This document shows, piece after piece, positions 1-64,000 of a stretch of DNA of 64,000 nt. A program made the translations under genes and the position numbers. A model generated the notes under the pieces. That model saw nothing but the letters and a program-made list of their open reading frames with translations, searched no databases and was not told the origin of the DNA. Every line of letters begins with the position of its first letter. Position 1 is the first letter of the stretch. The stretch is from Myxococcota bacterium (GTDB taxonomy: Bacteria > Myxococcota_A > UBA9160 > PR03): the NCBI GenBank assembly GCA_041611735.1, contig JBFIML010000002.1:64001-128000 (forward strand). The letters run 5' to 3'.

Positions 1-51
1 TTCGAGGTGGTGCCGGCCCTCACCAAGGCCGTGAAGGAAGCCAAGGCCTAG
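1..51 (+). CDS. 3' end of probable electron transfer flavoprotein alpha subunit (partial)
   Basis: Frame 1 reads FEVVPALTKAVKEAKA*, resembling the EtfA C-terminus (DLFEVVPxL). Only 16 aa are visible. Confidence 0.55.
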   Translation, partial: FEVVPALTKAVKEAKA

Positions 52-63
52 GCCGACGACCCC

Positions 64-88
64 CGGACCGTCCCCTCGGGACGGTCCG
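64..88 (+). terminator. GC-rich hairpin after the first gene, possible terminator
   Basis: CGGACCGTCCC-ctc-GGGACGGTCCG, perfect 11-bp stem 12 nt after the stop; no U-tract. Confidence 0.45.
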
Positions 89-245
89 AAAGCCCTCTCC
101 GACGCAATCTTCGTTGACAGTCCTGCGTCGCCGGCGTAGGAAGGATGCGGGGGGATTGCCTGCCCGCATCGGATCCGCTGCTCCTGGTGGCCGCCGATCC
201 AACGCCCGGTGACGGGGACGGGGTCCACCCGGAAGGGGGAAGCCC

Positions 246-1082
246 ATTCCGCGGCGCATCGCCTTTTTGAACGAGAAGGGCGGCAGCGCGAAGACCACGC
301 TCGTCGCCAATCTTGGCGCCTACCTCGCGCTCGAGCGGGGCCGTCGCGTGCTCGCCATCGACATGGACCCCCAGGGACAGCTCGGGCCGGTCCTCGGGGT
401 CGAGGCGGCGCGGCGCGCCCACGGTTCGGCCATCGAGCTGCTGGTGGACGCGGCGCTCCGGGAAGCGCCGGACCCGACCCAGCCGGAAGGCCCTCCCGGC
501 ATGCTTCCCATCGTCCGCACCCGCATCCCGACCCTGCAGCTGATCCTCGCCAACAAGGCGCTGGGCCTGGCACCGGCCCTGGAGAGCCAGGGCGCCGATC
601 CCACCGGCCGCCTGGCCCGCCGCCTCGACGCCGCCCCGGAACTCGACGGCTACGACTTCGTCCTGGTGGACGGCCCTCCCTCCTTCGGACCGCTCACGCT
701 CAACGTGCTGCGGGCCGTGGAAGAGGTCGTGGTGCCGGTGCCCCTCACCTTCCTCGCCCTCGACGGCTGCGCCCAGATCCTGCGCACGATCTCGACGGTG
801 CGCATGCGCTACGAGCACCCGCGTCTCGTCATCACCATGGTGGTGCCCACCTTCTATCGACGCACCCGCATGGCCAACCAGGTGCTGGAGCGCCTGAAGG
901 CCCGCTTCTCGAAGGAGCTCTCCCAGCAGGTACTCGGCTTCCACGTGAAGATCGACGAGGCCTCCTCCCACGGGCTCTCGGTCTTCGAGTATGCGCCGCG
1001 GGACCGCGGGGCCCGCGCCCTCGCGGCGCTGGCCGAGGAGCTCGAGGCGCGGCGACCGGCCAACGAGGAGGCGACGAGCTGA
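246..1082 (+). CDS. ParA/Soj/MinD-family ATPase (orphan)
   Basis: Deviant Walker A NEKGGSAKTT, DMDPQG, DGPPSFG. The conserved strand RRIAFL lies upstream of the ORF-track TTG (267). ATT at 246 follows GGAAGGGGG; in-frame stop at 210-212. Confidence 0.9.
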   Translation: MPRRIAFLNEKGGSAKTTLVANLGAYLALERGRRVLAIDMDPQGQLGPVLGVEAARRAHGSAIELLVDAALREAPDPTQPEGPPGMLPIVRTRIPTLQLILANKALGLAPALESQGADPTGRLARRLDAAPELDGYDFVLVDGPPSFGPLTLNVLRAVEEVVVPVPLTFLALDGCAQILRTISTVRMRYEHPRLVITMVVPTFYRRTRMANQVLERLKARFSKELSQQVLGFHVKIDEASSHGLSVFEYAPRDRGARALAALAEELEARRPANEEATS

Positions 1083-2194
1083 TGCGGATCGAGGAGCCGC
1101 CGCGCGGCCGGCCGGACCCGGATCCGCCCGTGGCCCCGGAGCCCGGCGTGGCCCCGACGGTGCTCGGGTCCGATCCGTTCGAAGAGGCCGGCCCCGATCC
1201 CCTGACGGACTGGCTGGATGCCCTGGAACGCGTGGCTGCCCGAGCCGCCACCACGCGAGAGGTATCGCGCCGCAACGGACGCCCCCTGGCCCAGGTGCCC
1301 CCGGCGGCGCCGGAGCTGCCGCCGCGCCGGGGCGTGCCGCTCACCGAGGTGGAGCTCCCTCCCGAGGCGCGGGGACTCGAGCGGCTGATCGGGGACGAGC
1401 CGCGGCGGCGGCTCGCGGCGCTCCTGGCCGGCCTGGGCGAGGCGGAGGCCTACGACCGCTTCGGCCTCTCGCCCGCCGCCCTGCGCCGGGCCTTCCCGGC
1501 GGTGTACGCGCTCTATCGCTTCTATTTCCGCGTGCGCAGCACCGGCCACGAGCGCCTGCCCGTCGACGGGCCGGCGGTGCTGGCGACGAACCACGCCGGC
1601 CTGCTGCCCTTCGACGGCGCCATGACCGTGCTCGACGTGCTGCTCCACACGGACCCCCCGCGGCTGCCCCGCGCCATCGTGGATCGCTGGGCCGGGTCGC
1701 TTCCCTTCGTGAACGTCTTCTTCGCCCGCGTCGGCCAGGTGGTGGGCACGCGCGAGAACTTCGCCGCGCTGCTGGAGGATGGTGAGCTCGTGCTGGTCTT
1801 CCCGGAGGGCATGGAGGGCATCCGCAAGACCGTCACCCAACGCTATCGCCTGCAACGCTTCCACGTGGGCTTCGTGGAGCAGGCCCTACGCGCACGCGCC
1901 CCGATCGTCCCCGTGGCGGTGATCGGGAGCGACGACCAGACGCCGATCCTGTACGACGTGAAGCCCCTGGCGCGACGCCTCGGGCTTCCGGTGGCGCCGA
2001 TCACGCCCACCTTCCCGTGGCTGGGCCCGCTGGGGCTCCTGCCCTATCCCGTCGGCTACCACATCGTGTACGGAGAGCCGCTCCGCTTCCACGAGCGCTT
2101 CGGTCCCGACGCCGCCGAGGACACGCCGCTGGTCCGTGCCCTGGCGAGCCAGGTACGACGCGCCGTGCAGCTTCTCATCGACCGGAACCGCTGA
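1082..2194 (+). CDS. Lysophospholipid/glycerolipid acyltransferase (PlsC/DGAT-like)
   Basis: NHAGLLPFD, VFPEG and APIVPVAV motifs; ATG overlaps the ParA stop (TGATG). Confidence 0.88.
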   Translation: MRIEEPPRGRPDPDPPVAPEPGVAPTVLGSDPFEEAGPDPLTDWLDALERVAARAATTREVSRRNGRPLAQVPPAAPELPPRRGVPLTEVELPPEARGLERLIGDEPRRRLAALLAGLGEAEAYDRFGLSPAALRRAFPAVYALYRFYFRVRSTGHERLPVDGPAVLATNHAGLLPFDGAMTVLDVLLHTDPPRLPRAIVDRWAGSLPFVNVFFARVGQVVGTRENFAALLEDGELVLVFPEGMEGIRKTVTQRYRLQRFHVGFVEQALRARAPIVPVAVIGSDDQTPILYDVKPLARRLGLPVAPITPTFPWLGPLGLLPYPVGYHIVYGEPLRFHERFGPDAAEDTPLVRALASQVRRAVQLLIDRNR

Positions 2195-3204
2195 TGCCGA
2201 ACGTCCTCGTGACCCATGCGGACGAGCCCCTCGGGCGTCGCGTCGTCAAGCTGCTCTGGCACGACGACCGGGTGGGCCGCATCTTCGCGGTGGGAAGCGG
2301 ACCGGCTCCCCGAGCCTACGACCGCTACCGGGTCGGAGCCCTCCCGCGCCTGCACTACGCCCGGGCCGACCTGGCCCGACACCGGCCCGTGGCAGACCTG
2401 TTCCGCTCCAAGCGGCTGCGGGACGCGGCCGTGGACACGGTCGTGCACGTGCCCCAGCACGCGGTGCCGTCCAGCGACCGTCCGGTGGTCGCGCGGGTCC
2501 CGGGCCGGACCGCCGAGGCGCGCCTCGTGCTGCAGCATGCGCTCGAGTCGCGCAGCATCCGCGCCCTGGTGGGCCTGGGCAGCGCCTTCGTCTACCGGCT
2601 CGCTCCGGGCAATGCCAACCGGATGCTCGAGACGAGCGAGCTCGACCTGGACCCCGACGTGCCGCCGGAGATCCGCTCCTGGATCGATTGCGACATGCTC
2701 TTCCATGGCGAGATCGGAAGCCCCCGGCTGCGGGTGGTGCTGCTGCGGGTGCCGACGGTGCTGGCCTCGGGGGGTTACGTGTACCTGCACCCCGGTCTGG
2801 CGGGACGCTCCGGCCCCCGGCTGCGCGCCGCCGGGTTCGACCCGTTGTGCACGGTGATCGCCGACAAGGACGTGGCCCGTGCGGCCCAGGCGGCCATCCA
2901 CTCCGACTCGGCAGGCGTGTTCAACGTGTCGGGCCACGAGGCGGTGCCCCTCTCCGTGCTGGGGCGCTGGACCGGCCGGCGCGGCCTGCCCGTGCCCGGC
3001 CCCGTGCTCGGCCTCGCGTCCCGGGTCGCGGCCCGACTCGCCGGAGAAGTGGCGCGGGACCTGCTGGATGGTCGTCACCTGCGCTACGGATTCACCCTCG
3101 ACACGCGGCGGGCCGAGCGCGTGCTCCAGTTCCGTCCCGCCTATCGCATCGGCCTGGCGCGGGCCGGCGACGGCGCGATGCGCCTCGAGGCGGTGCCCGC
3201 CTAG
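2194..3204 (+). CDS. NAD-dependent epimerase/dehydratase-like extended SDR with degenerate motifs
   Basis: NVLVTHADEPLG Rossmann-like start, VVLLRVPTV, DVARA, GVFNV; coupled by TGATG. Confidence 0.75.
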   Translation: MPNVLVTHADEPLGRRVVKLLWHDDRVGRIFAVGSGPAPRAYDRYRVGALPRLHYARADLARHRPVADLFRSKRLRDAAVDTVVHVPQHAVPSSDRPVVARVPGRTAEARLVLQHALESRSIRALVGLGSAFVYRLAPGNANRMLETSELDLDPDVPPEIRSWIDCDMLFHGEIGSPRLRVVLLRVPTVLASGGYVYLHPGLAGRSGPRLRAAGFDPLCTVIADKDVARAAQAAIHSDSAGVFNVSGHEAVPLSVLGRWTGRRGLPVPGPVLGLASRVAARLAGEVARDLLDGRHLRYGFTLDTRRAERVLQFRPAYRIGLARAGDGAMRLEAVPA

Positions 3205-3278
3205 CGGGCCCGGCACCGTCGGCTATCTTCCGGCCACCCTCCCGGATCCCGAGCCGATTCCACGCGTCGGAAGGCAGC

Positions 3279-3842
3279 ATGGCCGTCGATACATCCCAAT
3301 TCCGCAACGGACTCAAGATCGAGCTGGACGGCGAGCCTTTCGTGATCGTCTTCTTCCAGCACGTGAAGCCGGGCAAGGGAGGCGCCTTCGTGCGCACCAA
3401 GGTGAAGAACCTGCGCACGGGACGCGTCCTGGACCGCACGTTTCGCTCCGGCGAGCGGATCGCGGAAGCCGACGTCGAGGACCGGAAGATGCAGTACCTG
3501 TACCGGGACGGCGAGCAGTACGTCTTCATGGACACCACGAGCTACGACCAGATCCCCTTCTCGCCGGACCAGCTGGGCGATGCGACCCGCTACCTGCAGG
3601 AGAACGTGCAGGTGGACGTCCTGTTCTGGCGCGGCAAGCCGCTCCAGATCGAGCTGCCGGCCTTCATCGAGGCCCGCATCACCCAATGCGACCCGGGCGT
3701 GCGGGGCGATACCGCCTCCGGCGCCACCAAGCCGGCGACCCTCGAGACCGGCGCCGTCGTGCAGGTGCCGCTCTTCGTCAAGGAAGGCGAGACGATCCGA
3801 GTCGACACCCGGACCGGCCAGTACGTCGAGCGGGTGGGCTGA
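3279..3842 (+). CDS. efp: Translation elongation factor P
   Basis: QHVKPGKGGAFVRTK, KPATLETG, VPLFV, RVDTRTGQY. Confidence 0.98.
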   Translation: MAVDTSQFRNGLKIELDGEPFVIVFFQHVKPGKGGAFVRTKVKNLRTGRVLDRTFRSGERIAEADVEDRKMQYLYRDGEQYVFMDTTSYDQIPFSPDQLGDATRYLQENVQVDVLFWRGKPLQIELPAFIEARITQCDPGVRGDTASGATKPATLETGAVVQVPLFVKEGETIRVDTRTGQYVERVG

Positions 3843-3850
3843 GGGCGGAG

Positions 3851-5116
3851 GTGACGGCGTCTCCGCCGGACGGCCGCCCGCGACGCGCGGTGGTCCTCTC
3901 GGGGGGTGGCGCCCGCGGCGCCTACGAGGCCGGGGTCCTGCGCTTCGTGCTCGACGAGCTGCCCGCCCGCCTCGGTCACGCTCCCCGCTTCGACCTGATC
4001 TGCGGCACCTCCGTGGGCGCGATCCACGCCTGCTACCTGGCGGCCACCGCCCACCAGGAGGCCAAGCGCGGCGAGGAGCTGACACGGGCCTGGCAGGCCC
4101 TGCGACTCGACGAGATGCTTCCGGTCGCGCCCGGCGACCTGTTCCGGCTGCCCGGCCGGCTGCTCGGCCTGCGGCGCATCGCCCGCGACCTGCGCAGCGG
4201 CCGTCTGCCCGAGCGCCTGTACGGTCTGGTCGACCCGCGCCCCCTGGAACGGGTGGTGCTGCGCACGATCCCCTGGCGCTCCATCCGGCGCAACGTGGAG
4301 CAGGGACAGATCACGGCCCTGGCCGTGGCCGCGACGCAGATCTCCACCGGCCGCGCGGTCGTGTTCGTGGAGAACCGAACGCGCCGCATCCCAGGCTGGA
4401 CCCGGGATCCCTTCACGGTGGCGCGCCCCGCCCGCATCGGACCCTCCCACGCGCTGGCCTCGGCGGCGATCCCGATCCTGTTCCCGGCCGTGCGTGTCGG
4501 CAGCACCTACTACGCGGACGGCGGGCTGCGGCTGAACACCCCACTCGCCCCGGCGCTGCGGCTGGGAGCAGAACGGGTCCTCGTCATCGTGCCCCGGCGT
4601 GCCCACTCCGAACGCATCGACGCGGAGCTGGGCGAGGCGCGGGTGGAGTCGTACGGGAATCCGCTGTTCCTGTTCGGCAAGGTGCTGGACGCCCTGCTGC
4701 TCGACCACATCGAGACCGACCTGGCGCAGATGCGGCTCTTGAACGAGATCCTGCGCGACGGAGTCGAGGCGTTCGGCGACGAGTTCCTGGCCCGCATCAA
4801 CGCGGTGGCGAAGCGCACGCGCGGACAGGGGTTCCGCCTGGTGGACGACGTGGTCGTCCGGCCGGGCAGCGACCTCGGCGTGCTGGCGGGCCAGGTGCTG
4901 CAGGCGCAGGGGACCCGCCAGCGCATCTCGCCGCTGCTGCGGCTGTTCCTGCGCGCCCTGCCCACTGCGGAGGGCCCGGTGGAGGCGGATCTGCTCTCGT
5001 ATCTGCTGTTCGACACCGAGTACGTCTCGACCCTCGTCGAGCTCGGCTGGGCGGACGCCAAGGCCCGGGAAGAGGAGCTGGCGCGCTTCTTCTCGGACGA
5101 CCTGGCGGCGGCGTAG
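3851..5116 (+). CDS. Patatin-like phospholipase
   Basis: LSGGGARGAY, GTSVG (GxSxG), ASAAIP, DGG. Confidence 0.93.
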   Translation: MTASPPDGRPRRAVVLSGGGARGAYEAGVLRFVLDELPARLGHAPRFDLICGTSVGAIHACYLAATAHQEAKRGEELTRAWQALRLDEMLPVAPGDLFRLPGRLLGLRRIARDLRSGRLPERLYGLVDPRPLERVVLRTIPWRSIRRNVEQGQITALAVAATQISTGRAVVFVENRTRRIPGWTRDPFTVARPARIGPSHALASAAIPILFPAVRVGSTYYADGGLRLNTPLAPALRLGAERVLVIVPRRAHSERIDAELGEARVESYGNPLFLFGKVLDALLLDHIETDLAQMRLLNEILRDGVEAFGDEFLARINAVAKRTRGQGFRLVDDVVVRPGSDLGVLAGQVLQAQGTRQRISPLLRLFLRALPTAEGPVEADLLSYLLFDTEYVSTLVELGWADAKAREEELARFFSDDLAAA

Positions 5117-5118
5117 CG

Positions 5119-6138
5119 GTGCGAGGCGAGCAGCTCGCCCGGCAGTGGCGCCTGATCCAGCGGCTGGCGCGCAGCCGCGCTGGAGTGGGCCTCGACGTCC
5201 TGGCCGAGGAGCTCGAGTGCGTGCGGCGCACCGTCTACCGGGACCTGGACGCCCTCATGATGGCGGGCTTCCCGCTGCTGAGCGAGCGCCGCGACGGGCG
5301 CGTCTACTACCGGTTCCTGGACACCTTCCGCCTGGGCGACGTGCCGTTCACGGCCGACGAGATCCTGGCCCTCGCCTTCGGCGAGGACCTGCTGCGCACC
5401 CTGGAGGGCACGGTCTTCCACGACTCGATCCGCTCGGCCCTGGAGAAGATCCGGGCCGCCCTGGGGCCCGAGGTCTCCGCCTACCTGGCCCGGCTGGGTC
5501 AGTCGTTTCGGGTGCTGCCGGGACCCCACAAGAGCTATGCCCACCAGCGCGACACGATCCGCGCCCTGAACGAGGCGGTGCTGGACCGACGCACCCTGCG
5601 CATCCGCTACCGCACCGGACGCACCGGCAAGGAGGGCGACCGCGAGCTGGATGCCTACCGGGTCTGGTACCGGGACGGGGCGCTGTACGTGGTCGGGCAC
5701 GATCATCACTCCGGAGAGATCCGCACCTTCGCCGTGGACCGCATTCTCCGCCTGGCCACCACGTCGAAGCGCTTCGAGATTCCCGAGAGCTTCGACTTCG
5801 ACGCCTACATGGGCTCTTCGTTCGGGGTGATCGCGGAGCCCGCCGTGCCGGTGCGGATCCGGTTCGACCCGCGTTGGGCCGAATGGGTGGCCGAGCGCAC
5901 CTGGCACCCGAGCCAGCAGCTCGAGCGTCTGGCGGACGGAAGCCTCGAGCTGCGCATGCAGGTGGGCGGGAACGCCGAGCTGCGGGGCTGGGTGCTCTCG
6001 TTCGGATCCGGCGCCGAGGTGCTCGAGCCCGAGGCCCTGCGGAGCGAGGTGCGCCGCGAGCTGGCCCTGGCCCTGGCCCGCTACGAGCGCGGCGGCCGGC
6101 CTCGCGTCACCCGGCCTGCCCGGACGCCCGGTCCCTAG
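5119..6138 (+). CDS. HTH-WYL transcriptional regulator (YafY/PafBC-like)
   Basis: N-terminal wHTH (RTVYRDLDAL), WYL-like WYRDGALYVVG...RTFAVDRI, C-terminal WCX (WVLSFGSGAEVLEP). Confidence 0.92.
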   Translation: MRGEQLARQWRLIQRLARSRAGVGLDVLAEELECVRRTVYRDLDALMMAGFPLLSERRDGRVYYRFLDTFRLGDVPFTADEILALAFGEDLLRTLEGTVFHDSIRSALEKIRAALGPEVSAYLARLGQSFRVLPGPHKSYAHQRDTIRALNEAVLDRRTLRIRYRTGRTGKEGDRELDAYRVWYRDGALYVVGHDHHSGEIRTFAVDRILRLATTSKRFEIPESFDFDAYMGSSFGVIAEPAVPVRIRFDPRWAEWVAERTWHPSQQLERLADGSLELRMQVGGNAELRGWVLSFGSGAEVLEPEALRSEVRRELALALARYERGGRPRVTRPARTPGP

Positions 6139-7195
6139 AGGCCGCCCGCCGCGCCGGGCCCTCGGAGCCCACCATCATGCCGAGGCTGCGGTAGCGCTCC
6201 TCGCTGCGTTCGGTGATCAACCCGAGCGCCCGCAGGTTCGGAATCACCGTGTGCATGTAGACCAGGCTGTTCAGCTCCGCGAAGTTCGGAAGCTGCAGCG
6301 TTGCTCGCACCACCGCATCCGGGTCGATGTCGTACTTCGGCCCCAGCAGATGGAGCATGTCGAGCTGCTGGTTCGCGTTGAGCGCCTCCAGGACGCTGAA
6401 CGCCCAGTCCTCCATCTCGGCGAGCTCCTCGGGCTCCGCCTCGCGCACGGCGCGGCGCATGCAGAGGACGCCGAACGCCGCATGGCGTGACTCGTCCTGC
6501 TCGACGCGGCGGATCATCTCCTTGAGCAGCGGCTGCTCCGTCTCGCGGCGCATCAGGTCGAAGATGCCCACGGCCATGCCCTCGAATAGGCACTGCATGC
6601 CCAGCGTCTTCTTGCGCGCCGTTTCCGCACGGAGCAGCTCGTCCAGCAGGATCTTGAGGGTCGGTCCGATCGGGTAGATGGTCCCCATCTTGCGTTGGAG
6701 GAACTTGGCGATCGCCTCCACGTGGCGGGCCTCGTCCGCCACCTGACTGGCCGCATACCACTTCTCGTCCATCTTGGTGCACGCGTTGGTGAGCTGGCCG
6801 CACAGCTGCAGGGCTGCCTGCTCGCCGTGAAGGAGCTGGGAGAGCACGTGGGCGAGCTCGTCGAAGGCGGCGGCCCGCTGGGTGGCCTCGTCCCGACCCA
6901 TGAGCCGCAGCACCTGCGCCAGCAGGGAAGCCCGTGGCTGGACGACCCAGGCGTCCTTCGAGACGGGGATCGACCAGTCCAGATCCCGCTCGGCGTTCCA
7001 CTGGTTCACCTTCCCCTTCTCGTAGAGGTTGCGCAGCTCCTCCACCTGCTGGCCGTACTCCCAGGTCCAGTTCAGCTCGAGGGGCACCGCCACGTCGGTC
7101 TGGCGGCGCAGCCGCTCGATCTCTTCGGTGTCCACGAACTCCACCACCTCGAAGTCTCCGAAGCGCCGCCGGTGCTCCCGGATCAGCTTGTCCAC
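6107..7195 (-). CDS. Ferritin-like diiron-carboxylate protein (AurF/desaturase-like)
   Basis: HGEQAAL, DEARH, FEGMA, DESRH: two ExxH motifs plus two additional Glu. Confidence 0.85.
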   Translation of the reverse strand: MDKLIREHRRRFGDFEVVEFVDTEEIERLRRQTDVAVPLELNWTWEYGQQVEELRNLYEKGKVNQWNAERDLDWSIPVSKDAWVVQPRASLLAQVLRLMGRDEATQRAAAFDELAHVLSQLLHGEQAALQLCGQLTNACTKMDEKWYAASQVADEARHVEAIAKFLQRKMGTIYPIGPTLKILLDELLRAETARKKTLGMQCLFEGMAVGIFDLMRRETEQPLLKEMIRRVEQDESRHAAFGVLCMRRAVREAEPEELAEMEDWAFSVLEALNANQQLDMLHLLGPKYDIDPDAVVRATLQLPNFAELNSLVYMHTVIPNLRALGLITERSEERYRSLGMMVGSEGPARRAASRDRASGQAG

Positions 7196-7869
7196 CTGGG
7201 TTCCTCCCCTTCGTACGAAGCCCGCGCGGCGAGCCCGTGCTGCAAGAGCGCCTTCACCTCGCGCTTTCGGCGCGCCACCGCCTCGGCCGAGAGCAGCGGA
7301 CCGCCGAGCAGCCCTTCGCCGAACTCGCCCGAGGCGAAGTGGTAGACCGTGGCGCCGATCAGGCTCTGGATGGTGTGCGCCGTGGAGACGCGGCGGAACT
7401 CGCCGCGGGCACGTCCCTGGCGCAGGAGGCCGCCGATGCCCGAGAGGATGCCCTCGAGGCGCCGCTGGGCGGCGGCGCCCTCCGGCCAGGCCTCCGCGTC
7501 GAAGTCGTCGTCCTCGAAGAGCGCCCGCAGCAGGAGTCGCGCCGCAGGCGGATCCTCGACGAGGGCGTCGATGAGCCCGTCCAGCCAGCGGTCGAGCCGC
7601 ATGCCCGCGTCGCCGGGCGCGTCCAGGCAGGAAGCGAGCCGCTGCTCCAGGCTCTCGAGCACGCGCTCGATCACCGCCAGGTAGAGCTGGGCCTTGGCCC
7701 GGAAGTGGTGGAAGAGCGAGGACTTGCCGAGCCCGGCGGCGTCGGCCACCTCCTGCATGCCGACCCCGGCGAAGCCGCGCCGGGCAAACAGCACCTCGGC
7801 CACCACGAGGATCTTGTCCCGGGAGGGCGACGGCGCCGGGGCGGGCCCGCGCGCGGGCGCTCGGTCCAT
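7183..7869 (-). CDS. TetR-family transcriptional regulator
   Basis: ILVVAEVLFARRGFAGVGMQEVADAAGLGKSSLFHHF HTH; SD GAGGAG before ATG 7869. Confidence 0.93.
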   Translation of the reverse strand: MDRAPARGPAPAPSPSRDKILVVAEVLFARRGFAGVGMQEVADAAGLGKSSLFHHFRAKAQLYLAVIERVLESLEQRLASCLDAPGDAGMRLDRWLDGLIDALVEDPPAARLLLRALFEDDDFDAEAWPEGAAAQRRLEGILSGIGGLLRQGRARGEFRRVSTAHTIQSLIGATVYHFASGEFGEGLLGGPLLSAEAVARRKREVKALLQHGLAARASYEGEEPRWTS

Positions 7870-7883
7870 GCTGACTCCTCGGC

Positions 7884-7899
7884 CCGACCGATCGGTCGG
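7884..7899. promoter_or_regulatory. Putative TetR operator (perfect 16-bp palindrome)
   Basis: CCGACCGATCGGTCGG, 14 nt upstream of the tetR start codon. Confidence 0.7.
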
Positions 7900-7947
7900 T
7901 TCAGCTCCAAGGTAGGCCGGCGCCCGCGACCGCGTCAACGGGGCCGG

Positions 7948-9375
7948 CTAGGGCTGCACCACCTGCACGGGGCCGAGATCCGCCAGCTGGGGGCGGAGCG
8001 CCTGGGCCGGGCCCACCACGACGATGGCAGCCCGCTGCGGGTGGAGACGGGTGCGCGCGGCTCGCGCCACGTCGTCGGGGCCCACCGCCCGAACGCGCGA
8101 GCGGTAGGTGTCGAGGGCGTCCGGGGGCAGGCCGTAGACCTCCAGGTCCACCAGGCTGCCGGCGATGGCGGCCGCGGTCTCGAGCTCCAGGGCGAAGCTG
8201 CCGGCCGCGTAGCTCTTGGCCGTCTCCAGCTCCGCGGGACTCGGCGGCTCCTGCTGCATGCGCACGAGCTCGGCCAGGACGAGATCCACCACCTTCCGCG
8301 TCTCCGGGACTCGCGTGAAGGTGCCCACGGTGAACGGCCCCGGCTGCCGCCGGAGCGAGAAGCCCGAGCCGACGGCGTAGGTCAACCCCTCCCCGGACCG
8401 CACCCGCACCATGAGGCGCGAGAGGAAGCCGCTCCCACCCAGCACGTCGTTCATGAGGCCGGCGGCCACGCGCTCGGGATCGCTGCGCGCCATGCCCTCG
8501 TGGCCGATCACGATCTGGGCCTGGTTGAGGTCGGGACGGTCCACGATCACGACCCGACGCTCGGGAGGAGCCGGCGCCGGCGGCTCCGGGGTGAGCCGCG
8601 ACAGGTCGCCCGACGGCCAGTCTCCCAGGGCAGCCCGGGCGAACGCCTCGATCTCGGCGCGCCCCACGTCGCCCACGGCGAACAGGATCGCATCGCGGGC
8701 GCCGAAGGCCTGCGCGTGGAAGGCGCGCACCGCGGGAGCGTCGAGCCCGGCCACGGTCTCCGAGGTGCCCTCCAGGGGCAGCCCGTAGCGGTGATCCGGG
8801 TAGAGGGCCCGCAGGAAGGCCCAGCCCGCCAGGGTGCCCGGATCGTCCTTGGCCCGCTCGAGGGCGGCGAGCCGCTCCGAGCGGGCGCGCTCCGCCTCCG
8901 GGGCTTCGAAGCGTGGGCGACGCACCACGTCCACCAGCAACCCGAGCAGGGCGTCCCGGTCCTCGGACAGCCCCGAGAGCAGCACCCGGGTGGAGTCCCA
9001 GCCGGCCGAGACGGCCAGATCGGCGCCCAGGTCGTCCACCGCCCGCGCCAGGGCCAAAGCGTCCCGTTCGCCGGCGCCCCGCTCCATCAGGTCGGCGGTC
9101 AGGCTGGCGAGGCCCGCCCGCTCGCGCTCTTCCACGCCGGCGCCGCGCGGGACCACGAGGCCGAGCCGGAGCCGGGGCAGGCGCCGATCCTCGAGCACCA
9201 GCACCTGGAGGCCGTTCGGCAAGGTCGTGCGGTACAAACGCTCGCCGGGCACCACCGGCCCTTCGCGCACCGGGGGCGGCGGGCGCTCCCAGGCCGGCGC
9301 CGGCTCGAGCCAGGCGCAGGCCGCCGCAAGCAGGGCCACGGCTCCGAGCGCCGCCGCTTCCTGGAGCGCCCTCAC
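7948..9375 (-). CDS. M16B peptidase, non-catalytic subunit; possible lipoprotein
   Basis: TLPNGLQV, lacks HxxEH, has RSGEGLTY; N-terminal hydrophobic LLAAAC. Confidence 0.88.
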   Translation of the reverse strand: MRALQEAAALGAVALLAAACAWLEPAPAWERPPPPVREGPVVPGERLYRTTLPNGLQVLVLEDRRLPRLRLGLVVPRGAGVEERERAGLASLTADLMERGAGERDALALARAVDDLGADLAVSAGWDSTRVLLSGLSEDRDALLGLLVDVVRRPRFEAPEAERARSERLAALERAKDDPGTLAGWAFLRALYPDHRYGLPLEGTSETVAGLDAPAVRAFHAQAFGARDAILFAVGDVGRAEIEAFARAALGDWPSGDLSRLTPEPPAPAPPERRVVIVDRPDLNQAQIVIGHEGMARSDPERVAAGLMNDVLGGSGFLSRLMVRVRSGEGLTYAVGSGFSLRRQPGPFTVGTFTRVPETRKVVDLVLAELVRMQQEPPSPAELETAKSYAAGSFALELETAAAIAGSLVDLEVYGLPPDALDTYRSRVRAVGPDDVARAARTRLHPQRAAIVVVGPAQALRPQLADLGPVQVVQP

Positions 9376-10727
9376 GGCGGCGCCACCGCGCCGGCCGGCG
9401 CGACGACCCGGATCACGCTGCGCCTTGCGTCCTGGAGATAGGCGCGCGCCACCCGCTGCACGTCCTCGGCGCTGACCCGGCGGTAGGCGGCGAGACGCTC
9501 CTCCAGCGGACGGATGCGGCCGAGCAGGACCCAGTCGCTCCCGATGCGCGATGCGAGCGAGCTGGTGCGCTCGAGGCCTGCCAGCAGGGCAACCTCCAGC
9601 TGCCGCTTGGCGCGGGCCAGCTCCTCGGGCGCCACCGGCTGCTCCCGCAGCCGGGCGATCTCGCCGAACAGCAGCGACTCGGCTCGTTCGAGGGAGGCGT
9701 CCGGTCGCACGTCGGCCCAGGCGTAGAAGAGGCCGGCCTGCTGCAGCTCCCAGTACGCCCCGTGGGCCGCCAGCGCCTGGCGCTCCTCGTAGACCAGGCG
9801 CCGGTAGAGGCGGCTCGAGCGACCCGCGGAGAGGATCTGGCTCGCCACGTCCAGCGCCTCCGCATCGGCGTGTCCCGCGGGCGGCGCGTGCCAGGCAGCG
9901 GCGAGGATGGGGGCGCGGGCCTCGAATTGGACCGTCGCCTGGCGCTCTCCGCGCTGCTCCGGCTCCCGGGTCGGGTTGCGGGGGATCGCGGACGCCGCTT
10001 CGAGCGCTCCGAAGCGCCGGCGGATGCGCGCGAGGGCCGGCTCCGCCTCGAAATCCCCCACCACCACCAGCACCAGGTTGTCGGGCGCATAGTAGGTGCG
10101 GAAGAAGTCGCGGCACGCCTCCACGGAGACGGCTTCCACGTCGCTGCGCCAGCCGATCACCGGCCAGCGGTAGGGGTGGGACTGGAACGCCAGGGCGAGG
10201 AGCGCCTCGAAGGCCTGTCCCTCCGGACGTGTCTCGGTGCGCAGACGGCGCTCCTCCAGCACCACCTCCCGTTCGCTCGCCAGGGTTTCCTCCGTCACCC
10301 GCAGGTTCGCGAAGCGCTCCGCCTCGAGGTCGATCACGAGCGGCAGCGTCTCGGCCGTCACGTCCTCGAAGTAGACCGTCACGTCCCGGGTGGTGTAGGC
10401 GTTCACGCGCCCGCCCCGGGCCTGGATGAGCTGGCCGTGCCGTTCGGGGGGGAGCCGCTTGGTGCCCCGGAACATCATGTGCTCGAAGAGGTGGGCGAGC
10501 CCCGTGTAGCGCGACTCGTCCTTGGAGCCGACCCGCACCCAGACCTGGAACGACACCACGGGGGTGTTGCGGTCTTCGACGAGCAAGGCGGTGAGGCCGT
10601 TCGGGAGCGTCTCGACGCGCGTCCGGGCGGCCGGGTCCGCGACGTCCGCGGCAGCCGCTGCGGCGGCCAGGAGGAATCCGAGCAGCACGGCGGGGGCGGA
10701 CGGAAAGGCGCGCGCTCGGGACCCCAT
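9372..10727 (-). CDS. M16B zinc peptidase, catalytic subunit
   Basis: GLAHLFEHMMF (HxxEH), NAYT, YYAPDN; signal peptide. Confidence 0.93.
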   Translation of the reverse strand: MGSRARAFPSAPAVLLGFLLAAAAAAADVADPAARTRVETLPNGLTALLVEDRNTPVVSFQVWVRVGSKDESRYTGLAHLFEHMMFRGTKRLPPERHGQLIQARGGRVNAYTTRDVTVYFEDVTAETLPLVIDLEAERFANLRVTEETLASEREVVLEERRLRTETRPEGQAFEALLALAFQSHPYRWPVIGWRSDVEAVSVEACRDFFRTYYAPDNLVLVVVGDFEAEPALARIRRRFGALEAASAIPRNPTREPEQRGERQATVQFEARAPILAAAWHAPPAGHADAEALDVASQILSAGRSSRLYRRLVYEERQALAAHGAYWELQQAGLFYAWADVRPDASLERAESLLFGEIARLREQPVAPEELARAKRQLEVALLAGLERTSSLASRIGSDWVLLGRIRPLEERLAAYRRVSAEDVQRVARAYLQDARRSVIRVVAPAGAVAPP

Positions 10728-10739
10728 CGGAGGGGGAGC

Positions 10740-11498
10740 CTATCGGGCCGGGTGGTGGGCGTCCAGCGGGGAGGCGGGGCCCGACAGCTCCTCGACCCGG
10801 TAGCGCAAGGCGCGCCGCTGCATCCAGCGCACCGCGAAGACGTCCTCGAGCCCGACGAAGAGCCGGTCCAGGATGCCGTACTTCGAGCGGCCGTGGATGC
10901 GCGGCCGGTGCGAGACCGGGATCTCGACCCCGCGCGCCCCCTCCAGGCGGAGCAGCGTGGGCAGGAAGCGGTGCATGCCCCGGTAGAGCTTGACGCGTCG
11001 CAGGTAGCCGGTTCGCATGGCCCGCAACGAGCAGCCCACGTCGGTCACCGACTCGCCGGTGACGCGGTTTCGGAAGCCGTTTCCGATACGCGAGGCGATC
11101 CGGCGCAGCCAGGTGTCGCGGCGGCCGACCCGCACGCCGTTGACCACGTCGGCCCGGTCCAGGTGCGCCAGCAGGCGCGGGATGTCGGCGGGGTCGTTCT
11201 GGAGGTCCGCATCCAGGGTGACGGTGACCTCGCCCCGCACGGCGCGGAAGCCGGCTTCGAGGGCGGCCGTCTGTCCGTGCTGTCCGTCCAGGCGCAGCAC
11301 CCGCACGCGGGAGTCCTTCTCGGCCAGCTGGCGCAGCCGGCGGGGCGTCGCGTCGCGGCTCCCGTCGTCCACGAAGACGAGCTCGATCCCACCCGCGATG
11401 CCCGCCAGGGCGGCATCGAGCTCCCGGTAGAGCGTCTCGAGCGAGTCCTCCTCGTCGTGAACCGGCACGACGATCGAGAGCTGGAGCTCCTCGGTCAC
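10740..11498 (-). CDS. Polyprenol-phosphate glycosyltransferase, GT2 (ArnC/Dpm1-like)
   Basis: SIVVPVHDE, VDDGSRD, TLDADLQNDP, GMHRFLP, SKYG. Confidence 0.9.
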   Translation of the reverse strand: MTEELQLSIVVPVHDEEDSLETLYRELDAALAGIAGGIELVFVDDGSRDATPRRLRQLAEKDSRVRVLRLDGQHGQTAALEAGFRAVRGEVTVTLDADLQNDPADIPRLLAHLDRADVVNGVRVGRRDTWLRRIASRIGNGFRNRVTGESVTDVGCSLRAMRTGYLRRVKLYRGMHRFLPTLLRLEGARGVEIPVSHRPRIHGRSKYGILDRLFVGLEDVFAVRWMQRRALRYRVEELSGPASPLDAHHPAR

Positions 11499-12124
11499 GG
11501 GCGATCGTCCTCCCGGCACAGCAGGAACCAGCTGCCGAGATCCTTGCCGTGGCGCGCGGCCGATCCGATCGTGACGTGCTCGGAGACGCCCCGCAGCGTG
11601 TCCACCATGCCGCCGTAGACGAGTCGCGCCAGGCCGCGCTCGTTCCCGCGGATCTCGGGCCAGCCCGGGGGCCGCTCGGCCGGGAGCTCGCGGTAGTCGA
11701 TCAGCACCTCGGACCGGATCCCGTGGGACCGCGCCACGAAGTAGCCGGGCCCCGTCGCGAAGGAGGTCGACTGGAAGTTGTAGCCGTACAGGCGATCCGG
11801 CCGCCCGGGCTCCGCGTCGGCCGGGCGGCAGAAGCGCTTCTCGAAGCGCGTGAAGAGAGGCAGCGTGTTGCGCCCGTGGTGACGCACGGTGGCCAGGGCC
11901 GCGCGGTTGGGCGGCACCAGGTCCTCCAGGCACAGCTCACGAAAGCCTTCCGCCAGCTCGTACAGGCGCCGTTGCCCGCTGCGGCCCACCTGCCGGATCG
12001 CCTGGATCCGCTCCGCCGGGGTGAGCGCGTCCAGCAACCGCGCCACGTCCAGGGGCTTCACGGAGACTTCATGCAGGCGGGCTACCAGCTCGGCGCCCGG
12101 ACTCGACGCAGCGTGCGAGGACAT
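11495..12124 (-). CDS. Hypothetical protein
   Basis: Protein-like composition, SD GGAGG, stop overlaps the GT2 start. Confidence 0.7.
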   Translation of the reverse strand: MSSHAASSPGAELVARLHEVSVKPLDVARLLDALTPAERIQAIRQVGRSGQRRLYELAEGFRELCLEDLVPPNRAALATVRHHGRNTLPLFTRFEKRFCRPADAEPGRPDRLYGYNFQSTSFATGPGYFVARSHGIRSEVLIDYRELPAERPPGWPEIRGNERGLARLVYGGMVDTLRGVSEHVTIGSAARHGKDLGSWFLLCREDDRP

Positions 12125-12198
12125 GCGGTACCTCCCGGGAGGACAGGGTACCGTCCCGCCCCGGCTGGTGGAAGGCGGGCCGCGCAGAGGAGGGAGGC

Positions 12199-13842
12199 AT
12201 GGGCACGGCGTCGGCTCCGCCGCGCCTCGCCGCGCTGATGGTGGCGGCGGCGGCGCTGCTGTTCTTCGCCCGCCTGGGCGCCACGGATCTCTGGGCCCCC
12301 GACGAGCCCCGCTACGGTCAGATCGCCGCGGAGCTCCACTCCATGCGCCACGGGGCCTCGGGCCTGGTGCTGCTGCACCTGAACGACCAACCCTATACCC
12401 AGAAGCCTCCGCTCTACTACTGGCTCGCCGCGGCGGCAGGCTGCGTCTTCGGACGCGTCACCGAGTCCGCGGCACGCCTGCCCTCGGCGCTGGCGGGCCT
12501 CGCGCTCGTGGTCCTCACCTGGCGCTTCGGACGCCGGCTGCTGGGCGCCTCGAGCGGCCTGTTGGGGGCCGCGTTCCTCGCCACCACCTGGGAGTTCGCG
12601 ACCCGCAGCCGCCGCGTGCAGCTCGACGCGCTGCTGGCGCTGTTCGAGACCCTGGCGCTCGTGGCCTTCTGGCGCCTGGAGCGGGGGCTCGGTTCGCGGC
12701 GGACGAACCTGTTGCTCCTGCACGGTGCCATGGGCCTGGCGGTCCTGACCAAGGGGCCCGTCGGCGTGCTCGTCCCGCTGGCGGTGATGGCCGCCAGCCT
12801 GGCCTGGGAACGGCGCCTGGGTACCCTGGCGCGGCTGTTCCCGCCCTGGGCCCTGATGCTGTCGCTCGGCCCGGGCCTGGCGTGGATCGTGGCAGCGGTG
12901 GCGCTGGCGCCACCCGGCTTCTTCGCCGAAGCGGTGGGCGAGAACGTGTTCGGACGCTTCTTCGCGGGCACCTCCCACGCGCGGCCAGCCTGGTACTACC
13001 TGTACGCATTCCCCGTGGACCTGCTGCCCTGGACGCCCCTGGGCGTGGCCGTGGCGTGGGCCGCCCGCCGCCGCGTGTTCGTGCCGGGTGCGAGCCAGGA
13101 AGCGCGCCAGGCATGGCGCTTCCTGCTGGCCTGGGTCGCAGCCACGCTGGTCTTCTTCTCGCTCTCCAGTGGCAAACGGGGCCTCTACCTGCTGCCGGCG
13201 TTTCCCGCCGCCGCGTTGCTCATCGCGGACGCCACCTTGCGCTGGGTGGCGGCGCAGCCGCGCTTCCCGCTCGCCTTCAGCGTCGGAGCGGCGTCCGGGG
13301 GCACTCTGCTGGCCGCTGCAGCCGTCTGGCTGGCGCTGGCGGATCCGGTCCACGACGCCACCGTATCCCGGGCCACGGGCGCGGCCGTGTTGCTGGCGGT
13401 GAGCCTCGCGGCCGTGGCGTGGACGCTGGCGCGCCGGCGTGGGGCGGCGCGTCTCACCCGCGTCGCCATCGCGGTGGCGGCCGTGTGGGCCGTCGAACTC
13501 GCGCTCTTCGCCGGGCTCTTCCCGGCCCGCAACCCGGAGAAGTCGCCCCGCCCCCTCGCGGAGGCGGCGGCACGGCTGGTGGGTCCCGGCGAGCCCGTGG
13601 GCCTGCTGCAGAACCGTGCCCTCACGGGGGGGCTCGTCTACTACGGCGGCCACCGCGTCGCGAACCTGGCCGGGCCGAAGAGCGTGGCGCGCTTCTTCGC
13701 CGAGGGCGGCCGTGCGGTCGTGATGCGCGAGAGCTCGCTCGAGCGGGTGCGCGAGCGGGTGCCCGTGGAGGTCCGTTTCCGGGTCCGTGGCGGCCATCGC
13801 GCCATGCTGGTGGTCACGCCGGCCCCCGCGGTCCGGGAATGA
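12199..13842 (+). CDS. ArnT/PMT-family (GT-C) membrane glycosyltransferase
   Basis: WAPDEPRY, KPPLYYW, ARLPSA, LTKGP, KRGLYLLP; many TM segments. Confidence 0.92.
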   Translation: MGTASAPPRLAALMVAAAALLFFARLGATDLWAPDEPRYGQIAAELHSMRHGASGLVLLHLNDQPYTQKPPLYYWLAAAAGCVFGRVTESAARLPSALAGLALVVLTWRFGRRLLGASSGLLGAAFLATTWEFATRSRRVQLDALLALFETLALVAFWRLERGLGSRRTNLLLLHGAMGLAVLTKGPVGVLVPLAVMAASLAWERRLGTLARLFPPWALMLSLGPGLAWIVAAVALAPPGFFAEAVGENVFGRFFAGTSHARPAWYYLYAFPVDLLPWTPLGVAVAWAARRRVFVPGASQEARQAWRFLLAWVAATLVFFSLSSGKRGLYLLPAFPAAALLIADATLRWVAAQPRFPLAFSVGAASGGTLLAAAAVWLALADPVHDATVSRATGAAVLLAVSLAAVAWTLARRRGAARLTRVAIAVAAVWAVELALFAGLFPARNPEKSPRPLAEAAARLVGPGEPVGLLQNRALTGGLVYYGGHRVANLAGPKSVARFFAEGGRAVVMRESSLERVRERVPVEVRFRVRGGHRAMLVVTPAPAVRE

Positions 13843-13936
13843 GCCGATTCCCGCCGGGCTGTGGCGACGCCGTGGCCTCGGCTAGACTCCCGCCCGTCGC
13901 GAAGGCGCTCGTGAGATCGACACAAAGGAGTCCGTC

Positions 13937-15223
13937 ATGGCCGAGACCGCAGAGATTCGCATCGGCGACAAGACGGTGAGTCTTCCCGTCCTGGTGGGCA
14001 GCGAGGGGGAGCGCGCCATCGACATCCGGCGCCTGCGCAGCCAGACGGGCTGCATCACCCTGGACCCGGGCTACGCGAACACGGGCTCCTGCAAGAGCGC
14101 CATCACGTTCATCGACGGCGAGAAGGGCATCCTCCGCTACCGCGGCTATCCGATCGAGGAGCTGGCCGACAACAGCACCTTCCTGGAGGTGGCCTACCTG
14201 CTCATCTACGGGAAGCTGCCCGGACGCACCGAGCTCGAGTCCTACGTGGACTCGATCCGGCGCCACACCATGTTGCACGAGGACTTCAAGCGCTTCTTCA
14301 GCGCGCTTCCGAAGGACGCCCACCCCATGGCGGCCTGCTCCGCAGCGGTGGGCGCCCTGGCGACCTTCTATCCCGACTCACTCGATCCGCGCAAGCCGCG
14401 CGAGGTCGAGATCTCCGTGCACCGGCTGATCGCCAAGCTTCCGACCATGGCTGCCTACGCCTACAAGCACTCGATCGGCCAGCCCTTCATGTACCCGGCC
14501 AACCAGCTCAGCTACGTGGGCAATCTCCTGTACATGATGTTCGCCACTCCCTGCGAAGAGTTCGAGGTGGACCCGGTGGTCGAGAAGGCCATCGACCTGC
14601 TGCTGATCCTGCACGCGGACCACGAGCAGAACTGCTCCGCCAGCAGCGTGCGCCTGGTGGGCTCCTCCATGGTGAACCTGTTCGCCGCCAGCGCCGCGGG
14701 GATCAACGCCCTGTGGGGGCCGCTGCACGGCGGGGCGAACCAGGCCGTGATCGAGATGCTGGCCGCGATCCGGGACGAGGGAATGACCGCGCGCCAGTTC
14801 GTGGAGCGCGCCAAGAGCAAGGACGACACCTCGCGGCTCATGGGCTTCGGCCACCGCGTCTACAAGAACTTCGATCCGCGCATGAAGATCATCAAGAAGG
14901 CCTGCTTCGACGTGCTGCAGAAACTCGGCGTGCACAGCAAGCTGCTCGAGATCGCCGTGGAGCTGGAGGAGATCGCGCTGAAGGACGAATACTTCGTCGA
15001 GCGCAAGCTCTATCCCAACGTCGATTTCTACTCCGGCGTGATCTACAACGCCATCGGGACGCCCCAGAACATGTTCACGGCCATGTTCGCGATCGGTCGC
15101 CTGCCGGGATGGATCGCCCAGTGGATGGAGCTGCACCAGGACCCCGACTTCAAGATCGGGCGCCCCCGGCAGATCTACGTGGGCGAGACCGAGCGCCATT
15201 ACGCAGCCATCAACAAGCGCTGA
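13937..15223 (+). CDS. gltA: Citrate synthase
   Basis: DPGYANT, LRYRGYPI, HADHEQN, GPLHGGAN, GFGHRVY, YPNVDFYSG. Confidence 0.98.
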   Translation: MAETAEIRIGDKTVSLPVLVGSEGERAIDIRRLRSQTGCITLDPGYANTGSCKSAITFIDGEKGILRYRGYPIEELADNSTFLEVAYLLIYGKLPGRTELESYVDSIRRHTMLHEDFKRFFSALPKDAHPMAACSAAVGALATFYPDSLDPRKPREVEISVHRLIAKLPTMAAYAYKHSIGQPFMYPANQLSYVGNLLYMMFATPCEEFEVDPVVEKAIDLLLILHADHEQNCSASSVRLVGSSMVNLFAASAAGINALWGPLHGGANQAVIEMLAAIRDEGMTARQFVERAKSKDDTSRLMGFGHRVYKNFDPRMKIIKKACFDVLQKLGVHSKLLEIAVELEEIALKDEYFVERKLYPNVDFYSGVIYNAIGTPQNMFTAMFAIGRLPGWIAQWMELHQDPDFKIGRPRQIYVGETERHYAAINKR

Positions 15224-15245
15224 CCGCGCACCGCGGCGCCCGGAC

Positions 15246-16043
15246 GTGTCCGGTCCCCTGCGCCAGTGGATCGACGGAGCCCCGCTGGCGGGCGCGCCGC
15301 ACGTGGGCGCCGGCGACAGCGCGTTCCGCGAGGGTCGCGGCTGCTATACCAGCGCGCTGGCGGAACGGGGCCGGGTGCGGCATCTGACGCGCCACGCGGC
15401 GCGGCTGCGGCGCGACGCCGCGCGCATCGGCCTCGGCGAGCTGGATGAAGCGCTGTGCCGGCGCGCGCTGCTGGAGCTGGCGGAGGCGGCCGCTTCGGAC
15501 GGCGCCCGCGTGGTTCGGCTGCAGGCCAGCCGCGCGGCGGACGGCGCCCTCCACCTGGTCGGCACCGCCCGCCCCCTCGGTGCCGACCCGGCTGCCTGGC
15601 AGGCGCTGCGGGCGCCCTTCCCGCACCAGGGCCCGGCACCGTGGATGGGGGCCAAGGTCACCAGCCGTCTGCGCTTCGCCCTGGCTGGCGACCTGGCCCG
15701 GGCGGCCGGGGCGCAGGAGGCGATCCTGCTCGACGCCACCGAGCACCTGGTGGAGGGCGCGCGCACCAACCTCGTGGTGGTCGACGCGGCGGGAGTGGCG
15801 CGCACGCCGCCCCTAGCGCGAGGCGGCGTGGCGGGTATCGCTCGGGAGATCCTGTTGGAGCGGTTGACGGAGCTGCGGGAGGAGGACGTCCGCCTCGCCG
15901 TCCTGCACGGGGCCCGAGAGCTGGTGGCGGTGAACGCCGTGCGTGGCGCGCGGCCGGTGGTGGTGCTGGACGAGCGGAGCGTCGGCGACGGGCGGCCCGG
16001 CCCGTGGTGCGCACGGCTCGCCAGCGTGCTCGAGTCGGACTAA
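15246..16043 (+). CDS. Class IV PLP enzyme (aminodeoxychorismate lyase/BCAT-like)
   Basis: HAARL, AKVTSR (PLP Lys), EGARTN, GVAGIAR, NAVRG. Confidence 0.8.
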   Translation: MSGPLRQWIDGAPLAGAPHVGAGDSAFREGRGCYTSALAERGRVRHLTRHAARLRRDAARIGLGELDEALCRRALLELAEAAASDGARVVRLQASRAADGALHLVGTARPLGADPAAWQALRAPFPHQGPAPWMGAKVTSRLRFALAGDLARAAGAQEAILLDATEHLVEGARTNLVVVDAAGVARTPPLARGGVAGIAREILLERLTELREEDVRLAVLHGARELVAVNAVRGARPVVVLDERSVGDGRPGPWCARLASVLESD

Positions 16044-16070
16044 GCTGCGCCGACGCACGACGGAGACCGC

Positions 16071-16841
16071 ATGGAGATCGCAGGCATCGGCGCGATCGTG
16101 ACGGGGGGCGCCTCGGGACTCGGCGAGGCCACGGTACGGGCTCTCGCCGCGCGCGGTGCGCAGGTGGCCGTCCTCGACCTGGCGAGTTCGAAGGGCGCCG
16201 ACGTGGCCCGATCCCTGGGGAGCGGGGTGCTCTTCCTGCCCGCGGACGTGACCCACGAGGAGCAGGTGGGGCAGGCGGTGGAGCGTGCCGCCGAGGCCTT
16301 CGGGGGCCTGCACGTCGCGGTGAGCTGCGCCGGCATCGGGATGGCCGGCCGCACCGTGGACCGGGAAGCCCGGCCCTTCCCCCTCGCGCTCTTCGAAGCC
16401 ACCCTGCGCGTCAACCTGATCGGGACCTTCAACGTGGCACGCCTCGCCGCCGCCCGCATGACCCGCAACCCACCCAACGACCAGGGTGAACGCGGGGTCC
16501 TGGTGCACACGGCCTCCATCGCCGCCTTCGATGGCCAGGTGGGTCAGGTGGCGTACGCCGCCTCGAAGGGCGGCGTAGTGGGGCTGACCCTCCCCATGGC
16601 GCGCGACCTGGCTCCGGCCGGCATTCGCTGCTGCACCATCGCCCCGGGCACCTTCGCGACGCCGATGCTGATGGGGATGCCGGAGCCGGCCCGCCAGGCG
16701 CTCGCCGCCCAGATCCCCTTTCCGAGCCGGCTGGGCGACCCGAGCGAGTACGCGGGGCTCGCCTGCCACATCGTGGAGAACCCGATGCTGAACGGCGAGA
16801 CGATCCGTCTGGACGGCGCCCTGCGCATGCCGCCGCGCTGA
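16071..16841 (+). CDS. SDR, 3-hydroxyacyl-CoA dehydrogenase type 2 (HSD17B10-like)
   Basis: TGGASGLG, YAASKGG, LNGETIRLDGALRM. Confidence 0.93.
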   Translation: MEIAGIGAIVTGGASGLGEATVRALAARGAQVAVLDLASSKGADVARSLGSGVLFLPADVTHEEQVGQAVERAAEAFGGLHVAVSCAGIGMAGRTVDREARPFPLALFEATLRVNLIGTFNVARLAAARMTRNPPNDQGERGVLVHTASIAAFDGQVGQVAYAASKGGVVGLTLPMARDLAPAGIRCCTIAPGTFATPMLMGMPEPARQALAAQIPFPSRLGDPSEYAGLACHIVENPMLNGETIRLDGALRMPPR

Positions 16842-16858
16842 GGGGCTCGGAGGCCCAG

Positions 16859-17785
16859 ATGTCGGAGCGAGGCAGCGTGGTCGTGACGGGCAGCACCGGT
16901 TTGGTGGGGAGCCGGCTACTGCCGCTCCTGATCGAGGCGGGCTACGACGTGCGCGCGATCACGCGCGACGCGAAGCGGGCCGCCGGCCGGCTGCCCGGGG
17001 GCGCGCAGGCGGTGGGCTGGGACGGGCTTCACGTGCCGCCCCAGGCCCTGAGCCGGAGCGTCGCCGTGGTCCACCTGGCCGGCGAGCCGATCTTCGCCGG
17101 ACCGCTCACGGCGCGCCGGCGCGAGAAGGTGCGCACGAGCCGGGTGGACTCGACGCGCGCGCTGGTGCAGACGCTCGGGCGTATGGCGGCGGAGGAGCGC
17201 CCGCGCGTCCTCGCGTGCGCCTCAGCGGTGGGCTTCTACGGATCCCGCGGCGAGGAGATCCTCGACGAGTCGGCTCGCGCGGGCCAGGGCTTCCTGGCCG
17301 AACTGTGCGTGGACTGGGAAACGGCGGCACACGATGCGGAGGCGCACGGCATCCGCGTCGTCTCGCTGCGCATCGGGCTCGTGCTGGCGCGCGACGGCGG
17401 CGCCCTCCCGCTCATGGCCCGGGCCTTCCGCCTCGCCCTGGGGGGCCGGATCGGCAGCGGTCGCCAGTGGGTGCCCTGGGTCCACGTGGACGATCTCGTG
17501 CGTCTGGTGCGCACCACCCTGGAAGACGAGCGCCTTGCGGGACCCGTGAACGCCGTCTCCCCGGTTCCCGTACGCAACGAGGAGCTGACCCGCGAGCTGG
17601 CCCGGGCGGTGCACCGACCGGCGATCCTGCCGGTGCCGGCCTTCGCGCTGCGCGCCCTGCTGGGCGACCTGGCTGGCGAGCTGCTGGACAGCCGCCGGGT
17701 GGTACCGCGCCAGGCCGAGGCGCATGGCTTCGGCTTCGGCTACCCGCGCCTCCCCGACGCCCTGGCGGCCGAGCTCGGGAGCTGA
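16859..17785 (+). CDS. TIGR01777/YfcH-family epimerase-like protein
   Basis: TGSTGLVG, HLAGE, SRVDST, ASAVGFYG, GSGRQWVPWVHVDD. Confidence 0.92.
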   Translation: MSERGSVVVTGSTGLVGSRLLPLLIEAGYDVRAITRDAKRAAGRLPGGAQAVGWDGLHVPPQALSRSVAVVHLAGEPIFAGPLTARRREKVRTSRVDSTRALVQTLGRMAAEERPRVLACASAVGFYGSRGEEILDESARAGQGFLAELCVDWETAAHDAEAHGIRVVSLRIGLVLARDGGALPLMARAFRLALGGRIGSGRQWVPWVHVDDLVRLVRTTLEDERLAGPVNAVSPVPVRNEELTRELARAVHRPAILPVPAFALRALLGDLAGELLDSRRVVPRQAEAHGFGFGYPRLPDALAAELGS

Positions 17786-17791
17786 GGGCCG

Positions 17792-18223
17792 TCAGTCCCC
17801 GGAAGCGTCCGCGGGCGGCGCGAAGACCACCTGGAGCACCGAGCCGACGCTGAGCGCCGCGCTCCCGGGCCCCACGCGGAAGTAGCCCACCGAGATGCTT
17901 GGATCGCCGGCGGCGGGAAACTGTTCGCGGAAGCCCAGCAGCAGGCGCTCCACGATACGCACGGCGGCTTCCGGTTCCACGTCGGCCAGGAACAGCACCG
18001 CCCGCTCGCGCGTCATGCGGAACACCGCATCCTCCACGCGCAGCTCGCTCTCCACGAAGCGCATCACGTCCGGAAACAGCAGATCCCCCTCGGGCGCCGC
18101 GAGGCCCACCACCACCGAGCCGACGGCGTGCTCGCTGGCGAGGTTTCGCAGGCGTCCGAAGAGATCCCACAAACGCCGCGGATCGTCGCTCGTCGTCTCG
18201 CCCATGGCGGTCGCTCCGCGCAT
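17792..18223 (-). CDS. Standalone degenerate GGDEF-fold-like protein
   Basis: LRVEDAVFRMTRERAVLFL matches LRxxDxxxRxGGDEFxxLL with the signature replaced; ISVG strand follows. Confidence 0.55.
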   Translation of the reverse strand: MRGATAMGETTSDDPRRLWDLFGRLRNLASEHAVGSVVVGLAAPEGDLLFPDVMRFVESELRVEDAVFRMTRERAVLFLADVEPEAAVRIVERLLLGFREQFPAAGDPSISVGYFRVGPGSAALSVGSVLQVVFAPPADASGD

Positions 18224-18283
18224 GAACCCTTATCGTCCGCGCCCTGCCCCCCCTTGACGCCTGCAGCCACCGGCGCGGCGCCG

Positions 18284-19039
18284 CTAGCGGCCGGCCTCGC
18301 GCTCGAAGGCCGCCACGGCCACACCCACCGACAGGGCGGCCAGCCCCACGAGGACCAGCGCGCTGCGCAGCGGCGGGATCTCGTGCACACCCAGCAGCCC
18401 GTAGCGCAGCAGGTCGACGCCGTAGGTCAGCGGATTGGCGTGGGCGAGCGCCCGCGACGCGGCCGGCAACGTGGTCACCGGATAGAAGATTCCGGACAGC
18501 AGATACAGGGGGACGGTGGCCAGGGCGGCCAGCAGGCGAAAGGCCTCGAGGCTGCGCAGACGCGCTGCCAGGGCGACGCCCAGCGCCACGAAGCAGGCGG
18601 TCACCCCGAGGATGGCGAGCAGCGCCGCGCCCGGGTGGGCCAGGCCCACGGAGGTGAAGGGAGCGAAGATCGCCAAGAGGACCGTGACCAGGCCGAGCGA
18701 GGCCACCCCGCGCGCCGCGATCTTGCCCAGCACCAGGCCCGTGCGCGAGACCGGCGCCACCACCAGCGCGCGCAGGAAGCCGCTGTCCCGATCCTGGATC
18801 AGGGAGAAGCCGGCACCCACCGCGCCGGAGCCCACCAGGAGCGCCAGCACCCCGGACGCCAGATGCCCCAGATAGTCGGCGCCCGTGGGGAGTCGAACCA
18901 CGTCGTTCAGCCCCAGGCCGAGGAAGAGCACCACCGCCAGCGGGAAGACGAGCTGACCGATCCAGTAGGCGCGGTCGCGGCGGTAGCGCAACATCTCGCG
19001 CCGGAAGATGGTCGCCGCGTCCGTGAGCAGCGTCGTCAC
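18284..19039 (-). CDS. ABC-2 type permease (DrrB-like)
   Basis: DRDSGFLRALVVAPVSR, LSGIFYP, NPLTYGVD; about 6 TM segments. Confidence 0.92.
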   Translation of the reverse strand: MTTLLTDAATIFRREMLRYRRDRAYWIGQLVFPLAVVLFLGLGLNDVVRLPTGADYLGHLASGVLALLVGSGAVGAGFSLIQDRDSGFLRALVVAPVSRTGLVLGKIAARGVASLGLVTVLLAIFAPFTSVGLAHPGAALLAILGVTACFVALGVALAARLRSLEAFRLLAALATVPLYLLSGIFYPVTTLPAASRALAHANPLTYGVDLLRYGLLGVHEIPPLRSALVLVGLAALSVGVAVAAFEREAGR

Positions 19040-20013
19040 GGGGCTTGCTCCGGCTCGAAGGGATGCCCCGTGTGGTGCAGGAAGACGTGCTCCAGGGTGG
19101 GACGCCGGAGCTCCACGGCCCGGATCCCCAAGGGACGCGCGGCCTCCAGGAGCGCCGGCAGGCGCTGGGGCCCGTCGCGCGTCACGATCGCGACGCGCAC
19201 GGGACCCCGCCCGGCGGGCGCGGGCTCCGGGACGACCCGGATCACACCCGGCACGGCGCCGAGGGCCGCCTCCACCCCCTCCCCGCGCTCGAGCTCGAGC
19301 GCCACGCGATCGCCGCCCAGGGCGGCCTTCAGGGCCTCGGGCTCCCCTTCCGTCACGAGCCGCCCGCGGTCGAGGATGCCGATCCGTCCACACAGGGTGT
19401 CGGCCTCCTGCATGGAGTGGGTGGTCAGGAAGAGCGTGGTCCCCCCCTCGGCGTGGACCCGTCGCAGGTGGTCCCAGACCGCCAGGCGGGCCGCCACGTC
19501 GAGCCCGACGGTGGGCTCGTCCAGGAAGAGGACGCGCGGCTGGTGGAGGAGCCCGCGGCCGATCTCGAGCCGGCGGCGCAGCCCCCCGGAGAGCTGCCGG
19601 ACCGGGCGGTCCGCGTCGCGCTCGAGCCCCAGCCACGCCAGGCTCTCCGCCACGCGACGCCTCCGCTCCGGCAGGTGGTAGAGCCGTGCGTGGAGATCGA
19701 GCTGCTCGCGTCCCGTGAGCTCGCGGTCCAGGGTCGGCTCCTGGAACACGATGCCGACCAGACCGCGCACCGCCCCACGCTCCGCCACCACGTCGCGGCC
19801 GAGCACGTGGGCCCCTCCGGCGGTGGGGCGGGTCTGGCTGGTCAGGATCGACACGGTCGTGGTCTTTCCGGCGCCGTTCGGTCCGAGCAGGCCGTAGCAG
19901 GCGCCCTGGGACACGCGGAGGTCGAGGCCGGCCAGGGCGTGCACGCTGCCGTAGCGCTTCTCGAGCCCGCAAGTCTCGAGAGCCGGGACGCGCGTTGTCG
20001 CGGCAGGGGGCAT
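19036..20013 (-). CDS. ABC transporter ATP-binding protein (DrrA-like)
   Basis: GPNGAGKT, LSGG, FLDEPT, LTTH. Confidence 0.95.
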   Translation of the reverse strand: MPPAATTRVPALETCGLEKRYGSVHALAGLDLRVSQGACYGLLGPNGAGKTTTVSILTSQTRPTAGGAHVLGRDVVAERGAVRGLVGIVFQEPTLDRELTGREQLDLHARLYHLPERRRRVAESLAWLGLERDADRPVRQLSGGLRRRLEIGRGLLHQPRVLFLDEPTVGLDVAARLAVWDHLRRVHAEGGTTLFLTTHSMQEADTLCGRIGILDRGRLVTEGEPEALKAALGGDRVALELERGEGVEAALGAVPGVIRVVPEPAPAGRGPVRVAIVTRDGPQRLPALLEAARPLGIRAVELRRPTLEHVFLHHTGHPFEPEQAP

Positions 20014-20081
20014 CTTCTACCGTCCGAGCGGGTCGCTGCGCCTGCGGGCGCGGCGGCGAGATCCTACGCAACGGAGCCTCC

Positions 20082-22292
20082 GTGCGCGACACGACCGCAG
20101 CGGACGTCCCGCGCCGCGCGCACCGCCTGGCCCGGGGCTTCGGGGCGCTGGTGGCCCTCACCTTCGGGCTGATCGTGCTCGGTGCGCTGGTGCGCGCCCA
20201 CGATGCCGGCCTGGCCTGCCCCGACTGGCCCCGCTGCTTCGGGGTCTGGGTCCCCGCCATGGACCTGCGCGTCGCCTTCGAGTGGACGCATCGTCTGCTG
20301 GCGGGCAGCGTGGGGGTCGTCTTCCTGGGTCTGGCCGGCCTGGCCCTGCGCGGCAGGGAGACCCGTCGCGCCGTGGGCATCCCGCTGGCGCTGGCCAGCG
20401 TCCTGCTGGTTTCCCAGGTGGTGCTGGGCGGCCTGACGGTGCTCCTCGGCCTCGCGCCCTGGACCGTGACCCTGCACCTGGTGACGGGAAACGCCTTCGC
20501 GGTGACGCTCCTCCTGGTGGCCCTGGGCCTGCGCGAGCAGGCGGCCCCGCGGCTGCGCGGGCCGGTTGCGCCGCGTGTGCAGGGGGCCGTGGTCGTCGTG
20601 GCCGGCCTGCTGGCGCTCCAGATCGTGCTGGGCGGCCTGGTCTCCTCCCACTACGCCGGGCTCGCCTGCCCGGACTGGCCCGCCTGCCACGGCGGGGCCT
20701 GGTTCCCCTCCTGGCAGGGTGCCGTCGGGCTCCACCTGCTGCACCGCAGCAACGGCTACCTGCTGCTGGCGGCCCTGGCCGGCGCCGCCTGGATCGCCCG
20801 CAGGCAGCAGCGCGTGGCACGCCCGCTCCGCCTACTGCTCGCCCTCGCCCTGCTGCAGGTCGCGGTGGGCGTGGCGAACGTGCTGCTGGCGATCCCGGTT
20901 GCGGTGACGGGGCTCCACTCGGCGCTGGCGGCGGCGCTGGTGCTCGGCCTGGGCTGGGGCGCCCGGGAGGCCTGGGCGCGGCCCGCGCCGGCGCCCGCGC
21001 GGCAGCCGCGGGTGGTCGTGGTCGGCGCCGGCTTCGGCGGCCTCGCCCTGGCACGTCGGCTCGCCGACGCACCCGCGGACGTACTCCTGATCGACCGCCA
21101 GAACTTCCACGCCTTCCTTCCGCTGCTCTACCAGGTGGCGACGGCAGGCCTGAGCGTGCAGGACGTGTCGCACCCCGTGAGGGCGATCCTGCGCGGACTG
21201 CCGAACGTGCGCTTCCGCCTGGGGGAGATCGTGGGCGGTGACCTGGAGGCCCGTGTGCTCCAGACCGCTACCGGTGACCGCATCCCCTACGACGTCCTGG
21301 TGCTCGCCGCCGGTAGCACCACGGAGTTCTTCGGCCGGGCCGACGTGGCCCGGCACGCCTTCCGGCTGCACCACGCCGCGGACGCCCTGGAGCTGCGCAA
21401 TCAGGTGCTCTCGGCCCTCGAGCGGGCCGACGTCGAAGCGGACCCCAAGCAGCGCGAGGCCCTGCTCGGCTTCGTGGTGGTGGGGGGCGGGCCCACGGGA
21501 GTCGAGCTGGCGGGCATGCTCGCCGAGCTGCGCCAGCACGTGCTGCCCCGGGACTTCCCCGGCATCGCCGCCGACATGCGCGTCGTCCTGGTGGAGGGTG
21601 GGGAGCGCCTGCTCCCCGCCCTGCCGGCGGGGCTGTCCCGACGCGCGCTGGAGCAGATGCGCGAGCTCGGGGCGGACGTTCGTCTCGACGCCTTCGTGGA
21701 GGCCGTGGACCCGGACGGGGTGCGTCTGCGGGGCGGCGAGCGGCTTTCGGCTCGCACGACGGTGTGGGCCGCTGGCGTGCGCGGGGCCGGTCTGGCCGCG
21801 GCCCTGGGCCTGCCGACCGACCGGCGCGGACGCGTCGCCGTGGGATCCACCCTGGAGGTGGCGGGGCGCCCGGACGTGTACGTGATCGGGGACCTGGCAT
21901 GCGCGGAGGGGCAGGCGTCGATCCCGCAGGTGGCGCCGGCAGCCATCCAGCAGGGACAGCTCGTGGCGGACAACCTGAAGCGCCGCGTGCTCGGCCGGCC
22001 CCCCGTGGCCTTCCGCTACCAGGACCTGGGCACCATGGCCACGATCGGGCGCAACCGCGCCGTCGCCCACCTGATGGGCCTCGAGATCGCGGGCCGGCTG
22101 GCATGGTGGGCCTGGCTGCTGGTGCACCTGGTGAAGCTGGTGGGGTTCCGCAACCGTCTCGTCGTGTTCGTGAACTGGATCTATCACTACTTCAGCTACG
22201 ACCTGGAGCTGCGGGCGGTGGTGGGGCCCGAGGCCCGGGCGCCCCGGTCGGAAGAATCCGCCGCAGCCGCGCGGCACGCAACCCAGCGATGA
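20082..22292 (+). CDS. Fusion protein: heme A synthase (CtaA/Cox15) + type II NADH dehydrogenase-like flavoprotein
   Basis: N-half: LACPDWPRC, FEWTHR, LHL, LACPDWPAC, LHR, LHSA. C-half: VVVGAGFGG, PLLYQVAT, GGGPTGVE, WAAGV, GD, YQDLGTMATIGR. No stop between them; GTG 20082 follows GGAG. Confidence 0.88.
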   Translation: MRDTTAADVPRRAHRLARGFGALVALTFGLIVLGALVRAHDAGLACPDWPRCFGVWVPAMDLRVAFEWTHRLLAGSVGVVFLGLAGLALRGRETRRAVGIPLALASVLLVSQVVLGGLTVLLGLAPWTVTLHLVTGNAFAVTLLLVALGLREQAAPRLRGPVAPRVQGAVVVVAGLLALQIVLGGLVSSHYAGLACPDWPACHGGAWFPSWQGAVGLHLLHRSNGYLLLAALAGAAWIARRQQRVARPLRLLLALALLQVAVGVANVLLAIPVAVTGLHSALAAALVLGLGWGAREAWARPAPAPARQPRVVVVGAGFGGLALARRLADAPADVLLIDRQNFHAFLPLLYQVATAGLSVQDVSHPVRAILRGLPNVRFRLGEIVGGDLEARVLQTATGDRIPYDVLVLAAGSTTEFFGRADVARHAFRLHHAADALELRNQVLSALERADVEADPKQREALLGFVVVGGGPTGVELAGMLAELRQHVLPRDFPGIAADMRVVLVEGGERLLPALPAGLSRRALEQMRELGADVRLDAFVEAVDPDGVRLRGGERLSARTTVWAAGVRGAGLAAALGLPTDRRGRVAVGSTLEVAGRPDVYVIGDLACAEGQASIPQVAPAAIQQGQLVADNLKRRVLGRPPVAFRYQDLGTMATIGRNRAVAHLMGLEIAGRLAWWAWLLVHLVKLVGFRNRLVVFVNWIYHYFSYDLELRAVVGPEARAPRSEESAAAARHATQR

Positions 22293-22308
22293 GCTACAAC
22301 CAGCCGCC

Positions 22309-22791
22309 ATGCGCGCCTGGCAGATCTTCGCGGGCATGTCGCCGGAGCAGGTCCAGGCGTGGTGCCGGCGCCTGGCGGACGAGTCACCGCCCGCCTTCGC
22401 CCAGGCGCTGGCCGCGGCCGCGGCGCTCTTGAAGGCGCGGCCGGTCTACGTGCGCAAGCTCCCCTTCGAACGTCGCGCGGAGCTGGTGCGTCGCGCCCTG
22501 GCCCGGGTGGCAGCCAACGACCTGGCCGAGGAGATACTGGCCAGCTACTTCCTGGACTGCCGGCGCGAGCTGCTCGAGGAATGGCTCGACGCGGTGGGCG
22601 TCGAACACGAGGATGGGATGCTCAAGAGCGATGCGCCGGCCGCGCCCGCCAAGAGGAAGCTCGACGCGGCGGTGAAGCGCTTCCGGGCCGGCGGCGGCGA
22701 CACGGACAGCAGCGACCGCGAGCTCCTGCTGCGCACCTTTGCGGCCCAGCGCGCCATCGAATGGCCGGACCTCGACGCCCTGCTGGCCTGA
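22309..22791 (+). CDS. Hypothetical protein
   Basis: Helical, protein-like sequence (WLDAVGVEHEDG) with high-GC codon usage. Confidence 0.7.
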   Translation: MRAWQIFAGMSPEQVQAWCRRLADESPPAFAQALAAAAALLKARPVYVRKLPFERRAELVRRALARVAANDLAEEILASYFLDCRRELLEEWLDAVGVEHEDGMLKSDAPAAPAKRKLDAAVKRFRAGGGDTDSSDRELLLRTFAAQRAIEWPDLDALLA

Positions 22792-22797
22792 CGCCCG

Positions 22798-22823
22798 GGC
22801 CTCGCCGGGGAGCCGGCGAGGCC
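22798..22823. terminator. Hairpin between convergent genes
   Basis: GGCCTCGCCGG-ggag-CCGGCGAGGCC, perfect 11-bp stem. Confidence 0.55.
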
Positions 22824-22827
22824 GGCC

Positions 22828-23682
22828 TCACGAGCCCAGAGTGATGGCAGCGTTGCTGATGACCGGCGACTGGCGCTCCCGGGTCTGCGCCGCCAGCAGG
22901 ATGCGGTCGCCCTCCTCCCAGAGCGAGGTCACGACCGTCTCGCCCGGGAAGACGACGCCCGCGAAGCGGGCCTGGTAGCGCGCTACCCGCGCCACGTCCC
23001 CGCCCAGCACCTGGTCCACCACCGCCTTGCACACGATCCCGAACGAGCACAGCCCGTGCAGGATGGGTCGGTCGAAACCGCCGAGCTTGGCGAAGTCCGG
23101 GTCGGCGTGGAGCGGGTTCTTGTCGCCCGAGAGGCGGTAGAGGAGCGCCTGCTGGGGCAAGGTGGGCGACTCCACCACCCGGTCCGGCTTCCGCTCCGGT
23201 GGCTGGTTGCCGGCCTTCGGCCCCGCCTCCCCGCCGAAGCCACCTTCGCCGCGCAGGAAGATGGAGGAGCGGTTCGTGAACAGCTTCTTCCCGGAGTCGT
23301 TCCGGGTCTCCACCTCGACGACCACGAGCGCGGCCTTTCCCTTGTCGTAGACCCCGGCGATGCGGCCGGCGCTCTGCACCCGGGCCTGGGTCGGGATCGG
23401 ACCGAACAGCTCGATGTCCTGCTCGCCGTGCAGCAGCAGGGCCGGATTGAACTGCAGCCCGGGCACACCCAGGATGCCCCCCATGGCGGGAAAGGCGGGG
23501 ATCACCCCGTAGCTCGGCATCACCCGGAGGCTCTTCTCGTAGGTGAGGGCCAGCTCGCCCGGCTCGGTGGGCGGGTTCCCGGCCCCGATGCCCAGGTGGT
23601 AGAGGATCACGCGGTCCGGGTCCCACTGGTACGGGACCGGCGGAAGCTCCGCTCCGAGCGCCTTGTGCGGATCGATCGGCAT
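22828..23682 (-). CDS. MaoC-type (R)-enoyl-CoA hydratase 2 (MFE-2 hydratase-like)
   Basis: LLHGEQ, YRLSGDKNPLHADP, PILHGLC, VFPGET. Confidence 0.93.
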   Translation of the reverse strand: MPIDPHKALGAELPPVPYQWDPDRVILYHLGIGAGNPPTEPGELALTYEKSLRVMPSYGVIPAFPAMGGILGVPGLQFNPALLLHGEQDIELFGPIPTQARVQSAGRIAGVYDKGKAALVVVEVETRNDSGKKLFTNRSSIFLRGEGGFGGEAGPKAGNQPPERKPDRVVESPTLPQQALLYRLSGDKNPLHADPDFAKLGGFDRPILHGLCSFGIVCKAVVDQVLGGDVARVARYQARFAGVVFPGETVVTSLWEEGDRILLAAQTRERQSPVISNAAITLGS

Positions 23683-23693
23683 GGCCCCCTCCC

Positions 23694-24596
23694 CTACTTC
23701 AAGAGCTCGAGCAAGAGCTTCATCTCGTCGGCGATGCTGTCCGGGATGATGAAGCCGTCCGTCTTGCGGATCTCGTCCATGTGGTCCCGCACCTCCTCGG
23801 CGCCGGGCTTGGCGTCGGGGCCCGCGAACCAGCCCCGGGTGAGACCGACGAACATGCGCGCGTAGCGTCCGCCGCCCACCGAGAAGATCTGGTGGGTGAG
23901 GTCGCACTGCTCCGAGCAGAGGTACGTGACGAGCGGCGTCACGCACTCCGGATCCAGCTTCTCCGCCATGGGCCCGAGCAGCTCCTCGGTCATGCGCGTG
24001 CGGGCCACGGGCGCGATCACGTTGCTCTTGATGTTGTACTTGGCGCCCTCGATGGCGAGCACGTTCGAGAGCCCGACCAGACCCATCTTGGCCGCGCCGT
24101 AGTTGGTCTGCCCGAAGTTGCCGAGCAGACCCGCGTTGGAGGCGGTGAAGACCACACGCCCGTAGTTGTTGTCCTTCATGGCGCGGAAGGCCGGCTGGGT
24201 GACGAAGAAGGCGCCCTTCAGGTGGACGGCCAGCACCGCCTCCAGGTCCTCGGGCGGGAGCTTGGCGAAGGTCTTGTCGCGCAGGATGCCCGCATTGTTG
24301 ATCACCACGTCGAGGCGCCCGAAGGCGTCGAGGGCCGTCTTCACCATGGCCTCGCCGCCCTCGGGGGTGGCGACCGAGTCATAGTTGGCCACGGCCTCGC
24401 CGCCGGCCTCCTGGATCTCCTTCACGGTCTCGTCGGCCATGCTGTGGCCGCCGCCCTCGCCGCGCGTGCTGCCACCCAGGTCGTTCACCACCAGCTTGGC
24501 ACCGCGCCGTGCCATCTCCAGGGAGTAGGTCTTGCCGAGGCCACCGCCTGCTCCGGTCACGAGGGCGACCCGTCCGTCGAAGCGAATCTCGCTCAT
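23694..24596 (-). CDS. SDR, MFE-2/HSD17B4 dehydrogenase-like
   Basis: TGAGGGLG, VVNDLGG, NNAGILRD, GNFGQTNYGAAK. Confidence 0.93.
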   Translation of the reverse strand: MSEIRFDGRVALVTGAGGGLGKTYSLEMARRGAKLVVNDLGGSTRGEGGGHSMADETVKEIQEAGGEAVANYDSVATPEGGEAMVKTALDAFGRLDVVINNAGILRDKTFAKLPPEDLEAVLAVHLKGAFFVTQPAFRAMKDNNYGRVVFTASNAGLLGNFGQTNYGAAKMGLVGLSNVLAIEGAKYNIKSNVIAPVARTRMTEELLGPMAEKLDPECVTPLVTYLCSEQCDLTHQIFSVGGGRYARMFVGLTRGWFAGPDAKPGAEEVRDHMDEIRKTDGFIIPDSIADEMKLLLELLK

Positions 24597-24684
24597 GAAG
24601 CCTCCTGGGGGGGCGCGCGCAAGCGCGCCGCCAGTGAAAGCGCCGCTGCCCGGGGACCTCCCCGGGCCCGACAACATACGCCGG

Positions 24685-25812
24685 CTAGCCGGCCGAGGCC
24701 ATCTCCTTGAAGGCCCGACCGATCTTCTTGCGGCCGCGATTGATCTCCCGGAGCTCGGCCATGGCCGCGTCGGCGATGTCCTCGCCGGCGACCCACTCGC
24801 CCTCGCGCGCGAGCTCGCCCATGTCCACCCAGGCGGCGTAGAGGGGACGGGTCCGCTCGGTGATGATGCCGGCGTTGGCCAGCGTCTTGATCAGCACCCG
24901 GAAGATGTTGGTACTCTGCCGCATGAGCCGGCGGCGATCCTCGTCGGTGAAGGCCTCCTGGACCGCGCTCCGCACCCACTGCCAGTCGAGCCCGAACTGC
25001 GGGTAGAGTGCCTGCTTCTGTTCCGCGTTGACGAGGTTGTTGAAGACCCGGTGGAAGCAGTGGGCCGCCCAGTCCTCGACCTTCACGTGCTCCTCTTCGG
25101 TCAGCTTGGGAACGGTGCGGTTGGCCCAGATGCGCCCGAAGCGGTGGTGGAAGGCCTCATCGGTCATGACGAGCTGCACCACGCGGCGCAACAGCGGGTC
25201 GTTGGTCCGGGAGTGGAGGGTGGCGAAGGCGCCCATGGCGAGCCCCTCGATGAGCATCTGCATGCCCACCAGCTTCTTGTACACCTGCGGAGCCTCCACG
25301 ATCTCGACCATGAGCTCCCGCAGCGTCCGGCCCGCCTCGATCGGGGTGCCCCAGCGGGCCTGGATGTAGCGCGAGAAGGCGGTCACGTGGCGCGCCTCCT
25401 CCCGCACCTGGTTGGCGGCGTACTCCTGGGCGCCCGGGTCGTAGAGCACGTCGCACAGGCTCGCCGAGAGCGAGAGCGCGCCCTGCTCTCCGTGCAGGAT
25501 CTGGGAGAGGTTGAAGCGCGTCACCTCGTTGGCGAGACGGATCTTCTGGCCCTCGTCGAGGCGATCCGCCACCGCGCAGTTGAGCTCCACCACGAAGTCG
25601 CGCGGCATCAAGGTCTCGTTGGCGACGTCGAAGGGCTGCTGGAAGTCCACGTAGCTCGGGTCGTTCGGATCCCAGAAGTGGTCCACGGTGGCCGAGATGA
25701 TCTCGTCGAAGGCGCCCGTACGCCGCGCGTAGCGCTCCACCTCGATCATCGAGGCGAAATCGTCGGGAGCGACGGTGTCGTAGATCGGATCGTGGGTGAT
25801 GTGATCAGCCAT
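24685..25812 (-). CDS. Ferritin-like diiron-carboxylate protein (second paralog)
   Basis: HGEQGAL, EEARH, IEGLAMG, DEAFHH. Confidence 0.87.
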   Translation of the reverse strand: MADHITHDPIYDTVAPDDFASMIEVERYARRTGAFDEIISATVDHFWDPNDPSYVDFQQPFDVANETLMPRDFVVELNCAVADRLDEGQKIRLANEVTRFNLSQILHGEQGALSLSASLCDVLYDPGAQEYAANQVREEARHVTAFSRYIQARWGTPIEAGRTLRELMVEIVEAPQVYKKLVGMQMLIEGLAMGAFATLHSRTNDPLLRRVVQLVMTDEAFHHRFGRIWANRTVPKLTEEEHVKVEDWAAHCFHRVFNNLVNAEQKQALYPQFGLDWQWVRSAVQEAFTDEDRRRLMRQSTNIFRVLIKTLANAGIITERTRPLYAAWVDMGELAREGEWVAGEDIADAAMAELREINRGRKKIGRAFKEMASAG

Positions 25813-25838
25813 GGCTCTCGCGTCTCCTCCTGACGGCT

Positions 25839-26447
25839 TCAGGCCGCGGCCAGCGGATGCAGCCGCACCAGGGTGTCTACCACCGCCTCGCGGGGGGCGC
25901 GGGTGGGATCCTCCACCCACCACGCCACCACGCGGGTCCACATGGCCACCAGCGCCCGGGCGGCCACGGCCGGGTCGAGACCCGGCGCCAGCGCCCCCGC
26001 CTCGAGCCGCTCGCGCAGGCGGGCTTCGACCCCCGGCAGCAGCTCGTCCACCACCGCCTCGCCGAGATCGGGAGCCTCCGGGCCGCGCCCGAACAGGACC
26101 TGCACGAGGCTGCGGTTCTCCTCGGCGAAGGCCACCAGCTCGGCGGTCGACGCGTGCAGGACAGCGGCCGGATCGGCGCCGGCCGCGCGCCGGGCCCGCT
26201 CCATGCGAGCACGCAGGCGTCCCAGGGCATCGAAGACGATCTCCCGGAACAGCTCGCGCTTGTCCCGGAAGTGGAGGTAGTAGGTTCCCGCGGCGACCCC
26301 GGCGCGACGGGCGATCTGCACGGTGGTGGTGCGGTGCAGGCCCTGGCGGGCGAACAGCTCGGTGCCCGCATCGACCAGACGCCTGCGCGTCTCGAGGCGG
26401 CTGCGACCGGGGGCGGTGGCGGGGTCGCGGGGGAGGGTGATTCTCAT
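25839..26447 (-). CDS. TetR-family transcriptional regulator
   Basis: TRRRLVDAGTELFARQG...IARRAGVAAGTYYLHFRDK. Confidence 0.93.
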   Translation of the reverse strand: MRITLPRDPATAPGRSRLETRRRLVDAGTELFARQGLHRTTTVQIARRAGVAAGTYYLHFRDKRELFREIVFDALGRLRARMERARRAAGADPAAVLHASTAELVAFAEENRSLVQVLFGRGPEAPDLGEAVVDELLPGVEARLRERLEAGALAPGLDPAVAARALVAMWTRVVAWWVEDPTRAPREAVVDTLVRLHPLAAA

Positions 26448-26451
26448 TTCA

Positions 26452-26475
26452 TGGACTGAAGCGGATTTCAGTCCA
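26452..26475. promoter_or_regulatory. Putative TetR operator (inverted repeat)
   Basis: TGGACTGAA-N6-TTCAGTCCA immediately upstream of the tetR ATG. Confidence 0.65.
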
Positions 26476-26528
26476 CGCAGGGTAGACGCCTCCCAGCCGG
26501 GTCGTCAAACGGAAGACAGCCGGGGACC

Positions 26529-27035
26529 TCAGCTCCCTGCGGGGGCGGATGCCTCCACGGGGATCTCCAGGGCCGGAGGGGCCAGCGCCCGGGACGCGAT
26601 TCGCAGCGCCGCGGCGAGTCGCGGCACGTCCACGCCCAGCAGGCGGGGAGGCAGGCCGGCCAGGCTCGCCGCGGCACGCAGCGCCAGGCGTCGGGACGCC
26701 GCCCCGTGACCGCAGGCGCGCTGGAGCTCCGCGGCGGCAGCCAGCACCAGGGCCTTCATCAGACGGCCCTCGGCGGAGCTGCGGCCGAAGGCGAACCACA
26801 GCCCCTCCAGGAGCTCGTGACTCTCCCACCAGTAGCCGGCGTGGAACAGGTCGAGGGCGTAGAGGTAGTCACTGCTGGTGCGCCAGGACTCCGGCGCGAA
26901 GGCCGCGGGCACGGGCTCCGCGCTGCCGTAGGAGTGACCGTCGGGGCTGCGGCGGGGGTGCGGGTGGCGGCCGGGCCGATAGGCGTAGGCCGGGAAGGGA
27001 CATCTCGTCCAGCGGCGCGCCAGCCGGGTGGACAC
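26529..27035 (-). CDS. DUF309-family protein
   Basis: LFHAGYWWESHELLEGLW matches the DUF309 motif FNxGxYWEAHExLExxW. Confidence 0.8.
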   Translation of the reverse strand: MSTRLARRWTRCPFPAYAYRPGRHPHPRRSPDGHSYGSAEPVPAAFAPESWRTSSDYLYALDLFHAGYWWESHELLEGLWFAFGRSSAEGRLMKALVLAAAAELQRACGHGAASRRLALRAAASLAGLPPRLLGVDVPRLAAALRIASRALAPPALEIPVEASAPAGS

Positions 27036-27050
27036 GCCGGTCCGTCGGGG

Positions 27051-27857
27051 TCAGACCAGACCGCGCCGCGCGATCAGCTCGCTGATGCGGCGGGTGAGGG
27101 CGCGGGGGACCGAGCGCGTGAAGGCGGCCAGGGCACGGTTGCCCAGCCCCGGGATGCAGATCACGTCGCCCCGGCGCAGGGCCGCCAGCGACGCCTCCAC
27201 CACCGGCGCCGGCTCCATCCAGGCGAAGGAGGGAATCCGGCTCGCATCGACGCCGGCCCGCTCCTGGAACTCCGTGCGGGTGAAGCCCGGGCAGAGCGCC
27301 TGGACGCGCACGCCGCTGCCGCGCAGCTCCTCGTGGAGGGCCTCGGTCAGGGAGTTCACGAAGGACTTGGTGGCCCCGTAGGTGGCGTTGTACGGGCTGG
27401 GCTGGAAGGCGGCCAGGGAGGAGACGTTGATGACGGACCCGTGGCCGCGCTCGACGAAGCCGTCCAGGGCTGCGCGGGTGAGCCGCAGCAGGGCGATCAC
27501 GTTCAGCCGGACCTCTTCCTCTTCGCGATCCGGGTCGAGCTCCGCAAAGCGCCCGAGCGTGCCGAACCCGGCGTTGTTCACCAGCAGGTCGAGGGTGCGT
27601 TCGGAGGCGATGCGCTCCTCGACGCGGCGCAGGTCCTCGGTCCGCGTCAAGTCCGCGGCGAGCACCGTCACGTCGTGGCCATGGGCCTCGCGCAGCCGCT
27701 TGGCCAGCGCCTCCAGCCGCTCGCGGTTGCGGGCCACCAGGACGAGGTCGTAGAGGTCCCGGGCCAGGCGCTCGGCGAAGGCCTGGCCCAGGCCCGCCGA
27801 GGCGCCCGTCACGAGCGCCGTGCGGCGCGGGCCCGGATGTTCGTGGGCTGCCGACAT
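27051..27857 (-). CDS. Short-chain dehydrogenase/reductase
   Basis: TGASAGLG, NNAGFG, YGATK, LCPGFTRTEF. Confidence 0.93.
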   Translation of the reverse strand: MSAAHEHPGPRRTALVTGASAGLGQAFAERLARDLYDLVLVARNRERLEALAKRLREAHGHDVTVLAADLTRTEDLRRVEERIASERTLDLLVNNAGFGTLGRFAELDPDREEEEVRLNVIALLRLTRAALDGFVERGHGSVINVSSLAAFQPSPYNATYGATKSFVNSLTEALHEELRGSGVRVQALCPGFTRTEFQERAGVDASRIPSFAWMEPAPVVEASLAALRRGDVICIPGLGNRALAAFTRSVPRALTRRISELIARRGLV

Positions 27858-27932
27858 GACGGAACCTCCCCGGGCCGACGACGTGGGACGCGCCGCGGCG
27901 TCGAGAGAGCATGACACCCGGGCGGGGTTGCG

Positions 27933-28310
27933 TCAGCTCTCCTCCACCAGCTCCAGCACCCGCTCCGGCGGGCGCCCCACCACGGCCCGCCGGCCCCGCA
28001 CCAGGATCGGCCGTTCCATCAGGATGGGATGGCGGGCCATGGCCTCGAGCAGCGCGTCCGGCGGCGAATCGACCGAGAGGCCCGCCTCCCGGAAGGCCCC
28101 CTCCCCCCGCCGCACCCAGTCTCCCGGCGGACGGCCCAGCCGCCGCCCGAGCTCCTGGAGCTCCGGCCGCGAGAGCGGCTCCTCCAGGTAGCGTCGCTCG
28201 GCGAAACGCACGCCTCGCTCCTGCAGCACGGCCCGCGCCGCCCGGCTCTTGGAGCAGCGGGGATTGTGAAGCAGGACGAGCTCCTGCTCGGATCGGGGCA
28301 GGCCGGGCAC
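27933..28310 (-). CDS. ArsC/Spx-family reductase (glutaredoxin-type ArsC-like)
   Basis: HNPRCSKSR, HPILMERPI, VGRPPE. Start approximate. Confidence 0.88.
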   Translation of the reverse strand: MPGLPRSEQELVLLHNPRCSKSRAARAVLQERGVRFAERRYLEEPLSRPELQELGRRLGRPPGDWVRRGEGAFREAGLSVDSPPDALLEAMARHPILMERPILVRGRRAVVGRPPERVLELVEES

Positions 28311-28376
28311 CGTGGAGTCCTCTTCACCTATGCTACCCGACACGAAGGCGGGCGCGGACGCCTGCCGGGGGCCTGC

Positions 28377-28934
28377 ATGAGCTTCCTGCTTCGCTACCTG
28401 GGACTCGGCGACGAGAGGGCCCGCGCGGGCTCCGGCTCCGGCGCCGAGACCGCGACCGTGCGGGCGATCGCGGCGCGCCTCGAGCGCCTGCCGCCGGAGA
28501 CGGCGCGGCACCTGGCCGCCTTCGCGTACGTGCTGGCGCGCGTGGCCCACGCGGACCTCCGGATCACCGAGGTGGAGACGCGCGCCATGGAGCGCATCGT
28601 GGCGGAGCGGGCCGGCCTGCCTCCCGAGGAGGCCGCGCTGGCGGTGGAGATCGCCAAGTCCCAGGCGCGTCTGCTGGGCGGCACCGAGAACTACGTGGTG
28701 ACCCGGGAGTTCCGCCGCATCTCCGAGCGGGCCGAGCGGGCCCGTCTGCTCGAGTGCCTGTACGCGGTGGCCGCCGCGGACGGGACGATCTCCGCGGCCG
28801 AGAGCCGCGAGATCGCCCAGGTCGCCGACGAGCTGGGCTTCACCCGGGCCGAGGTGAATGCGCTGCGGGCCGCGCACCGGGACCAGCTCTCGGAGCTTCG
28901 TGACCTGCCCGGGGGTCCCGACCCCCCCGCTTGA
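28377..28934 (+). CDS. TerB-family protein
   Basis: VAHADLRITEVE and VAAADGTISAAE motifs. Confidence 0.85.
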   Translation: MSFLLRYLGLGDERARAGSGSGAETATVRAIAARLERLPPETARHLAAFAYVLARVAHADLRITEVETRAMERIVAERAGLPPEEAALAVEIAKSQARLLGGTENYVVTREFRRISERAERARLLECLYAVAAADGTISAAESREIAQVADELGFTRAEVNALRAAHRDQLSELRDLPGGPDPPA

Positions 28935-28959
28935 CGGAAGGGCGGAGCGCACGCAGATT
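28931..28959 (+). promoter_or_regulatory. Sigma70-like promoter for the small basic protein
   Basis: TTGACG-17-CAGATT. Confidence 0.4.
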
Positions 28960-29052
28960 CCGGCGGCGGATCTGCCGGTCCCGCTGCGCTCGGTCCGCCA
29001 GGAGCCGGGGCGGCGGCGAGACGGAGCGGCCGGGAGGGAGGAACCAGATTCC

Positions 29053-29277
29053 ATGGCAGCACGAACCAAGAAGCGGGCGAAGAAGGCGGCGCGCAAGGCG
29101 CGGGCGGCCTCCTCGGCGCGGCGCGGCGCGGCCCGGCCGCGTGCCCGCGCAGCCAAGAAGAACCCGGCGCGCGGCAAGAAGGCGACCCGGACGGACACGG
29201 CTCCCGAGCGGGCCGGCGTGGTCTACACCGACGTCCTGCACCAGATGCGTTCGCGGCTGCTGGGCCGCCTCCAGTGA
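29053..29277 (+). CDS. Small Lys/Arg/Ala-rich basic protein (74 aa)
   Basis: MAARTKKRAKKAARKARAA...; SD GGAGG upstream. Confidence 0.7.
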   Translation: MAARTKKRAKKAARKARAASSARRGAARPRARAAKKNPARGKKATRTDTAPERAGVVYTDVLHQMRSRLLGRLQ

Positions 29278-29301
29278 GGACGGCGGCCCGCCGTGACCGG
29301 C

Positions 29302-29991
29302 TCAGCTGCGCACGAGCAGCAGGGTGTTCGGATCCAGGGAGACGTGCAGCTCGCTCACGTCGGGGTTGTCGTGGTCCTTCAGGGCGCGTAGGCCCACCAC
29401 GCCCTCCCCGGGCTCGAGAGCGAGGATCACGCCGAACACGGACTCGAGATCCCGGAGCGCAGCGGGAAGCGTGCCGATCTGCTCCTCCGGAGCATGCGCG
29501 GAGACCCAGAGCTCCACGTCCGCTTCCTCGGCGATGCGCTTCCAGGCCGCCAGCTCATCTCGCGAGGCGCTCGCCACGTCGAAGCCCTCCACCACCACCA
29601 GCGCGGGCTTCCCGCCCGCCTCGGTCTCGAGCTGGATGGCCTCGCGCAGCCGCTTGGCGTCGAACGCGGTGGGGGGGTAGGCGCGGATGCGGCGCAGGCG
29701 ATCCACCTGCGCATGCACTCGTGCCAGGTTCTCCAGGTGCGTGCTCGACGCGAGGTCGTCGAAGACGGTGTCGTAGTAGGCGCGCACGTGGGACACGGTG
29801 TGGTCCAGGCTCACGTGCAGCACGGTCTGGCCCCGCAGCAGGTCGTCGAGTGCGAGCCCGATCAGGAACGAGGTCTTCCCCACGCCGGGCCCCGCCAGCA
29901 CCAGCCCGAGGTTGCCACGCCCGAGGCCGCCGTGGAGTCCCTTCTCCAGCAGCCGCAGCGGACTGCGGGCGTTCAGGAAGCGGCTGTCCAT
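29302..29991 (-). CDS. RecA/KaiC/DnaB-like P-loop ATPase, single domain
   Basis: GGLGRGNLGLVLAGPGVGKT Walker A, VVVEG Walker B-like; directly downstream of fusA. Confidence 0.8.
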   Translation of the reverse strand: MDSRFLNARSPLRLLEKGLHGGLGRGNLGLVLAGPGVGKTSFLIGLALDDLLRGQTVLHVSLDHTVSHVRAYYDTVFDDLASSTHLENLARVHAQVDRLRRIRAYPPTAFDAKRLREAIQLETEAGGKPALVVVEGFDVASASRDELAAWKRIAEEADVELWVSAHAPEEQIGTLPAALRDLESVFGVILALEPGEGVVGLRALKDHDNPDVSELHVSLDPNTLLLVRS

Positions 29992-30013
29992 CGGGGGCCT
30001 CCGGGCTGCGGAC

Positions 30014-32110
<2,097 letters not shown>

Positions 32111-32175
32111 GATGGCGAGGCAAGGTAGCGGCCGCCCCGGGCAGACGCGAGCCCCGAGGGGCGCTGGCGCGGCGC

Positions 32176-32358
32176 TCAGGCGGCGAGGATCTCGTCGATC
32201 CCCTCCAGGATGCGGGCGAGCTCCTGGAAGCCCGCCATGACCTGGCGCGCGCGGCCCGGATGGCCGGCGCGTACGAGCCGTGCGCGCTCGCGCTCCAGCT
32301 CCTCGAGGCGCCCCACCACCAGTCGGCGGATGCGGCGCAGACGGTCTCGGTCCGTCAC
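32176..32358 (-). CDS. Small hypothetical helical protein (60 aa)
   Basis: [25 protein letters not shown]...[10 protein letters not shown]; fills an intergenic gap. Confidence 0.55.
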
Positions 32359-32493
32359 CCTTTCGGCTCCGGGGGGATGACCCCCCCGTCTCGGCCGCCG
32401 GAGCGCTTCGATTGAGTGGCAACATTGGCGAGGCAACGGAAACCAGGCAGAAGCTGGAGCCCGGCCGGACGGCGGGCCCGGCCGGTGCGGGTT

Positions 32494-33423
32494 CTATGCG
32501 AAGCGGTCCCCGGGCGAAAGCCCGGCCTCGGACGCGGGGATCTTCGGGCCCTGGCCCCGGCGCACCTTGCCTACGGTCAGGAGCCCGCCCCGCGCCGCGA
32601 TTTGCAGTCGTCCCTCCTCGATGCCCAGCACCGTCCCCGGAGGCTCGGGGGTCTCGGAAGCAATCCGGCGGGCGTCGAACAGGCGCACCCGCTCGCCCTT
32701 CCACTCGGCATGGGCACCGGGCTGGGGGTCGCAGCCGCGGATCCAACGGTCCAGCTCCAGGGCCGGCCGCGACCAGTCCAGGCGCGCCACCGCGTCGGTC
32801 ACCAGGCCCTGGGTGGTGGCCCGGGACTCGTCCTGGCGGAGGAAGCGCGCGCTGCCGCGGGTGACCGCCTCGACCGCCTCGAGCATGGCCTCGAGGCCCA
32901 GCGGGTAGAGCTTCTGGAAGTAGAGTGTGGCGGCCGTGTCGGTGGGCTCGATGGCCACCCCGCCGCGCTGAACCACGATGGGCCCGCTGTCCACGCCGGC
33001 GTCCGGGCGGAAGATGGTGACCCCCGTCTCGTGCTCGCCCAGCATGATCTGCCAGGGGATGGCCGCGCCGCCCCGGTAGCGCGGAAGCAGCGAGGGATGG
33101 AAGCAGAGGGATCCGAGCCGGGGAGCCTCCACGATCTCCGGGGGCAGGATCACGGTCGTGAACGGCATCACGTTGAGGTCCGCGGCCGCCACCAGGAACT
33201 CCTCCACGCGCTCGGGAATGGCGGCCCCGCGGTGCCGATAGCTCCGATGTCGGTACAGGGGCAGGCGGCGGGCGGCGGCCTCCTCGGCCAGCGGGTCGGG
33301 TCGGCCGCGGTCGGGCGGGACGTGCACGGCCACCACCTCGTGACCGGCCTCGACGAGCCCCAGCAGCACCTCGCGGCCGAAGGCCGCCTGGCCGAAGATC
33401 GCGATGCGCTTCGCCGCCCCCAC
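32494..33423 (-). CDS. Formyltransferase-family protein resembling the 10-formyl-THF dehydrogenase N-terminal domain
   Basis: [42 protein letters not shown]. Confidence 0.85.
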
Positions 33424-33439
33424 GAGAACCCAGGGTAGC

Positions 33440-34063
33440 TCAGCGTGCCGTCGAGCGATCCCCGACCTGGCCTCGCACGCTGGCGGGGCTGCCGAAGGCG
33501 AGGCTGTGGGGCGGCAGGTCGCGCGTGACCAGGGAGCGGGTTCCCACCACCGAGTGCTCGCCCACCGTGACTCCGCGCAGCACCGTGACGTCCGCCGCGA
33601 TCCAGGCGTGGTCGCCGATGGAAACCGCCCCCACCCGTTCGGGGGTGTCCGCATCGAAGTCGTGCTGGTCGGCGTCGAACACGCGGCAGCCGGGCCCCAG
33701 GAAGGCGCGGCGCCCCAGGGTGACGGCCTGCTTGGCGCTCACGTGGCAGCCGTTCAGGAACGCCTCGCGCCCGACATGCAGGCGCGCACCCTCGAAGACG
33801 GCGAGCACCAGGGGCCCGAGATCCGTGCGCAACCAGCAGCCCGCCTCGATCTCGATGTGGGCCCCCGCCGCCGCCAGGATCCGCAGGGCCCCGGCGCGGC
33901 GCTCGGTGACCACGTCCGGCCCGATCCGCACCCGCGCCCCCGGTCCGAGCTCGAAGTGGGCCCAGGCGAGGTTGCTGCTGGCGCGCGGGTGGATCTCGAG
34001 GCCCGGGTGGCGGCGCATGACGCGCCCCAGCCGCCACCGGTCCAGGCGCTGGATCGCGCGCAA
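33440..34063 (-). CDS. Hexapeptide-repeat (LbH) O-acyltransferase
   Basis: VSIGDHAWIAADVTVLRGVTVGEHSVVG, AFGSPA. Start uncertain (TTG 34063 or ATG 34018). Confidence 0.85.
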   Translation of the reverse strand: MRAIQRLDRWRLGRVMRRHPGLEIHPRASSNLAWAHFELGPGARVRIGPDVVTERRAGALRILAAAGAHIEIEAGCWLRTDLGPLVLAVFEGARLHVGREAFLNGCHVSAKQAVTLGRRAFLGPGCRVFDADQHDFDADTPERVGAVSIGDHAWIAADVTVLRGVTVGEHSVVGTRSLVTRDLPPHSLAFGSPASVRGQVGDRSTAR

Positions 34064-34095
34064 GGCCAGGACCGCGGCGCGGGAGGGGGCCGCGG

Positions 34096-34344
34096 CTAGC
34101 TGCTCCGGCCCGGCGGAGACTGCCCCTCGCGCAAGCGGAAGGTGATGAAGCCGTGGGTCGGGTCGTAGGGAGAGAGCCCGACCTGCACGCGGTCGCCTGG
34201 AATCACCCGGATGCGGAAGCGACGCATGCGCCCGGAGAGCTGGGCGGTCACGGTCTGGCCCGACTCGAGCTTGATCTGGTAGCGGCCGCCGCCCAGGATC
34301 TTCTCCACCGTGCCCGTCGCCTGGATCAGGTCGTCTCTCGCCAC
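34096..34344 (-). CDS. infA: Translation initiation factor IF-1
   Basis: AQLSGRMRRFRIRVIPGDRVQVGLSPYDPTHGFITFR; GTG after GGGGAG. Confidence 0.95.
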   Translation of the reverse strand: MARDDLIQATGTVEKILGGGRYQIKLESGQTVTAQLSGRMRRFRIRVIPGDRVQVGLSPYDPTHGFITFRLREGQSPPGRSS

Positions 34345-34356
34345 GCACTCCCCGTA

Positions 34357-34391
34357 TCGTCCGCGCTGCCGAACCTCGTCCGCGCTGCCGA
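34357..34391. repeat. 16-bp direct repeat x2 in the infA leader
   Basis: TCGTCCGCGCTGCCGA at 34357-34372 and 34376-34391. Confidence 0.8.
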
Positions 34392-34510
34392 CCACGCCGG
34401 CGCGTCCAGACGCGGGGATTGGTAGCACTTAGGCGTGGACGCGCGCGAGGCGCGACGCGTCCTGCACGGGATCCCGCCGGCCACGCGGGTGCTAGGCTGT
34501 TGCGCCCCGG

Positions 34511-34603
<93 letters not shown>

Positions 34604-34657
34604 CCCGTCTCCTCGACCGCGATGCCGTCCGCGCTTCGGCCCCGGGGGGCGAACGGG

Positions 34658-37600
34658 TCAGGAAGTACCCTGCGGCCCCTCCCGCGCGGAGAGCCGGGCC
34701 TCCACGCTGCGGATGCGGGAAGCGAGGACCCGGAAGATCTCGAAGGCGATGTCGGGCATCTCGTGCACCAGCTCGCGCAGGCGTTCGCCGTCCAGGGAGA
34801 GCAGCCGGGTGGGCGTCGTGGCCACCACCGTGGCGCTGCGCACGGCACTGTCGAGAACGGCCATCTCTCCGAAGTAGCCGCCCGGACCGAGGGTGTTGAG
34901 CTTCACCCCCTGCGGGGTTCCGTGCTCCTTGTACACGGTCACCTGGCCCTCCTCGATCAGGAAGAGCTCCTTGCCGGGCGTCCCCTCCGCGACGATCACC
35001 TCCCCCGGAACGAATTCGAGCTCCCGGGTCATGCCCTCGATGGCTTCGAGCTGCTCGAGGGTGAGGCCGGAGAAGAGTCCGACCCGGCGCAGGAAGAGCA
35101 GGCGTTCCATGGCGTTCCCTCCGGTGCCCGCCGCCGCGTCGACGGCCATGCGGATCCAACGCGAGGAGACCTTCCGGCTCCTCTCGATCACCTCGTCCAT
35201 CCCGTGCGGCAGACCGCCGGGGAGCGACGGCAGGCTGCGCAGGCGCTCCTCCAGGGAGGAGCGCTCCAGGAGCACCGCCAGCCGCTGCGAGGCCGGAGCG
35301 TCGCCCAGGTCGGCGAGCACCTCGAGGGCGTCGGCGCGACCGCGCGCGGTGGCGAAACGCAACGTGCGCTCCACGCTTCGCACCACCGCCGGGTCCTCGA
35401 GGAGCGCCAGGATGGTGAAGGCCAGGCGGATCTCCCGGCCCAGCCGGTCACCCTGGGCGAGGCGCAGCAGGGCCACGGGTCCCTCTTCCTCCAGGGGCAG
35501 CGCATGCAGGCAGAGCTGGGCATCCCAGGCCGCATCCACGCGGCGCCGCTGCTCTGCCCGCAGCTGCTCCCGGACCTGACGCGTCCCGAGCATGCCGAGA
35601 ACGCGCAGGGCGGAGCGCACCGTCGGCTCGGAGTCCGCATCGAGCTGCCCGCGCGCCGCGGCGAGGCCCGCCTCTCCGCGTGCCGCCAGGGCGGTCACGG
35701 CCGCCCGTCGGACCTCGCGGGCCGGATCGCCCAGGGCGCTGGCCAGGTCCGCGTCGGCGACCGCCTCCGGGCGTCGGGCCAGGCACGCGACCGCGGCTCG
35801 CCGCACGCGCGGGCTGTCATGGCCGAGCTCCCCCACCAGGCGGGTGAGCGGCACCGCCGGCGGCTCCCGCAGGCGGGCCAGGCACTCGAGCGCCGCGGCG
35901 CGCACCTCCGGGTGCGCGTCGCCCAGGCGCCGGGCCGCCTCCGCCCCCAGCTCCTCGGGCAGGCGCTCGAGCGCCGCGGTCACCTCGCGCGGATCACTGC
36001 TGACGACCAGGGCGGCCAGCACGTCGCGTCCCTCCGTGCCGAGCCGGCTCGCGGCCGCGGCGCGCACCTGGGGATCGGCGTCGTCGAGCCGCTCGCGCAG
36101 CAGCGACTCCAGGGCCCCCCGCAAGGACTCCGGGAAGCTCTCCAGGGCTGCGAGCCGTACCGTCGGGTCCCGGTCGCGCAGGGCCGGCTCCCAGAGGGCG
36201 GGATCACCCCCCGCCTCGGTGGCGGCCAGCGCCTCGAGGGAGGCCCGGCGCACGGCCGGATGGGAGTGTCCCAGGGCTCCGCGCAGCGGCTCGAGAAAGC
36301 CGCGGGCCGCCAGCAACGGAGCCAGGTCGAGCAGGGCCGGCGATGGACGAGTGGTCACCTCGCGCAGCAGGTGCCCCCAGATGCGGGCGAGCTCCGACAG
36401 CTCGCGCCGACCCAGCTCGCCCCCGAGTTCGCCCAGATCGAGGCGACGCGCCCGCAGCTCCTCCACCAGCGCCCGGCGGTACTCGGCGCGCACCCGCAGG
36501 TTGGCGAGCAGGTACGCCAGGGCGAGGCCGCCCCCGGCCAGAGCGAGCCCGGAGGGCGGCAGGTCGCCGGTGACCAGCAGGATGGCTCCCGCCACGAACA
36601 TGCCGGCATACACCACGACCCCTTCCAGGAAGGCGCGACTGCGGGCCCGGAAGCGCAGCGGCAGGGCGTTGTAGACCAGCTGACGTACGGGACCGGCCAG
36701 GGCGTTCTCCAACATCTCCCGGTTCATGCGCGCAGCGAGGGCCGCCGGCAGGCGGAAGCTGGCCGCCAGGAGCAGGAAGCTCGCCACGGTCAGCACGGGG
36801 TGCATCAGGTTGGCGCGGGCCACGCCGGCGCGCTGGATCAGCCAGGGAACGAGGCCGAGCGCGATCACCACCTCGAACACGTTCGTGACGGCCAGGAAGA
36901 GGCCGAGGAAGGCGGCCAGCTCGGTCTCGTCGGGGAACTCCCGGGCCAGTACGTCGGAGTAGAGGTACTGGGCCACGAAGAGCGCCAGCACCATGGCGAG
37001 GGCCGAGGCCACCAGCCAGCGTCCGAGCGGGCTGCGCCGCAGGAAGCGGGTGGCCGCCCGCAGGCTCTCGACGGAGGTCTCGTCTTCCTCCTCGAACTCG
37101 AGTGCACCCCAGCGTCGCAGCGGACGTCGCGCGCTGCGCACCAGCACGGCCGCGACGGCCAGCGCGAGCGCCCACACCCAGAGGAGTGCCGGAGTCGACT
37201 CCCGCCCGAGCGCCACGGCGAGGCCACCGCCCACGGCCCCCCCCAGGCTCATGCCCACGCCGAGCAGGGGCGCCACGCGCTTGGCGGCGAGGGTGTCGAA
37301 GAGGTCTCCGGCCAGGGTCCAGAAGTGGTTGACGAGCACCGCCTGGGCCGCGAAGAAGAGACACAGGAGCGCCGGCAGGGCCGCCACGGAGCCGGCCGTG
37401 ACGGCAAGGGCCGCTCCACCCACGGCGAGGGCGCTCACGCTCAGCAGCTCCACGAAGACCCGGTCGTTGCGCGCCCGCCCGACGCGGAAGGCGTAGGCGA
37501 GGGTGGCGAAGACCGTGGCGGCCGCGGCGACCACGAAGGTGGCAGGCAGGCGGGCCGCCCCGAGCCGCGCCAGGAAGAGCGCTTCGGCGCCCGCGAGGCC

Positions 37601-37714
37601 CACCGTCTGGGCCAGGGTGATCAGGGCCCCGAGGGCGACGAAGAAGCCCACGCGCCCCTGCTCGCCGCGCCGCAGGGCCGGCAGGATCCGGGGCCGGGAG
37701 GGGGCGCGGCTCAT
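34658..37714 (-). CDS. MFS/NTT-like membrane domain + HEAT repeats + cyclic-nucleotide-binding domain
   Basis: About 12 TM segments with FWTLAGDLFDTLAAKR; repeated DxxPxVRxAA HEAT units; C-terminal GGYFGEMAVLDSAVRSATVVA. Confidence 0.88.
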   Translation of the reverse strand: MSRAPSRPRILPALRRGEQGRVGFFVALGALITLAQTVGLAGAEALFLARLGAARLPATFVVAAAATVFATLAYAFRVGRARNDRVFVELLSVSALAVGGAALAVTAGSVAALPALLCLFFAAQAVLVNHFWTLAGDLFDTLAAKRVAPLLGVGMSLGGAVGGGLAVALGRESTPALLWVWALALAVAAVLVRSARRPLRRWGALEFEEEDETSVESLRAATRFLRRSPLGRWLVASALAMVLALFVAQYLYSDVLAREFPDETELAAFLGLFLAVTNVFEVVIALGLVPWLIQRAGVARANLMHPVLTVASFLLLAASFRLPAALAARMNREMLENALAGPVRQLVYNALPLRFRARSRAFLEGVVVYAGMFVAGAILLVTGDLPPSGLALAGGGLALAYLLANLRVRAEYRRALVEELRARRLDLGELGGELGRRELSELARIWGHLLREVTTRPSPALLDLAPLLAARGFLEPLRGALGHSHPAVRRASLEALAATEAGGDPALWEPALRDRDPTVRLAALESFPESLRGALESLLRERLDDADPQVRAAAASRLGTEGRDVLAALVVSSDPREVTAALERLPEELGAEAARRLGDAHPEVRAAALECLARLREPPAVPLTRLVGELGHDSPRVRRAAVACLARRPEAVADADLASALGDPAREVRRAAVTALAARGEAGLAAARGQLDADSEPTVRSALRVLGMLGTRQVREQLRAEQRRRVDAAWDAQLCLHALPLEEEGPVALLRLAQGDRLGREIRLAFTILALLEDPAVVRSVERTLRFATARGRADALEVLADLGDAPASQRLAVLLERSSLEERLRSLPSLPGGLPHGMDEVIERSRKVSSRWIRMAVDAAAGTGGNAMERLLFLRRVGLFSGLTLEQLEAIEGMTRELEFVPGEVIVAEGTPGKELFLIEEGQVTVYKEHGTPQGVKLNTLGPGGYFGEMAVLDSAVRSATVVATTPTRLLSLDGERLRELVHEMPDIAFEIFRVLASRIRSVEARLSAREGPQGTS

Positions 37715-40449
37715 CGGACGCGTCGCGTGGTGCGCACCAGACGCTCGGCCTGGATGCGGTTCAGGTTCAGGAAGACGTGCGCCGCGATGCGCGGATAGCG
37801 CCGCCGCAGCCGCTCCAGGTCGTCCGGATCGAAGGCGATCACCCTGGTGTCGCCGAGGGCGTCCACGTCGGCGGTGCGGTTCTCGGAAAACAGGCCGATC
37901 TCGCCGAAGCTGTCGCCCCGGGTCATGGTGGCGAGCTCGATGCGGCCGGACCCGCGCTGCAGGGAGCTGCGCAGGGTGCCGTCGAGGATCACGTAGAGGG
38001 TGCGTCCCTTGTCGCCCTCGCGGAAGAGGGTCGCGCCCGCCGGGACGGTCCGGATGTCGGACATCAGGGCGAAGACGCGCGCCTGCCGCTGGCTCAGTCC
38101 GGCGAAGAGGGGGATCGAGCGCTGGGGCTCCGGACCGAGATCGAGGGTCAGCAGGTCCCACAGGGTCACGATGCGCGAGCCCGCGCAGAGCGCCGGCGTG
38201 AGCGTCACGTCGGTGAGCCAGGCCACGCCCAGGGTGAAGGCCGCCAGGACGCCGAACTCCGCCTGGCTGCGCAGCTCGCTGGTCCACAGCACGAGGAAGC
38301 CGGCGCACAGCCCCACGCTCGTGAACGTGACGGGGCGGATCAGGCCGCGCAGGGCCGAGAGCGTGGCGCTCCGCTCGTCGGCCAGGCGTTTGGCGTCGCT
38401 GTTGAAGCGCGCGAAGTAGTGGATCGTGTCGTCCACGGCGATGCCGAGGGCCAGGCACCCCACCAGGCTGGTCCAGGGGTTCAGGGTGACGCCGGTCAGG
38501 CCCAGGGTGCCGAAGTAGACCGCGATGGGCAGAACGTTCGGGAAGAGCGCCCGCAGTCCCATGCGGAAGGACGTGAAGAGGACCGCCAGCACCAGGTAGA
38601 TCACGCCGAAGGCCAGCAGCAGGCTCGTCCACTGGCCGCGCGCCACTTCGTCGAGGCTGCGGTCCAGCAGCACCAGGCTCCCGGTCACGTGGCCGCGCAG
38701 GTGCTGGGGCAGCTCGGCCAGGCGCGCCTCGATACGCGCGACCAGGGACCCGGTCTGCTGCGAGTCGGTGGAGCGGGCACGCACGTGAACCTTGACGAAC
38801 TGGTGACGGGCGTCGACCAGGCGCGCCGTCTCGGGGCTCGCCCCGAAGAAGAAGAGCTGCGTGACCAGGGACTTGCGCTCCGGGATCACGAAGAAGGCCG
38901 GATCGTCGTCCTGCAGGGCCCGGTACAGCATCTTCACGTAGTCGACGACCGAGATGGCCTCGCCCACCTCGGGCTGGGCCCGCAGCCACTCCTGCAGCGC
39001 ATCGAGCTGGCGCAGGTTGGCCGGCTCCAGGAAGGCGTCCGGCACGTCGGACTCCACGAGCACCTGGATCTCGTTGGCGCCCCCCAGGCGCGCGTTGATC
39101 GCCTCGGCTGCGACGCGGACCGGCGCGTGCTCGGGAAAGTTGGTCACGAAGTGGGAAGCCACGCGGATGCGCGTGGTGCCCGCCAGGGCGACCGCCAGGG
39201 CGACCACGCCGGCGCTGATCACGAGGGTCCGGCGGCGGGTGGCGAAGTCGCCCAGGCGCTCCGCCAGGCGCTGGAGGCGCGCGCCTTCCGCGCGGGCGGG
39301 AAGGCGGGCGGGCCGCGGGAGCAGGGCCAGGACCGCCGGGGTGAAGGTCAGGGCCGCGGCCACCGTGTAGAGCACCCCGAGCACGGAGAACCAGCCGAAC
39401 TCGCGGATCGCCAGGATCGGGCTCACGCCGAGGGCCAGGAAGCCCGCCGCGGTGGTGAGACCCGTCACCAGCACCGGGACGCCCACTTCGCCCAGGACTC
39501 CCTCCACCAGGGGCCGCGGCGCGCCCGACGCGTCCGGAGCGGACCGACCCAGCCACGCGTAGTACTCGGCCACCACGTGCATGGCGTAGCTGAAACCGAT
39601 GGTGAGGATGAGGGGCGGCACGATCGTGGCCACCAGGTTGAGCTCGCGGCCGAGCCAGCCGAGCGTGCCGAGCGTCCAGACCTCGGCGATGCCGATGGTC
39701 GCCAGCGGGAGACACACGGCGCGCGCGGTGCGGAAGGCCACGAACAGCACCACGGCCAGGATCCCCACCACGGCCGGGAGGACGATGGAGAGGTCCCGGA
39801 GGATGGTCCGGCTGATCACCGTCTCCACGTGGGGGGAGCCACTGATCCAGACCTCGGCGTCTCCGGCCTCGGCCTGGGCGATCCCGGCGATCTCCGTGTC
39901 GATCCCGCGCGCGACCACCTCCCGGCCCCCCAGGCGCTCGAGCTGCACCAGGAGCGCGGTGGTGCGGGCGTCCCGGGAGACCAGGGTTCCCGCGTAGATC
40001 GGGTTGGCGAGCGCCTCGCGGCGCAGCCGCGCCAGGGCCTCGGCGTCCGAGGGCACCTCGTCCACGAAGGGCGCCACCTCCACGTCGCCGTCCACGCTGC
40101 GCACGTTCAAGGCGCTGGAGAGGGAGAGGACGTTGTAGACGCCGTCCACCGCCGCCATGCGTTCGGTCATGCGCACCACGGCGCTGAGCACCTCCGGCGT
40201 GAAGACGTCCTGCACGCCGAGGGCGATGACGATGGTGTCGTCGCTCCCGAACTGGAGCCGCGCCCGCTCGTAGAGAGCGAGGTCGGGCCCGCTCGAGGGG
40301 AGCAGCGAGTCCACGGCCGGATTGACTGCGAGGCGCAACGCACCGCTGCGGGGATCGACCAGGCCCAGCAACGCCAGCGCCGTGAGAACTCCGACCGCCA
40401 GCAGCACCGGGATCGGATGCCGGGCGATGGGACGCAACCAGCGAGTCAC
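37711..40449 (-). CDS. MMPL/RND-family transporter with C-terminal cNMP-binding domain
   Basis: Two-repeat RND topology, TTAAGFLAL, GIAVDDTIHY, LTPAL; tail FREGDKG...GDSFGEIGLFSENRTADV. Confidence 0.9.
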   Translation of the reverse strand: MTRWLRPIARHPIPVLLAVGVLTALALLGLVDPRSGALRLAVNPAVDSLLPSSGPDLALYERARLQFGSDDTIVIALGVQDVFTPEVLSAVVRMTERMAAVDGVYNVLSLSSALNVRSVDGDVEVAPFVDEVPSDAEALARLRREALANPIYAGTLVSRDARTTALLVQLERLGGREVVARGIDTEIAGIAQAEAGDAEVWISGSPHVETVISRTILRDLSIVLPAVVGILAVVLFVAFRTARAVCLPLATIGIAEVWTLGTLGWLGRELNLVATIVPPLILTIGFSYAMHVVAEYYAWLGRSAPDASGAPRPLVEGVLGEVGVPVLVTGLTTAAGFLALGVSPILAIREFGWFSVLGVLYTVAAALTFTPAVLALLPRPARLPARAEGARLQRLAERLGDFATRRRTLVISAGVVALAVALAGTTRIRVASHFVTNFPEHAPVRVAAEAINARLGGANEIQVLVESDVPDAFLEPANLRQLDALQEWLRAQPEVGEAISVVDYVKMLYRALQDDDPAFFVIPERKSLVTQLFFFGASPETARLVDARHQFVKVHVRARSTDSQQTGSLVARIEARLAELPQHLRGHVTGSLVLLDRSLDEVARGQWTSLLLAFGVIYLVLAVLFTSFRMGLRALFPNVLPIAVYFGTLGLTGVTLNPWTSLVGCLALGIAVDDTIHYFARFNSDAKRLADERSATLSALRGLIRPVTFTSVGLCAGFLVLWTSELRSQAEFGVLAAFTLGVAWLTDVTLTPALCAGSRIVTLWDLLTLDLGPEPQRSIPLFAGLSQRQARVFALMSDIRTVPAGATLFREGDKGRTLYVILDGTLRSSLQRGSGRIELATMTRGDSFGEIGLFSENRTADVDALGDTRVIAFDPDDLERLRRRYPRIAAHVFLNLNRIQAERLVRTTRRVR

Positions 40450-40512
40450 CGTTCCCCGCTCTCCGCCCGCGCCCGCCGGCGGGCGGAACACCGCCCTCCC
40501 CGGGGCGGCGCT

Positions 40513-41301
40513 CTAGTGCCCGCGCGCCAGTGCCGAAGACGTGAACAGCCGATCGGGAAGCTCCGGATCCACCTCGATCCGCTCGACAGAGAGCCGGGTC
40601 TCCGTGTTCTCCTTGAGGTCTCGAACGCGGATGGCGTGCGGCATCCAGGAGCCTCCCTCCCGGGAGATCTGCGACGGATCCGCCGTCACCACCTTTCGGG
40701 GTTGCTCACCGCGCTCGTAGAACTCGATCTGGATCGGCACGCAGGTCTCCCGGTGCACGTGGGCCACGATGCGCTCGTAGACGGAGCGGTCCTCTGGCGG
40801 AGGCGTGATGGCGAGCACGTGGACCGGCTGGTCCGCGAGCGTCGCGTCGGGAAGCCGCTCGAGCTCCGCCCCCTTGGCCAGGCGCTGCAGGCGCCGGAAG
40901 TCCTCGTAGCTGAAGTCCGTGCCGAAGAGCGATCCGGACATGGCATGGGGGGCGACGCGGCGCACGCGCTTCAAGTCGGGCAGGTAGACGAAGACCTCCA
41001 CCGCGCCCTCCTGCTCCAGCAGCAGGTAGGAGGAGCCGCGCAGGTCCGGCGGCGCTTCGAGACGCAGGAGCACCTTGGAGCGATCCGCTTCACCCCGTTT
41101 CCAGTACAGGCTCCCCTTCAGGGTACGCTCGCCGCCGGTGCGGTCCACGGCCTGCAGCGTCAGCCGTTGGATGCTCCCCTTCTGCGGCAGGTTGTCCCGG
41201 ATGCAGCGCTCCACCTGCTCTTCCGCCGGGCCGGCCTCGACGGTCGGCGCCAGGAGTCCGAGCAGGGCGAACAGCAACCCCGACGTGCGAGCCCGATGCA
41301 T
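40513..41301 (-). CDS. Outer-membrane lipoprotein-sorting (LolA-like) protein
   Basis: Signal peptide; YLPDLKRVRRV, SLFGTDFSYED, LPDRLFT. Confidence 0.87.
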   Translation of the reverse strand: MHRARTSGLLFALLGLLAPTVEAGPAEEQVERCIRDNLPQKGSIQRLTLQAVDRTGGERTLKGSLYWKRGEADRSKVLLRLEAPPDLRGSSYLLLEQEGAVEVFVYLPDLKRVRRVAPHAMSGSLFGTDFSYEDFRRLQRLAKGAELERLPDATLADQPVHVLAITPPPEDRSVYERIVAHVHRETCVPIQIEFYERGEQPRKVVTADPSQISREGGSWMPHAIRVRDLKENTETRLSVERIEVDPELPDRLFTSSALARGH

Positions 41302-41392
41302 GCCTCCTCACCTCCCTCCGGGGCGCCCGGTTCGCCCTCCATCCTACGAGGAAGCGGGCCCCGGCCGGAAGCCACTCCGGTAGGATTCGGCC

Positions 41393-42139
41393 GTGCAGGA
41401 CCGCTCCCCCCAGCGCTCGGGCCTTCGCCCCGCTTCCCGCCACCGGGCGACCGGTCTCGCCCTTCTGGGCCTCCTCGGGGCCGGGGAGGCCGCGGGCAGC
41501 GACCCCTCCTGGGTGCTGCGCCGCCAGGAGGACGGCGTCACGGTGCACACCCGCGCCGTGCCCGGGTCGAGCCTGGAGGAGTTCCGGGGCGTGACGCGGA
41601 TCCGGGCCCCCCTGCGCGCCCTGGTGGAGATGCTCCTCGACGTGGACCGCTATCCGGAGTGGATGCACGACTGCCGCGAGGCCCGCGTCCTGGAGCGCCG
41701 GGGCATCGAGGGGGGGCTCACCTACACCGTGACCGACGCGCCCTGGCCGGTGCGCGACCGGGACGTGGTGGCGCGCTGGACCCTGACCCAGGACGCGGCG
41801 GGAGGAGTCACCATCGCCTTCGTCGCGGAGCCGGAGGCCCTCCCGCCCCGGGACGGCCACGTCCGCGTCCCACGGACCCGCGGGCTCTACCGCCTGACAC
41901 CCGGGCAGGACGGCAGCACGGAGGTCCTCTACCAGCTCCACAGCGATTCGGGCGGGCTGCTGCCCGGCTGGCTGGCCCGCTCCTGGGTGGTCGCCATCCC
42001 GTTCCACTCGCTGCGCAACCTGCCGGGGCACCTGGCCCGGACCGGCTACACGGGCCGCGAGGAGGTCTACCGGGCCATCCGGGAGCCGCCGAAAACCGCG
42101 TCGGAGCGCGGGTTTGACCCGCCGCGGGGGGGCCGGTAG
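41393..42139 (+). CDS. START-domain lipid-binding protein, probably exported
   Basis: WVLRRQEDGVTV, YPEWMHDC, PWPVRDRDVV, GGLLPGW; hydrophobic N-terminal segment. Confidence 0.85.
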   Translation: MQDRSPQRSGLRPASRHRATGLALLGLLGAGEAAGSDPSWVLRRQEDGVTVHTRAVPGSSLEEFRGVTRIRAPLRALVEMLLDVDRYPEWMHDCREARVLERRGIEGGLTYTVTDAPWPVRDRDVVARWTLTQDAAGGVTIAFVAEPEALPPRDGHVRVPRTRGLYRLTPGQDGSTEVLYQLHSDSGGLLPGWLARSWVVAIPFHSLRNLPGHLARTGYTGREEVYRAIREPPKTASERGFDPPRGGR

Positions 42140-42142
42140 ATT
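42114..42142 (+). promoter_or_regulatory. Sigma70-like promoter of ffs/dnaX
   Basis: TTGACC-17-TAGATT just upstream of the SRP RNA. Confidence 0.65.
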
Positions 42143-42156
42143 CGCCGGGTCCGATC

Positions 42157-42286
42157 TGCGGCGAGGCGCGATCGCAGGGTCCCGCCCGGGTCCGAGGCTC
42201 CGCGAACCCCGTCAGGCCCGGAAGGGAGCAGCGGTAGTGGAGCGTCGACGGCGGGCGGGGGCGCCCTGCGATCCTGCCTCGCCGCA
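42157..42286 (+). ncRNA. ffs: Signal recognition particle RNA (4.5S type)
   Basis: Domain IV core GTCAGGCCCGGAAGGGAGCAGC inside a long hairpin closed by TGCGGCGAGGC/GCCTCGCCGCA; located before dnaX. Confidence 0.93.
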
Positions 42287-42313
42287 GCGGCGACCCGAGG
42301 CGGTGCCCCCCGT

Positions 42314-44044
42314 TTGAGCTACCAGGTTCTCGCGCGCAAGTGGCGACCCGGGACCTTCGACGAGGTCACCGGCCAGCCCCACGTGACCGCCGCGCTGCGC
42401 AACGCCATCCGCCTGGGCCGGGTGCCCCATGCGCTGCTCCTGGCGGGCCCTCGCGGCGTGGGGAAGACCACGCTGGCCCGCATCCTGGCCCGCTGCCTGA
42501 ACTGCGAGAAGGGTCCCACGGACACCCCGTGTGGCGAGTGCGCTCCCTGCCGCGAGATCGCCGCGGGCAGCTCCACGGACGTCCAGGAGATGGATGCGGC
42601 GAGCCGCACCGGCGTCGACGACGTGCGCGACCTGATCGAGTCGGTGCGCTACGCGCCATCCCCGGGCAAGTACCGCATCTTCGTCGTGGACGAGGTGCAC
42701 ATGCTCTCCACGGCCGCCTTCAACGCGCTGCTGAAGACCCTGGAGGAGCCGCCGCCCCGCAGCCTGTTCGTGTTCGCCACCACGAACCCCGAGAAGATTC
42801 CGTACACGGTGCTCTCCCGCTGCCAGCGCTACGACCTGCGCCGCATTCCCACCGCCGAGGTGACGACCCGTCTGGGAGAGATCGCCCGCGCCGAGAAGAT
42901 CGACATCTCTCCGGCCAGCCTCCAGGCCATCGCCCGGGAGGGCGAGGGCTCCCTGCGCGACGCGCTCACCCTCCTCGACCAGGCGGTGGCCTATGCCGGC
43001 GCCCAGGTGGACGATGCCCGGGTGGCCGAGGTGCTCGACCTGATCGATCGGCGCCTGCTGCTCGCCATCCTCGAGGCCTGCGTGGCCGGCGACCCGGCGC
43101 GCGCGCTCGAAGCCACGGGACGGGCGGCCGAGGCGGGGGTGGAGGCCCGGCGGCTCGGCAGTGCCCTGCTCGGACTGCTGCGGGACCTGGTGGTGCTGCG
43201 GGTCGCCCCCGAGGCCCCCGGGCTGGTGGAGGGAAGCGACAGCGAGGTGGCGGAGCTGCGCGCCCTGGCGGAGCGGGCGGAGCCCGCCCGGCTGCGGCGG
43301 ATGTTCCGGGCGCTCCTGCGCGAGCAGGAGGATCTGGCCTGGGCCCCCCAGCCCCTGACCGTTCTCGAGATGGCGCTGCTGCGGCTCGCGACCCTGGCGG
43401 AGGGCGACGACGTGCAGACCCTGCTGAACCGGCTCGAGGCCCTGGAGCGGAGGCTCGAGGGCGAGCCCCCCCCGCCCGGCGGCGCGGCGGGCGGGGGGGC
43501 GGCCCGAGCGCGGAGCGCCCGCTCCGCGGAGCGCCCCACCGGCGGCTCGCGGCGGAGCGACGCCGGAGCCGGCCCGGCCCGGGCCGCGGGGGACAATGGG
43601 GCGACCACCGAGACTCCGGTGCCAGCCCAGAGCGGGGCGGACGCACCCGAGGCGGAGGCTTCCCTGGGCACGGTCTTCGATCGCCTGCGCGCCCTGGCCC
43701 AGGGCGACGACCGCACCCTGGCGGGCGCCCTGGAGGGCGGTTGCCTGGTGGAGCGCGGCCCGGACCGGCTGCGGATCGCGCTTCCGAACCCCTTCGCAGC
43801 CCGCCGGCTGGAGCGCCGGGTGGCGGACCTCGAGGCCCTGGCCGCGCGGCTCTTCGGGCGTCCGGTGCGGATCGCGGTGGAGGGGCCCGCCGAGGAGGGG
43901 AACGACGCCGCCCGCCGGGTCCAGGAGAGCGACCTGGCCCGACGTCGACGTCAGGAGGCCCTGGCGAACCCGGCCGTGAACGAGACCCTCCAGGTGCTGG
44001 GCGGCGAGGTGCTGGAGATCCGCCCGCTCGGACCTCCCCGATGA
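42314..44044 (+). CDS. dnaX: DNA polymerase III subunit gamma/tau
   Basis: SYQVLARKWRP, GPRGVGKT, Zn Cys cluster, DEVHML, SRC. Confidence 0.97.
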   Translation: MSYQVLARKWRPGTFDEVTGQPHVTAALRNAIRLGRVPHALLLAGPRGVGKTTLARILARCLNCEKGPTDTPCGECAPCREIAAGSSTDVQEMDAASRTGVDDVRDLIESVRYAPSPGKYRIFVVDEVHMLSTAAFNALLKTLEEPPPRSLFVFATTNPEKIPYTVLSRCQRYDLRRIPTAEVTTRLGEIARAEKIDISPASLQAIAREGEGSLRDALTLLDQAVAYAGAQVDDARVAEVLDLIDRRLLLAILEACVAGDPARALEATGRAAEAGVEARRLGSALLGLLRDLVVLRVAPEAPGLVEGSDSEVAELRALAERAEPARLRRMFRALLREQEDLAWAPQPLTVLEMALLRLATLAEGDDVQTLLNRLEALERRLEGEPPPPGGAAGGGAARARSARSAERPTGGSRRSDAGAGPARAAGDNGATTETPVPAQSGADAPEAEASLGTVFDRLRALAQGDDRTLAGALEGGCLVERGPDRLRIALPNPFAARRLERRVADLEALAARLFGRPVRIAVEGPAEEGNDAARRVQESDLARRRRQEALANPAVNETLQVLGGEVLEIRPLGPPR

Positions 44045-44394
44045 CGGCTGCGAACCTGGGCGAGCTGCTGAACCGTGCGCGCGAGGTCCAGGAACGCCTG
44101 GCACGCGTCCAGCGCGAGCTCGCCGGGCGCACGGTGGAGGGCTCCGCGGGCGGCGGACTGGTCACCGTGGTCGCCAGCGGCGAGCTGCGCATCCGCAGCG
44201 TCCGCATCGAACCCCAGCTCCTGGAAGGGGGGGATCGGGAGATGCTCGGAGACCTCCTGGCGGCGGCGGTGAATGCCGCGCTGGCGAACGCCCAGCGCAT
44301 GATCCAGGAGGAGATGCAGCGGGCCGCGGGTGGCCTGTCCCTGGGCGCCGGACCGCCCGGCGGAAGCGATCCAGGACCGGATCCGGGCCGCTAG
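44041..44394 (+). CDS. ybaB: YbaB/EbfC nucleoid-associated protein
   Basis: VEGSAGGGLVTV, DREMLGDLLAAAVN; lies between dnaX and recR. Confidence 0.93.
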   Translation: MTAANLGELLNRAREVQERLARVQRELAGRTVEGSAGGGLVTVVASGELRIRSVRIEPQLLEGGDREMLGDLLAAAVNAALANAQRMIQEEMQRAAGGLSLGAGPPGGSDPGPDPGR

Positions 44395-44424
44395 CGTCGC
44401 CCGCGAGCTGCTAGCCTCGCCCGC

Positions 44425-45024
44425 GTGCGCACCTCGCCCCCCATCGAGCGGCTCGTGGCGGGTCTGCGGCGTCTGCCCGGCATCGGCGAGAAGTCCGCGA
44501 CGCGGCTCGCGTTCCACCTGCTGTCGGCCCCGGAGGCACACGTGCGCGAGCTCGCCGAGGCGATGCTCCGGCTCAAGAAGGAGATCGTGCTCTGCGGCGA
44601 GTGCTTCGACCTGACCGAGTCCTCGCCCTGCCCGATCTGCCGGGACGAGCGACGCGACGCCGGCCTGCTTTGCGTGGTGGAGGAGCCCGCGGATCTGGCG
44701 GCCATCGAGCGCACGGGCCGCTTCCCGGGGCGCTACCACGTGCTGGGAGGCACCCTGGCCCCGATCGAGGGCATCGGCCCCGAGGACCTGCGCATCTCCG
44801 AGCTGGTGGGGCGGGTCCAGCGAGGGAGCGTGCGCGAGGTAGTGCTGGCCACGAACCCCACCGCGGAGGGCGATGCCACCGCCCACTACCTGGCCGACCG
44901 CCTGCGCGGCAGCGAAGTACGCCTCACCCGCATCGCCTGCGGCATGCCTCTGGGCGGCGATCTCGAGTACGCCGACCACGTGACCGTGGCCCGCTCCCTG
45001 GAGAACCGGCGGGAGATCGACTAA
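44425..45024 (+). CDS. recR: Recombination mediator RecR
   Basis: LPGIGEKSA, C4 zinc finger, CVVE, YHVLGG, ATNPTAEG. Confidence 0.97.
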   Translation: MRTSPPIERLVAGLRRLPGIGEKSATRLAFHLLSAPEAHVRELAEAMLRLKKEIVLCGECFDLTESSPCPICRDERRDAGLLCVVEEPADLAAIERTGRFPGRYHVLGGTLAPIEGIGPEDLRISELVGRVQRGSVREVVLATNPTAEGDATAHYLADRLRGSEVRLTRIACGMPLGGDLEYADHVTVARSLENRREID

Positions 45025-45177
45025 AGCCCCGCCGGGCGGGCGCCGATCCACCCGGAGACCGGGGGACCGGGCGCCCGGGCCACGTGCCGGGCGGCTGCGC
45101 CTGCAGCTTGCCCCACTCGCGGCCCGCAGGGTAGAGTGCGGGCGTTTCCGTTCCCTCCCAGGCGGTTGCGAGCACGG

Positions 45178-45675
45178 ATGCCGATTCTCGACACCCAGCT
45201 GGTGATGTACGACGAGGACTACCGCAAGGTCCTCGCCGTATGCCAGCGGCTCGCCCAGGACGCCCATGCCAAGGGTGTTTTCGTGGTGGACAAGAACGGC
45301 CAGCTGCTGGCCGAGGCGGGCGACGTGCGGGGAATCGACACCACGAGCCTGGCCTCCCTCACGGCGGGAAGCGTCGCTGCCACCGGCGGCCTCGCCAAGA
45401 TCATCGGCGAGGAGGAGTTCCCGGTCCATTTCCACCAGGGGCAACGCGACAACCTGCACATCACGGTCGTCGCTCGACGCATGATCCTGGTGGTGATCTT
45501 CGACGAGAAGAGCTCGCTCGGCCTGGTTCGTTTGCGGGTCAAGAAGGCCGGGGCGGAGTTGGCGCGTCTGTTCGAGGAGATCCAGAAGAAATCGGAGCGT
45601 GCCGCGAGCACCGAGGGGGGAACTCCCTTCTCGGAGATCACGGACGACGACATCGACAACCTGTTCGCGGACTGA
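45178..45675 (+). CDS. mglB: MglB roadblock/LC7 GAP
   Basis: VVDKNGQL, DTTSLASL, SSLGLVRLR, FSEITDDDIDNLF. Confidence 0.95.
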   Translation: MPILDTQLVMYDEDYRKVLAVCQRLAQDAHAKGVFVVDKNGQLLAEAGDVRGIDTTSLASLTAGSVAATGGLAKIIGEEEFPVHFHQGQRDNLHITVVARRMILVVIFDEKSSLGLVRLRVKKAGAELARLFEEIQKKSERAASTEGGTPFSEITDDDIDNLFAD

Positions 45676-45684
45676 CGCGGGGCC

Positions 45685-46275
45685 ATGTCTTTCATCAACT
45701 ACTCTTCGCGCGAGATCAACTGCAAGATCGTGTACTACGGTCCGGGGTTGTGCGGGAAGACGACCAACCTCCAGTACATCTACAACAAGACCAACCCGGA
45801 CCTGAAGGGCAAGATGATCTCCCTGGCCACGGAGACCGAGCGCACGCTCTTCTTCGACTTCCTGCCGCTGGCGCTCGGGCAGATCCGCGGCTTCAAGACC
45901 CGCTTTCATCTCTATACGGTGCCGGGCCAGGTGTTCTACGACGCCAGCCGCAAGCTGATCCTCAAGGGCGTAGACGGCGTCGTGTTCGTGGCGGACAGCC
46001 AGATCGAGCGCATGGAGGCGAACATCGAGAGCCTCGACAACCTGCGCGTGAACCTGCGCGAGCAGGGCTACGAGCTCGACAAGCTGCCGTACGTGATCCA
46101 GTACAACAAGCGCGACCTGCCCAATTCGGCGCCCCTCGCAGAGATGCGTCGCGTGCTGAACCCGCGCAACGTGCCCGACTTCGAGGCGAGCGCCACCGTC
46201 GGCACCGGTGTCTTCGAGACCCTCAAGGCCATCGCCAAGTCCGTCCTCACCGACCTGCGCCGCATGGCCGGCTAG
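45685..46275 (+). CDS. mglA: MglA small GTPase
   Basis: [45 protein letters not shown]. Confidence 0.98.
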
Positions 46276-46369
46276 GGGCACGTGGTCGATTCGTTGCTTC
46301 GGGCGGCCCGGGGTCCTGCCGGGCCTGGAGTCCATTAGTCAACAACGTCCCCCACGCTAACCTCAGGGC

Positions 46370-47194
46370 GTGCCGCTCACCGGGGTCCGGGGCAAGAAGA
46401 CCTACTACGAGGTGCACGGCGACGCGGGGTCCCCCCCGCTCGTGCTCGTCATGGGCATGGGGGGCTCCTGCCGCGGCTGGCACGCGCTCCAGGTGCCCGA
46501 GTTCTCGAGGCAGCGGCGCACCGTCCTCTTCGACAACCGGGGGGTGGGCGAGAGCGAGGATCCGGGCGGGCCGTTCACGACCGCCGATTTGGCCGACGAC
46601 ACCGTGGCCCTTCTCGACGCCCTCCACATCGAGCGTGCCGACGTGCTCGGCGCCTTCATGGGCGGCATGATCGCCCAAGAGCTGGCGCTGCGGCACCCCC
46701 GGCGCGTCGACCGGCTGGTGCTGGTGGGGACGTGGGCCCGGCCAGACGCCGCGCGGCGTCTGCTGCTGCGCAAGTGGCGCGATACCGTGCGGGCGGGCAT
46801 TCCCTTCGAGATCCAGGTGCAGGAGCGGCTGTTGTGGACCCTGTCCGACGCCACCCTGGAGCAGACCGACCTGATCGACGCCATGGTGCGCTTCCACCTG
46901 CGCGACCAGGCGCCGCTCTCCGACGACCTGTTCGTGCGCCAGTGCGACGCCTGTCTGGCCCACGACACCCTGGAGCGCCTGGGCGACATCCCGCATCGGA
47001 CGCTCGTCGTGTGCGGGCAGCAGGACCGACTCACGCCCCCGCATCTGCACCGCCAGCTGGTGGCGGGCCTGCCCGACGCCCACCTGATGACGGTGCCCAA
47101 CGCCGCCCACCTGATCCTGGCCGAAGCCGCCCAGCGCTTCAACCACGCCGTCCTGCAGTTCCTGGCTGAGGACCGCAGGGACGCTCCTGACTGA
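46370..47194 (+). CDS. Alpha/beta hydrolase-fold protein lacking the nucleophile serine
   Basis: FDNRGVGES, GAFMGG in place of GxSxG, GQQDRLTP, AAH. Confidence 0.85.
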   Translation: MPLTGVRGKKTYYEVHGDAGSPPLVLVMGMGGSCRGWHALQVPEFSRQRRTVLFDNRGVGESEDPGGPFTTADLADDTVALLDALHIERADVLGAFMGGMIAQELALRHPRRVDRLVLVGTWARPDAARRLLLRKWRDTVRAGIPFEIQVQERLLWTLSDATLEQTDLIDAMVRFHLRDQAPLSDDLFVRQCDACLAHDTLERLGDIPHRTLVVCGQQDRLTPPHLHRQLVAGLPDAHLMTVPNAAHLILAEAAQRFNHAVLQFLAEDRRDAPD

Positions 47195-47235
47195 TCGACT
47201 TCTTGGCCTGGCGCGTGGGCCGAAGAGTCGATGAG

Positions 47236-47946
47236 TCAAGAACGTCCCCGGAATCGCAGGCGCGGGAGGGTGGGTGCCAGGTGGGGATCGCGGGCTACGG
47301 CGGCACGCAGGCGCCGAGCGTCCAGATTCGGGCCGCCGGCGAGGATGCGGTTGTCGAAGTCGCGGTGCCGGATCTCCAGCCGCGACGGGGCGAGACCACC
47401 CAGCACGCGCGCCGAATGCGGAGCGTCGTCGAGCGTGTTGGTGACGATCACTCCCCCGTGCGCCAGGCGGCGGGCCGCCAGGCGCAGGCCGGGCTCGGGA
47501 AGCCAGTCGGGCTTGCGCACCGAAGGCCCCCGTCCGACGAACACGTCGTCGATCACGAGGTCATAGTGACGACGCTCGGTGGCCAGGAAGGCGCGCGCGT
47601 CCGCTTGCACCACCTGGACGCCGAGGGCATCCAGATCGAACCAACGCCGGGCCGCTGCCACGACGTCGGCATCGACCTCGACGCCCACCAGCCGCGCGCG
47701 GGGCGCCAGGGCGCGCAGGAGCCGGGCAGCGCTCCCCCCGCCGAGGCCGAGCAGCAGCACCGCGCGGCGCCGGGACGGGGGCAGCGCCAGCAGCGGCGCC
47801 GCCAGGGCGTCCCATACCGAGCCGGTGGCCGTCGAGCCCGGGGTCCACCAGGACGCGAAGGTCCCGTCGATCTCCAGCGCCCGGCCTCTTCGCCCGTCGC
47901 GCACCACGACGCGCGCCCTGCGGTCCGCCCGGTACACTGCCGCCAT
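47236..47946 (-). CDS. Spermidine-synthase-like SAM-dependent methyltransferase
   Basis: LLLGLGGGS, GVEVD, ADARAF, YDLVIDDVF. Confidence 0.8.
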   Translation of the reverse strand: MAAVYRADRRARVVVRDGRRGRALEIDGTFASWWTPGSTATGSVWDALAAPLLALPPSRRRAVLLLGLGGGSAARLLRALAPRARLVGVEVDADVVAAARRWFDLDALGVQVVQADARAFLATERRHYDLVIDDVFVGRGPSVRKPDWLPEPGLRLAARRLAHGGVIVTNTLDDAPHSARVLGGLAPSRLEIRHRDFDNRILAGGPNLDARRLRAAVARDPHLAPTLPRLRFRGRS

Positions 47947-50419
47947 GCCCTCTGCGCCCCCGGCGACCCGCGCCTGCGTGGTGGAGGTCGCCCTACCCGT
48001 CCCGGTCCACGCGCTCTTCGACTACCGTGTCCCGTCCTCCCTGGCCGCCCAGGCGGAGCCCGGCTGCCGGGTGCGCGTGCCGTTCGGCTCCCGACGCCTG
48101 GTGGGCGTGGTGGTGGCCCGCCGGGACCACGCGGCGGACGGACGCCGCCTGCGCAGCATCGAGCGGATCCTGGATGCAGAGCCGGCGCTATCCCCCTCGC
48201 TGCTGCGCATCCTACGCGAGACCGCGGAGGAGGTCCTGTGTCCGCCCGGCCTGGCCCTGGCCGCGGCGCTCCCCCCGGGCTCGGCCCCGCGTGCCGACGT
48301 GGGCTTCGCGCTCACGCCCCTGGCCCGGGAGGCCCTCTCGCGCGGCGCCCTGGAGCCGCGTGCCCGGGCGCTCCTGGCGGCCCTGGTGGAGGGCCCGCGC
48401 CCGCGCCGCGCCCTCGAGCGGCGCTTCGGCCCCGGCGTGGCGCGTCTGCGCGTGCTGGAGCGGGAGGGACTCGTGACGCGCGTGACGCTGGAGCGCGGAC
48501 CCGCCGCCCGGGCCCCGCTGGAGCGGGTGGCGCTCCCGGCCGTCGACGCCCCCGCTCTCGAGGCAGCCCTGGCCGGGCCGCTGGTCCGGGCGCCGCGTCA
48601 GGCGGAGCTGCTGCGGCACCTGGCCGCGCAGGGCGCCGTCGGGGTGCCGGCCCTGACGAACCGTTTCCCGCGGGCGACGGCGCACGTGCGCGCCCTGGCC
48701 GCCCGGGGCCTGGTGCGCCTGGAGGAGCGGCCCGCCCCGCGGCCGCCTCCCGTCGCCGTGCCCCGCGACCGCGAGCCGCGCCTCGCGGCCGAGCAGCAGG
48801 AGGCCCTCGCTGCCGTGAGCGCTGCCGTCGAGGCCCGGCGCTTCGCCCGCTTCCTGCTCCACGGGGTGACGGGCAGTGGCAAGACCGAGGTCTACCTGCG
48901 GGCGATCGCGCGCGCCCTCGCCCTGGGCCGCCAGGCCCTCGTGCTGGTGCCCGAGATCGGCTTGACCCACCAGCTCGTGACCCGGCTGCGGGCGCGTTTC
49001 GGCGACCGACTGGCAATCCTCCACAGCGGCCTGCGCCCCGGCGAGCGGCTCGCCGAGTGGCATCGCCTGCGCGCGGGCGCGACCCCCATCGCGGTCGGGG
49101 CGCGCTCGGCGCTCTTCGCACCCCTCGACGACCTCGGCCTGGTCGTGATCGACGAGGAGCACGACTCCGCCTACAAGAACGAGGAGGGCTTCCGCTACCA
49201 CGCGCGCGACCTGGCCGCCCGACGCGCGGAGGCCGCCGGCTGTCCCCTGCTGCTGGGCACCGCCACCCCGTCCCTGGAGAGCCGCTTCGCGGCCGACCGC
49301 GGAGCGGCGCTTCGTCTCGTGCTGCCCCACCGCATCGGCGGTCGCCCCCTGCCCGCCGTGGAGATCGTCGATCTGGCCGCGGAGCGGGCGCTCGTGCCGC
49401 GCGGACGCCGGCTGGTGTTGTCGCGGACCCTGCGCCGGGCGCTGGCCGAAACTCTCGCCGAGGCCGGACAGGCGATCCTGTTCCTCAACCGACGCGGCTT
49501 CTCGACCCGGATCTTCTGCTTCGATTGCGGCCACGCGGAGCGCTGCAAGCATTGCGACATCTCGCTGGTCTTCCACGCCACGGAGGAGCGGCTGCGCTGT
49601 CACTACTGCGACTTCTCGATCCCGCCCCCGGAGCTGTGCTCGGGCTGCAGCGCGGGCCCGGCAGCGCTGCTCGGGATCGGCACGCAGCGGCTCGAGGAGG
49701 AGGTGCGCGTGCACTTCCCGGACGCCCGCATTGCACGCCTGGACCGGGACACGGCGTCGCGCCGCGGCGCGGTGGAGGGCATGCTGCGCGACCTGGAGGC
49801 CGGCTGCCTGGACGTGCTGATCGGGACCCAGATGGTGGCCCTGGGCCACGACTACCCGGGCGTGCGGCTGGTGGGGCTGGTAGCCGCCGACCTCGGGCTG
49901 CACCTGCCGGACTTCCGGGCCGCCGAGCGCACCTTCCAGCTGCTCACCCAGGCGGCGGGCCGCGCCGGGCGCGGTCACGTGCCGGGCCGGGTCATCGTGC
50001 AGACCTTCGTGCCCGATCACTACGCGATCCGTCCGGTTCGCGACCACGACTACGAAGCCTTCTACCGCGAGGAACTGCGTCATCGGGCTTCGCTCGGCTA
50101 CCCGCCCTTCGGCCGTCTGCTGCACGTGCTGGTCTCGGGCCCCGACGCGGCGGAGGCGCAGGCGGAGGCAGAGCGGATGGCATCGCGGGCCCGGCAGGCG
50201 GCGACCGCCGGCGGCGCCACGGAAGCCGGGGCGGTCGAGATCCTGGGTCCCGCTCCGGCGCCCATCGCGCGTCTGCGCGACCGCCACCGCGTGCAGCTCC
50301 TGGTGAAGGGGAGCGACGCGGCGCAGGTGCTGGAGATCGGGCGTGCTCTCGTGCGCGCGGAGCAGGGCCGCAGCGGCGCGCGGGTCCAGGTGGACCCGAA
50401 CCCCGTGAGCATGCTCTAG
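47945..50419 (+). CDS. priA: Primosomal protein N'
   Basis: GVTGSGKTEVY, DEEH, TATP, NRRG, Cys-rich region, PDFRAAE, QAAGRAGR. Confidence 0.97.
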   Translation: MPSAPPATRACVVEVALPVPVHALFDYRVPSSLAAQAEPGCRVRVPFGSRRLVGVVVARRDHAADGRRLRSIERILDAEPALSPSLLRILRETAEEVLCPPGLALAAALPPGSAPRADVGFALTPLAREALSRGALEPRARALLAALVEGPRPRRALERRFGPGVARLRVLEREGLVTRVTLERGPAARAPLERVALPAVDAPALEAALAGPLVRAPRQAELLRHLAAQGAVGVPALTNRFPRATAHVRALAARGLVRLEERPAPRPPPVAVPRDREPRLAAEQQEALAAVSAAVEARRFARFLLHGVTGSGKTEVYLRAIARALALGRQALVLVPEIGLTHQLVTRLRARFGDRLAILHSGLRPGERLAEWHRLRAGATPIAVGARSALFAPLDDLGLVVIDEEHDSAYKNEEGFRYHARDLAARRAEAAGCPLLLGTATPSLESRFAADRGAALRLVLPHRIGGRPLPAVEIVDLAAERALVPRGRRLVLSRTLRRALAETLAEAGQAILFLNRRGFSTRIFCFDCGHAERCKHCDISLVFHATEERLRCHYCDFSIPPPELCSGCSAGPAALLGIGTQRLEEEVRVHFPDARIARLDRDTASRRGAVEGMLRDLEAGCLDVLIGTQMVALGHDYPGVRLVGLVAADLGLHLPDFRAAERTFQLLTQAAGRAGRGHVPGRVIVQTFVPDHYAIRPVRDHDYEAFYREELRHRASLGYPPFGRLLHVLVSGPDAAEAQAEAERMASRARQAATAGGATEAGAVEILGPAPAPIARLRDRHRVQLLVKGSDAAQVLEIGRALVRAEQGRSGARVQVDPNPVSML

Positions 50420-50581
50420 GAGCCTGACCCAAGACTGGCGTGGGAAGGCCAGGGCGCCGATCCATCGCCGCGGCCAAGGCGCGCGACCGAGCCATAGCGG
50501 CGCTACGGCGCAGGGAGCGCAACGCGGGCAGCGGCGATGGATCGGCGTCCGGACGTCGCGCCCAGTCTTGGGTCAGGCTCC
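50419..50581. mobile_element. MITE/REP-like non-autonomous element (~160 bp) with nested inverted repeats
   Basis: 20-bp terminal IR GGAGCCTGACCCAAGACTGG (50419-50438 / 50562-50581); inner 17-bp IR (50455-50471 / 50531-50547); flanks CTAG and CCAG. Confidence 0.65.
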
Positions 50582-50612
50582 CAGGTCGGAGCTTCGCTAT
50601 CCTGCTCGGGCC

Positions 50613-51179
50613 ATGCCGATCCTCGAGGTACTCGAATTCCCCGACCCCCGTCTGCGGCGCGTGTCCGAGCCCGTGGAGCAGATCACGTCGGATCTGCGTC
50701 GCCTGGCCACGGACATGCTGGAAACCATGTACGACGAGCCGGGGATCGGCCTCGCGGCGCCCCAGGTGGGAGAGCCGGTCCGGCTGATCGTGCTCGACAC
50801 CGACTGGACCGAGGAAGGGGCCGACCGGAGCCCGCTCGTGCTGGTCAACCCGGAGATCGTCGAGCGTGCCGACAAGGTCGTCTGGACCGAGGGGTGCCTC
50901 TCGGTTCCGGAGTTCACGGCGGACGTGGAGCGCGCAGCGCGGGTGCGGGTGCGTGGCCTCGACCTGGACGGCCACGAGTTCGAAGAGCAGGCGGAGGGAC
51001 TGCGGGCGGTGTGCTTCCAGCACGAGGTCGACCACCTGAACGGTGTTCTCTTCATCGACCGGTTGAGCCGGCTCAAGCGCAACCTCTACGTGTCGAAACG
51101 CAAGAAGGCCCTGCGGGCGGAGGGGGCCTCCTGGCCCTCGGCCGGCGAGCGCCCGCCCGCGGTGCCCGGGGCGTCCTGA
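50613..51179 (+). CDS. def: Peptide deformylase
   Basis: GIGLAAPQVG, EGCLS, QHEVDHL. Confidence 0.97.
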   Translation: MPILEVLEFPDPRLRRVSEPVEQITSDLRRLATDMLETMYDEPGIGLAAPQVGEPVRLIVLDTDWTEEGADRSPLVLVNPEIVERADKVVWTEGCLSVPEFTADVERAARVRVRGLDLDGHEFEEQAEGLRAVCFQHEVDHLNGVLFIDRLSRLKRNLYVSKRKKALRAEGASWPSAGERPPAVPGAS

Positions 51180-52153
51180 GCACCCGCCCGCTGCGCCTGA
51201 TCTTCTTCGGCACGCCCGAATTCGCGGTGCCGACCCTCGAGCGACTGCTGACGGGCCCGCATCCGGTGGTGGCGGTGGTCGCCCAGCCGGACCGACCGCG
51301 CGGACGCGGGCGCCGCCCCGCCCCCAGTCCGGTGGCCGCCGTGGCCCGGCGCGCCGGGGTGCCGCTGTTGCAGCCGGAGCAGGTGGCGGAGCCCGAGGTG
51401 ACGGCCCGTCTCGGCGCCTTCGCCCCGGACCTCGGCGTCGTGGTGGCCTTCGGCCAGTTCCTGCCGCGGCGCGTGCGCGAGCTGCCCGCCCTCGGCTTCC
51501 TGATCAACGCCCATGCGAGCCTCTTGCCGCGGCAGCGGGGGGCGGCGCCCGTGGCCCACGCGATCCTGGCCGGCGACGCGGAGACGGGCGTGAGCGTGAT
51601 GCGGGTGGAGCGGGAGATGGACGCGGGTCCGGTGGCGCTGGTGCGGCGCACGCCGATCGGCGCCGACGAGACGGCCGGCGAGCTGACGGCGCGCCTGGCC
51701 CGGCTCGCCGCCGACGCGATCCAGGAGGCGGTGGAGCAGGCCGCCGCGGGTCGCCTGCGCTGGACGCCCCAGGACCCCGCCGCCGCCACCTTCGCCCCGA
51801 AGCTCGGTCCCGAGGACGGCCGCCTCGACTGGAGCGAGCCCGCCGCGGCGCTGGCCCGCCGGGTGCGTGCGCTGGCGCCCCGCCCCGGGGCGTGGACCGA
51901 GTGGCAGGGGGAGCGACTGCGGGTCCTGGCCGCCACGTCCTGCGACGCCGCCACGGAGCGCGCCGCCGGCGTGGTGCGGCGGGGCGGCGACGCGCCGCTC
52001 GCGGTGGCCACGGGCGCGGGCTGGCTCGTGCCGCGCGTGCTGCAGCGGGCCGGGGGACGAGCGCTGGACGCGGAGACGTTCCTACGGGGACGGCCGATTC
52101 CGGACGGGGCGCGCCTCGGCGGAGATTCCCCGGCTGCTACACTTGACTTCTGA
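51176..52153 (+). CDS. fmt: Methionyl-tRNA formyltransferase
   Basis: IFFGTPEFA, QPDRPRGRG, NAHASLLP, MDAGP; probable CTG start overlapping the def stop. Confidence 0.94.
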   Translation: MSTRPLRLIFFGTPEFAVPTLERLLTGPHPVVAVVAQPDRPRGRGRRPAPSPVAAVARRAGVPLLQPEQVAEPEVTARLGAFAPDLGVVVAFGQFLPRRVRELPALGFLINAHASLLPRQRGAAPVAHAILAGDAETGVSVMRVEREMDAGPVALVRRTPIGADETAGELTARLARLAADAIQEAVEQAAAGRLRWTPQDPAAATFAPKLGPEDGRLDWSEPAAALARRVRALAPRPGAWTEWQGERLRVLAATSCDAATERAAGVVRRGGDAPLAVATGAGWLVPRVLQRAGGRALDAETFLRGRPIPDGARLGGDSPAATLDF

Positions 52154-52212
52154 GTTTCGGGGATGACCTTGTTGCTCTCGCGGGGACAGGCCCGCGCAGA
52201 CAGGAACGAGCC

Positions 52213-53073
52213 ATGAACAACTTGAAGACCGGCTTCCTGCTCATCGCCCTCACGGCCGTCCTGGTCTGGGTGGGCGGTCTCTTCGGGGGCCGTGAAGGCG
52301 CGCTGATCGCCTTCGGTCTCGCGCTCGTGATGAACGCGGTGAGCTACTGGTTCAGCGACCGGCTGGTGCTTCGCATGTACCGGGCGCGCCCCGTGACGGA
52401 GGCCGAGGCACCCCAGCTCTACGGTCTCGTGGCGGACCTGGCCCAGGCCGCCCGCATGCCCATGCCCAAGGTCTACGTGATCCCGGGGCCCACGCCGAAC
52501 GCCTTCGCCACCGGGCGGAGTCCGCGGCACGCGGCGGTGGCGGTGACCGAGGGGATCCTGCGCGTCCTGGAGCGTGACGAGCTGCGCGGCGTACTGGCCC
52601 ACGAGCTCTCCCACGTGGGGCACCGGGACATCCTGATCAGCAGCGTGGCCGCCACCATCGTGGGCGCCATCGGCGTGCTCTCGCGCATGGCCCAGTGGAG
52701 CGCCATCTTCGGGATGGGACGCCAGGACGGCGACCGGCCCAACCCGCTGGTGCTGCTGGCGGTCACCATGGTCGCGGCGCTCGGAGCCATGCTGATCCAG
52801 CTGTCCATCTCGCGCTCGCGGGAGTTCGAGGCGGACGCCGGCGGGGCGCGGCTGGTGGGCGACGGCGAGCCCCTGGCGCGCGCCCTGGAGAAGCTGGAGA
52901 TGGGCGCGCGCGCCATGCCCATGGACGCCAATCCGGCCACGGCGCACATGTTCATCGTGAGCCCGCTGGCGGGGGGCACCGGGGCGGCCGGCACTTTCGC
53001 GAAACTCTTCCGCACCCATCCCCCCACCGCGGAACGGGTGGAGCGTCTGCGCAGCCGCGCCTGGGCGCGCTAG
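52213..53073 (+). CDS. htpX: Zinc metalloprotease HtpX
   Basis: PNAFATG, AHELSH, SRSREFEAD, THPP. Confidence 0.95.
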   Translation: MNNLKTGFLLIALTAVLVWVGGLFGGREGALIAFGLALVMNAVSYWFSDRLVLRMYRARPVTEAEAPQLYGLVADLAQAARMPMPKVYVIPGPTPNAFATGRSPRHAAVAVTEGILRVLERDELRGVLAHELSHVGHRDILISSVAATIVGAIGVLSRMAQWSAIFGMGRQDGDRPNPLVLLAVTMVAALGAMLIQLSISRSREFEADAGGARLVGDGEPLARALEKLEMGARAMPMDANPATAHMFIVSPLAGGTGAAGTFAKLFRTHPPTAERVERLRSRAWAR

Positions 53074-53077
53074 GCCC

Positions 53078-54508
53078 TTGCCTCCCGACGAGGTCGGACG
53101 CCGCGCGCGGCGCGGTCCGCCTCCGCGCGGGCCCGCGGGCCGTCGGCGCACGGAAGCGCCGAACCAGGCGCGCCTGCTCGCCCTGCGCGTGCTCGAGCGC
53201 GTGGAGCGGGCGCGGGCGTACGCCGACCTGGCCCTGCACGCCGCCCTCGAGCGCAGCCGCCTGGCGGACCGCGACCGCGCCTTCGCCACCGAGCTGGTCT
53301 ACGGCACCCTGCGCTGGCGCGGACGGATCGACTTCCTGCTGGCCCACGTCCTCGACCGGGACCTCGGCAAGCTCCAGCCCCAGGTGCTGACGGTGCTGCG
53401 GCTGGGCGCCTACCAGCTGCTCTTCTGCGACCGGGTTCCGTCCCGGGCCGCCGTTTCCGAGTCGGTGCGGTGCGCGCGGGCGGCCGGGCTGGAGCGCGCC
53501 ACGGGCCTGGTGAACGCGGTGCTCCGGCGCCTGGCGGCGAGCCACACCACCACCGCCCTGCCCGACCTGGAACGCGACCCGCTGGGCCACCTGACCCATG
53601 CCCTGTCCCTGCCCGCCTGGCTGGCGGAGCGCTGGATCGCCCGGTACGGAGCCCCGGAAGCCGCCGCCCTGGCCTGCGCCTCCAACGAGGTGCCCCGGCG
53701 CACGGTGCGGGCGAACCGACTCCGCGTCTCGCGCGAGGCCCTGCTGGCGGAGGTCCGGGAGCGCTTCCCCAACGCGGCAGCCTGCCGCTTCGCACCCGAC
53801 GGCATCGTGCTGGGGCGCAAGGGCGACCCGGCCCGGGATCCGGCCTTCCTGGACGGGCGCTTCACGATCCAGGACGAGGCCTCGCAGCTGGTGGTCGAGC
53901 TGCTCGCTCCCCGCCCGGGAGAGCAGGTCCTCGACGCATGCGCTGCGCCGGGGACCAAGGCCACCGCCATCGCCGAGCGCATCGGCGCCTCCGGGTCCGT
54001 GGTCGGCCTGGACCGGCACCCGCGCCGCATCGGGCTGCTCGCCCGGGACGCTCGCCGCCTGGGCCTCGACAACGTGCGGACGATCACCGCCGATGCGTCC
54101 CGGCCGCTGGCGGAGCGGCTGCCCCTGGCCAGCTTCGATCGGGTGCTGGCCGACGTGCCCTGCTCGGGCCTCGGCACCCTGCGCCGGAATCCGGACCTGC
54201 GCTGGCGTCTGCGCCCGGAGGACCCGGCGCGCCTGGCGGTGGTGCAGCGGACGATCCTGGTGCACGTGGCGCCTTTCTTGAGGCCGGGCGGCGTGCTCGT
54301 CTACAGTACGTGTTCCTTTACGCCGGAGGAGACCGACGCGGTGGTGCAGGCGTTCCTGGACGACACCCCGGGTTTCCGGCGCACGCCCCGGGCCGAGCTG
54401 CCGCCCGGGCTGCACCCGGTGTGCGGCGCGGACGGCGCCCTGCGCTGCCTGCCCCATCGCCACGACACCGACGGGTTCTTCGCGGTCCGGCTGGAGCGGC
54501 TCTCGTGA
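53078..54508 (+). CDS. rsmB: 16S rRNA m5C967 methyltransferase
   Basis: NusB-like N-terminus, QDEAS, DACAAPGTK, DVPCSG, YSTCS, DGFF. Confidence 0.95.
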   Translation: MPPDEVGRRARRGPPPRGPAGRRRTEAPNQARLLALRVLERVERARAYADLALHAALERSRLADRDRAFATELVYGTLRWRGRIDFLLAHVLDRDLGKLQPQVLTVLRLGAYQLLFCDRVPSRAAVSESVRCARAAGLERATGLVNAVLRRLAASHTTTALPDLERDPLGHLTHALSLPAWLAERWIARYGAPEAAALACASNEVPRRTVRANRLRVSREALLAEVRERFPNAAACRFAPDGIVLGRKGDPARDPAFLDGRFTIQDEASQLVVELLAPRPGEQVLDACAAPGTKATAIAERIGASGSVVGLDRHPRRIGLLARDARRLGLDNVRTITADASRPLAERLPLASFDRVLADVPCSGLGTLRRNPDLRWRLRPEDPARLAVVQRTILVHVAPFLRPGGVLVYSTCSFTPEETDAVVQAFLDDTPGFRRTPRAELPPGLHPVCGADGALRCLPHRHDTDGFFAVRLERLS

Positions 54509-55176
54509 GCCGGCGCGCCCCGCGCATCGCCCCCTCCATCCTCTCCGCGGACTTCGCGCGCCTGGGAGACGAGGTGCGGGCAGTCGAGCGCGCCGGCGCC
54601 GACTGGATCCACGTGGACGTGATGGACGGCCACTTCGTGCCGAACCTCACCATCGGGCCGCTGGTGGTGGAGGCCGTGCGCCGCTGCACGGCGCTCCCCC
54701 TGGACGTGCACCTCATGATCGAGAGCCCCGAACGCTACGTGGAGGCCTTCGCCAAGGCAGGCGCCAGCACGATCGGGGTCCAAGTCGAGGCGTGCCCCCA
54801 CCTGCACCGGGTGCTGGGTCAGATCCGCGAGGCGGGCGCGCGCGCCTCGGTGGTGCTCAACCCCGGCACCCCGGCGGCGGCCGTGGAGCCGGTGCTCGGC
54901 GACGTGGACCAGGTGCTGGTGATGACCGTCAACCCGGGCTTCGGCGGGCAACGCTTCATCGAGAGCATGTGCCCGAAGATCGAGCGCATCCGGAGCTGGA
55001 TCGATGCGGGCGGTCTCGACGTGGACCTGGAGGTCGACGGAGGGATCGCAGCGGGAAGCGTGGGCCTCGCCGCGCGCGCCGGCGCCGACGTCTTCGTGGC
55101 GGGGACGGCGGTGTTCGGTGCGCCGGACTACGCGGCGGCGATCCAGGCGCTGCGGCGAGCCGCACAGGCGGATTGA
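54505..55176 (+). CDS. rpe: Ribulose-phosphate 3-epimerase
   Basis: IAPSILSADF, HVDVMDGHFVPN, MTVNPGFGGQ, EVDGG. Confidence 0.97.
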   Translation: MSRRAPRIAPSILSADFARLGDEVRAVERAGADWIHVDVMDGHFVPNLTIGPLVVEAVRRCTALPLDVHLMIESPERYVEAFAKAGASTIGVQVEACPHLHRVLGQIREAGARASVVLNPGTPAAAVEPVLGDVDQVLVMTVNPGFGGQRFIESMCPKIERIRSWIDAGGLDVDLEVDGGIAAGSVGLAARAGADVFVAGTAVFGAPDYAAAIQALRRAAQAD

Positions 55177-55411
55177 AGCCGCGTCGTGCAGCCGCGGCGA
55201 GGGCCACGGCTCGCTCGACCACCTCCCGCGGGTCCTCGTCCCAGACGTAGAAGCCCGGCCCCTCGGCGGCGAAGCCCCGGCCGCGGCGGTGCAAGCAGAC
55301 CCCGTTCCCGTCGATCTCGAGCATGGCTCCAGTATCGACTGGCGGCATGACGTTCCTGTGACCGGATCGAGGGGTCTGGGTGGGCAGGCGCCCGACCCCG
55401 GGGGCATCGCC

Positions 55412-56086
55412 TCAACCGGCGGTGCGGGCCAGCTTCTCCGCGTGCTTCACGTTGCGCCCCTCCACCACCAGGATCACGTCCTCGGCGATGTTGGTGGCGT
55501 GATCGGCGACCCGCTCCAGGTTCTTGGCGATCAGGATCAGGTCCACCTCCTGGGCGGAGATGGCGGGATGGGCGGCGATCTCCCCCAGGGCCGCCTCGAT
55601 CAGGCGGTCCTCGTCGAGATCCACCTCGTCGTCGCGCCGCAGCAAGGCGCCGGCGCGCTCGGCATCCCGGGCCACGAAGGCGTCGAGGGACTCGCGCAGC
55701 ATGGACTGCACCTCCTCGGCCAGGCTCTCCAGCCTGGAAGGCAGCGGGACCGGCTCGCGCGCCGCCAGGCGCTCCGCGCTCTTGGCGATGTTGCGCGCCA
55801 GGTCCCCCACCCGCTCCAGGTCCACGGCGATGCTCTTGACCGCCAGGATGCGGCGCAGGTCGCCCGCCACCGGCGCCTGCAGGGCGATGGCGCGCAAGAC
55901 CGCCTCGTCCACCTCGATGTCGAGCCGGTCGATCTCGAGATCGTCCTGGGCCACCTGGCACGCCAGCTCGGCGTCGCGCTGCTGGACCGCTCGCAGGGCC
56001 TTGGCCAGGATCGCCTCGCAGGCGCCGCCCATGCGCAGGATCAGCTCGTTCACGTCGCGAAGCAGGGGGTCGAGCAGTCGCGTCAT
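55412..56086 (-). CDS. phoU: Phosphate signalling protein PhoU
   Basis: LQAPVAGDLR, DLERVGD, LERVADHATNIAE. Confidence 0.95.
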   Translation of the reverse strand: MTRLLDPLLRDVNELILRMGGACEAILAKALRAVQQRDAELACQVAQDDLEIDRLDIEVDEAVLRAIALQAPVAGDLRRILAVKSIAVDLERVGDLARNIAKSAERLAAREPVPLPSRLESLAEEVQSMLRESLDAFVARDAERAGALLRRDDEVDLDEDRLIEAALGEIAAHPAISAQEVDLILIAKNLERVADHATNIAEDVILVVEGRNVKHAEKLARTAG

Positions 56087-56191
56087 CCGGTCCTCCCCCA
56101 CGCCGCTGCGGGACGACGCCCAGGTGCGAGGGTACCTCGTCCTGTGCGGGGCGTCCCGTCGGGGACGGCCCGGCGGCCGCCCCCGACGCTG

Positions 56192-57574
56192 CTAGAACTT
56201 GAACACGAGATCCGTCTGTAGCCGTAGCCGCTCTGCATCCGAGACGCTCTCCGCCTGGGCGACCAGATCGTCCTCGATCTCGTCGCTCCGGAAGAGCGTC
56301 AGGTTGAGCTCCGTATTGGCGAAGAGCTGGCGCGAGGCGTAGAAGGCCCAGCCCTTCCGGTTGGTCAACCCGTCGAAGAGATCGCTGTCGATGAGCTGGG
56401 ACGGAAAGGCGTTGGCCTCGATCTCCCAGTACCCGACCCCGAGCAGCGCCCACTTCTTCTTGTCGCCGATCTCGAGGCCGGCGCCCCAGGCCGTGTCCTC
56501 CGGATCGGCCCCCCCGGCCACTGCGCCGAAGGTACCGCTCACGGACTTCGCGTCCAGGTTCTGGGCCCAGTTCCCGTAGACGGTGATGGGGAACCACTCG
56601 CTCCCGCTCCAGCGCAGGTAGACACCACCCTCCACCACGTCCATGCCGCCCTTGCCGGTAGCGTTGCCCAGGAGACCGCTCACCCCCGCATCGCTCAGCA
56701 CGTTGCCCCCGGCGGAGGTGGCGCCGTCGGAGCCGTCGCAGTTGTCGCCGTCGAAGCCGCGGCAGAGGAAGTCCTCGTTGAGCGACCCGAACTGGTAGTA
56801 GGTGCCCCGGGCGCCGACCTGGACGACGTCGTTCAGCGCCAGCTCGCCCCCGAGCTGCGCGCCGAACAGGTGCGGGTCCTTGCCCGAGCTCGCTTCGTCC
56901 AGCAGGAAGTAACCGGTATTCAGGAACAGGATCAGGTTCTCGCCAGGAGTCGCCGTCAGGCCGAGGGCGACTCCCTCCGGGTTGATGTCTCCGTCCCAGA
57001 GCATGAAGTCCTTGCCCACCTTCCAGGTGAAGGGATTGCCCTGCTTGCCGAGAGCCAGGGACGCGGAGCCGCGCTCCCCGGCGATCCAGCTCTCGGGGGC
57101 CCGCAGCGCCACGTAGGCCCGGTCGATGAAGATGCCGTCCGGATCGAAGTCGGCCTCGTTGTTGCCGAAGCTCTGGTTGGTGCTGCGACTGTCGTCCTCG
57201 CCGGTGGCGAGCCGCAGGTGGACCGCGCTCCAGTCGTTCACGTCGAACTGGCCTGCCAGGCGGATGCGATAGCGGCCTCGATAGCGGTTGTCCCGCTCGC
57301 TCCCGAGCTCGTCGCGGTCGAACCAGAAGCTCTCGTGACGAGCCCGGAAGTCCCCGGAGAGCTGGAGGCGGTCCAGCCAGCCGTCCTTCTGCTGCGAGTC
57401 GGCGTAGCGCGCAGCCAGGCGGTTGTACTCCCCTTCGTCCACGATCCCCCGGTCCCTCAAGATGCCGAGGATCTCCTGAACCACCTCGCTCTCGGAGGCC
57501 GGCGCGGTGGCGGGAAGCACCAGGATTGCGAGGGCGAGCCCCAGGCCGGCGGCCCGCCAGATCCATCCCCTCAC
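56192..57574 (-). CDS. Outer-membrane beta-barrel (putative porin)
   Basis: Signal peptide, [29 protein letters not shown]-terminal LQTDLVFKF. Confidence 0.85.
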
Positions 57575-57622
57575 GAACGTCCCTCCTTGGCGTGCCGGGA
57601 CGGGTCCCCGAGCCGCGGCCGG

Positions 57623-57678
57623 ACGCTACGGAGCTGCGGTGGCGCCCCGGTGGAGCGCTCGTGACGGGAACGTGAAGA
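57623..57678 (-). promoter_or_regulatory. Pho box (four 11-bp repeats) plus -10 element upstream of the porin
   Basis: Minus strand: TTCAC, GTCAC, TCCAC, GCCAC at exact 11-nt spacing, then 10 nt, then TAGCGT. Confidence 0.65.
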
Positions 57679-57706
57679 ACGGGGCGCGCCGGCGCGAAGG
57701 GTGCGA

Positions 57707-59065
57707 CTACGGCGCGCTTTCCGGTGCGACGGGGAGTGTCACCGTGAAGGTCGAACCGCGGCCCAGCTGGCTGCGCACGGTGATCTCCCCGCCCATGGCC
57801 TGGACCAAGTGCTTCACGATGGAGAGCCCGAGGCCCGTCCCCCCCAGGGCCCGGGAGCGGCCGGGGTCCACCCGGTAGAAGCGCTCGAACACGCGCGGGA
57901 GATCGCGGGCGGGAATGCCGATCCCGCTGTCGGCGATCTCGATGCGCACGCGTCCCGTCTCGCTCCGCACGCCGACGAGGACCCGCCCGCCGGCTTCGGT
58001 GTACTTGATGGCGTTGTCGATCAGGTTCTGGAGCACCTGCTCCAGGGCCCGGCGGTTGGCGCGCAGGCGGCCGTCGCCCTCCACGTGGAGGTCCGACTCG
58101 AGGCTCGCCTGGGCCAGGCGCTCCTCCAGCTCCACCAGCAGGTGCGAGACCACCTCGGCCGCGTCCAGGGGCTCAGGCTCCAGGCGCAAGGCCCCGCTCT
58201 CGATGCGCGAGAGGTCCATCAGGTCGTCGAGCAGCGAAGCCAGACGCCGCGCGTTGGCCAGCACGATCTCGGCGGCCCGGAGCGCCTCCGGGTCGTCGAG
58301 CTTGCGTTCCACCAGGCGCTCCGCGAAGCCCCGGATGGCCGTGAGGGGGGTCTTCAGCTCATGGGAGGCGTTGGCCACGAAGTCGCGTCGCACGCGCTCC
58401 AGGTGGCGCACGTCGGTCACGTCGTGGACCACCGCCACCACCCCCGACGGCGGCGCTCCGCGCTGGAGGGGGGCGGCGTGCACCCGCAGGCGGCGGTCGG
58501 CCGCATCGCGCAGCTCCACCTCGCGCCCGGCCGGCCGGCCGCTGCGCAGGGCCTGCCGGATGGTGTCCACCACCTCCGGCTGGCGCACCGCCTCGAGCAG
58601 GATCCGGCCGCCGGGAGGTCCGGGCGTGGCGAGCATCGCGCAGAGCTGCGGGTTGGCCACGAGCACCCGCTCTCCGGCGTCCACCACCAGGACACCCTCG
58701 GCCATGGCCTCGATCACCGCCTGGAGACGTCCGCTCTGCTCCTCCGCCTCCCGCACCCGGTCCGCCACTCGGGCCGCCAGGTCGTCGAGGGCGTTGGCCA
58801 GGGGACGCAGGTCCGCGGGCCAGGAGAGCGGCGCGGACGGGCCGCGAACGTCGCGGCCCAGCTCCTCGGTGAGGCGCCGCACCGCTTCGAGGGGCGCCCC
58901 CAGGCGGCGCGCCAGCCAGACCGCCGCCGCCAGGGCGAGGACGAGCCCCGCGCCCAGGGCGAAGGCCAGGGCGCGTCCCGAAGCCCCGCCCAGGGCGGCC
59001 CCCGCCGCCGTCCCCAGCAGCACCACTGCGACCGCGCTCGCGACTCTGCGTCGAATGCCCGACAA
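57707..59065 (-). CDS. phoR: Phosphate regulon sensor kinase
   Basis: 2 [48 protein letters not shown]. Confidence 0.92.
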
Positions 59066-59099
59066 GGGGTCGGCCTCGTGCGAGGAAGGAGCGACCGGG

Positions 59100-59780
59100 C
59101 TACTCGGTGAAACGGTAGCCCACCCCGCGCACGGTCTCGATCAGGGATCCCGCCTCCCCGAGCTTCTCCCGCAGCCGCTTCAGATGCGTGTCGATCGTAC
59201 GCAGGGTCACGTGCACGTCGGACCCCCAGATCCGGTCCAGCAGGCGCTCGCGGGTCTGGACGCGGCCCGGACGCTCCATGAGCTGGACCAGGAGCTGGAA
59301 CTCCCTGGCGGTGAGCGTCACCTCGAGTCCGTTCACCGCGCAGCGGTGCCGGTCCAGGTCCACCTCGAGGGGCCCGCGCGCCAGGCGCCGCGTCTCGGGC
59401 ACGGCCCCGGTGCGCCGGCGCAGCAGCGCGCGAGCGCGCAGCACCAGCTCGCGGGCGCTGAAGGGCTTCGTCACGTAGTCGTCGGCGCCGAGCTCGAAGC
59501 CCACCACCCGGTCGACCTCGCCCGACCGGGCCGTGAGCATCACCACCGGGAGGTCCGCCGTCTCCGAACGGGCGCGGACGTGCCGGCAGACGTCGCTGCC
59601 GGGCAGGTCGGGCAGCATCCAGTCGAGCACCAGCAGGTCGGGCGGCGCCCGGCGCAGCCGCTCCAGGGCCTGCTGGCCGGTCTCGGCCGTCTCCACGTCG
59701 TAGCCCGCCTCCGCCAGGCTGGCCCGCACCAGCTCGAGAACGTCCGGCTCGTCGTCGACCACTAGGATGCGCTGGGCCAT
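59100..59780 (-). CDS. phoB: PhoB/OmpR-family response regulator
   Basis: [42 protein letters not shown]. Confidence 0.92.
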
Positions 59781-59904
59781 GGCCCGCGACGTTACCGGCC
59801 GCCCGCGAGCGCCTCCAGCGGCGGCCGGGCTCGTCCCGGGAGCGCCACGAAATCCGGACGGCGTCGGGACTGGACGGCCTGGACGCGGGCCCGGCCGGGG
59901 ACGC

Positions 59905-59933
59905 TTGAGGCCCTCCGGACGAGCCGTCATACT
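59905..59933 (+). promoter_or_regulatory. Sigma70-like promoter of tRNA-Pro
   Basis: TTGAGG-17-CATACT. Confidence 0.5.
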
Positions 59934-59959
59934 CGGGAGGCTCTGGCAGGCGCAGGCGT

Positions 59960-60036
<77 letters not shown>

Positions 60037-60154
60037 CCCCGCGCCGGAGACGGCGGGCCGCCCGGCCCGCCGGCCACCCCCCCGGGCCCGGGTTGCGGCC
60101 CTCGACCGGGATGCGCGCCTCGGAGTAGGATGGAGCCTGCGAAAGGCTCCTCCC

Positions 60155-60814
60155 ATGACCCGACGCCTCCTGCTCCCGCTCGTCCTGCTCCTGCTCGGCG
60201 GCTGCGACCGCCCCCCCGGCGACGACCCCGCCGATGTCCGGGTGCGCGTGAGCTACGTGGGCGTCGACCCGAGGGCGGGAGCGCCCATCGTCATGCTCGA
60301 GGAGGAGAACGGCGGTGGACGTTTGCTTCCGATCTGGATCGGCTTCGCCGAGGCCCGCTCCATCGCCTCCGAGATCGAGCACCGCCGGTCGCCGCGCCCC
60401 AACACCCACGACCTGGCCAAGCAGGTGCTCGTCCAGCTCGAGAGCCGTGTGGAGCGCGTCGTGGTGACCGAGCTGCGCGAGGGCACCTACTACGCGGTGC
60501 TCATGCTCAACCGCAACGGGCGACGGCTCGAGCTCGACGCCCGGCCGAGCGACGCCATCGCACTGGCGCTGCGCTTCGAAGCGCCGGTCTTCGTGCGCGC
60601 CTCGCTGTTCGAGGCCGAGCCGCTGCCGGTCCCCGACGGACCGGAGCGGCAAGCCAGCCGCGTCCCCGCCCACGTCCCGGCCGGATGGCGGAAGGCCGAC
60701 GGCAACTGGCGGTCGGGAGTCCCGACGGCAATTCGAGAAACCGCCCTTCCCGTCGCGAATCGACCTGGCGTCGCAGGGGCGAAACTCTCCGAAGTTCACC
60801 TCCCTTCGCGTTGA
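60155..60814 (+). CDS. Bifunctional nuclease family (DUF151) protein with lipoprotein-like signal
   Basis: [34 protein letters not shown]-terminus [17 protein letters not shown]. Confidence 0.88.
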
Positions 60815-60839
60815 CAAGCGGCATGGCCGCTGGCACGAT
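60811..60839 (+). promoter_or_regulatory. Sigma70-like promoter
   Basis: TTGACA-17-CACGAT upstream of the 60912 gene. Confidence 0.5.
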
Positions 60840-60911
60840 CGGTCCGACCGTGCGTTGTCCCTCGACGGCACCTGATAGACGCGCGCGCTCGTTGCCCTAC
60901 GCGGAGGGGAG

Positions 60912-61169
60912 ATGACGCACACGGAGCTCGCCTGGCAGTTCGCCGATATCTTCGACGAGCTCGGGGTCGAGCAGATCAACGAGATGCTCGCCAAGAACGT
61001 CCCGCTCGAGACGCTCGAGTTCTTTCGCACGTACGGAGAAGAGTTCGGCAGCGGGGAGGGCTTGAACGAGGCGGTGTCGAAGCGTCTGCCCAACCTGTTG
61101 CTGGTCGGCTACCTGATCCGCGTGCTGGAGGATCGGCTGTTACACGGCGAAGAGGAGCCGAGCGCCTGA
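60912..61169 (+). CDS. Small acidic hypothetical protein (85 aa)
   Basis: Strong SD GGAGGGG; protein-like composition. Confidence 0.75.
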   Translation: MTHTELAWQFADIFDELGVEQINEMLAKNVPLETLEFFRTYGEEFGSGEGLNEAVSKRLPNLLLVGYLIRVLEDRLLHGEEEPSA

Positions 61170-61861
61170 ACGCGTTCCGCGCCTGCGAGCCGTGGCCCAC
61201 CGGGCGCCGCCTGTTCCTGATGCGGCACGGGGAGACCTACGAGCCGCACCTCGACACGCCCATGGCCGGTCCCGACGAGGACCCGGCCCTGCCGCTCACC
61301 GCCCGCGGCCGCATGCAGCTGGAGGCGACGGCCCGGGCGCTGGCGAAGACGGGCCTCGAGGGCGTGTGCTCGTCGCCCTTCCGCCGCAGCCAGGAGACGG
61401 CGCGCGTCGTGGCCGAGCCGCTGGGCCTCGAGGTGACGGCGCTCGAGGCCCTCGGCGAGCTCGCCCTGCATCCCCCCGCCGGCGGCACGCTTCGGCACGT
61501 GGCGCGCCGCTACCTGGAGCTGGCGCGACGGCTCGCGGAGGAGGCTCCGGCCGCGATCCACCTCGACGACGGCCGCGACCTGCGCTCGGCGGTGGAGGAG
61601 GCCCTGGGAGCAGTACGGAGCGCCCTGGAGGAGCAGGGACCGCGCCTCCTGGTGGTGGCCCACGGCGGCCTGAACCGCTTCCTGCTCGCCCACTGGCTGG
61701 GCCTGCCACCGCGCGGCTTCCTCTCCCTGGATCAGGACTTCGGGTGCGTCAACGTGATCGACTTCGTGCGGGGGGGCCGGGCCTGGGTGCGCGCCGTGAA
61801 CGTGACGGTCCACGACCCGGTCAAGCTGGATGGCCTGCCCGGCGGGCTCGGCCGCGGGTGA
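61166..61861 (+). CDS. Histidine phosphatase family protein
   Basis: RLFLMRHGET, SSPFRRSQET, VAHGG; probable CTG start overlapping the upstream TGA. Confidence 0.88.
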   Translation: MNAFRACEPWPTGRRLFLMRHGETYEPHLDTPMAGPDEDPALPLTARGRMQLEATARALAKTGLEGVCSSPFRRSQETARVVAEPLGLEVTALEALGELALHPPAGGTLRHVARRYLELARRLAEEAPAAIHLDDGRDLRSAVEEALGAVRSALEEQGPRLLVVAHGGLNRFLLAHWLGLPPRGFLSLDQDFGCVNVIDFVRGGRAWVRAVNVTVHDPVKLDGLPGGLGRG

Positions 61862-62250
61862 GCGAGCGGGCCCGCGAAGTGCGGACCCCGGGGGCCCCGC
61901 AGCCGGTCGGCCCCTACTCCCAGGCCGTGGTGCACGACCGCCTGGTCTTCGTCTCCGGCCAGATCCCCCTGGATCCGGCCACCAAGCGGCTGGTGGAAGG
62001 GGACGTGGAGATCCAGACCGAGCGCGCGCTGGCGAACCTGGCGGCGGTGCTCGAGGCGGCCGGCTCGTCCCTCGAACGGGTGGTGCGCGTGACCGTCTAT
62101 CTGACCGACCTGGGGCTCTTTCCGCGCGTGAACGAGGTCTATGCCCGTAGCTTCCGCTCGGACCCGAAGCCGGCCCGCACCACCGTGCAGGTGGTCCGCT
62201 TGCCGCTGGACGCCGTCGTCGAGATCGACGCCATCGCGACGCGCTCCTGA
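61858..62250 (+). CDS. RidA/YjgF enamine deaminase
   Basis: GPYSQAV, VSGQIPLDP, VNEVY, PARTTV, LP...VEIDAIA. Confidence 0.93.
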   Translation: MSERAREVRTPGAPQPVGPYSQAVVHDRLVFVSGQIPLDPATKRLVEGDVEIQTERALANLAAVLEAAGSSLERVVRVTVYLTDLGLFPRVNEVYARSFRSDPKPARTTVQVVRLPLDAVVEIDAIATRS

Positions 62251-62257
62251 GCGCGAA

Positions 62258-62860
62258 TCAGCGCACGACTCCCGAGCCGTAGGCGCGCACGATGCGCGGC
62301 AGGTTGACCGCGTTGATGCCGACGTGCGCCACCGTGGGGGCCAGCAGGTTTCCGGTGGCCTCGAACAGAAACCCGAGCAGCAGGCCTGCGGCCACGGAGA
62401 AGACGCTCCAGAGCGCCAGGTCGCGGCGCGGAACGAAGTGGGCCGCCCCGAAGAGCAGGCTCGCCGCCAGCAGCCCGACCCGAGGCTGCAGGGCGCCGCG
62501 GAAGAAGATCTCCTCCGCCACGCCGCTGGCCCCCGCCAGCACCAGGCACTGGCCGAGGCTCAAGGGACCCACCGCCCGGGCCAGGGCCCGCGCCAGGGCC
62601 TCGCCGGACCGGGTATGGCGGGTCAGGAAGTCCGAGAGCCCCACCATGGCGGCCGCGGCCAGGGTCCCGAGAGCCAGGTCGCGCAGCGGAGCGGCGCCTT
62701 GGGCGGCCGCCGCCGGGGCCGCATAGAACGGGCTCTCCCCGCAAAGCCCCAGCCGCCAGGCCAGGGCGAGGCCCGCCAGGACGGCGTAGAAGGCCAGCGC
62801 CAGGCGAACCAGACGCTGGCCGTCCATCCGGGCCCGCTCGTCGAACTGGGTGGCACCCAC
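62258..62860 (-). CDS. CPBP (CAAX/Abi) intramembrane metalloprotease
   Basis: EEIFFRG, FGAAH, AHVGIN. Confidence 0.9.
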   Translation of the reverse strand: MGATQFDERARMDGQRLVRLALAFYAVLAGLALAWRLGLCGESPFYAAPAAAAQGAAPLRDLALGTLAAAAMVGLSDFLTRHTRSGEALARALARAVGPLSLGQCLVLAGASGVAEEIFFRGALQPRVGLLAASLLFGAAHFVPRRDLALWSVFSVAAGLLLGFLFEATGNLLAPTVAHVGINAVNLPRIVRAYGSGVVR

Positions 62861-62988
62861 GTCCCTCCTTCCGTCGCAGCCCTTCGTTGACCGGGGGGTT
62901 GGACCCGGGTAGCTTCCGGTTCGGCCCGACGCCCTCCCCCCGAGGGCGTCGTCTTGTTTGGGCCCAGTCTACCCCGGGGGTCGAGTTC

Positions 62989-63471
62989 ATGTCGGACCGG
63001 ATCCCGATGACCGCCGCCGGCTATGCGAAGCTCGAGGCGGAGCTCAAGCGTCTCAAGGGCGAGGAGCGGCCGCGCATCGTCCGGGAGCTGGAGGCCGCGC
63101 GCGCCCACGGCGACATCTCCGAGAACGCGGAGTTCGAAGCCGCCAAGGAGAAGCAGGCCCACGTGGAGGGTCGCATCCGCCAGATCGAGGATCGGCTCGC
63201 CCGGGCCCAGGTCATCGATCCGACCGGTCAGAGCCCCGACGCGGTCCGCTTCGGAGCGACCGTGGTCCTGATGGACGGAGAGAGCGGGGAGGAGATCACG
63301 TACACCATCGTGGGCGAGGACGAATCCGATGTGGGTGTGGGGCTCATTTCCATCACCTCGCCCGTCGCCCGGGCCCTGCTCGGTCAGCGCATCGAGGCCA
63401 CGGTGCGCGTTCGGGTCCCCCGGGGCATCCGCGAGTTCGAGATCCTCGCCATCCGTTATGAGGAGGAGTGA
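62989..63471 (+). CDS. greA: Transcription elongation factor GreA
   Basis: ARAHGDISENAEF, VRFGATV, YTIVGEDE, ISITSPVARALLG. Confidence 0.96.
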   Translation: MSDRIPMTAAGYAKLEAELKRLKGEERPRIVRELEAARAHGDISENAEFEAAKEKQAHVEGRIRQIEDRLARAQVIDPTGQSPDAVRFGATVVLMDGESGEEITYTIVGEDESDVGVGLISITSPVARALLGQRIEATVRVRVPRGIREFEILAIRYEEE

Positions 63472-63583
63472 GCGCTTGCGCAGTGCTTCGGGCAGTCCGG
63501 TTGCCAGCCGCGCGCGCCCTCGTGTAGCCTCGCGCGGAACGCGGGGACGTTCCCTCCCCCCATCCGATTCCCGGAAGCCACGC

Positions 63584-64000
63584 GTGCGCTCCCTCCAGGT
63601 CAAGTTCAGCTTCGTGGTCGTCTCGCTGCTCGCCACCGCGTGCATCGGTCTCGCGTGGATCGCGACCCAGCACGAGCGGCGCGCCCTGGAGGCGGAGATC
63701 GAGAAGCGTGGCCGCACCCTGGCCGGAAACCTGGCAGGCGTGGCCAAGGAGCCTCTGCTCGCCGAGGACGACCTCCTGCTGGCGAGCCTCGTGAAGCAGG
63801 CCGGTCGCGAGGAAGGAGTCGTGGCGGCGCGCCTGGTGGGCGGCCAGGGGAAGGTCGCAGCCTCCCTGGACCCGGAGGAGGTGGGTCGGCTGGCCGAGCC
63901 CCTGGAGCCCGAGGGCGCCGGGGAGCCCGGTGTGGAGCGCACCGGCCGTCTGCTGCGCGTCGCCTCGCCGGTGCTCTACAGCGGGCTGCGCGTCGGGGAG
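63584..64000 (+). CDS. Membrane sensor protein, N-terminal part (partial; runs off the window)
   Basis: VRSLQVKFSFVVVSLLATACIGLAWIA TM segment, then a Cache-like periplasmic region; frame open to the window end. Confidence 0.7.
   Translation, partial: MRSLQVKFSFVVVSLLATACIGLAWIATQHERRALEAEIEKRGRTLAGNLAGVAKEPLLAEDDLLLASLVKQAGREEGVVAARLVGGQGKVAASLDPEEVGRLAEPLEPEGAGEPGVERTGRLLRVASPVLYSGLRVGE

Follow-up and report, generated by a model that had tools for sequence, protein, structure and literature searches.

In the window, by which is meant the whole 64,000-nucleotide stretch of Myxococcota DNA analysed here, a single gene at 20082..22292 on the plus strand almost certainly encodes a real and conserved bifunctional inner-membrane protein, in which an intact eight-helix heme A synthase (CtaA) of the Bacillus subtilis type is joined, through a short linker of conserved length, to an intact canonical type II NADH dehydrogenase (NDH-2) at the cytoplasmic face, and which is the organism's only CtaA as well as its only NDH-2. 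The fused ctaA-ndh gene (protein P0001, 736 aa plus stop) is defined by translation, Pfam matches, GC3 and bridging contigs. Its enclosing open reading frame occupies 19995-22292 on the plus strand. From the GTG at 20082, which has GGAG 5 nt upstream, the frame runs through 736 residues with no internal stop, bearing out the single unbroken frame of about 736 residues that had been claimed in a preliminary description of this DNA. GC3 in this frame is at least 0.88 in all 120-nt segments starting at 20082-22152, including those over the junction (20892-21072), and drops to low values 5′ of 20082 and 3′ of 22242.

The ctaA/ndh junction, which the preliminary description had marked for checking, is bridged without indels by contigs from four public runs. 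X1 record 7 (20810-21044) and X5 record 9 (20600-21013) show no differences to the window, while X8 record 25 (20606-21145) carries 58 substitutions and no gaps and is therefore attributed to a relative from another study. In addition, a protein cluster identical to the window's protein (P0002) is recorded on 12 contigs. The chance that an assembly or frameshift artefact has joined two separate genes is negligible, and this explanation is already refuted by the cluster, genome and contig evidence: the bridging contigs come from the runs of several studies and contain no indels, GC3 is unbroken over the junction, and 14 further genomes and 49 further clusters share the same single frame.

Residues 1-298 (20082..20975, plus strand) form the CtaA/COX15 heme A synthase domain, as judged from Pfam, from a match to 6a2j and from the AF2 secondary structure. 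PF02628 (COX15-CtaA) covers residues 23-288 at 146.2 bits (cut-off 29.9), and eight transmembrane helices of 26-32 residues are predicted by AF2 at positions 8-39, 62-90, 92-121, 126-154, 164-189, 213-238, 243-269 and 272-298. The translation reveals a first outer-loop Cys pair, C46-PDWPR-C52 (20217..20237, plus strand), and, together with alignments, a second, C196-PDWPA-C202 (20667..20687, plus strand). TM2 contains the segment E67-W-T-H70-R71 (20280..20294, plus strand), which aligns with E57 and H60 of B. subtilis CtaA; both this segment and the first Cys pair are invariant in 49/49 relatives. Further ligand histidines are H132, H221 and H279, and the residues unchanged in all 49 relatives comprise C46, C52, E67, H70, R71, H132, C196, C202, H221 and H279. 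E67/H70, H132 and H221 align with residues of the B. subtilis enzyme, and the position of H279 is assigned only from Pfam coverage and from its invariance in the family.

The N-terminal half shares with B. subtilis CtaA (6A2J/6IED) the PF02628 domain, eight helices, a pair of cysteines in each long outer loop, the Glu-x-x-His of TM2 and the histidines of TM4, TM6 and TM8. The B. subtilis protein, however, is a stand-alone enzyme of about 309 aa, whereas here a 430-aa flavoprotein occupies the C-terminus, and pairwise similarity between the two is weak (6a2j is matched at E 1.9e-9). Paired cysteines in outer loops 1 and 3 are described as the mark of the B. subtilis-type class (10.1101/2020.03.01.968255). 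By these features the N-terminal half is a heme A synthase of the B. subtilis type, predicted to convert heme O to heme A.

The NDH-2 domain follows at 21009..22289 (plus strand). Pyr_redox_2 (PF07992) spans residues 310-625 at 153 bits (cut-off 26.1), PF00070 scores 51 bits on this half, and NDH2_C (PF22366) covers residues 649-703 at 41.5 bits (cut-off 27.7). The chain 9mqy_A is matched at 277 bits over residues 301-718, 5na1 and 4nwz are also matched, and Foldseek yields TMt values of 0.70-0.80 to solved NDH-2s (0.71 for 9mqy, 0.78 for 5na1 and 0.77 for 4nwz, these three at probability 1.00). The translation contains an FAD-binding GAGFGG at residues 315-320 (21024..21041, plus strand), which is invariant in the relatives, and an NAD(P)H-binding GGGPTG at residues 468-473 (21483..21500, plus strand), in which G468, G469, G470, T472 and G473 are invariant. 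The membrane-anchoring helices of NDH2_C (residues 649-703; 22026..22190, plus strand), assigned by Pfam, align with the C-terminal helices of 9mqy and include W675, W678, H682 and F689-R692 among many invariant positions. Overall, both GxGxxG motifs, Q616, Q623, Q624 and the anchor helices are preserved throughout the relatives.

Alignments to 9mqy, 5na1 and 4nwz place the quinone-site motif at A618-P-A-A-I-Q623 (21933..21950, plus strand). This is the APxAxQ variant of AQxAxQ, the proline being found in 4/49 relatives and glutamine in the other form in 45/49, and APxAxQ is reported for 10% of 1762 NDH-2s (PMC5299459). Pro619 was considered as a mark of a lost quinone site and rejected, since only 4/49 relatives have it and the motif is a documented natural one. 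The intact quinone site points to quinone reduction, and the C-terminal half is, from its motifs and domain matches, a canonical and intact NDH-2, predicted to act as an NADH:quinone oxidoreductase. In its two Rossmann folds, quinone-site motif and C-terminal anchor helices it resembles mycobacterial NDH-2 (9MQY/9MQZ), 5NA1, 4NWZ, 9PXK and Ndi1 (4G6G). Known NDH-2s are described as monotopic proteins that either stand free or bind a distinct scaffold, YjlC being one example (PMC13433803), whereas here the enzyme lies covalently behind an eight-helix membrane enzyme.

Between the two halves is a short linker, given as 13 residues overall and mapped at residues 299-309 (20976..21008, plus strand), which joins the end of TM8 to strand β-1 of the FAD fold. 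The sequence at residues 297-308, WARPAPAPARQP, is the Pro/Ala linker noted in the preliminary description, whose other structural claims also stand: the motifs it named (both Cys-pair loops, ExxHR, the ligand histidines and the Rossmann motifs) are all found in the translation, and Pfam together with the invariant residues confirms that the CtaA and NDH-2 halves are each complete. The stretch from E296 to R310 has equal length in 41/49 relatives and is within one residue in 46/49. Arginines are strongly biased, with about 22 in the N-terminus, inner loops and linker versus 2 in the outer loops, and this bias, combined with the eight long helices, supports the cytoplasmic placement of the flavodomain that had been proposed, and fits a CtaA domain built of two four-helix halves with both of its ends on the inner side. 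The AF2 model reaches a pTM of 0.77 although the larger domain makes up only 58% of the chain, which suggests that the two domains adopt a defined arrangement. Docking of the halves (residues 1-298 and 308-736, with alignments, two hemes and FAD) returned scores of 0.28, 0.32 and 0.22 against a mark of 0.32 in runs made without controls.

In the AF2 helix assignment, each of the four invariant histidines is 6-8 residues away from the outer end of its helix and separated by 17-22 residues (roughly 26-33 Å) from the cytoplasmic end, and the membrane depth of heme b is deduced from these positions. Electron tunnelling is usually limited to roughly 14 Å. The FAD of NDH-2 is described as residing at or above the cytoplasmic membrane interface (PMC6167311), so that, with the histidine ligands near the outer face, the gap would be far beyond tunnelling range; the positions of these ligands thus favour a diffusible quinol over direct transfer from FAD to heme. 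Two cytoplasmic-loop motifs of CtaA distinguish fused forms, namely LPT..RR (10/12 fused CtaAs and 0/14 others, missing in the window's own protein and in G003) and RPLR (11/12 fused CtaAs and 0/14 others). This loop conservation in fused forms is confounded by common ancestry.

The fusion is the genome's sole CtaA and sole NDH-2. CtaB is encoded by a separate gene on another contig (C22), and an A-type COX1 scores 589.5 bits to TIGR02891, under the cut-off of 670.75 yet at full length. The genome thereby contains the partners expected of a heme A synthase, CtaB and a heme-A oxidase, along with no second CtaA. Complex I is also present in the genome, so that NADH oxidation need not depend on NDH-2 alone. 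The source record, a metagenome-assembled genome, comprises 118 contigs.

Directly downstream of the fused gene is orfX (P0271, 160 aa; 22309..22791, plus strand), a conserved operon partner that belongs to no recognised family: it has no match in Pfam or NCBIfam and none in PDB below E 0.9. It is present in 24/25 related loci, including those with split and NDH-2-less forms, and resides behind ctaA in six further families.

The combination of PF02628, PF07992 and PF22366 is found in 50 full-length clusters among the 120 listed, the window's P0002 included, and the other 49 are 59-73% identical to the window's protein. Alignment A1 includes neither P0002, whose sequence equals that of the query, nor P0008 (701 aa). 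A search of other genomes for CtaA joined to Pyr_redox_2, as suggested in the preliminary description, accordingly finds the architecture in these 49 further clusters and in 14/16 other genomes of the same family (f1), where it spans five further genera, or six in all. In a search of 1.84 billion representatives, the CtaA-NDH-2 architecture was seen in a single 50% cluster within the best 150.

In genus g19 of a sister family (f4), an ndh of the same NDH-2 clade is located directly behind ctaA as a separate gene. The two genes share a GTGA stop/start overlap in one genome (G036) and are spaced by TAG, 8 nt and GTG in another (G028). Trees (MAFFT and FastTree with LG+gamma, midpoint-rooted, with the fused genomes G002, G010 and G012 left out) place the ctaA-linked NDH-2s in a single clade with support 0.98, and the CtaA and NDH-2 halves yield congruent sub-clades. 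The CtaAs of the two families with ndh in the operon are not sisters. In both fused and split forms the place of ndh is between ctaA and orfX, in an operon that occurs throughout the order. As judged from these gene orders and trees, the ctaA-ndh linkage is older than the fusion, and the ctaA-orfX operon is older still. Two genomes of family f1 (G004, 91% complete, and G008, 87% complete) contain CtaA, orfX and an A-type COX1, and neither NDH2_C nor any NDH-2 match at E<=1e-20 was found in them; since they keep CtaA and the oxidase, the NDH-2 module is not a general requirement. In the remaining families of the order ctaA and ndh are unlinked (2 Mb apart in G027, for example), and no NDH-2-like gene was seen within about 6 kb of CtaA at any of 63 loci from other lineages.

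Several other fusions invite comparison. In Schizosaccharomyces pombe Etp1, described as a ferredoxin/Cox15 fusion protein (PMC11408685) and correctly cited as a precedent in the preliminary description, a heme A synthase likewise shares one polypeptide with a redox protein. The likeness is functional only: the partner here is an FAD-containing NADH:quinone flavoprotein in a bacterium, unlike the eukaryotic [2Fe-2S] ferredoxin, and Pfam detects no ferredoxin or Fe-S domain in the fused protein. CtaA-CtaB fusions, such as L067 from an Actinomycetes MAG and those mentioned in PMC9145763, also begin with CtaA and continue into a further membrane domain, and they link two heme A-related steps. Their partner, however, is a heme O synthase of the UbiA family, which serves substrate channelling rather than electron supply, and the window's fused protein has no match to a UbiA domain. 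L067 itself matches query residues 10-390 and was rejected as an independent CtaA-NDH-2 fusion because it is a CtaA-CtaB fusion. Other matches of roughly 700 aa were likewise rejected, PF02628 being present in 0/26 long matches checked.

Those 26 long NDH-2 matches comprise 12 DoxX fusions, one fusion each to FTR1, DUF3891 and Na_Ca_ex, one protein with a C-terminal cNMP_binding domain, one with PD40, and eight with no further domain at E<=1e-5. The DoxX, FTR1 and Na_Ca_ex fusions resemble the window's protein in consisting of a polytopic membrane domain, a short linker and an NDH-2 with NDH2_C, although their N-terminal domains differ; those with DoxX and FTR1 measure about 680-740 aa, the one with Na_Ca_ex 825 aa. 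A literature search found no paper on these fusions. Full-text searches similarly found no published description of a CtaA-NDH-2 fusion, in keeping with the earlier remark that no characterised example was known.

Heme A synthesis is described as dependent on O2, with radical-based chemistry at the synthase (PMC9145763). The synthase also requires reducing equivalents, which in mitochondria are supplied by ferredoxin and its reductase. In yeast, electrons are described as reaching Cox15 via Yah1 and Arh1 and as probably entering at heme b, and this ferredoxin system is the accepted electron supply for the yeast enzyme. The bacterial electron donor of heme A synthase is described as undetermined (10.1101/2020.03.01.968255), which agrees with the preliminary description, where the redox partner of bacterial CtaA was called unresolved. 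For the fused protein, the reading that we tentatively regard as the most likely is that electrons pass from NADH to FAD and on to quinone, with quinol generated locally then feeding CtaA. The flavodomain would oxidise NADH and reduce membrane quinone at its own quinone site beside CtaA; the quinol made there, and not FAD itself, would hand electrons to heme b or the O2-activating centre of CtaA, and the oxidation of the heme O methyl to the heme A formyl would thereby be driven by NADH. Coupling, if real, should proceed via quinol, because the helix positions of the histidines oppose direct contact between FAD and heme. The same flavodomain probably still serves general reduction of the quinone pool, and the NDH-2 module seems to be an optional boost to electron supply, not something strictly required. 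The Rosetta-stone link that had been proposed between the two activities is supported in part: it is favoured by the coupled adjacent ctaA-ndh pair of the sister family and by the single clade of ctaA-linked NDH-2s, but as a general requirement it fails in the two genomes without NDH-2. The unlinked genes of the other families and the confinement of the architecture to one 50% cluster among the best 150 likewise speak against coupling.

An alternative with a considerable chance of being right is that the protein is bifunctional with no redox coupling. Translationally coupled neighbours would have merged through a slight shift of frame at a GTGA overlap, CtaA would use some other donor, and NDH-2 would be an ordinary alternative NADH dehydrogenase, gaining at most an anchor or co-expression with biogenesis of the aerobic chain. 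The overlap seen in G036 makes such a merger easy, the relatives that lack NDH-2 keep CtaA and oxidase, and the module, as the only NDH-2 of its genome, may simply be a housekeeping enzyme, with quinone site and anchor helices as fully kept as in a free-standing one. Moreover, a range of unrelated membrane domains carry a fused NDH-2, where it is conceivable that fusion serves anchoring only, and independent linkage of CtaA to NDH-2 is seen in 0/63 other loci. Weighing against an uncoupled protein are the presence of ndh inside the ctaA-orfX operon in two families with non-sister CtaAs, the retention of the fusion in six genera with conserved linker length, the unusually conserved cytoplasmic loops of CtaA in fused forms, the defined domain arrangement suggested by the pTM, and the occurrence of complex I, beside which a housekeeping NDH-2 is not required.

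Improbable, by comparison, is a protective or regulatory flavodomain that would not be a stoichiometric donor, either keeping local quinone reduced against radical side reactions of CtaA or gating heme A output by sensing NADH/NAD+. Dispensability of the module in relatives and the radical-based, O2-dependent chemistry described for heme A synthase (PMC9145763) would fit such a role; nothing speaks for it specifically, however. The catalytic NDH-2 motifs are all intact, and a Pfam search of the protein gave no sensory domain. Very improbable is direct transfer from NADH through FAD to the CtaA heme, bypassing quinone in the manner of a self-sufficient, P450-BM3-like monooxygenase. The short, conserved linker and the analogy to the Cox15-ferredoxin fusion Etp1 are suggestive of it, but the histidine ligands are 17-22 residues (roughly 26-33 Å) from the cytoplasmic helix ends and the FAD of NDH-2 is described as lying at or above that interface (PMC6167311), leaving a gap that would be far beyond tunnelling range, and full conservation of the quinone motif and anchor helices would be unexpected if quinone were bypassed.

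A wider version of the quinol route seems rather unlikely, though conceivable. Membrane quinol, produced from NADH by NDH-2 or complex I, would be the physiological reductant of bacterial heme A synthases generally, and the Myxococcota family would have hard-wired its supply by inserting ndh in the ctaA operon and then fusing the genes; the DoxX and FTR1 fusions would then present NDH-2 as a transferable module that feeds membrane redox proteins with electrons from NADH.

All aa3- and caa3-type oxidases need heme A, and in members of this uncultured Myxococcota group the sole heme A synthase is made in one polypeptide with an entire NDH-2. The fusion and its translationally coupled split form name a candidate donor route, from NADH through NDH-2 and quinol to CtaA, and offer a single polypeptide on which that route becomes testable in vitro. 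If the route is true, the question arises whether quinol is also needed by ordinary CtaAs, the B. subtilis enzyme among them. If it is false, the gene nonetheless illustrates cleanly how insertion into an operon is followed by overlap and then fusion, and it belongs to a wider, undescribed tendency for NDH-2 to be joined behind polytopic membrane domains. Speaking against the coupled route, a one-to-one pairing of a low-flux biosynthetic enzyme with a respiratory dehydrogenase seems odd.

The genes on the other side of the fusion are divergent from it. An ABC-2 exporter lies at 18284..20013 on the minus strand (permease 18284-19036, ATPase 19036-20013) and occupies this position in some relatives only, its ATPase being present in 5/25 related loci. 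Beyond it is a small open reading frame (P0272, 143 aa; 17792..18223, minus strand) that is conserved in 23/25 related loci and displays only a sub-threshold similarity to GGDEF (Pfam E 0.0076, below the cut-off).

At the window's G+C content of 72-74% long spurious ORFs are common, so the coding frame of the ctaA-ndh gene was tested directly. An open frame runs from 19995 to 22292 (+), within which a GTG at 20082, immediately preceded by GGAG, starts 736 residues with no stop codon. Third-position G+C in this frame is 0.88-1.00 in all 120-nt windows starting between 20082 and 22152, the junction included, and 0.45-0.80 outside those starts. Pfam places COX15-CtaA (PF02628; 146 bits) at residues 23-288, Pyr_redox_2 (PF07992; 153 bits) at 310-625, Pyr_redox at 465-547 and NDH2_C (41.5 bits) at 649-703. 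Translation, third-position G+C and domain matches confirm the single uninterrupted CtaA plus NDH-2 ORF of about 736 aa reported in the preliminary description, and every motif named there lies in the translation where it was placed.

The junction also held up in independent sequence data, in which contigs from four public runs bridge it without indels. Two bridging contigs are identical to the window over 235 nt and 414 nt, and one from another study, representing a diverged relative, shows 58 substitutions and no gaps across 540 nt. The protein cluster identical to the fusion (P0002) is recorded on 12 contigs. Among the 120 best proteins listed, 56 carry PF02628 and PF07992 together; six of these are fragments, and the 50 full-length proteins (701-781 aa) comprise P0002 (100% identical) and 49 other clusters at 59-73% identity to the window's protein, under source names that include 'COX15/CtaA family protein [Myxococcota bacterium]' and 'NADH dehydrogenase'. 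The comparison set of 60 related genomes held 16 others of the window's family (f1) and 44 from 11 other families. One match spans both halves in 14 of the 16, in five further genera (the match in G002 is interrupted by a contig end), and in none of the 44. The best 150 of 32,401 matches among 1.84 billion representatives contain the layout in only one 50% cluster (P0015), and of 63 CtaA loci in other lineages, none is flanked by an NDH-2-like gene. The fusion is real, a predicted bifunctional protein that one uncultured Myxococcota family has kept under selection. Two MAGs labelled 'uncultured Spirochaetales bacterium' (records L028, L033, L041) encode it at 61-62% identity, and its neighbours there are the same; for such Myxococcota-type fusions these labels look doubtful.

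When the window's protein is aligned with 48 full-length relatives, a set that leaves out its identical copy P0002 and also P0008, C46, C52, E67, H70, R71, H132, C196, C202, H221 and H279 are invariant in 49/49 sequences. The CtaA half matches Bacillus subtilis CtaA (6a2j; E 1.9e-9), with the TM2 Glu/His, TM4 His, second Cys pair and TM6 His aligned. The host genome (95% complete, 118 contigs) has no PF02628 or NDH2_C match other than the fusion. It also encodes CtaB (306 bits) and an A-type COX1, which scores 442 bits to PF00115 and, over its full length, 589.5 bits to TIGR02891, short of that model's cut-off of 670.75. Given this sole PF02628 match alongside CtaB and A-type COX1, the fusion must presumably be the working heme A synthase of its host. 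NuoD of complex I was found as well, so the cell need not rely on NDH-2 alone to oxidise NADH. The genome has a second heme-copper oxidase subunit I, a divergent one (G000:C48:8527-9888, +), some 5 kb away from the A-type COX1; it scores 188 bits to PF00115 and no more than 52 with the model for the aa3 type.

In the flavodomain, both GxGxxG motifs, Q616, Q623, Q624 and many anchor-helix positions are invariant in the alignment. It matches mycobacterial NDH-2 (9mqy) at 277 bits and the Staphylococcus aureus, B. subtilis and Caldalkalibacillus thermarum enzymes at 141-146 bits, and the C-half of the AF2 model compares with solved NDH-2s at TMt 0.70-0.80. The quinone motif, AQxAxQ in most NDH-2s, is A-P-A-A-I-Q in the window; Pro occupies its second position in 4/49 sequences, the window's closest sub-clade, and Gln in 45/49. 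APxAxQ is a known natural variant, present in 10% of 1762 NDH-2s (PMC5299459), and in C. thermarum Q317, the equivalent of the motif Gln, clamps the quinone head group (PMC6167311). The conserved FAD/NAD(P)H, quinone and anchor positions, the NDH-2 matches and the documented variant together lead us to read the flavodomain as a probably functional NADH:quinone oxidoreductase.

Other NDH-2 fusions were sought among 26 long matches checked with Pfam (domain threshold E<=1e-5). DoxX-NDH-2 accounts for 12, each a 50%-identity cluster (P0143, P0149, P0151, P0158, P0179, P0198, P0199, P0200, P0204, P0209, P0212, P0233); FTR1-, Na_Ca_ex- and DUF3891-NDH-2 occur once each (together P0139, P0182 and P0132). 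Two have C-terminal additions (cNMP_binding, PD40), no further domain at that threshold was found in the remaining eight, and none of the 26 contains PF02628. With the DoxX, FTR1 and Na_Ca_ex cases, NDH-2 behind a polytopic membrane domain is a recurrent layout. On the CtaA side, an Actinomycetes MAG (L067, 5740-7842, +) encodes a protein of 700 aa in which heme A synthase is joined to heme O synthase (CtaA-CtaB); this is an already known kind, the sole fusion named in the accessible text of PMC9145763. No paper on a CtaA-NDH-2 or DoxX-NDH-2 fusion was found in full-text literature of mainly non-subscription journals, in keeping with the earlier statement that no characterised example was known. 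What is new is the combination; the parts are already known.

In genus g19 of the sister family (f4), ctaA and ndh are separate and adjacent, with a GTGA stop/start overlap in G036 and, in G028, TAG, 8 nt and a GTG preceded by GGAGG. This split pair is the predicted translationally coupled precursor form. Elsewhere in the 60 genomes the two genes are unlinked. In G004 and G008 of f1 genus g5 (91% and 87% complete), whose A-type COX1 proteins score 688.6 and 571.9 bits, ctaA is followed directly by orfX, and neither NDH2_C nor, at E<=1e-20, any NDH-2 match was found. In the window orfX (P0271; 22309-22791, +) encodes 160 aa, soluble and helical by composition, with no match in Pfam, NCBIfam or PDB. 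Its product may be an accessory protein, so far unrecognised, of heme A synthase or of oxidase assembly. Throughout the taxonomic order orfX comes directly after ctaA or ctaA-ndh. As it lies behind the fusion, split pair or NDH-less ctaA at 24/25 close loci, and behind unlinked ctaA in six other families, ctaA-orfX is the ancestral arrangement, with ndh inserted between them. Midpoint-rooted FastTree trees were built from 12 fused sequences together with 2 adjacent, 2 NDH-less and 10 unlinked ones. In them the NDH-2s of the fusions make up a monophyletic group (support 0.98), sister to the g19 ndh (0.98) and apart from unlinked NDH-2s. The clade of fused CtaAs is less well supported (0.69), and g5 adjoins it (0.56); g19 CtaA clusters with its own family (0.91), and the sub-clades of the two halves are congruent within f1. 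Both an ancient linkage with several losses and two entries of the ndh clade into the same slot would fit these trees.

The AF2 model, computed from the 49-sequence alignment (mean pLDDT 78.3, pTM 0.77), has eight long helices (8-39, 62-90, 92-121, 126-154, 164-189, 213-238, 243-269, 272-298), followed by strand beta-1 of the FAD fold at 310-314. About 22 Arg are spread over the N-terminus, the linker and three loops (TM2-3, TM4-5 and TM6-7), against 2 on the Cys-loop side, an asymmetry that puts the CtaA termini and flavodomain in the cytoplasm; helices and Arg distribution thus bear out the 8-TM topology proposed earlier. The E296-R310 length is identical in 41/49 sequences and within one residue in 46/49. 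Since the larger domain is only 58% of the chain, the pTM suggests that the two domains are held in a defined arrangement. The cytoplasmic TM4-5 loop reads L-P-T-x-x-R-R in 10/12 fused CtaAs (not in the window's or that of G003) and the TM6-7 loop R-P-L-R in 11/12; among the other 14 CtaAs (adjacent, NDH-less or unlinked) neither motif occurs. These motifs could mark a domain interface, but as the fused proteins have a common ancestry this reading is no more than suggestive.

For bacterial heme A synthase, electron donors are 'not determined yet' (10.1101/2020.03.01.968255), as the preliminary description had indicated; the enzyme requires O2, and the formyl oxygen derives from water (PMC9145763). 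Yeast Cox15 partners with Yah1/Arh1, heme b being the likely electron entry (PMC7140478). Etp1, previously cited as a ferredoxin fusion of Cox15, is so described in PMC11408685 and worded as a Yah1/Arh1 fusion in PMC7140478. The present fusion makes the reductant of the bacterial enzyme directly testable. Electrons may pass from NADH to FAD, quinone and then CtaA, a link we propose tentatively, with a diffusible quinol as the plausible carrier. It could equally be, again short of probable, that the protein is bifunctional with its halves uncoupled; the recurrence of NDH-2 behind membrane domains fits a portable electron-input module and simple anchoring equally well. The existence of NDH-2-less relatives makes the NDH-2 module facultative at most. 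Electron tunnelling is limited to roughly 14 Å. Direct FAD-to-heme transfer within the fusion is very improbable: in the model, each of the four His ligands is 6-8 residues away from the outer end of its helix and 17-22 from the cytoplasmic end, and the FAD of NDH-2 sits at the cytoplasmic membrane interface (PMC6167311), which makes such tunnelling unlikely.

Upstream of ctaA and divergent from it, a small ORF (P0272; 17792-18223, -; 143 aa) is present in 23/25 related loci and has GGDEF-like similarity only, below threshold (E 0.0076). Between the two lies a DrrAB-like ABC-2 exporter, permease and ATPase (18284-20013, -), found at this position in a few relatives as well (L009/L024, L021-L023) and missing there in most fusion loci. 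Downstream, a conserved block at 22828-25941 and 25839-26447 (-) encodes a MaoC-like hydratase, a short-chain dehydrogenase, an AurF-like di-iron oxygenase, whose match stays below Pfam's threshold, and a TetR regulator, and is shared with several fusion loci at 74-83% identity.
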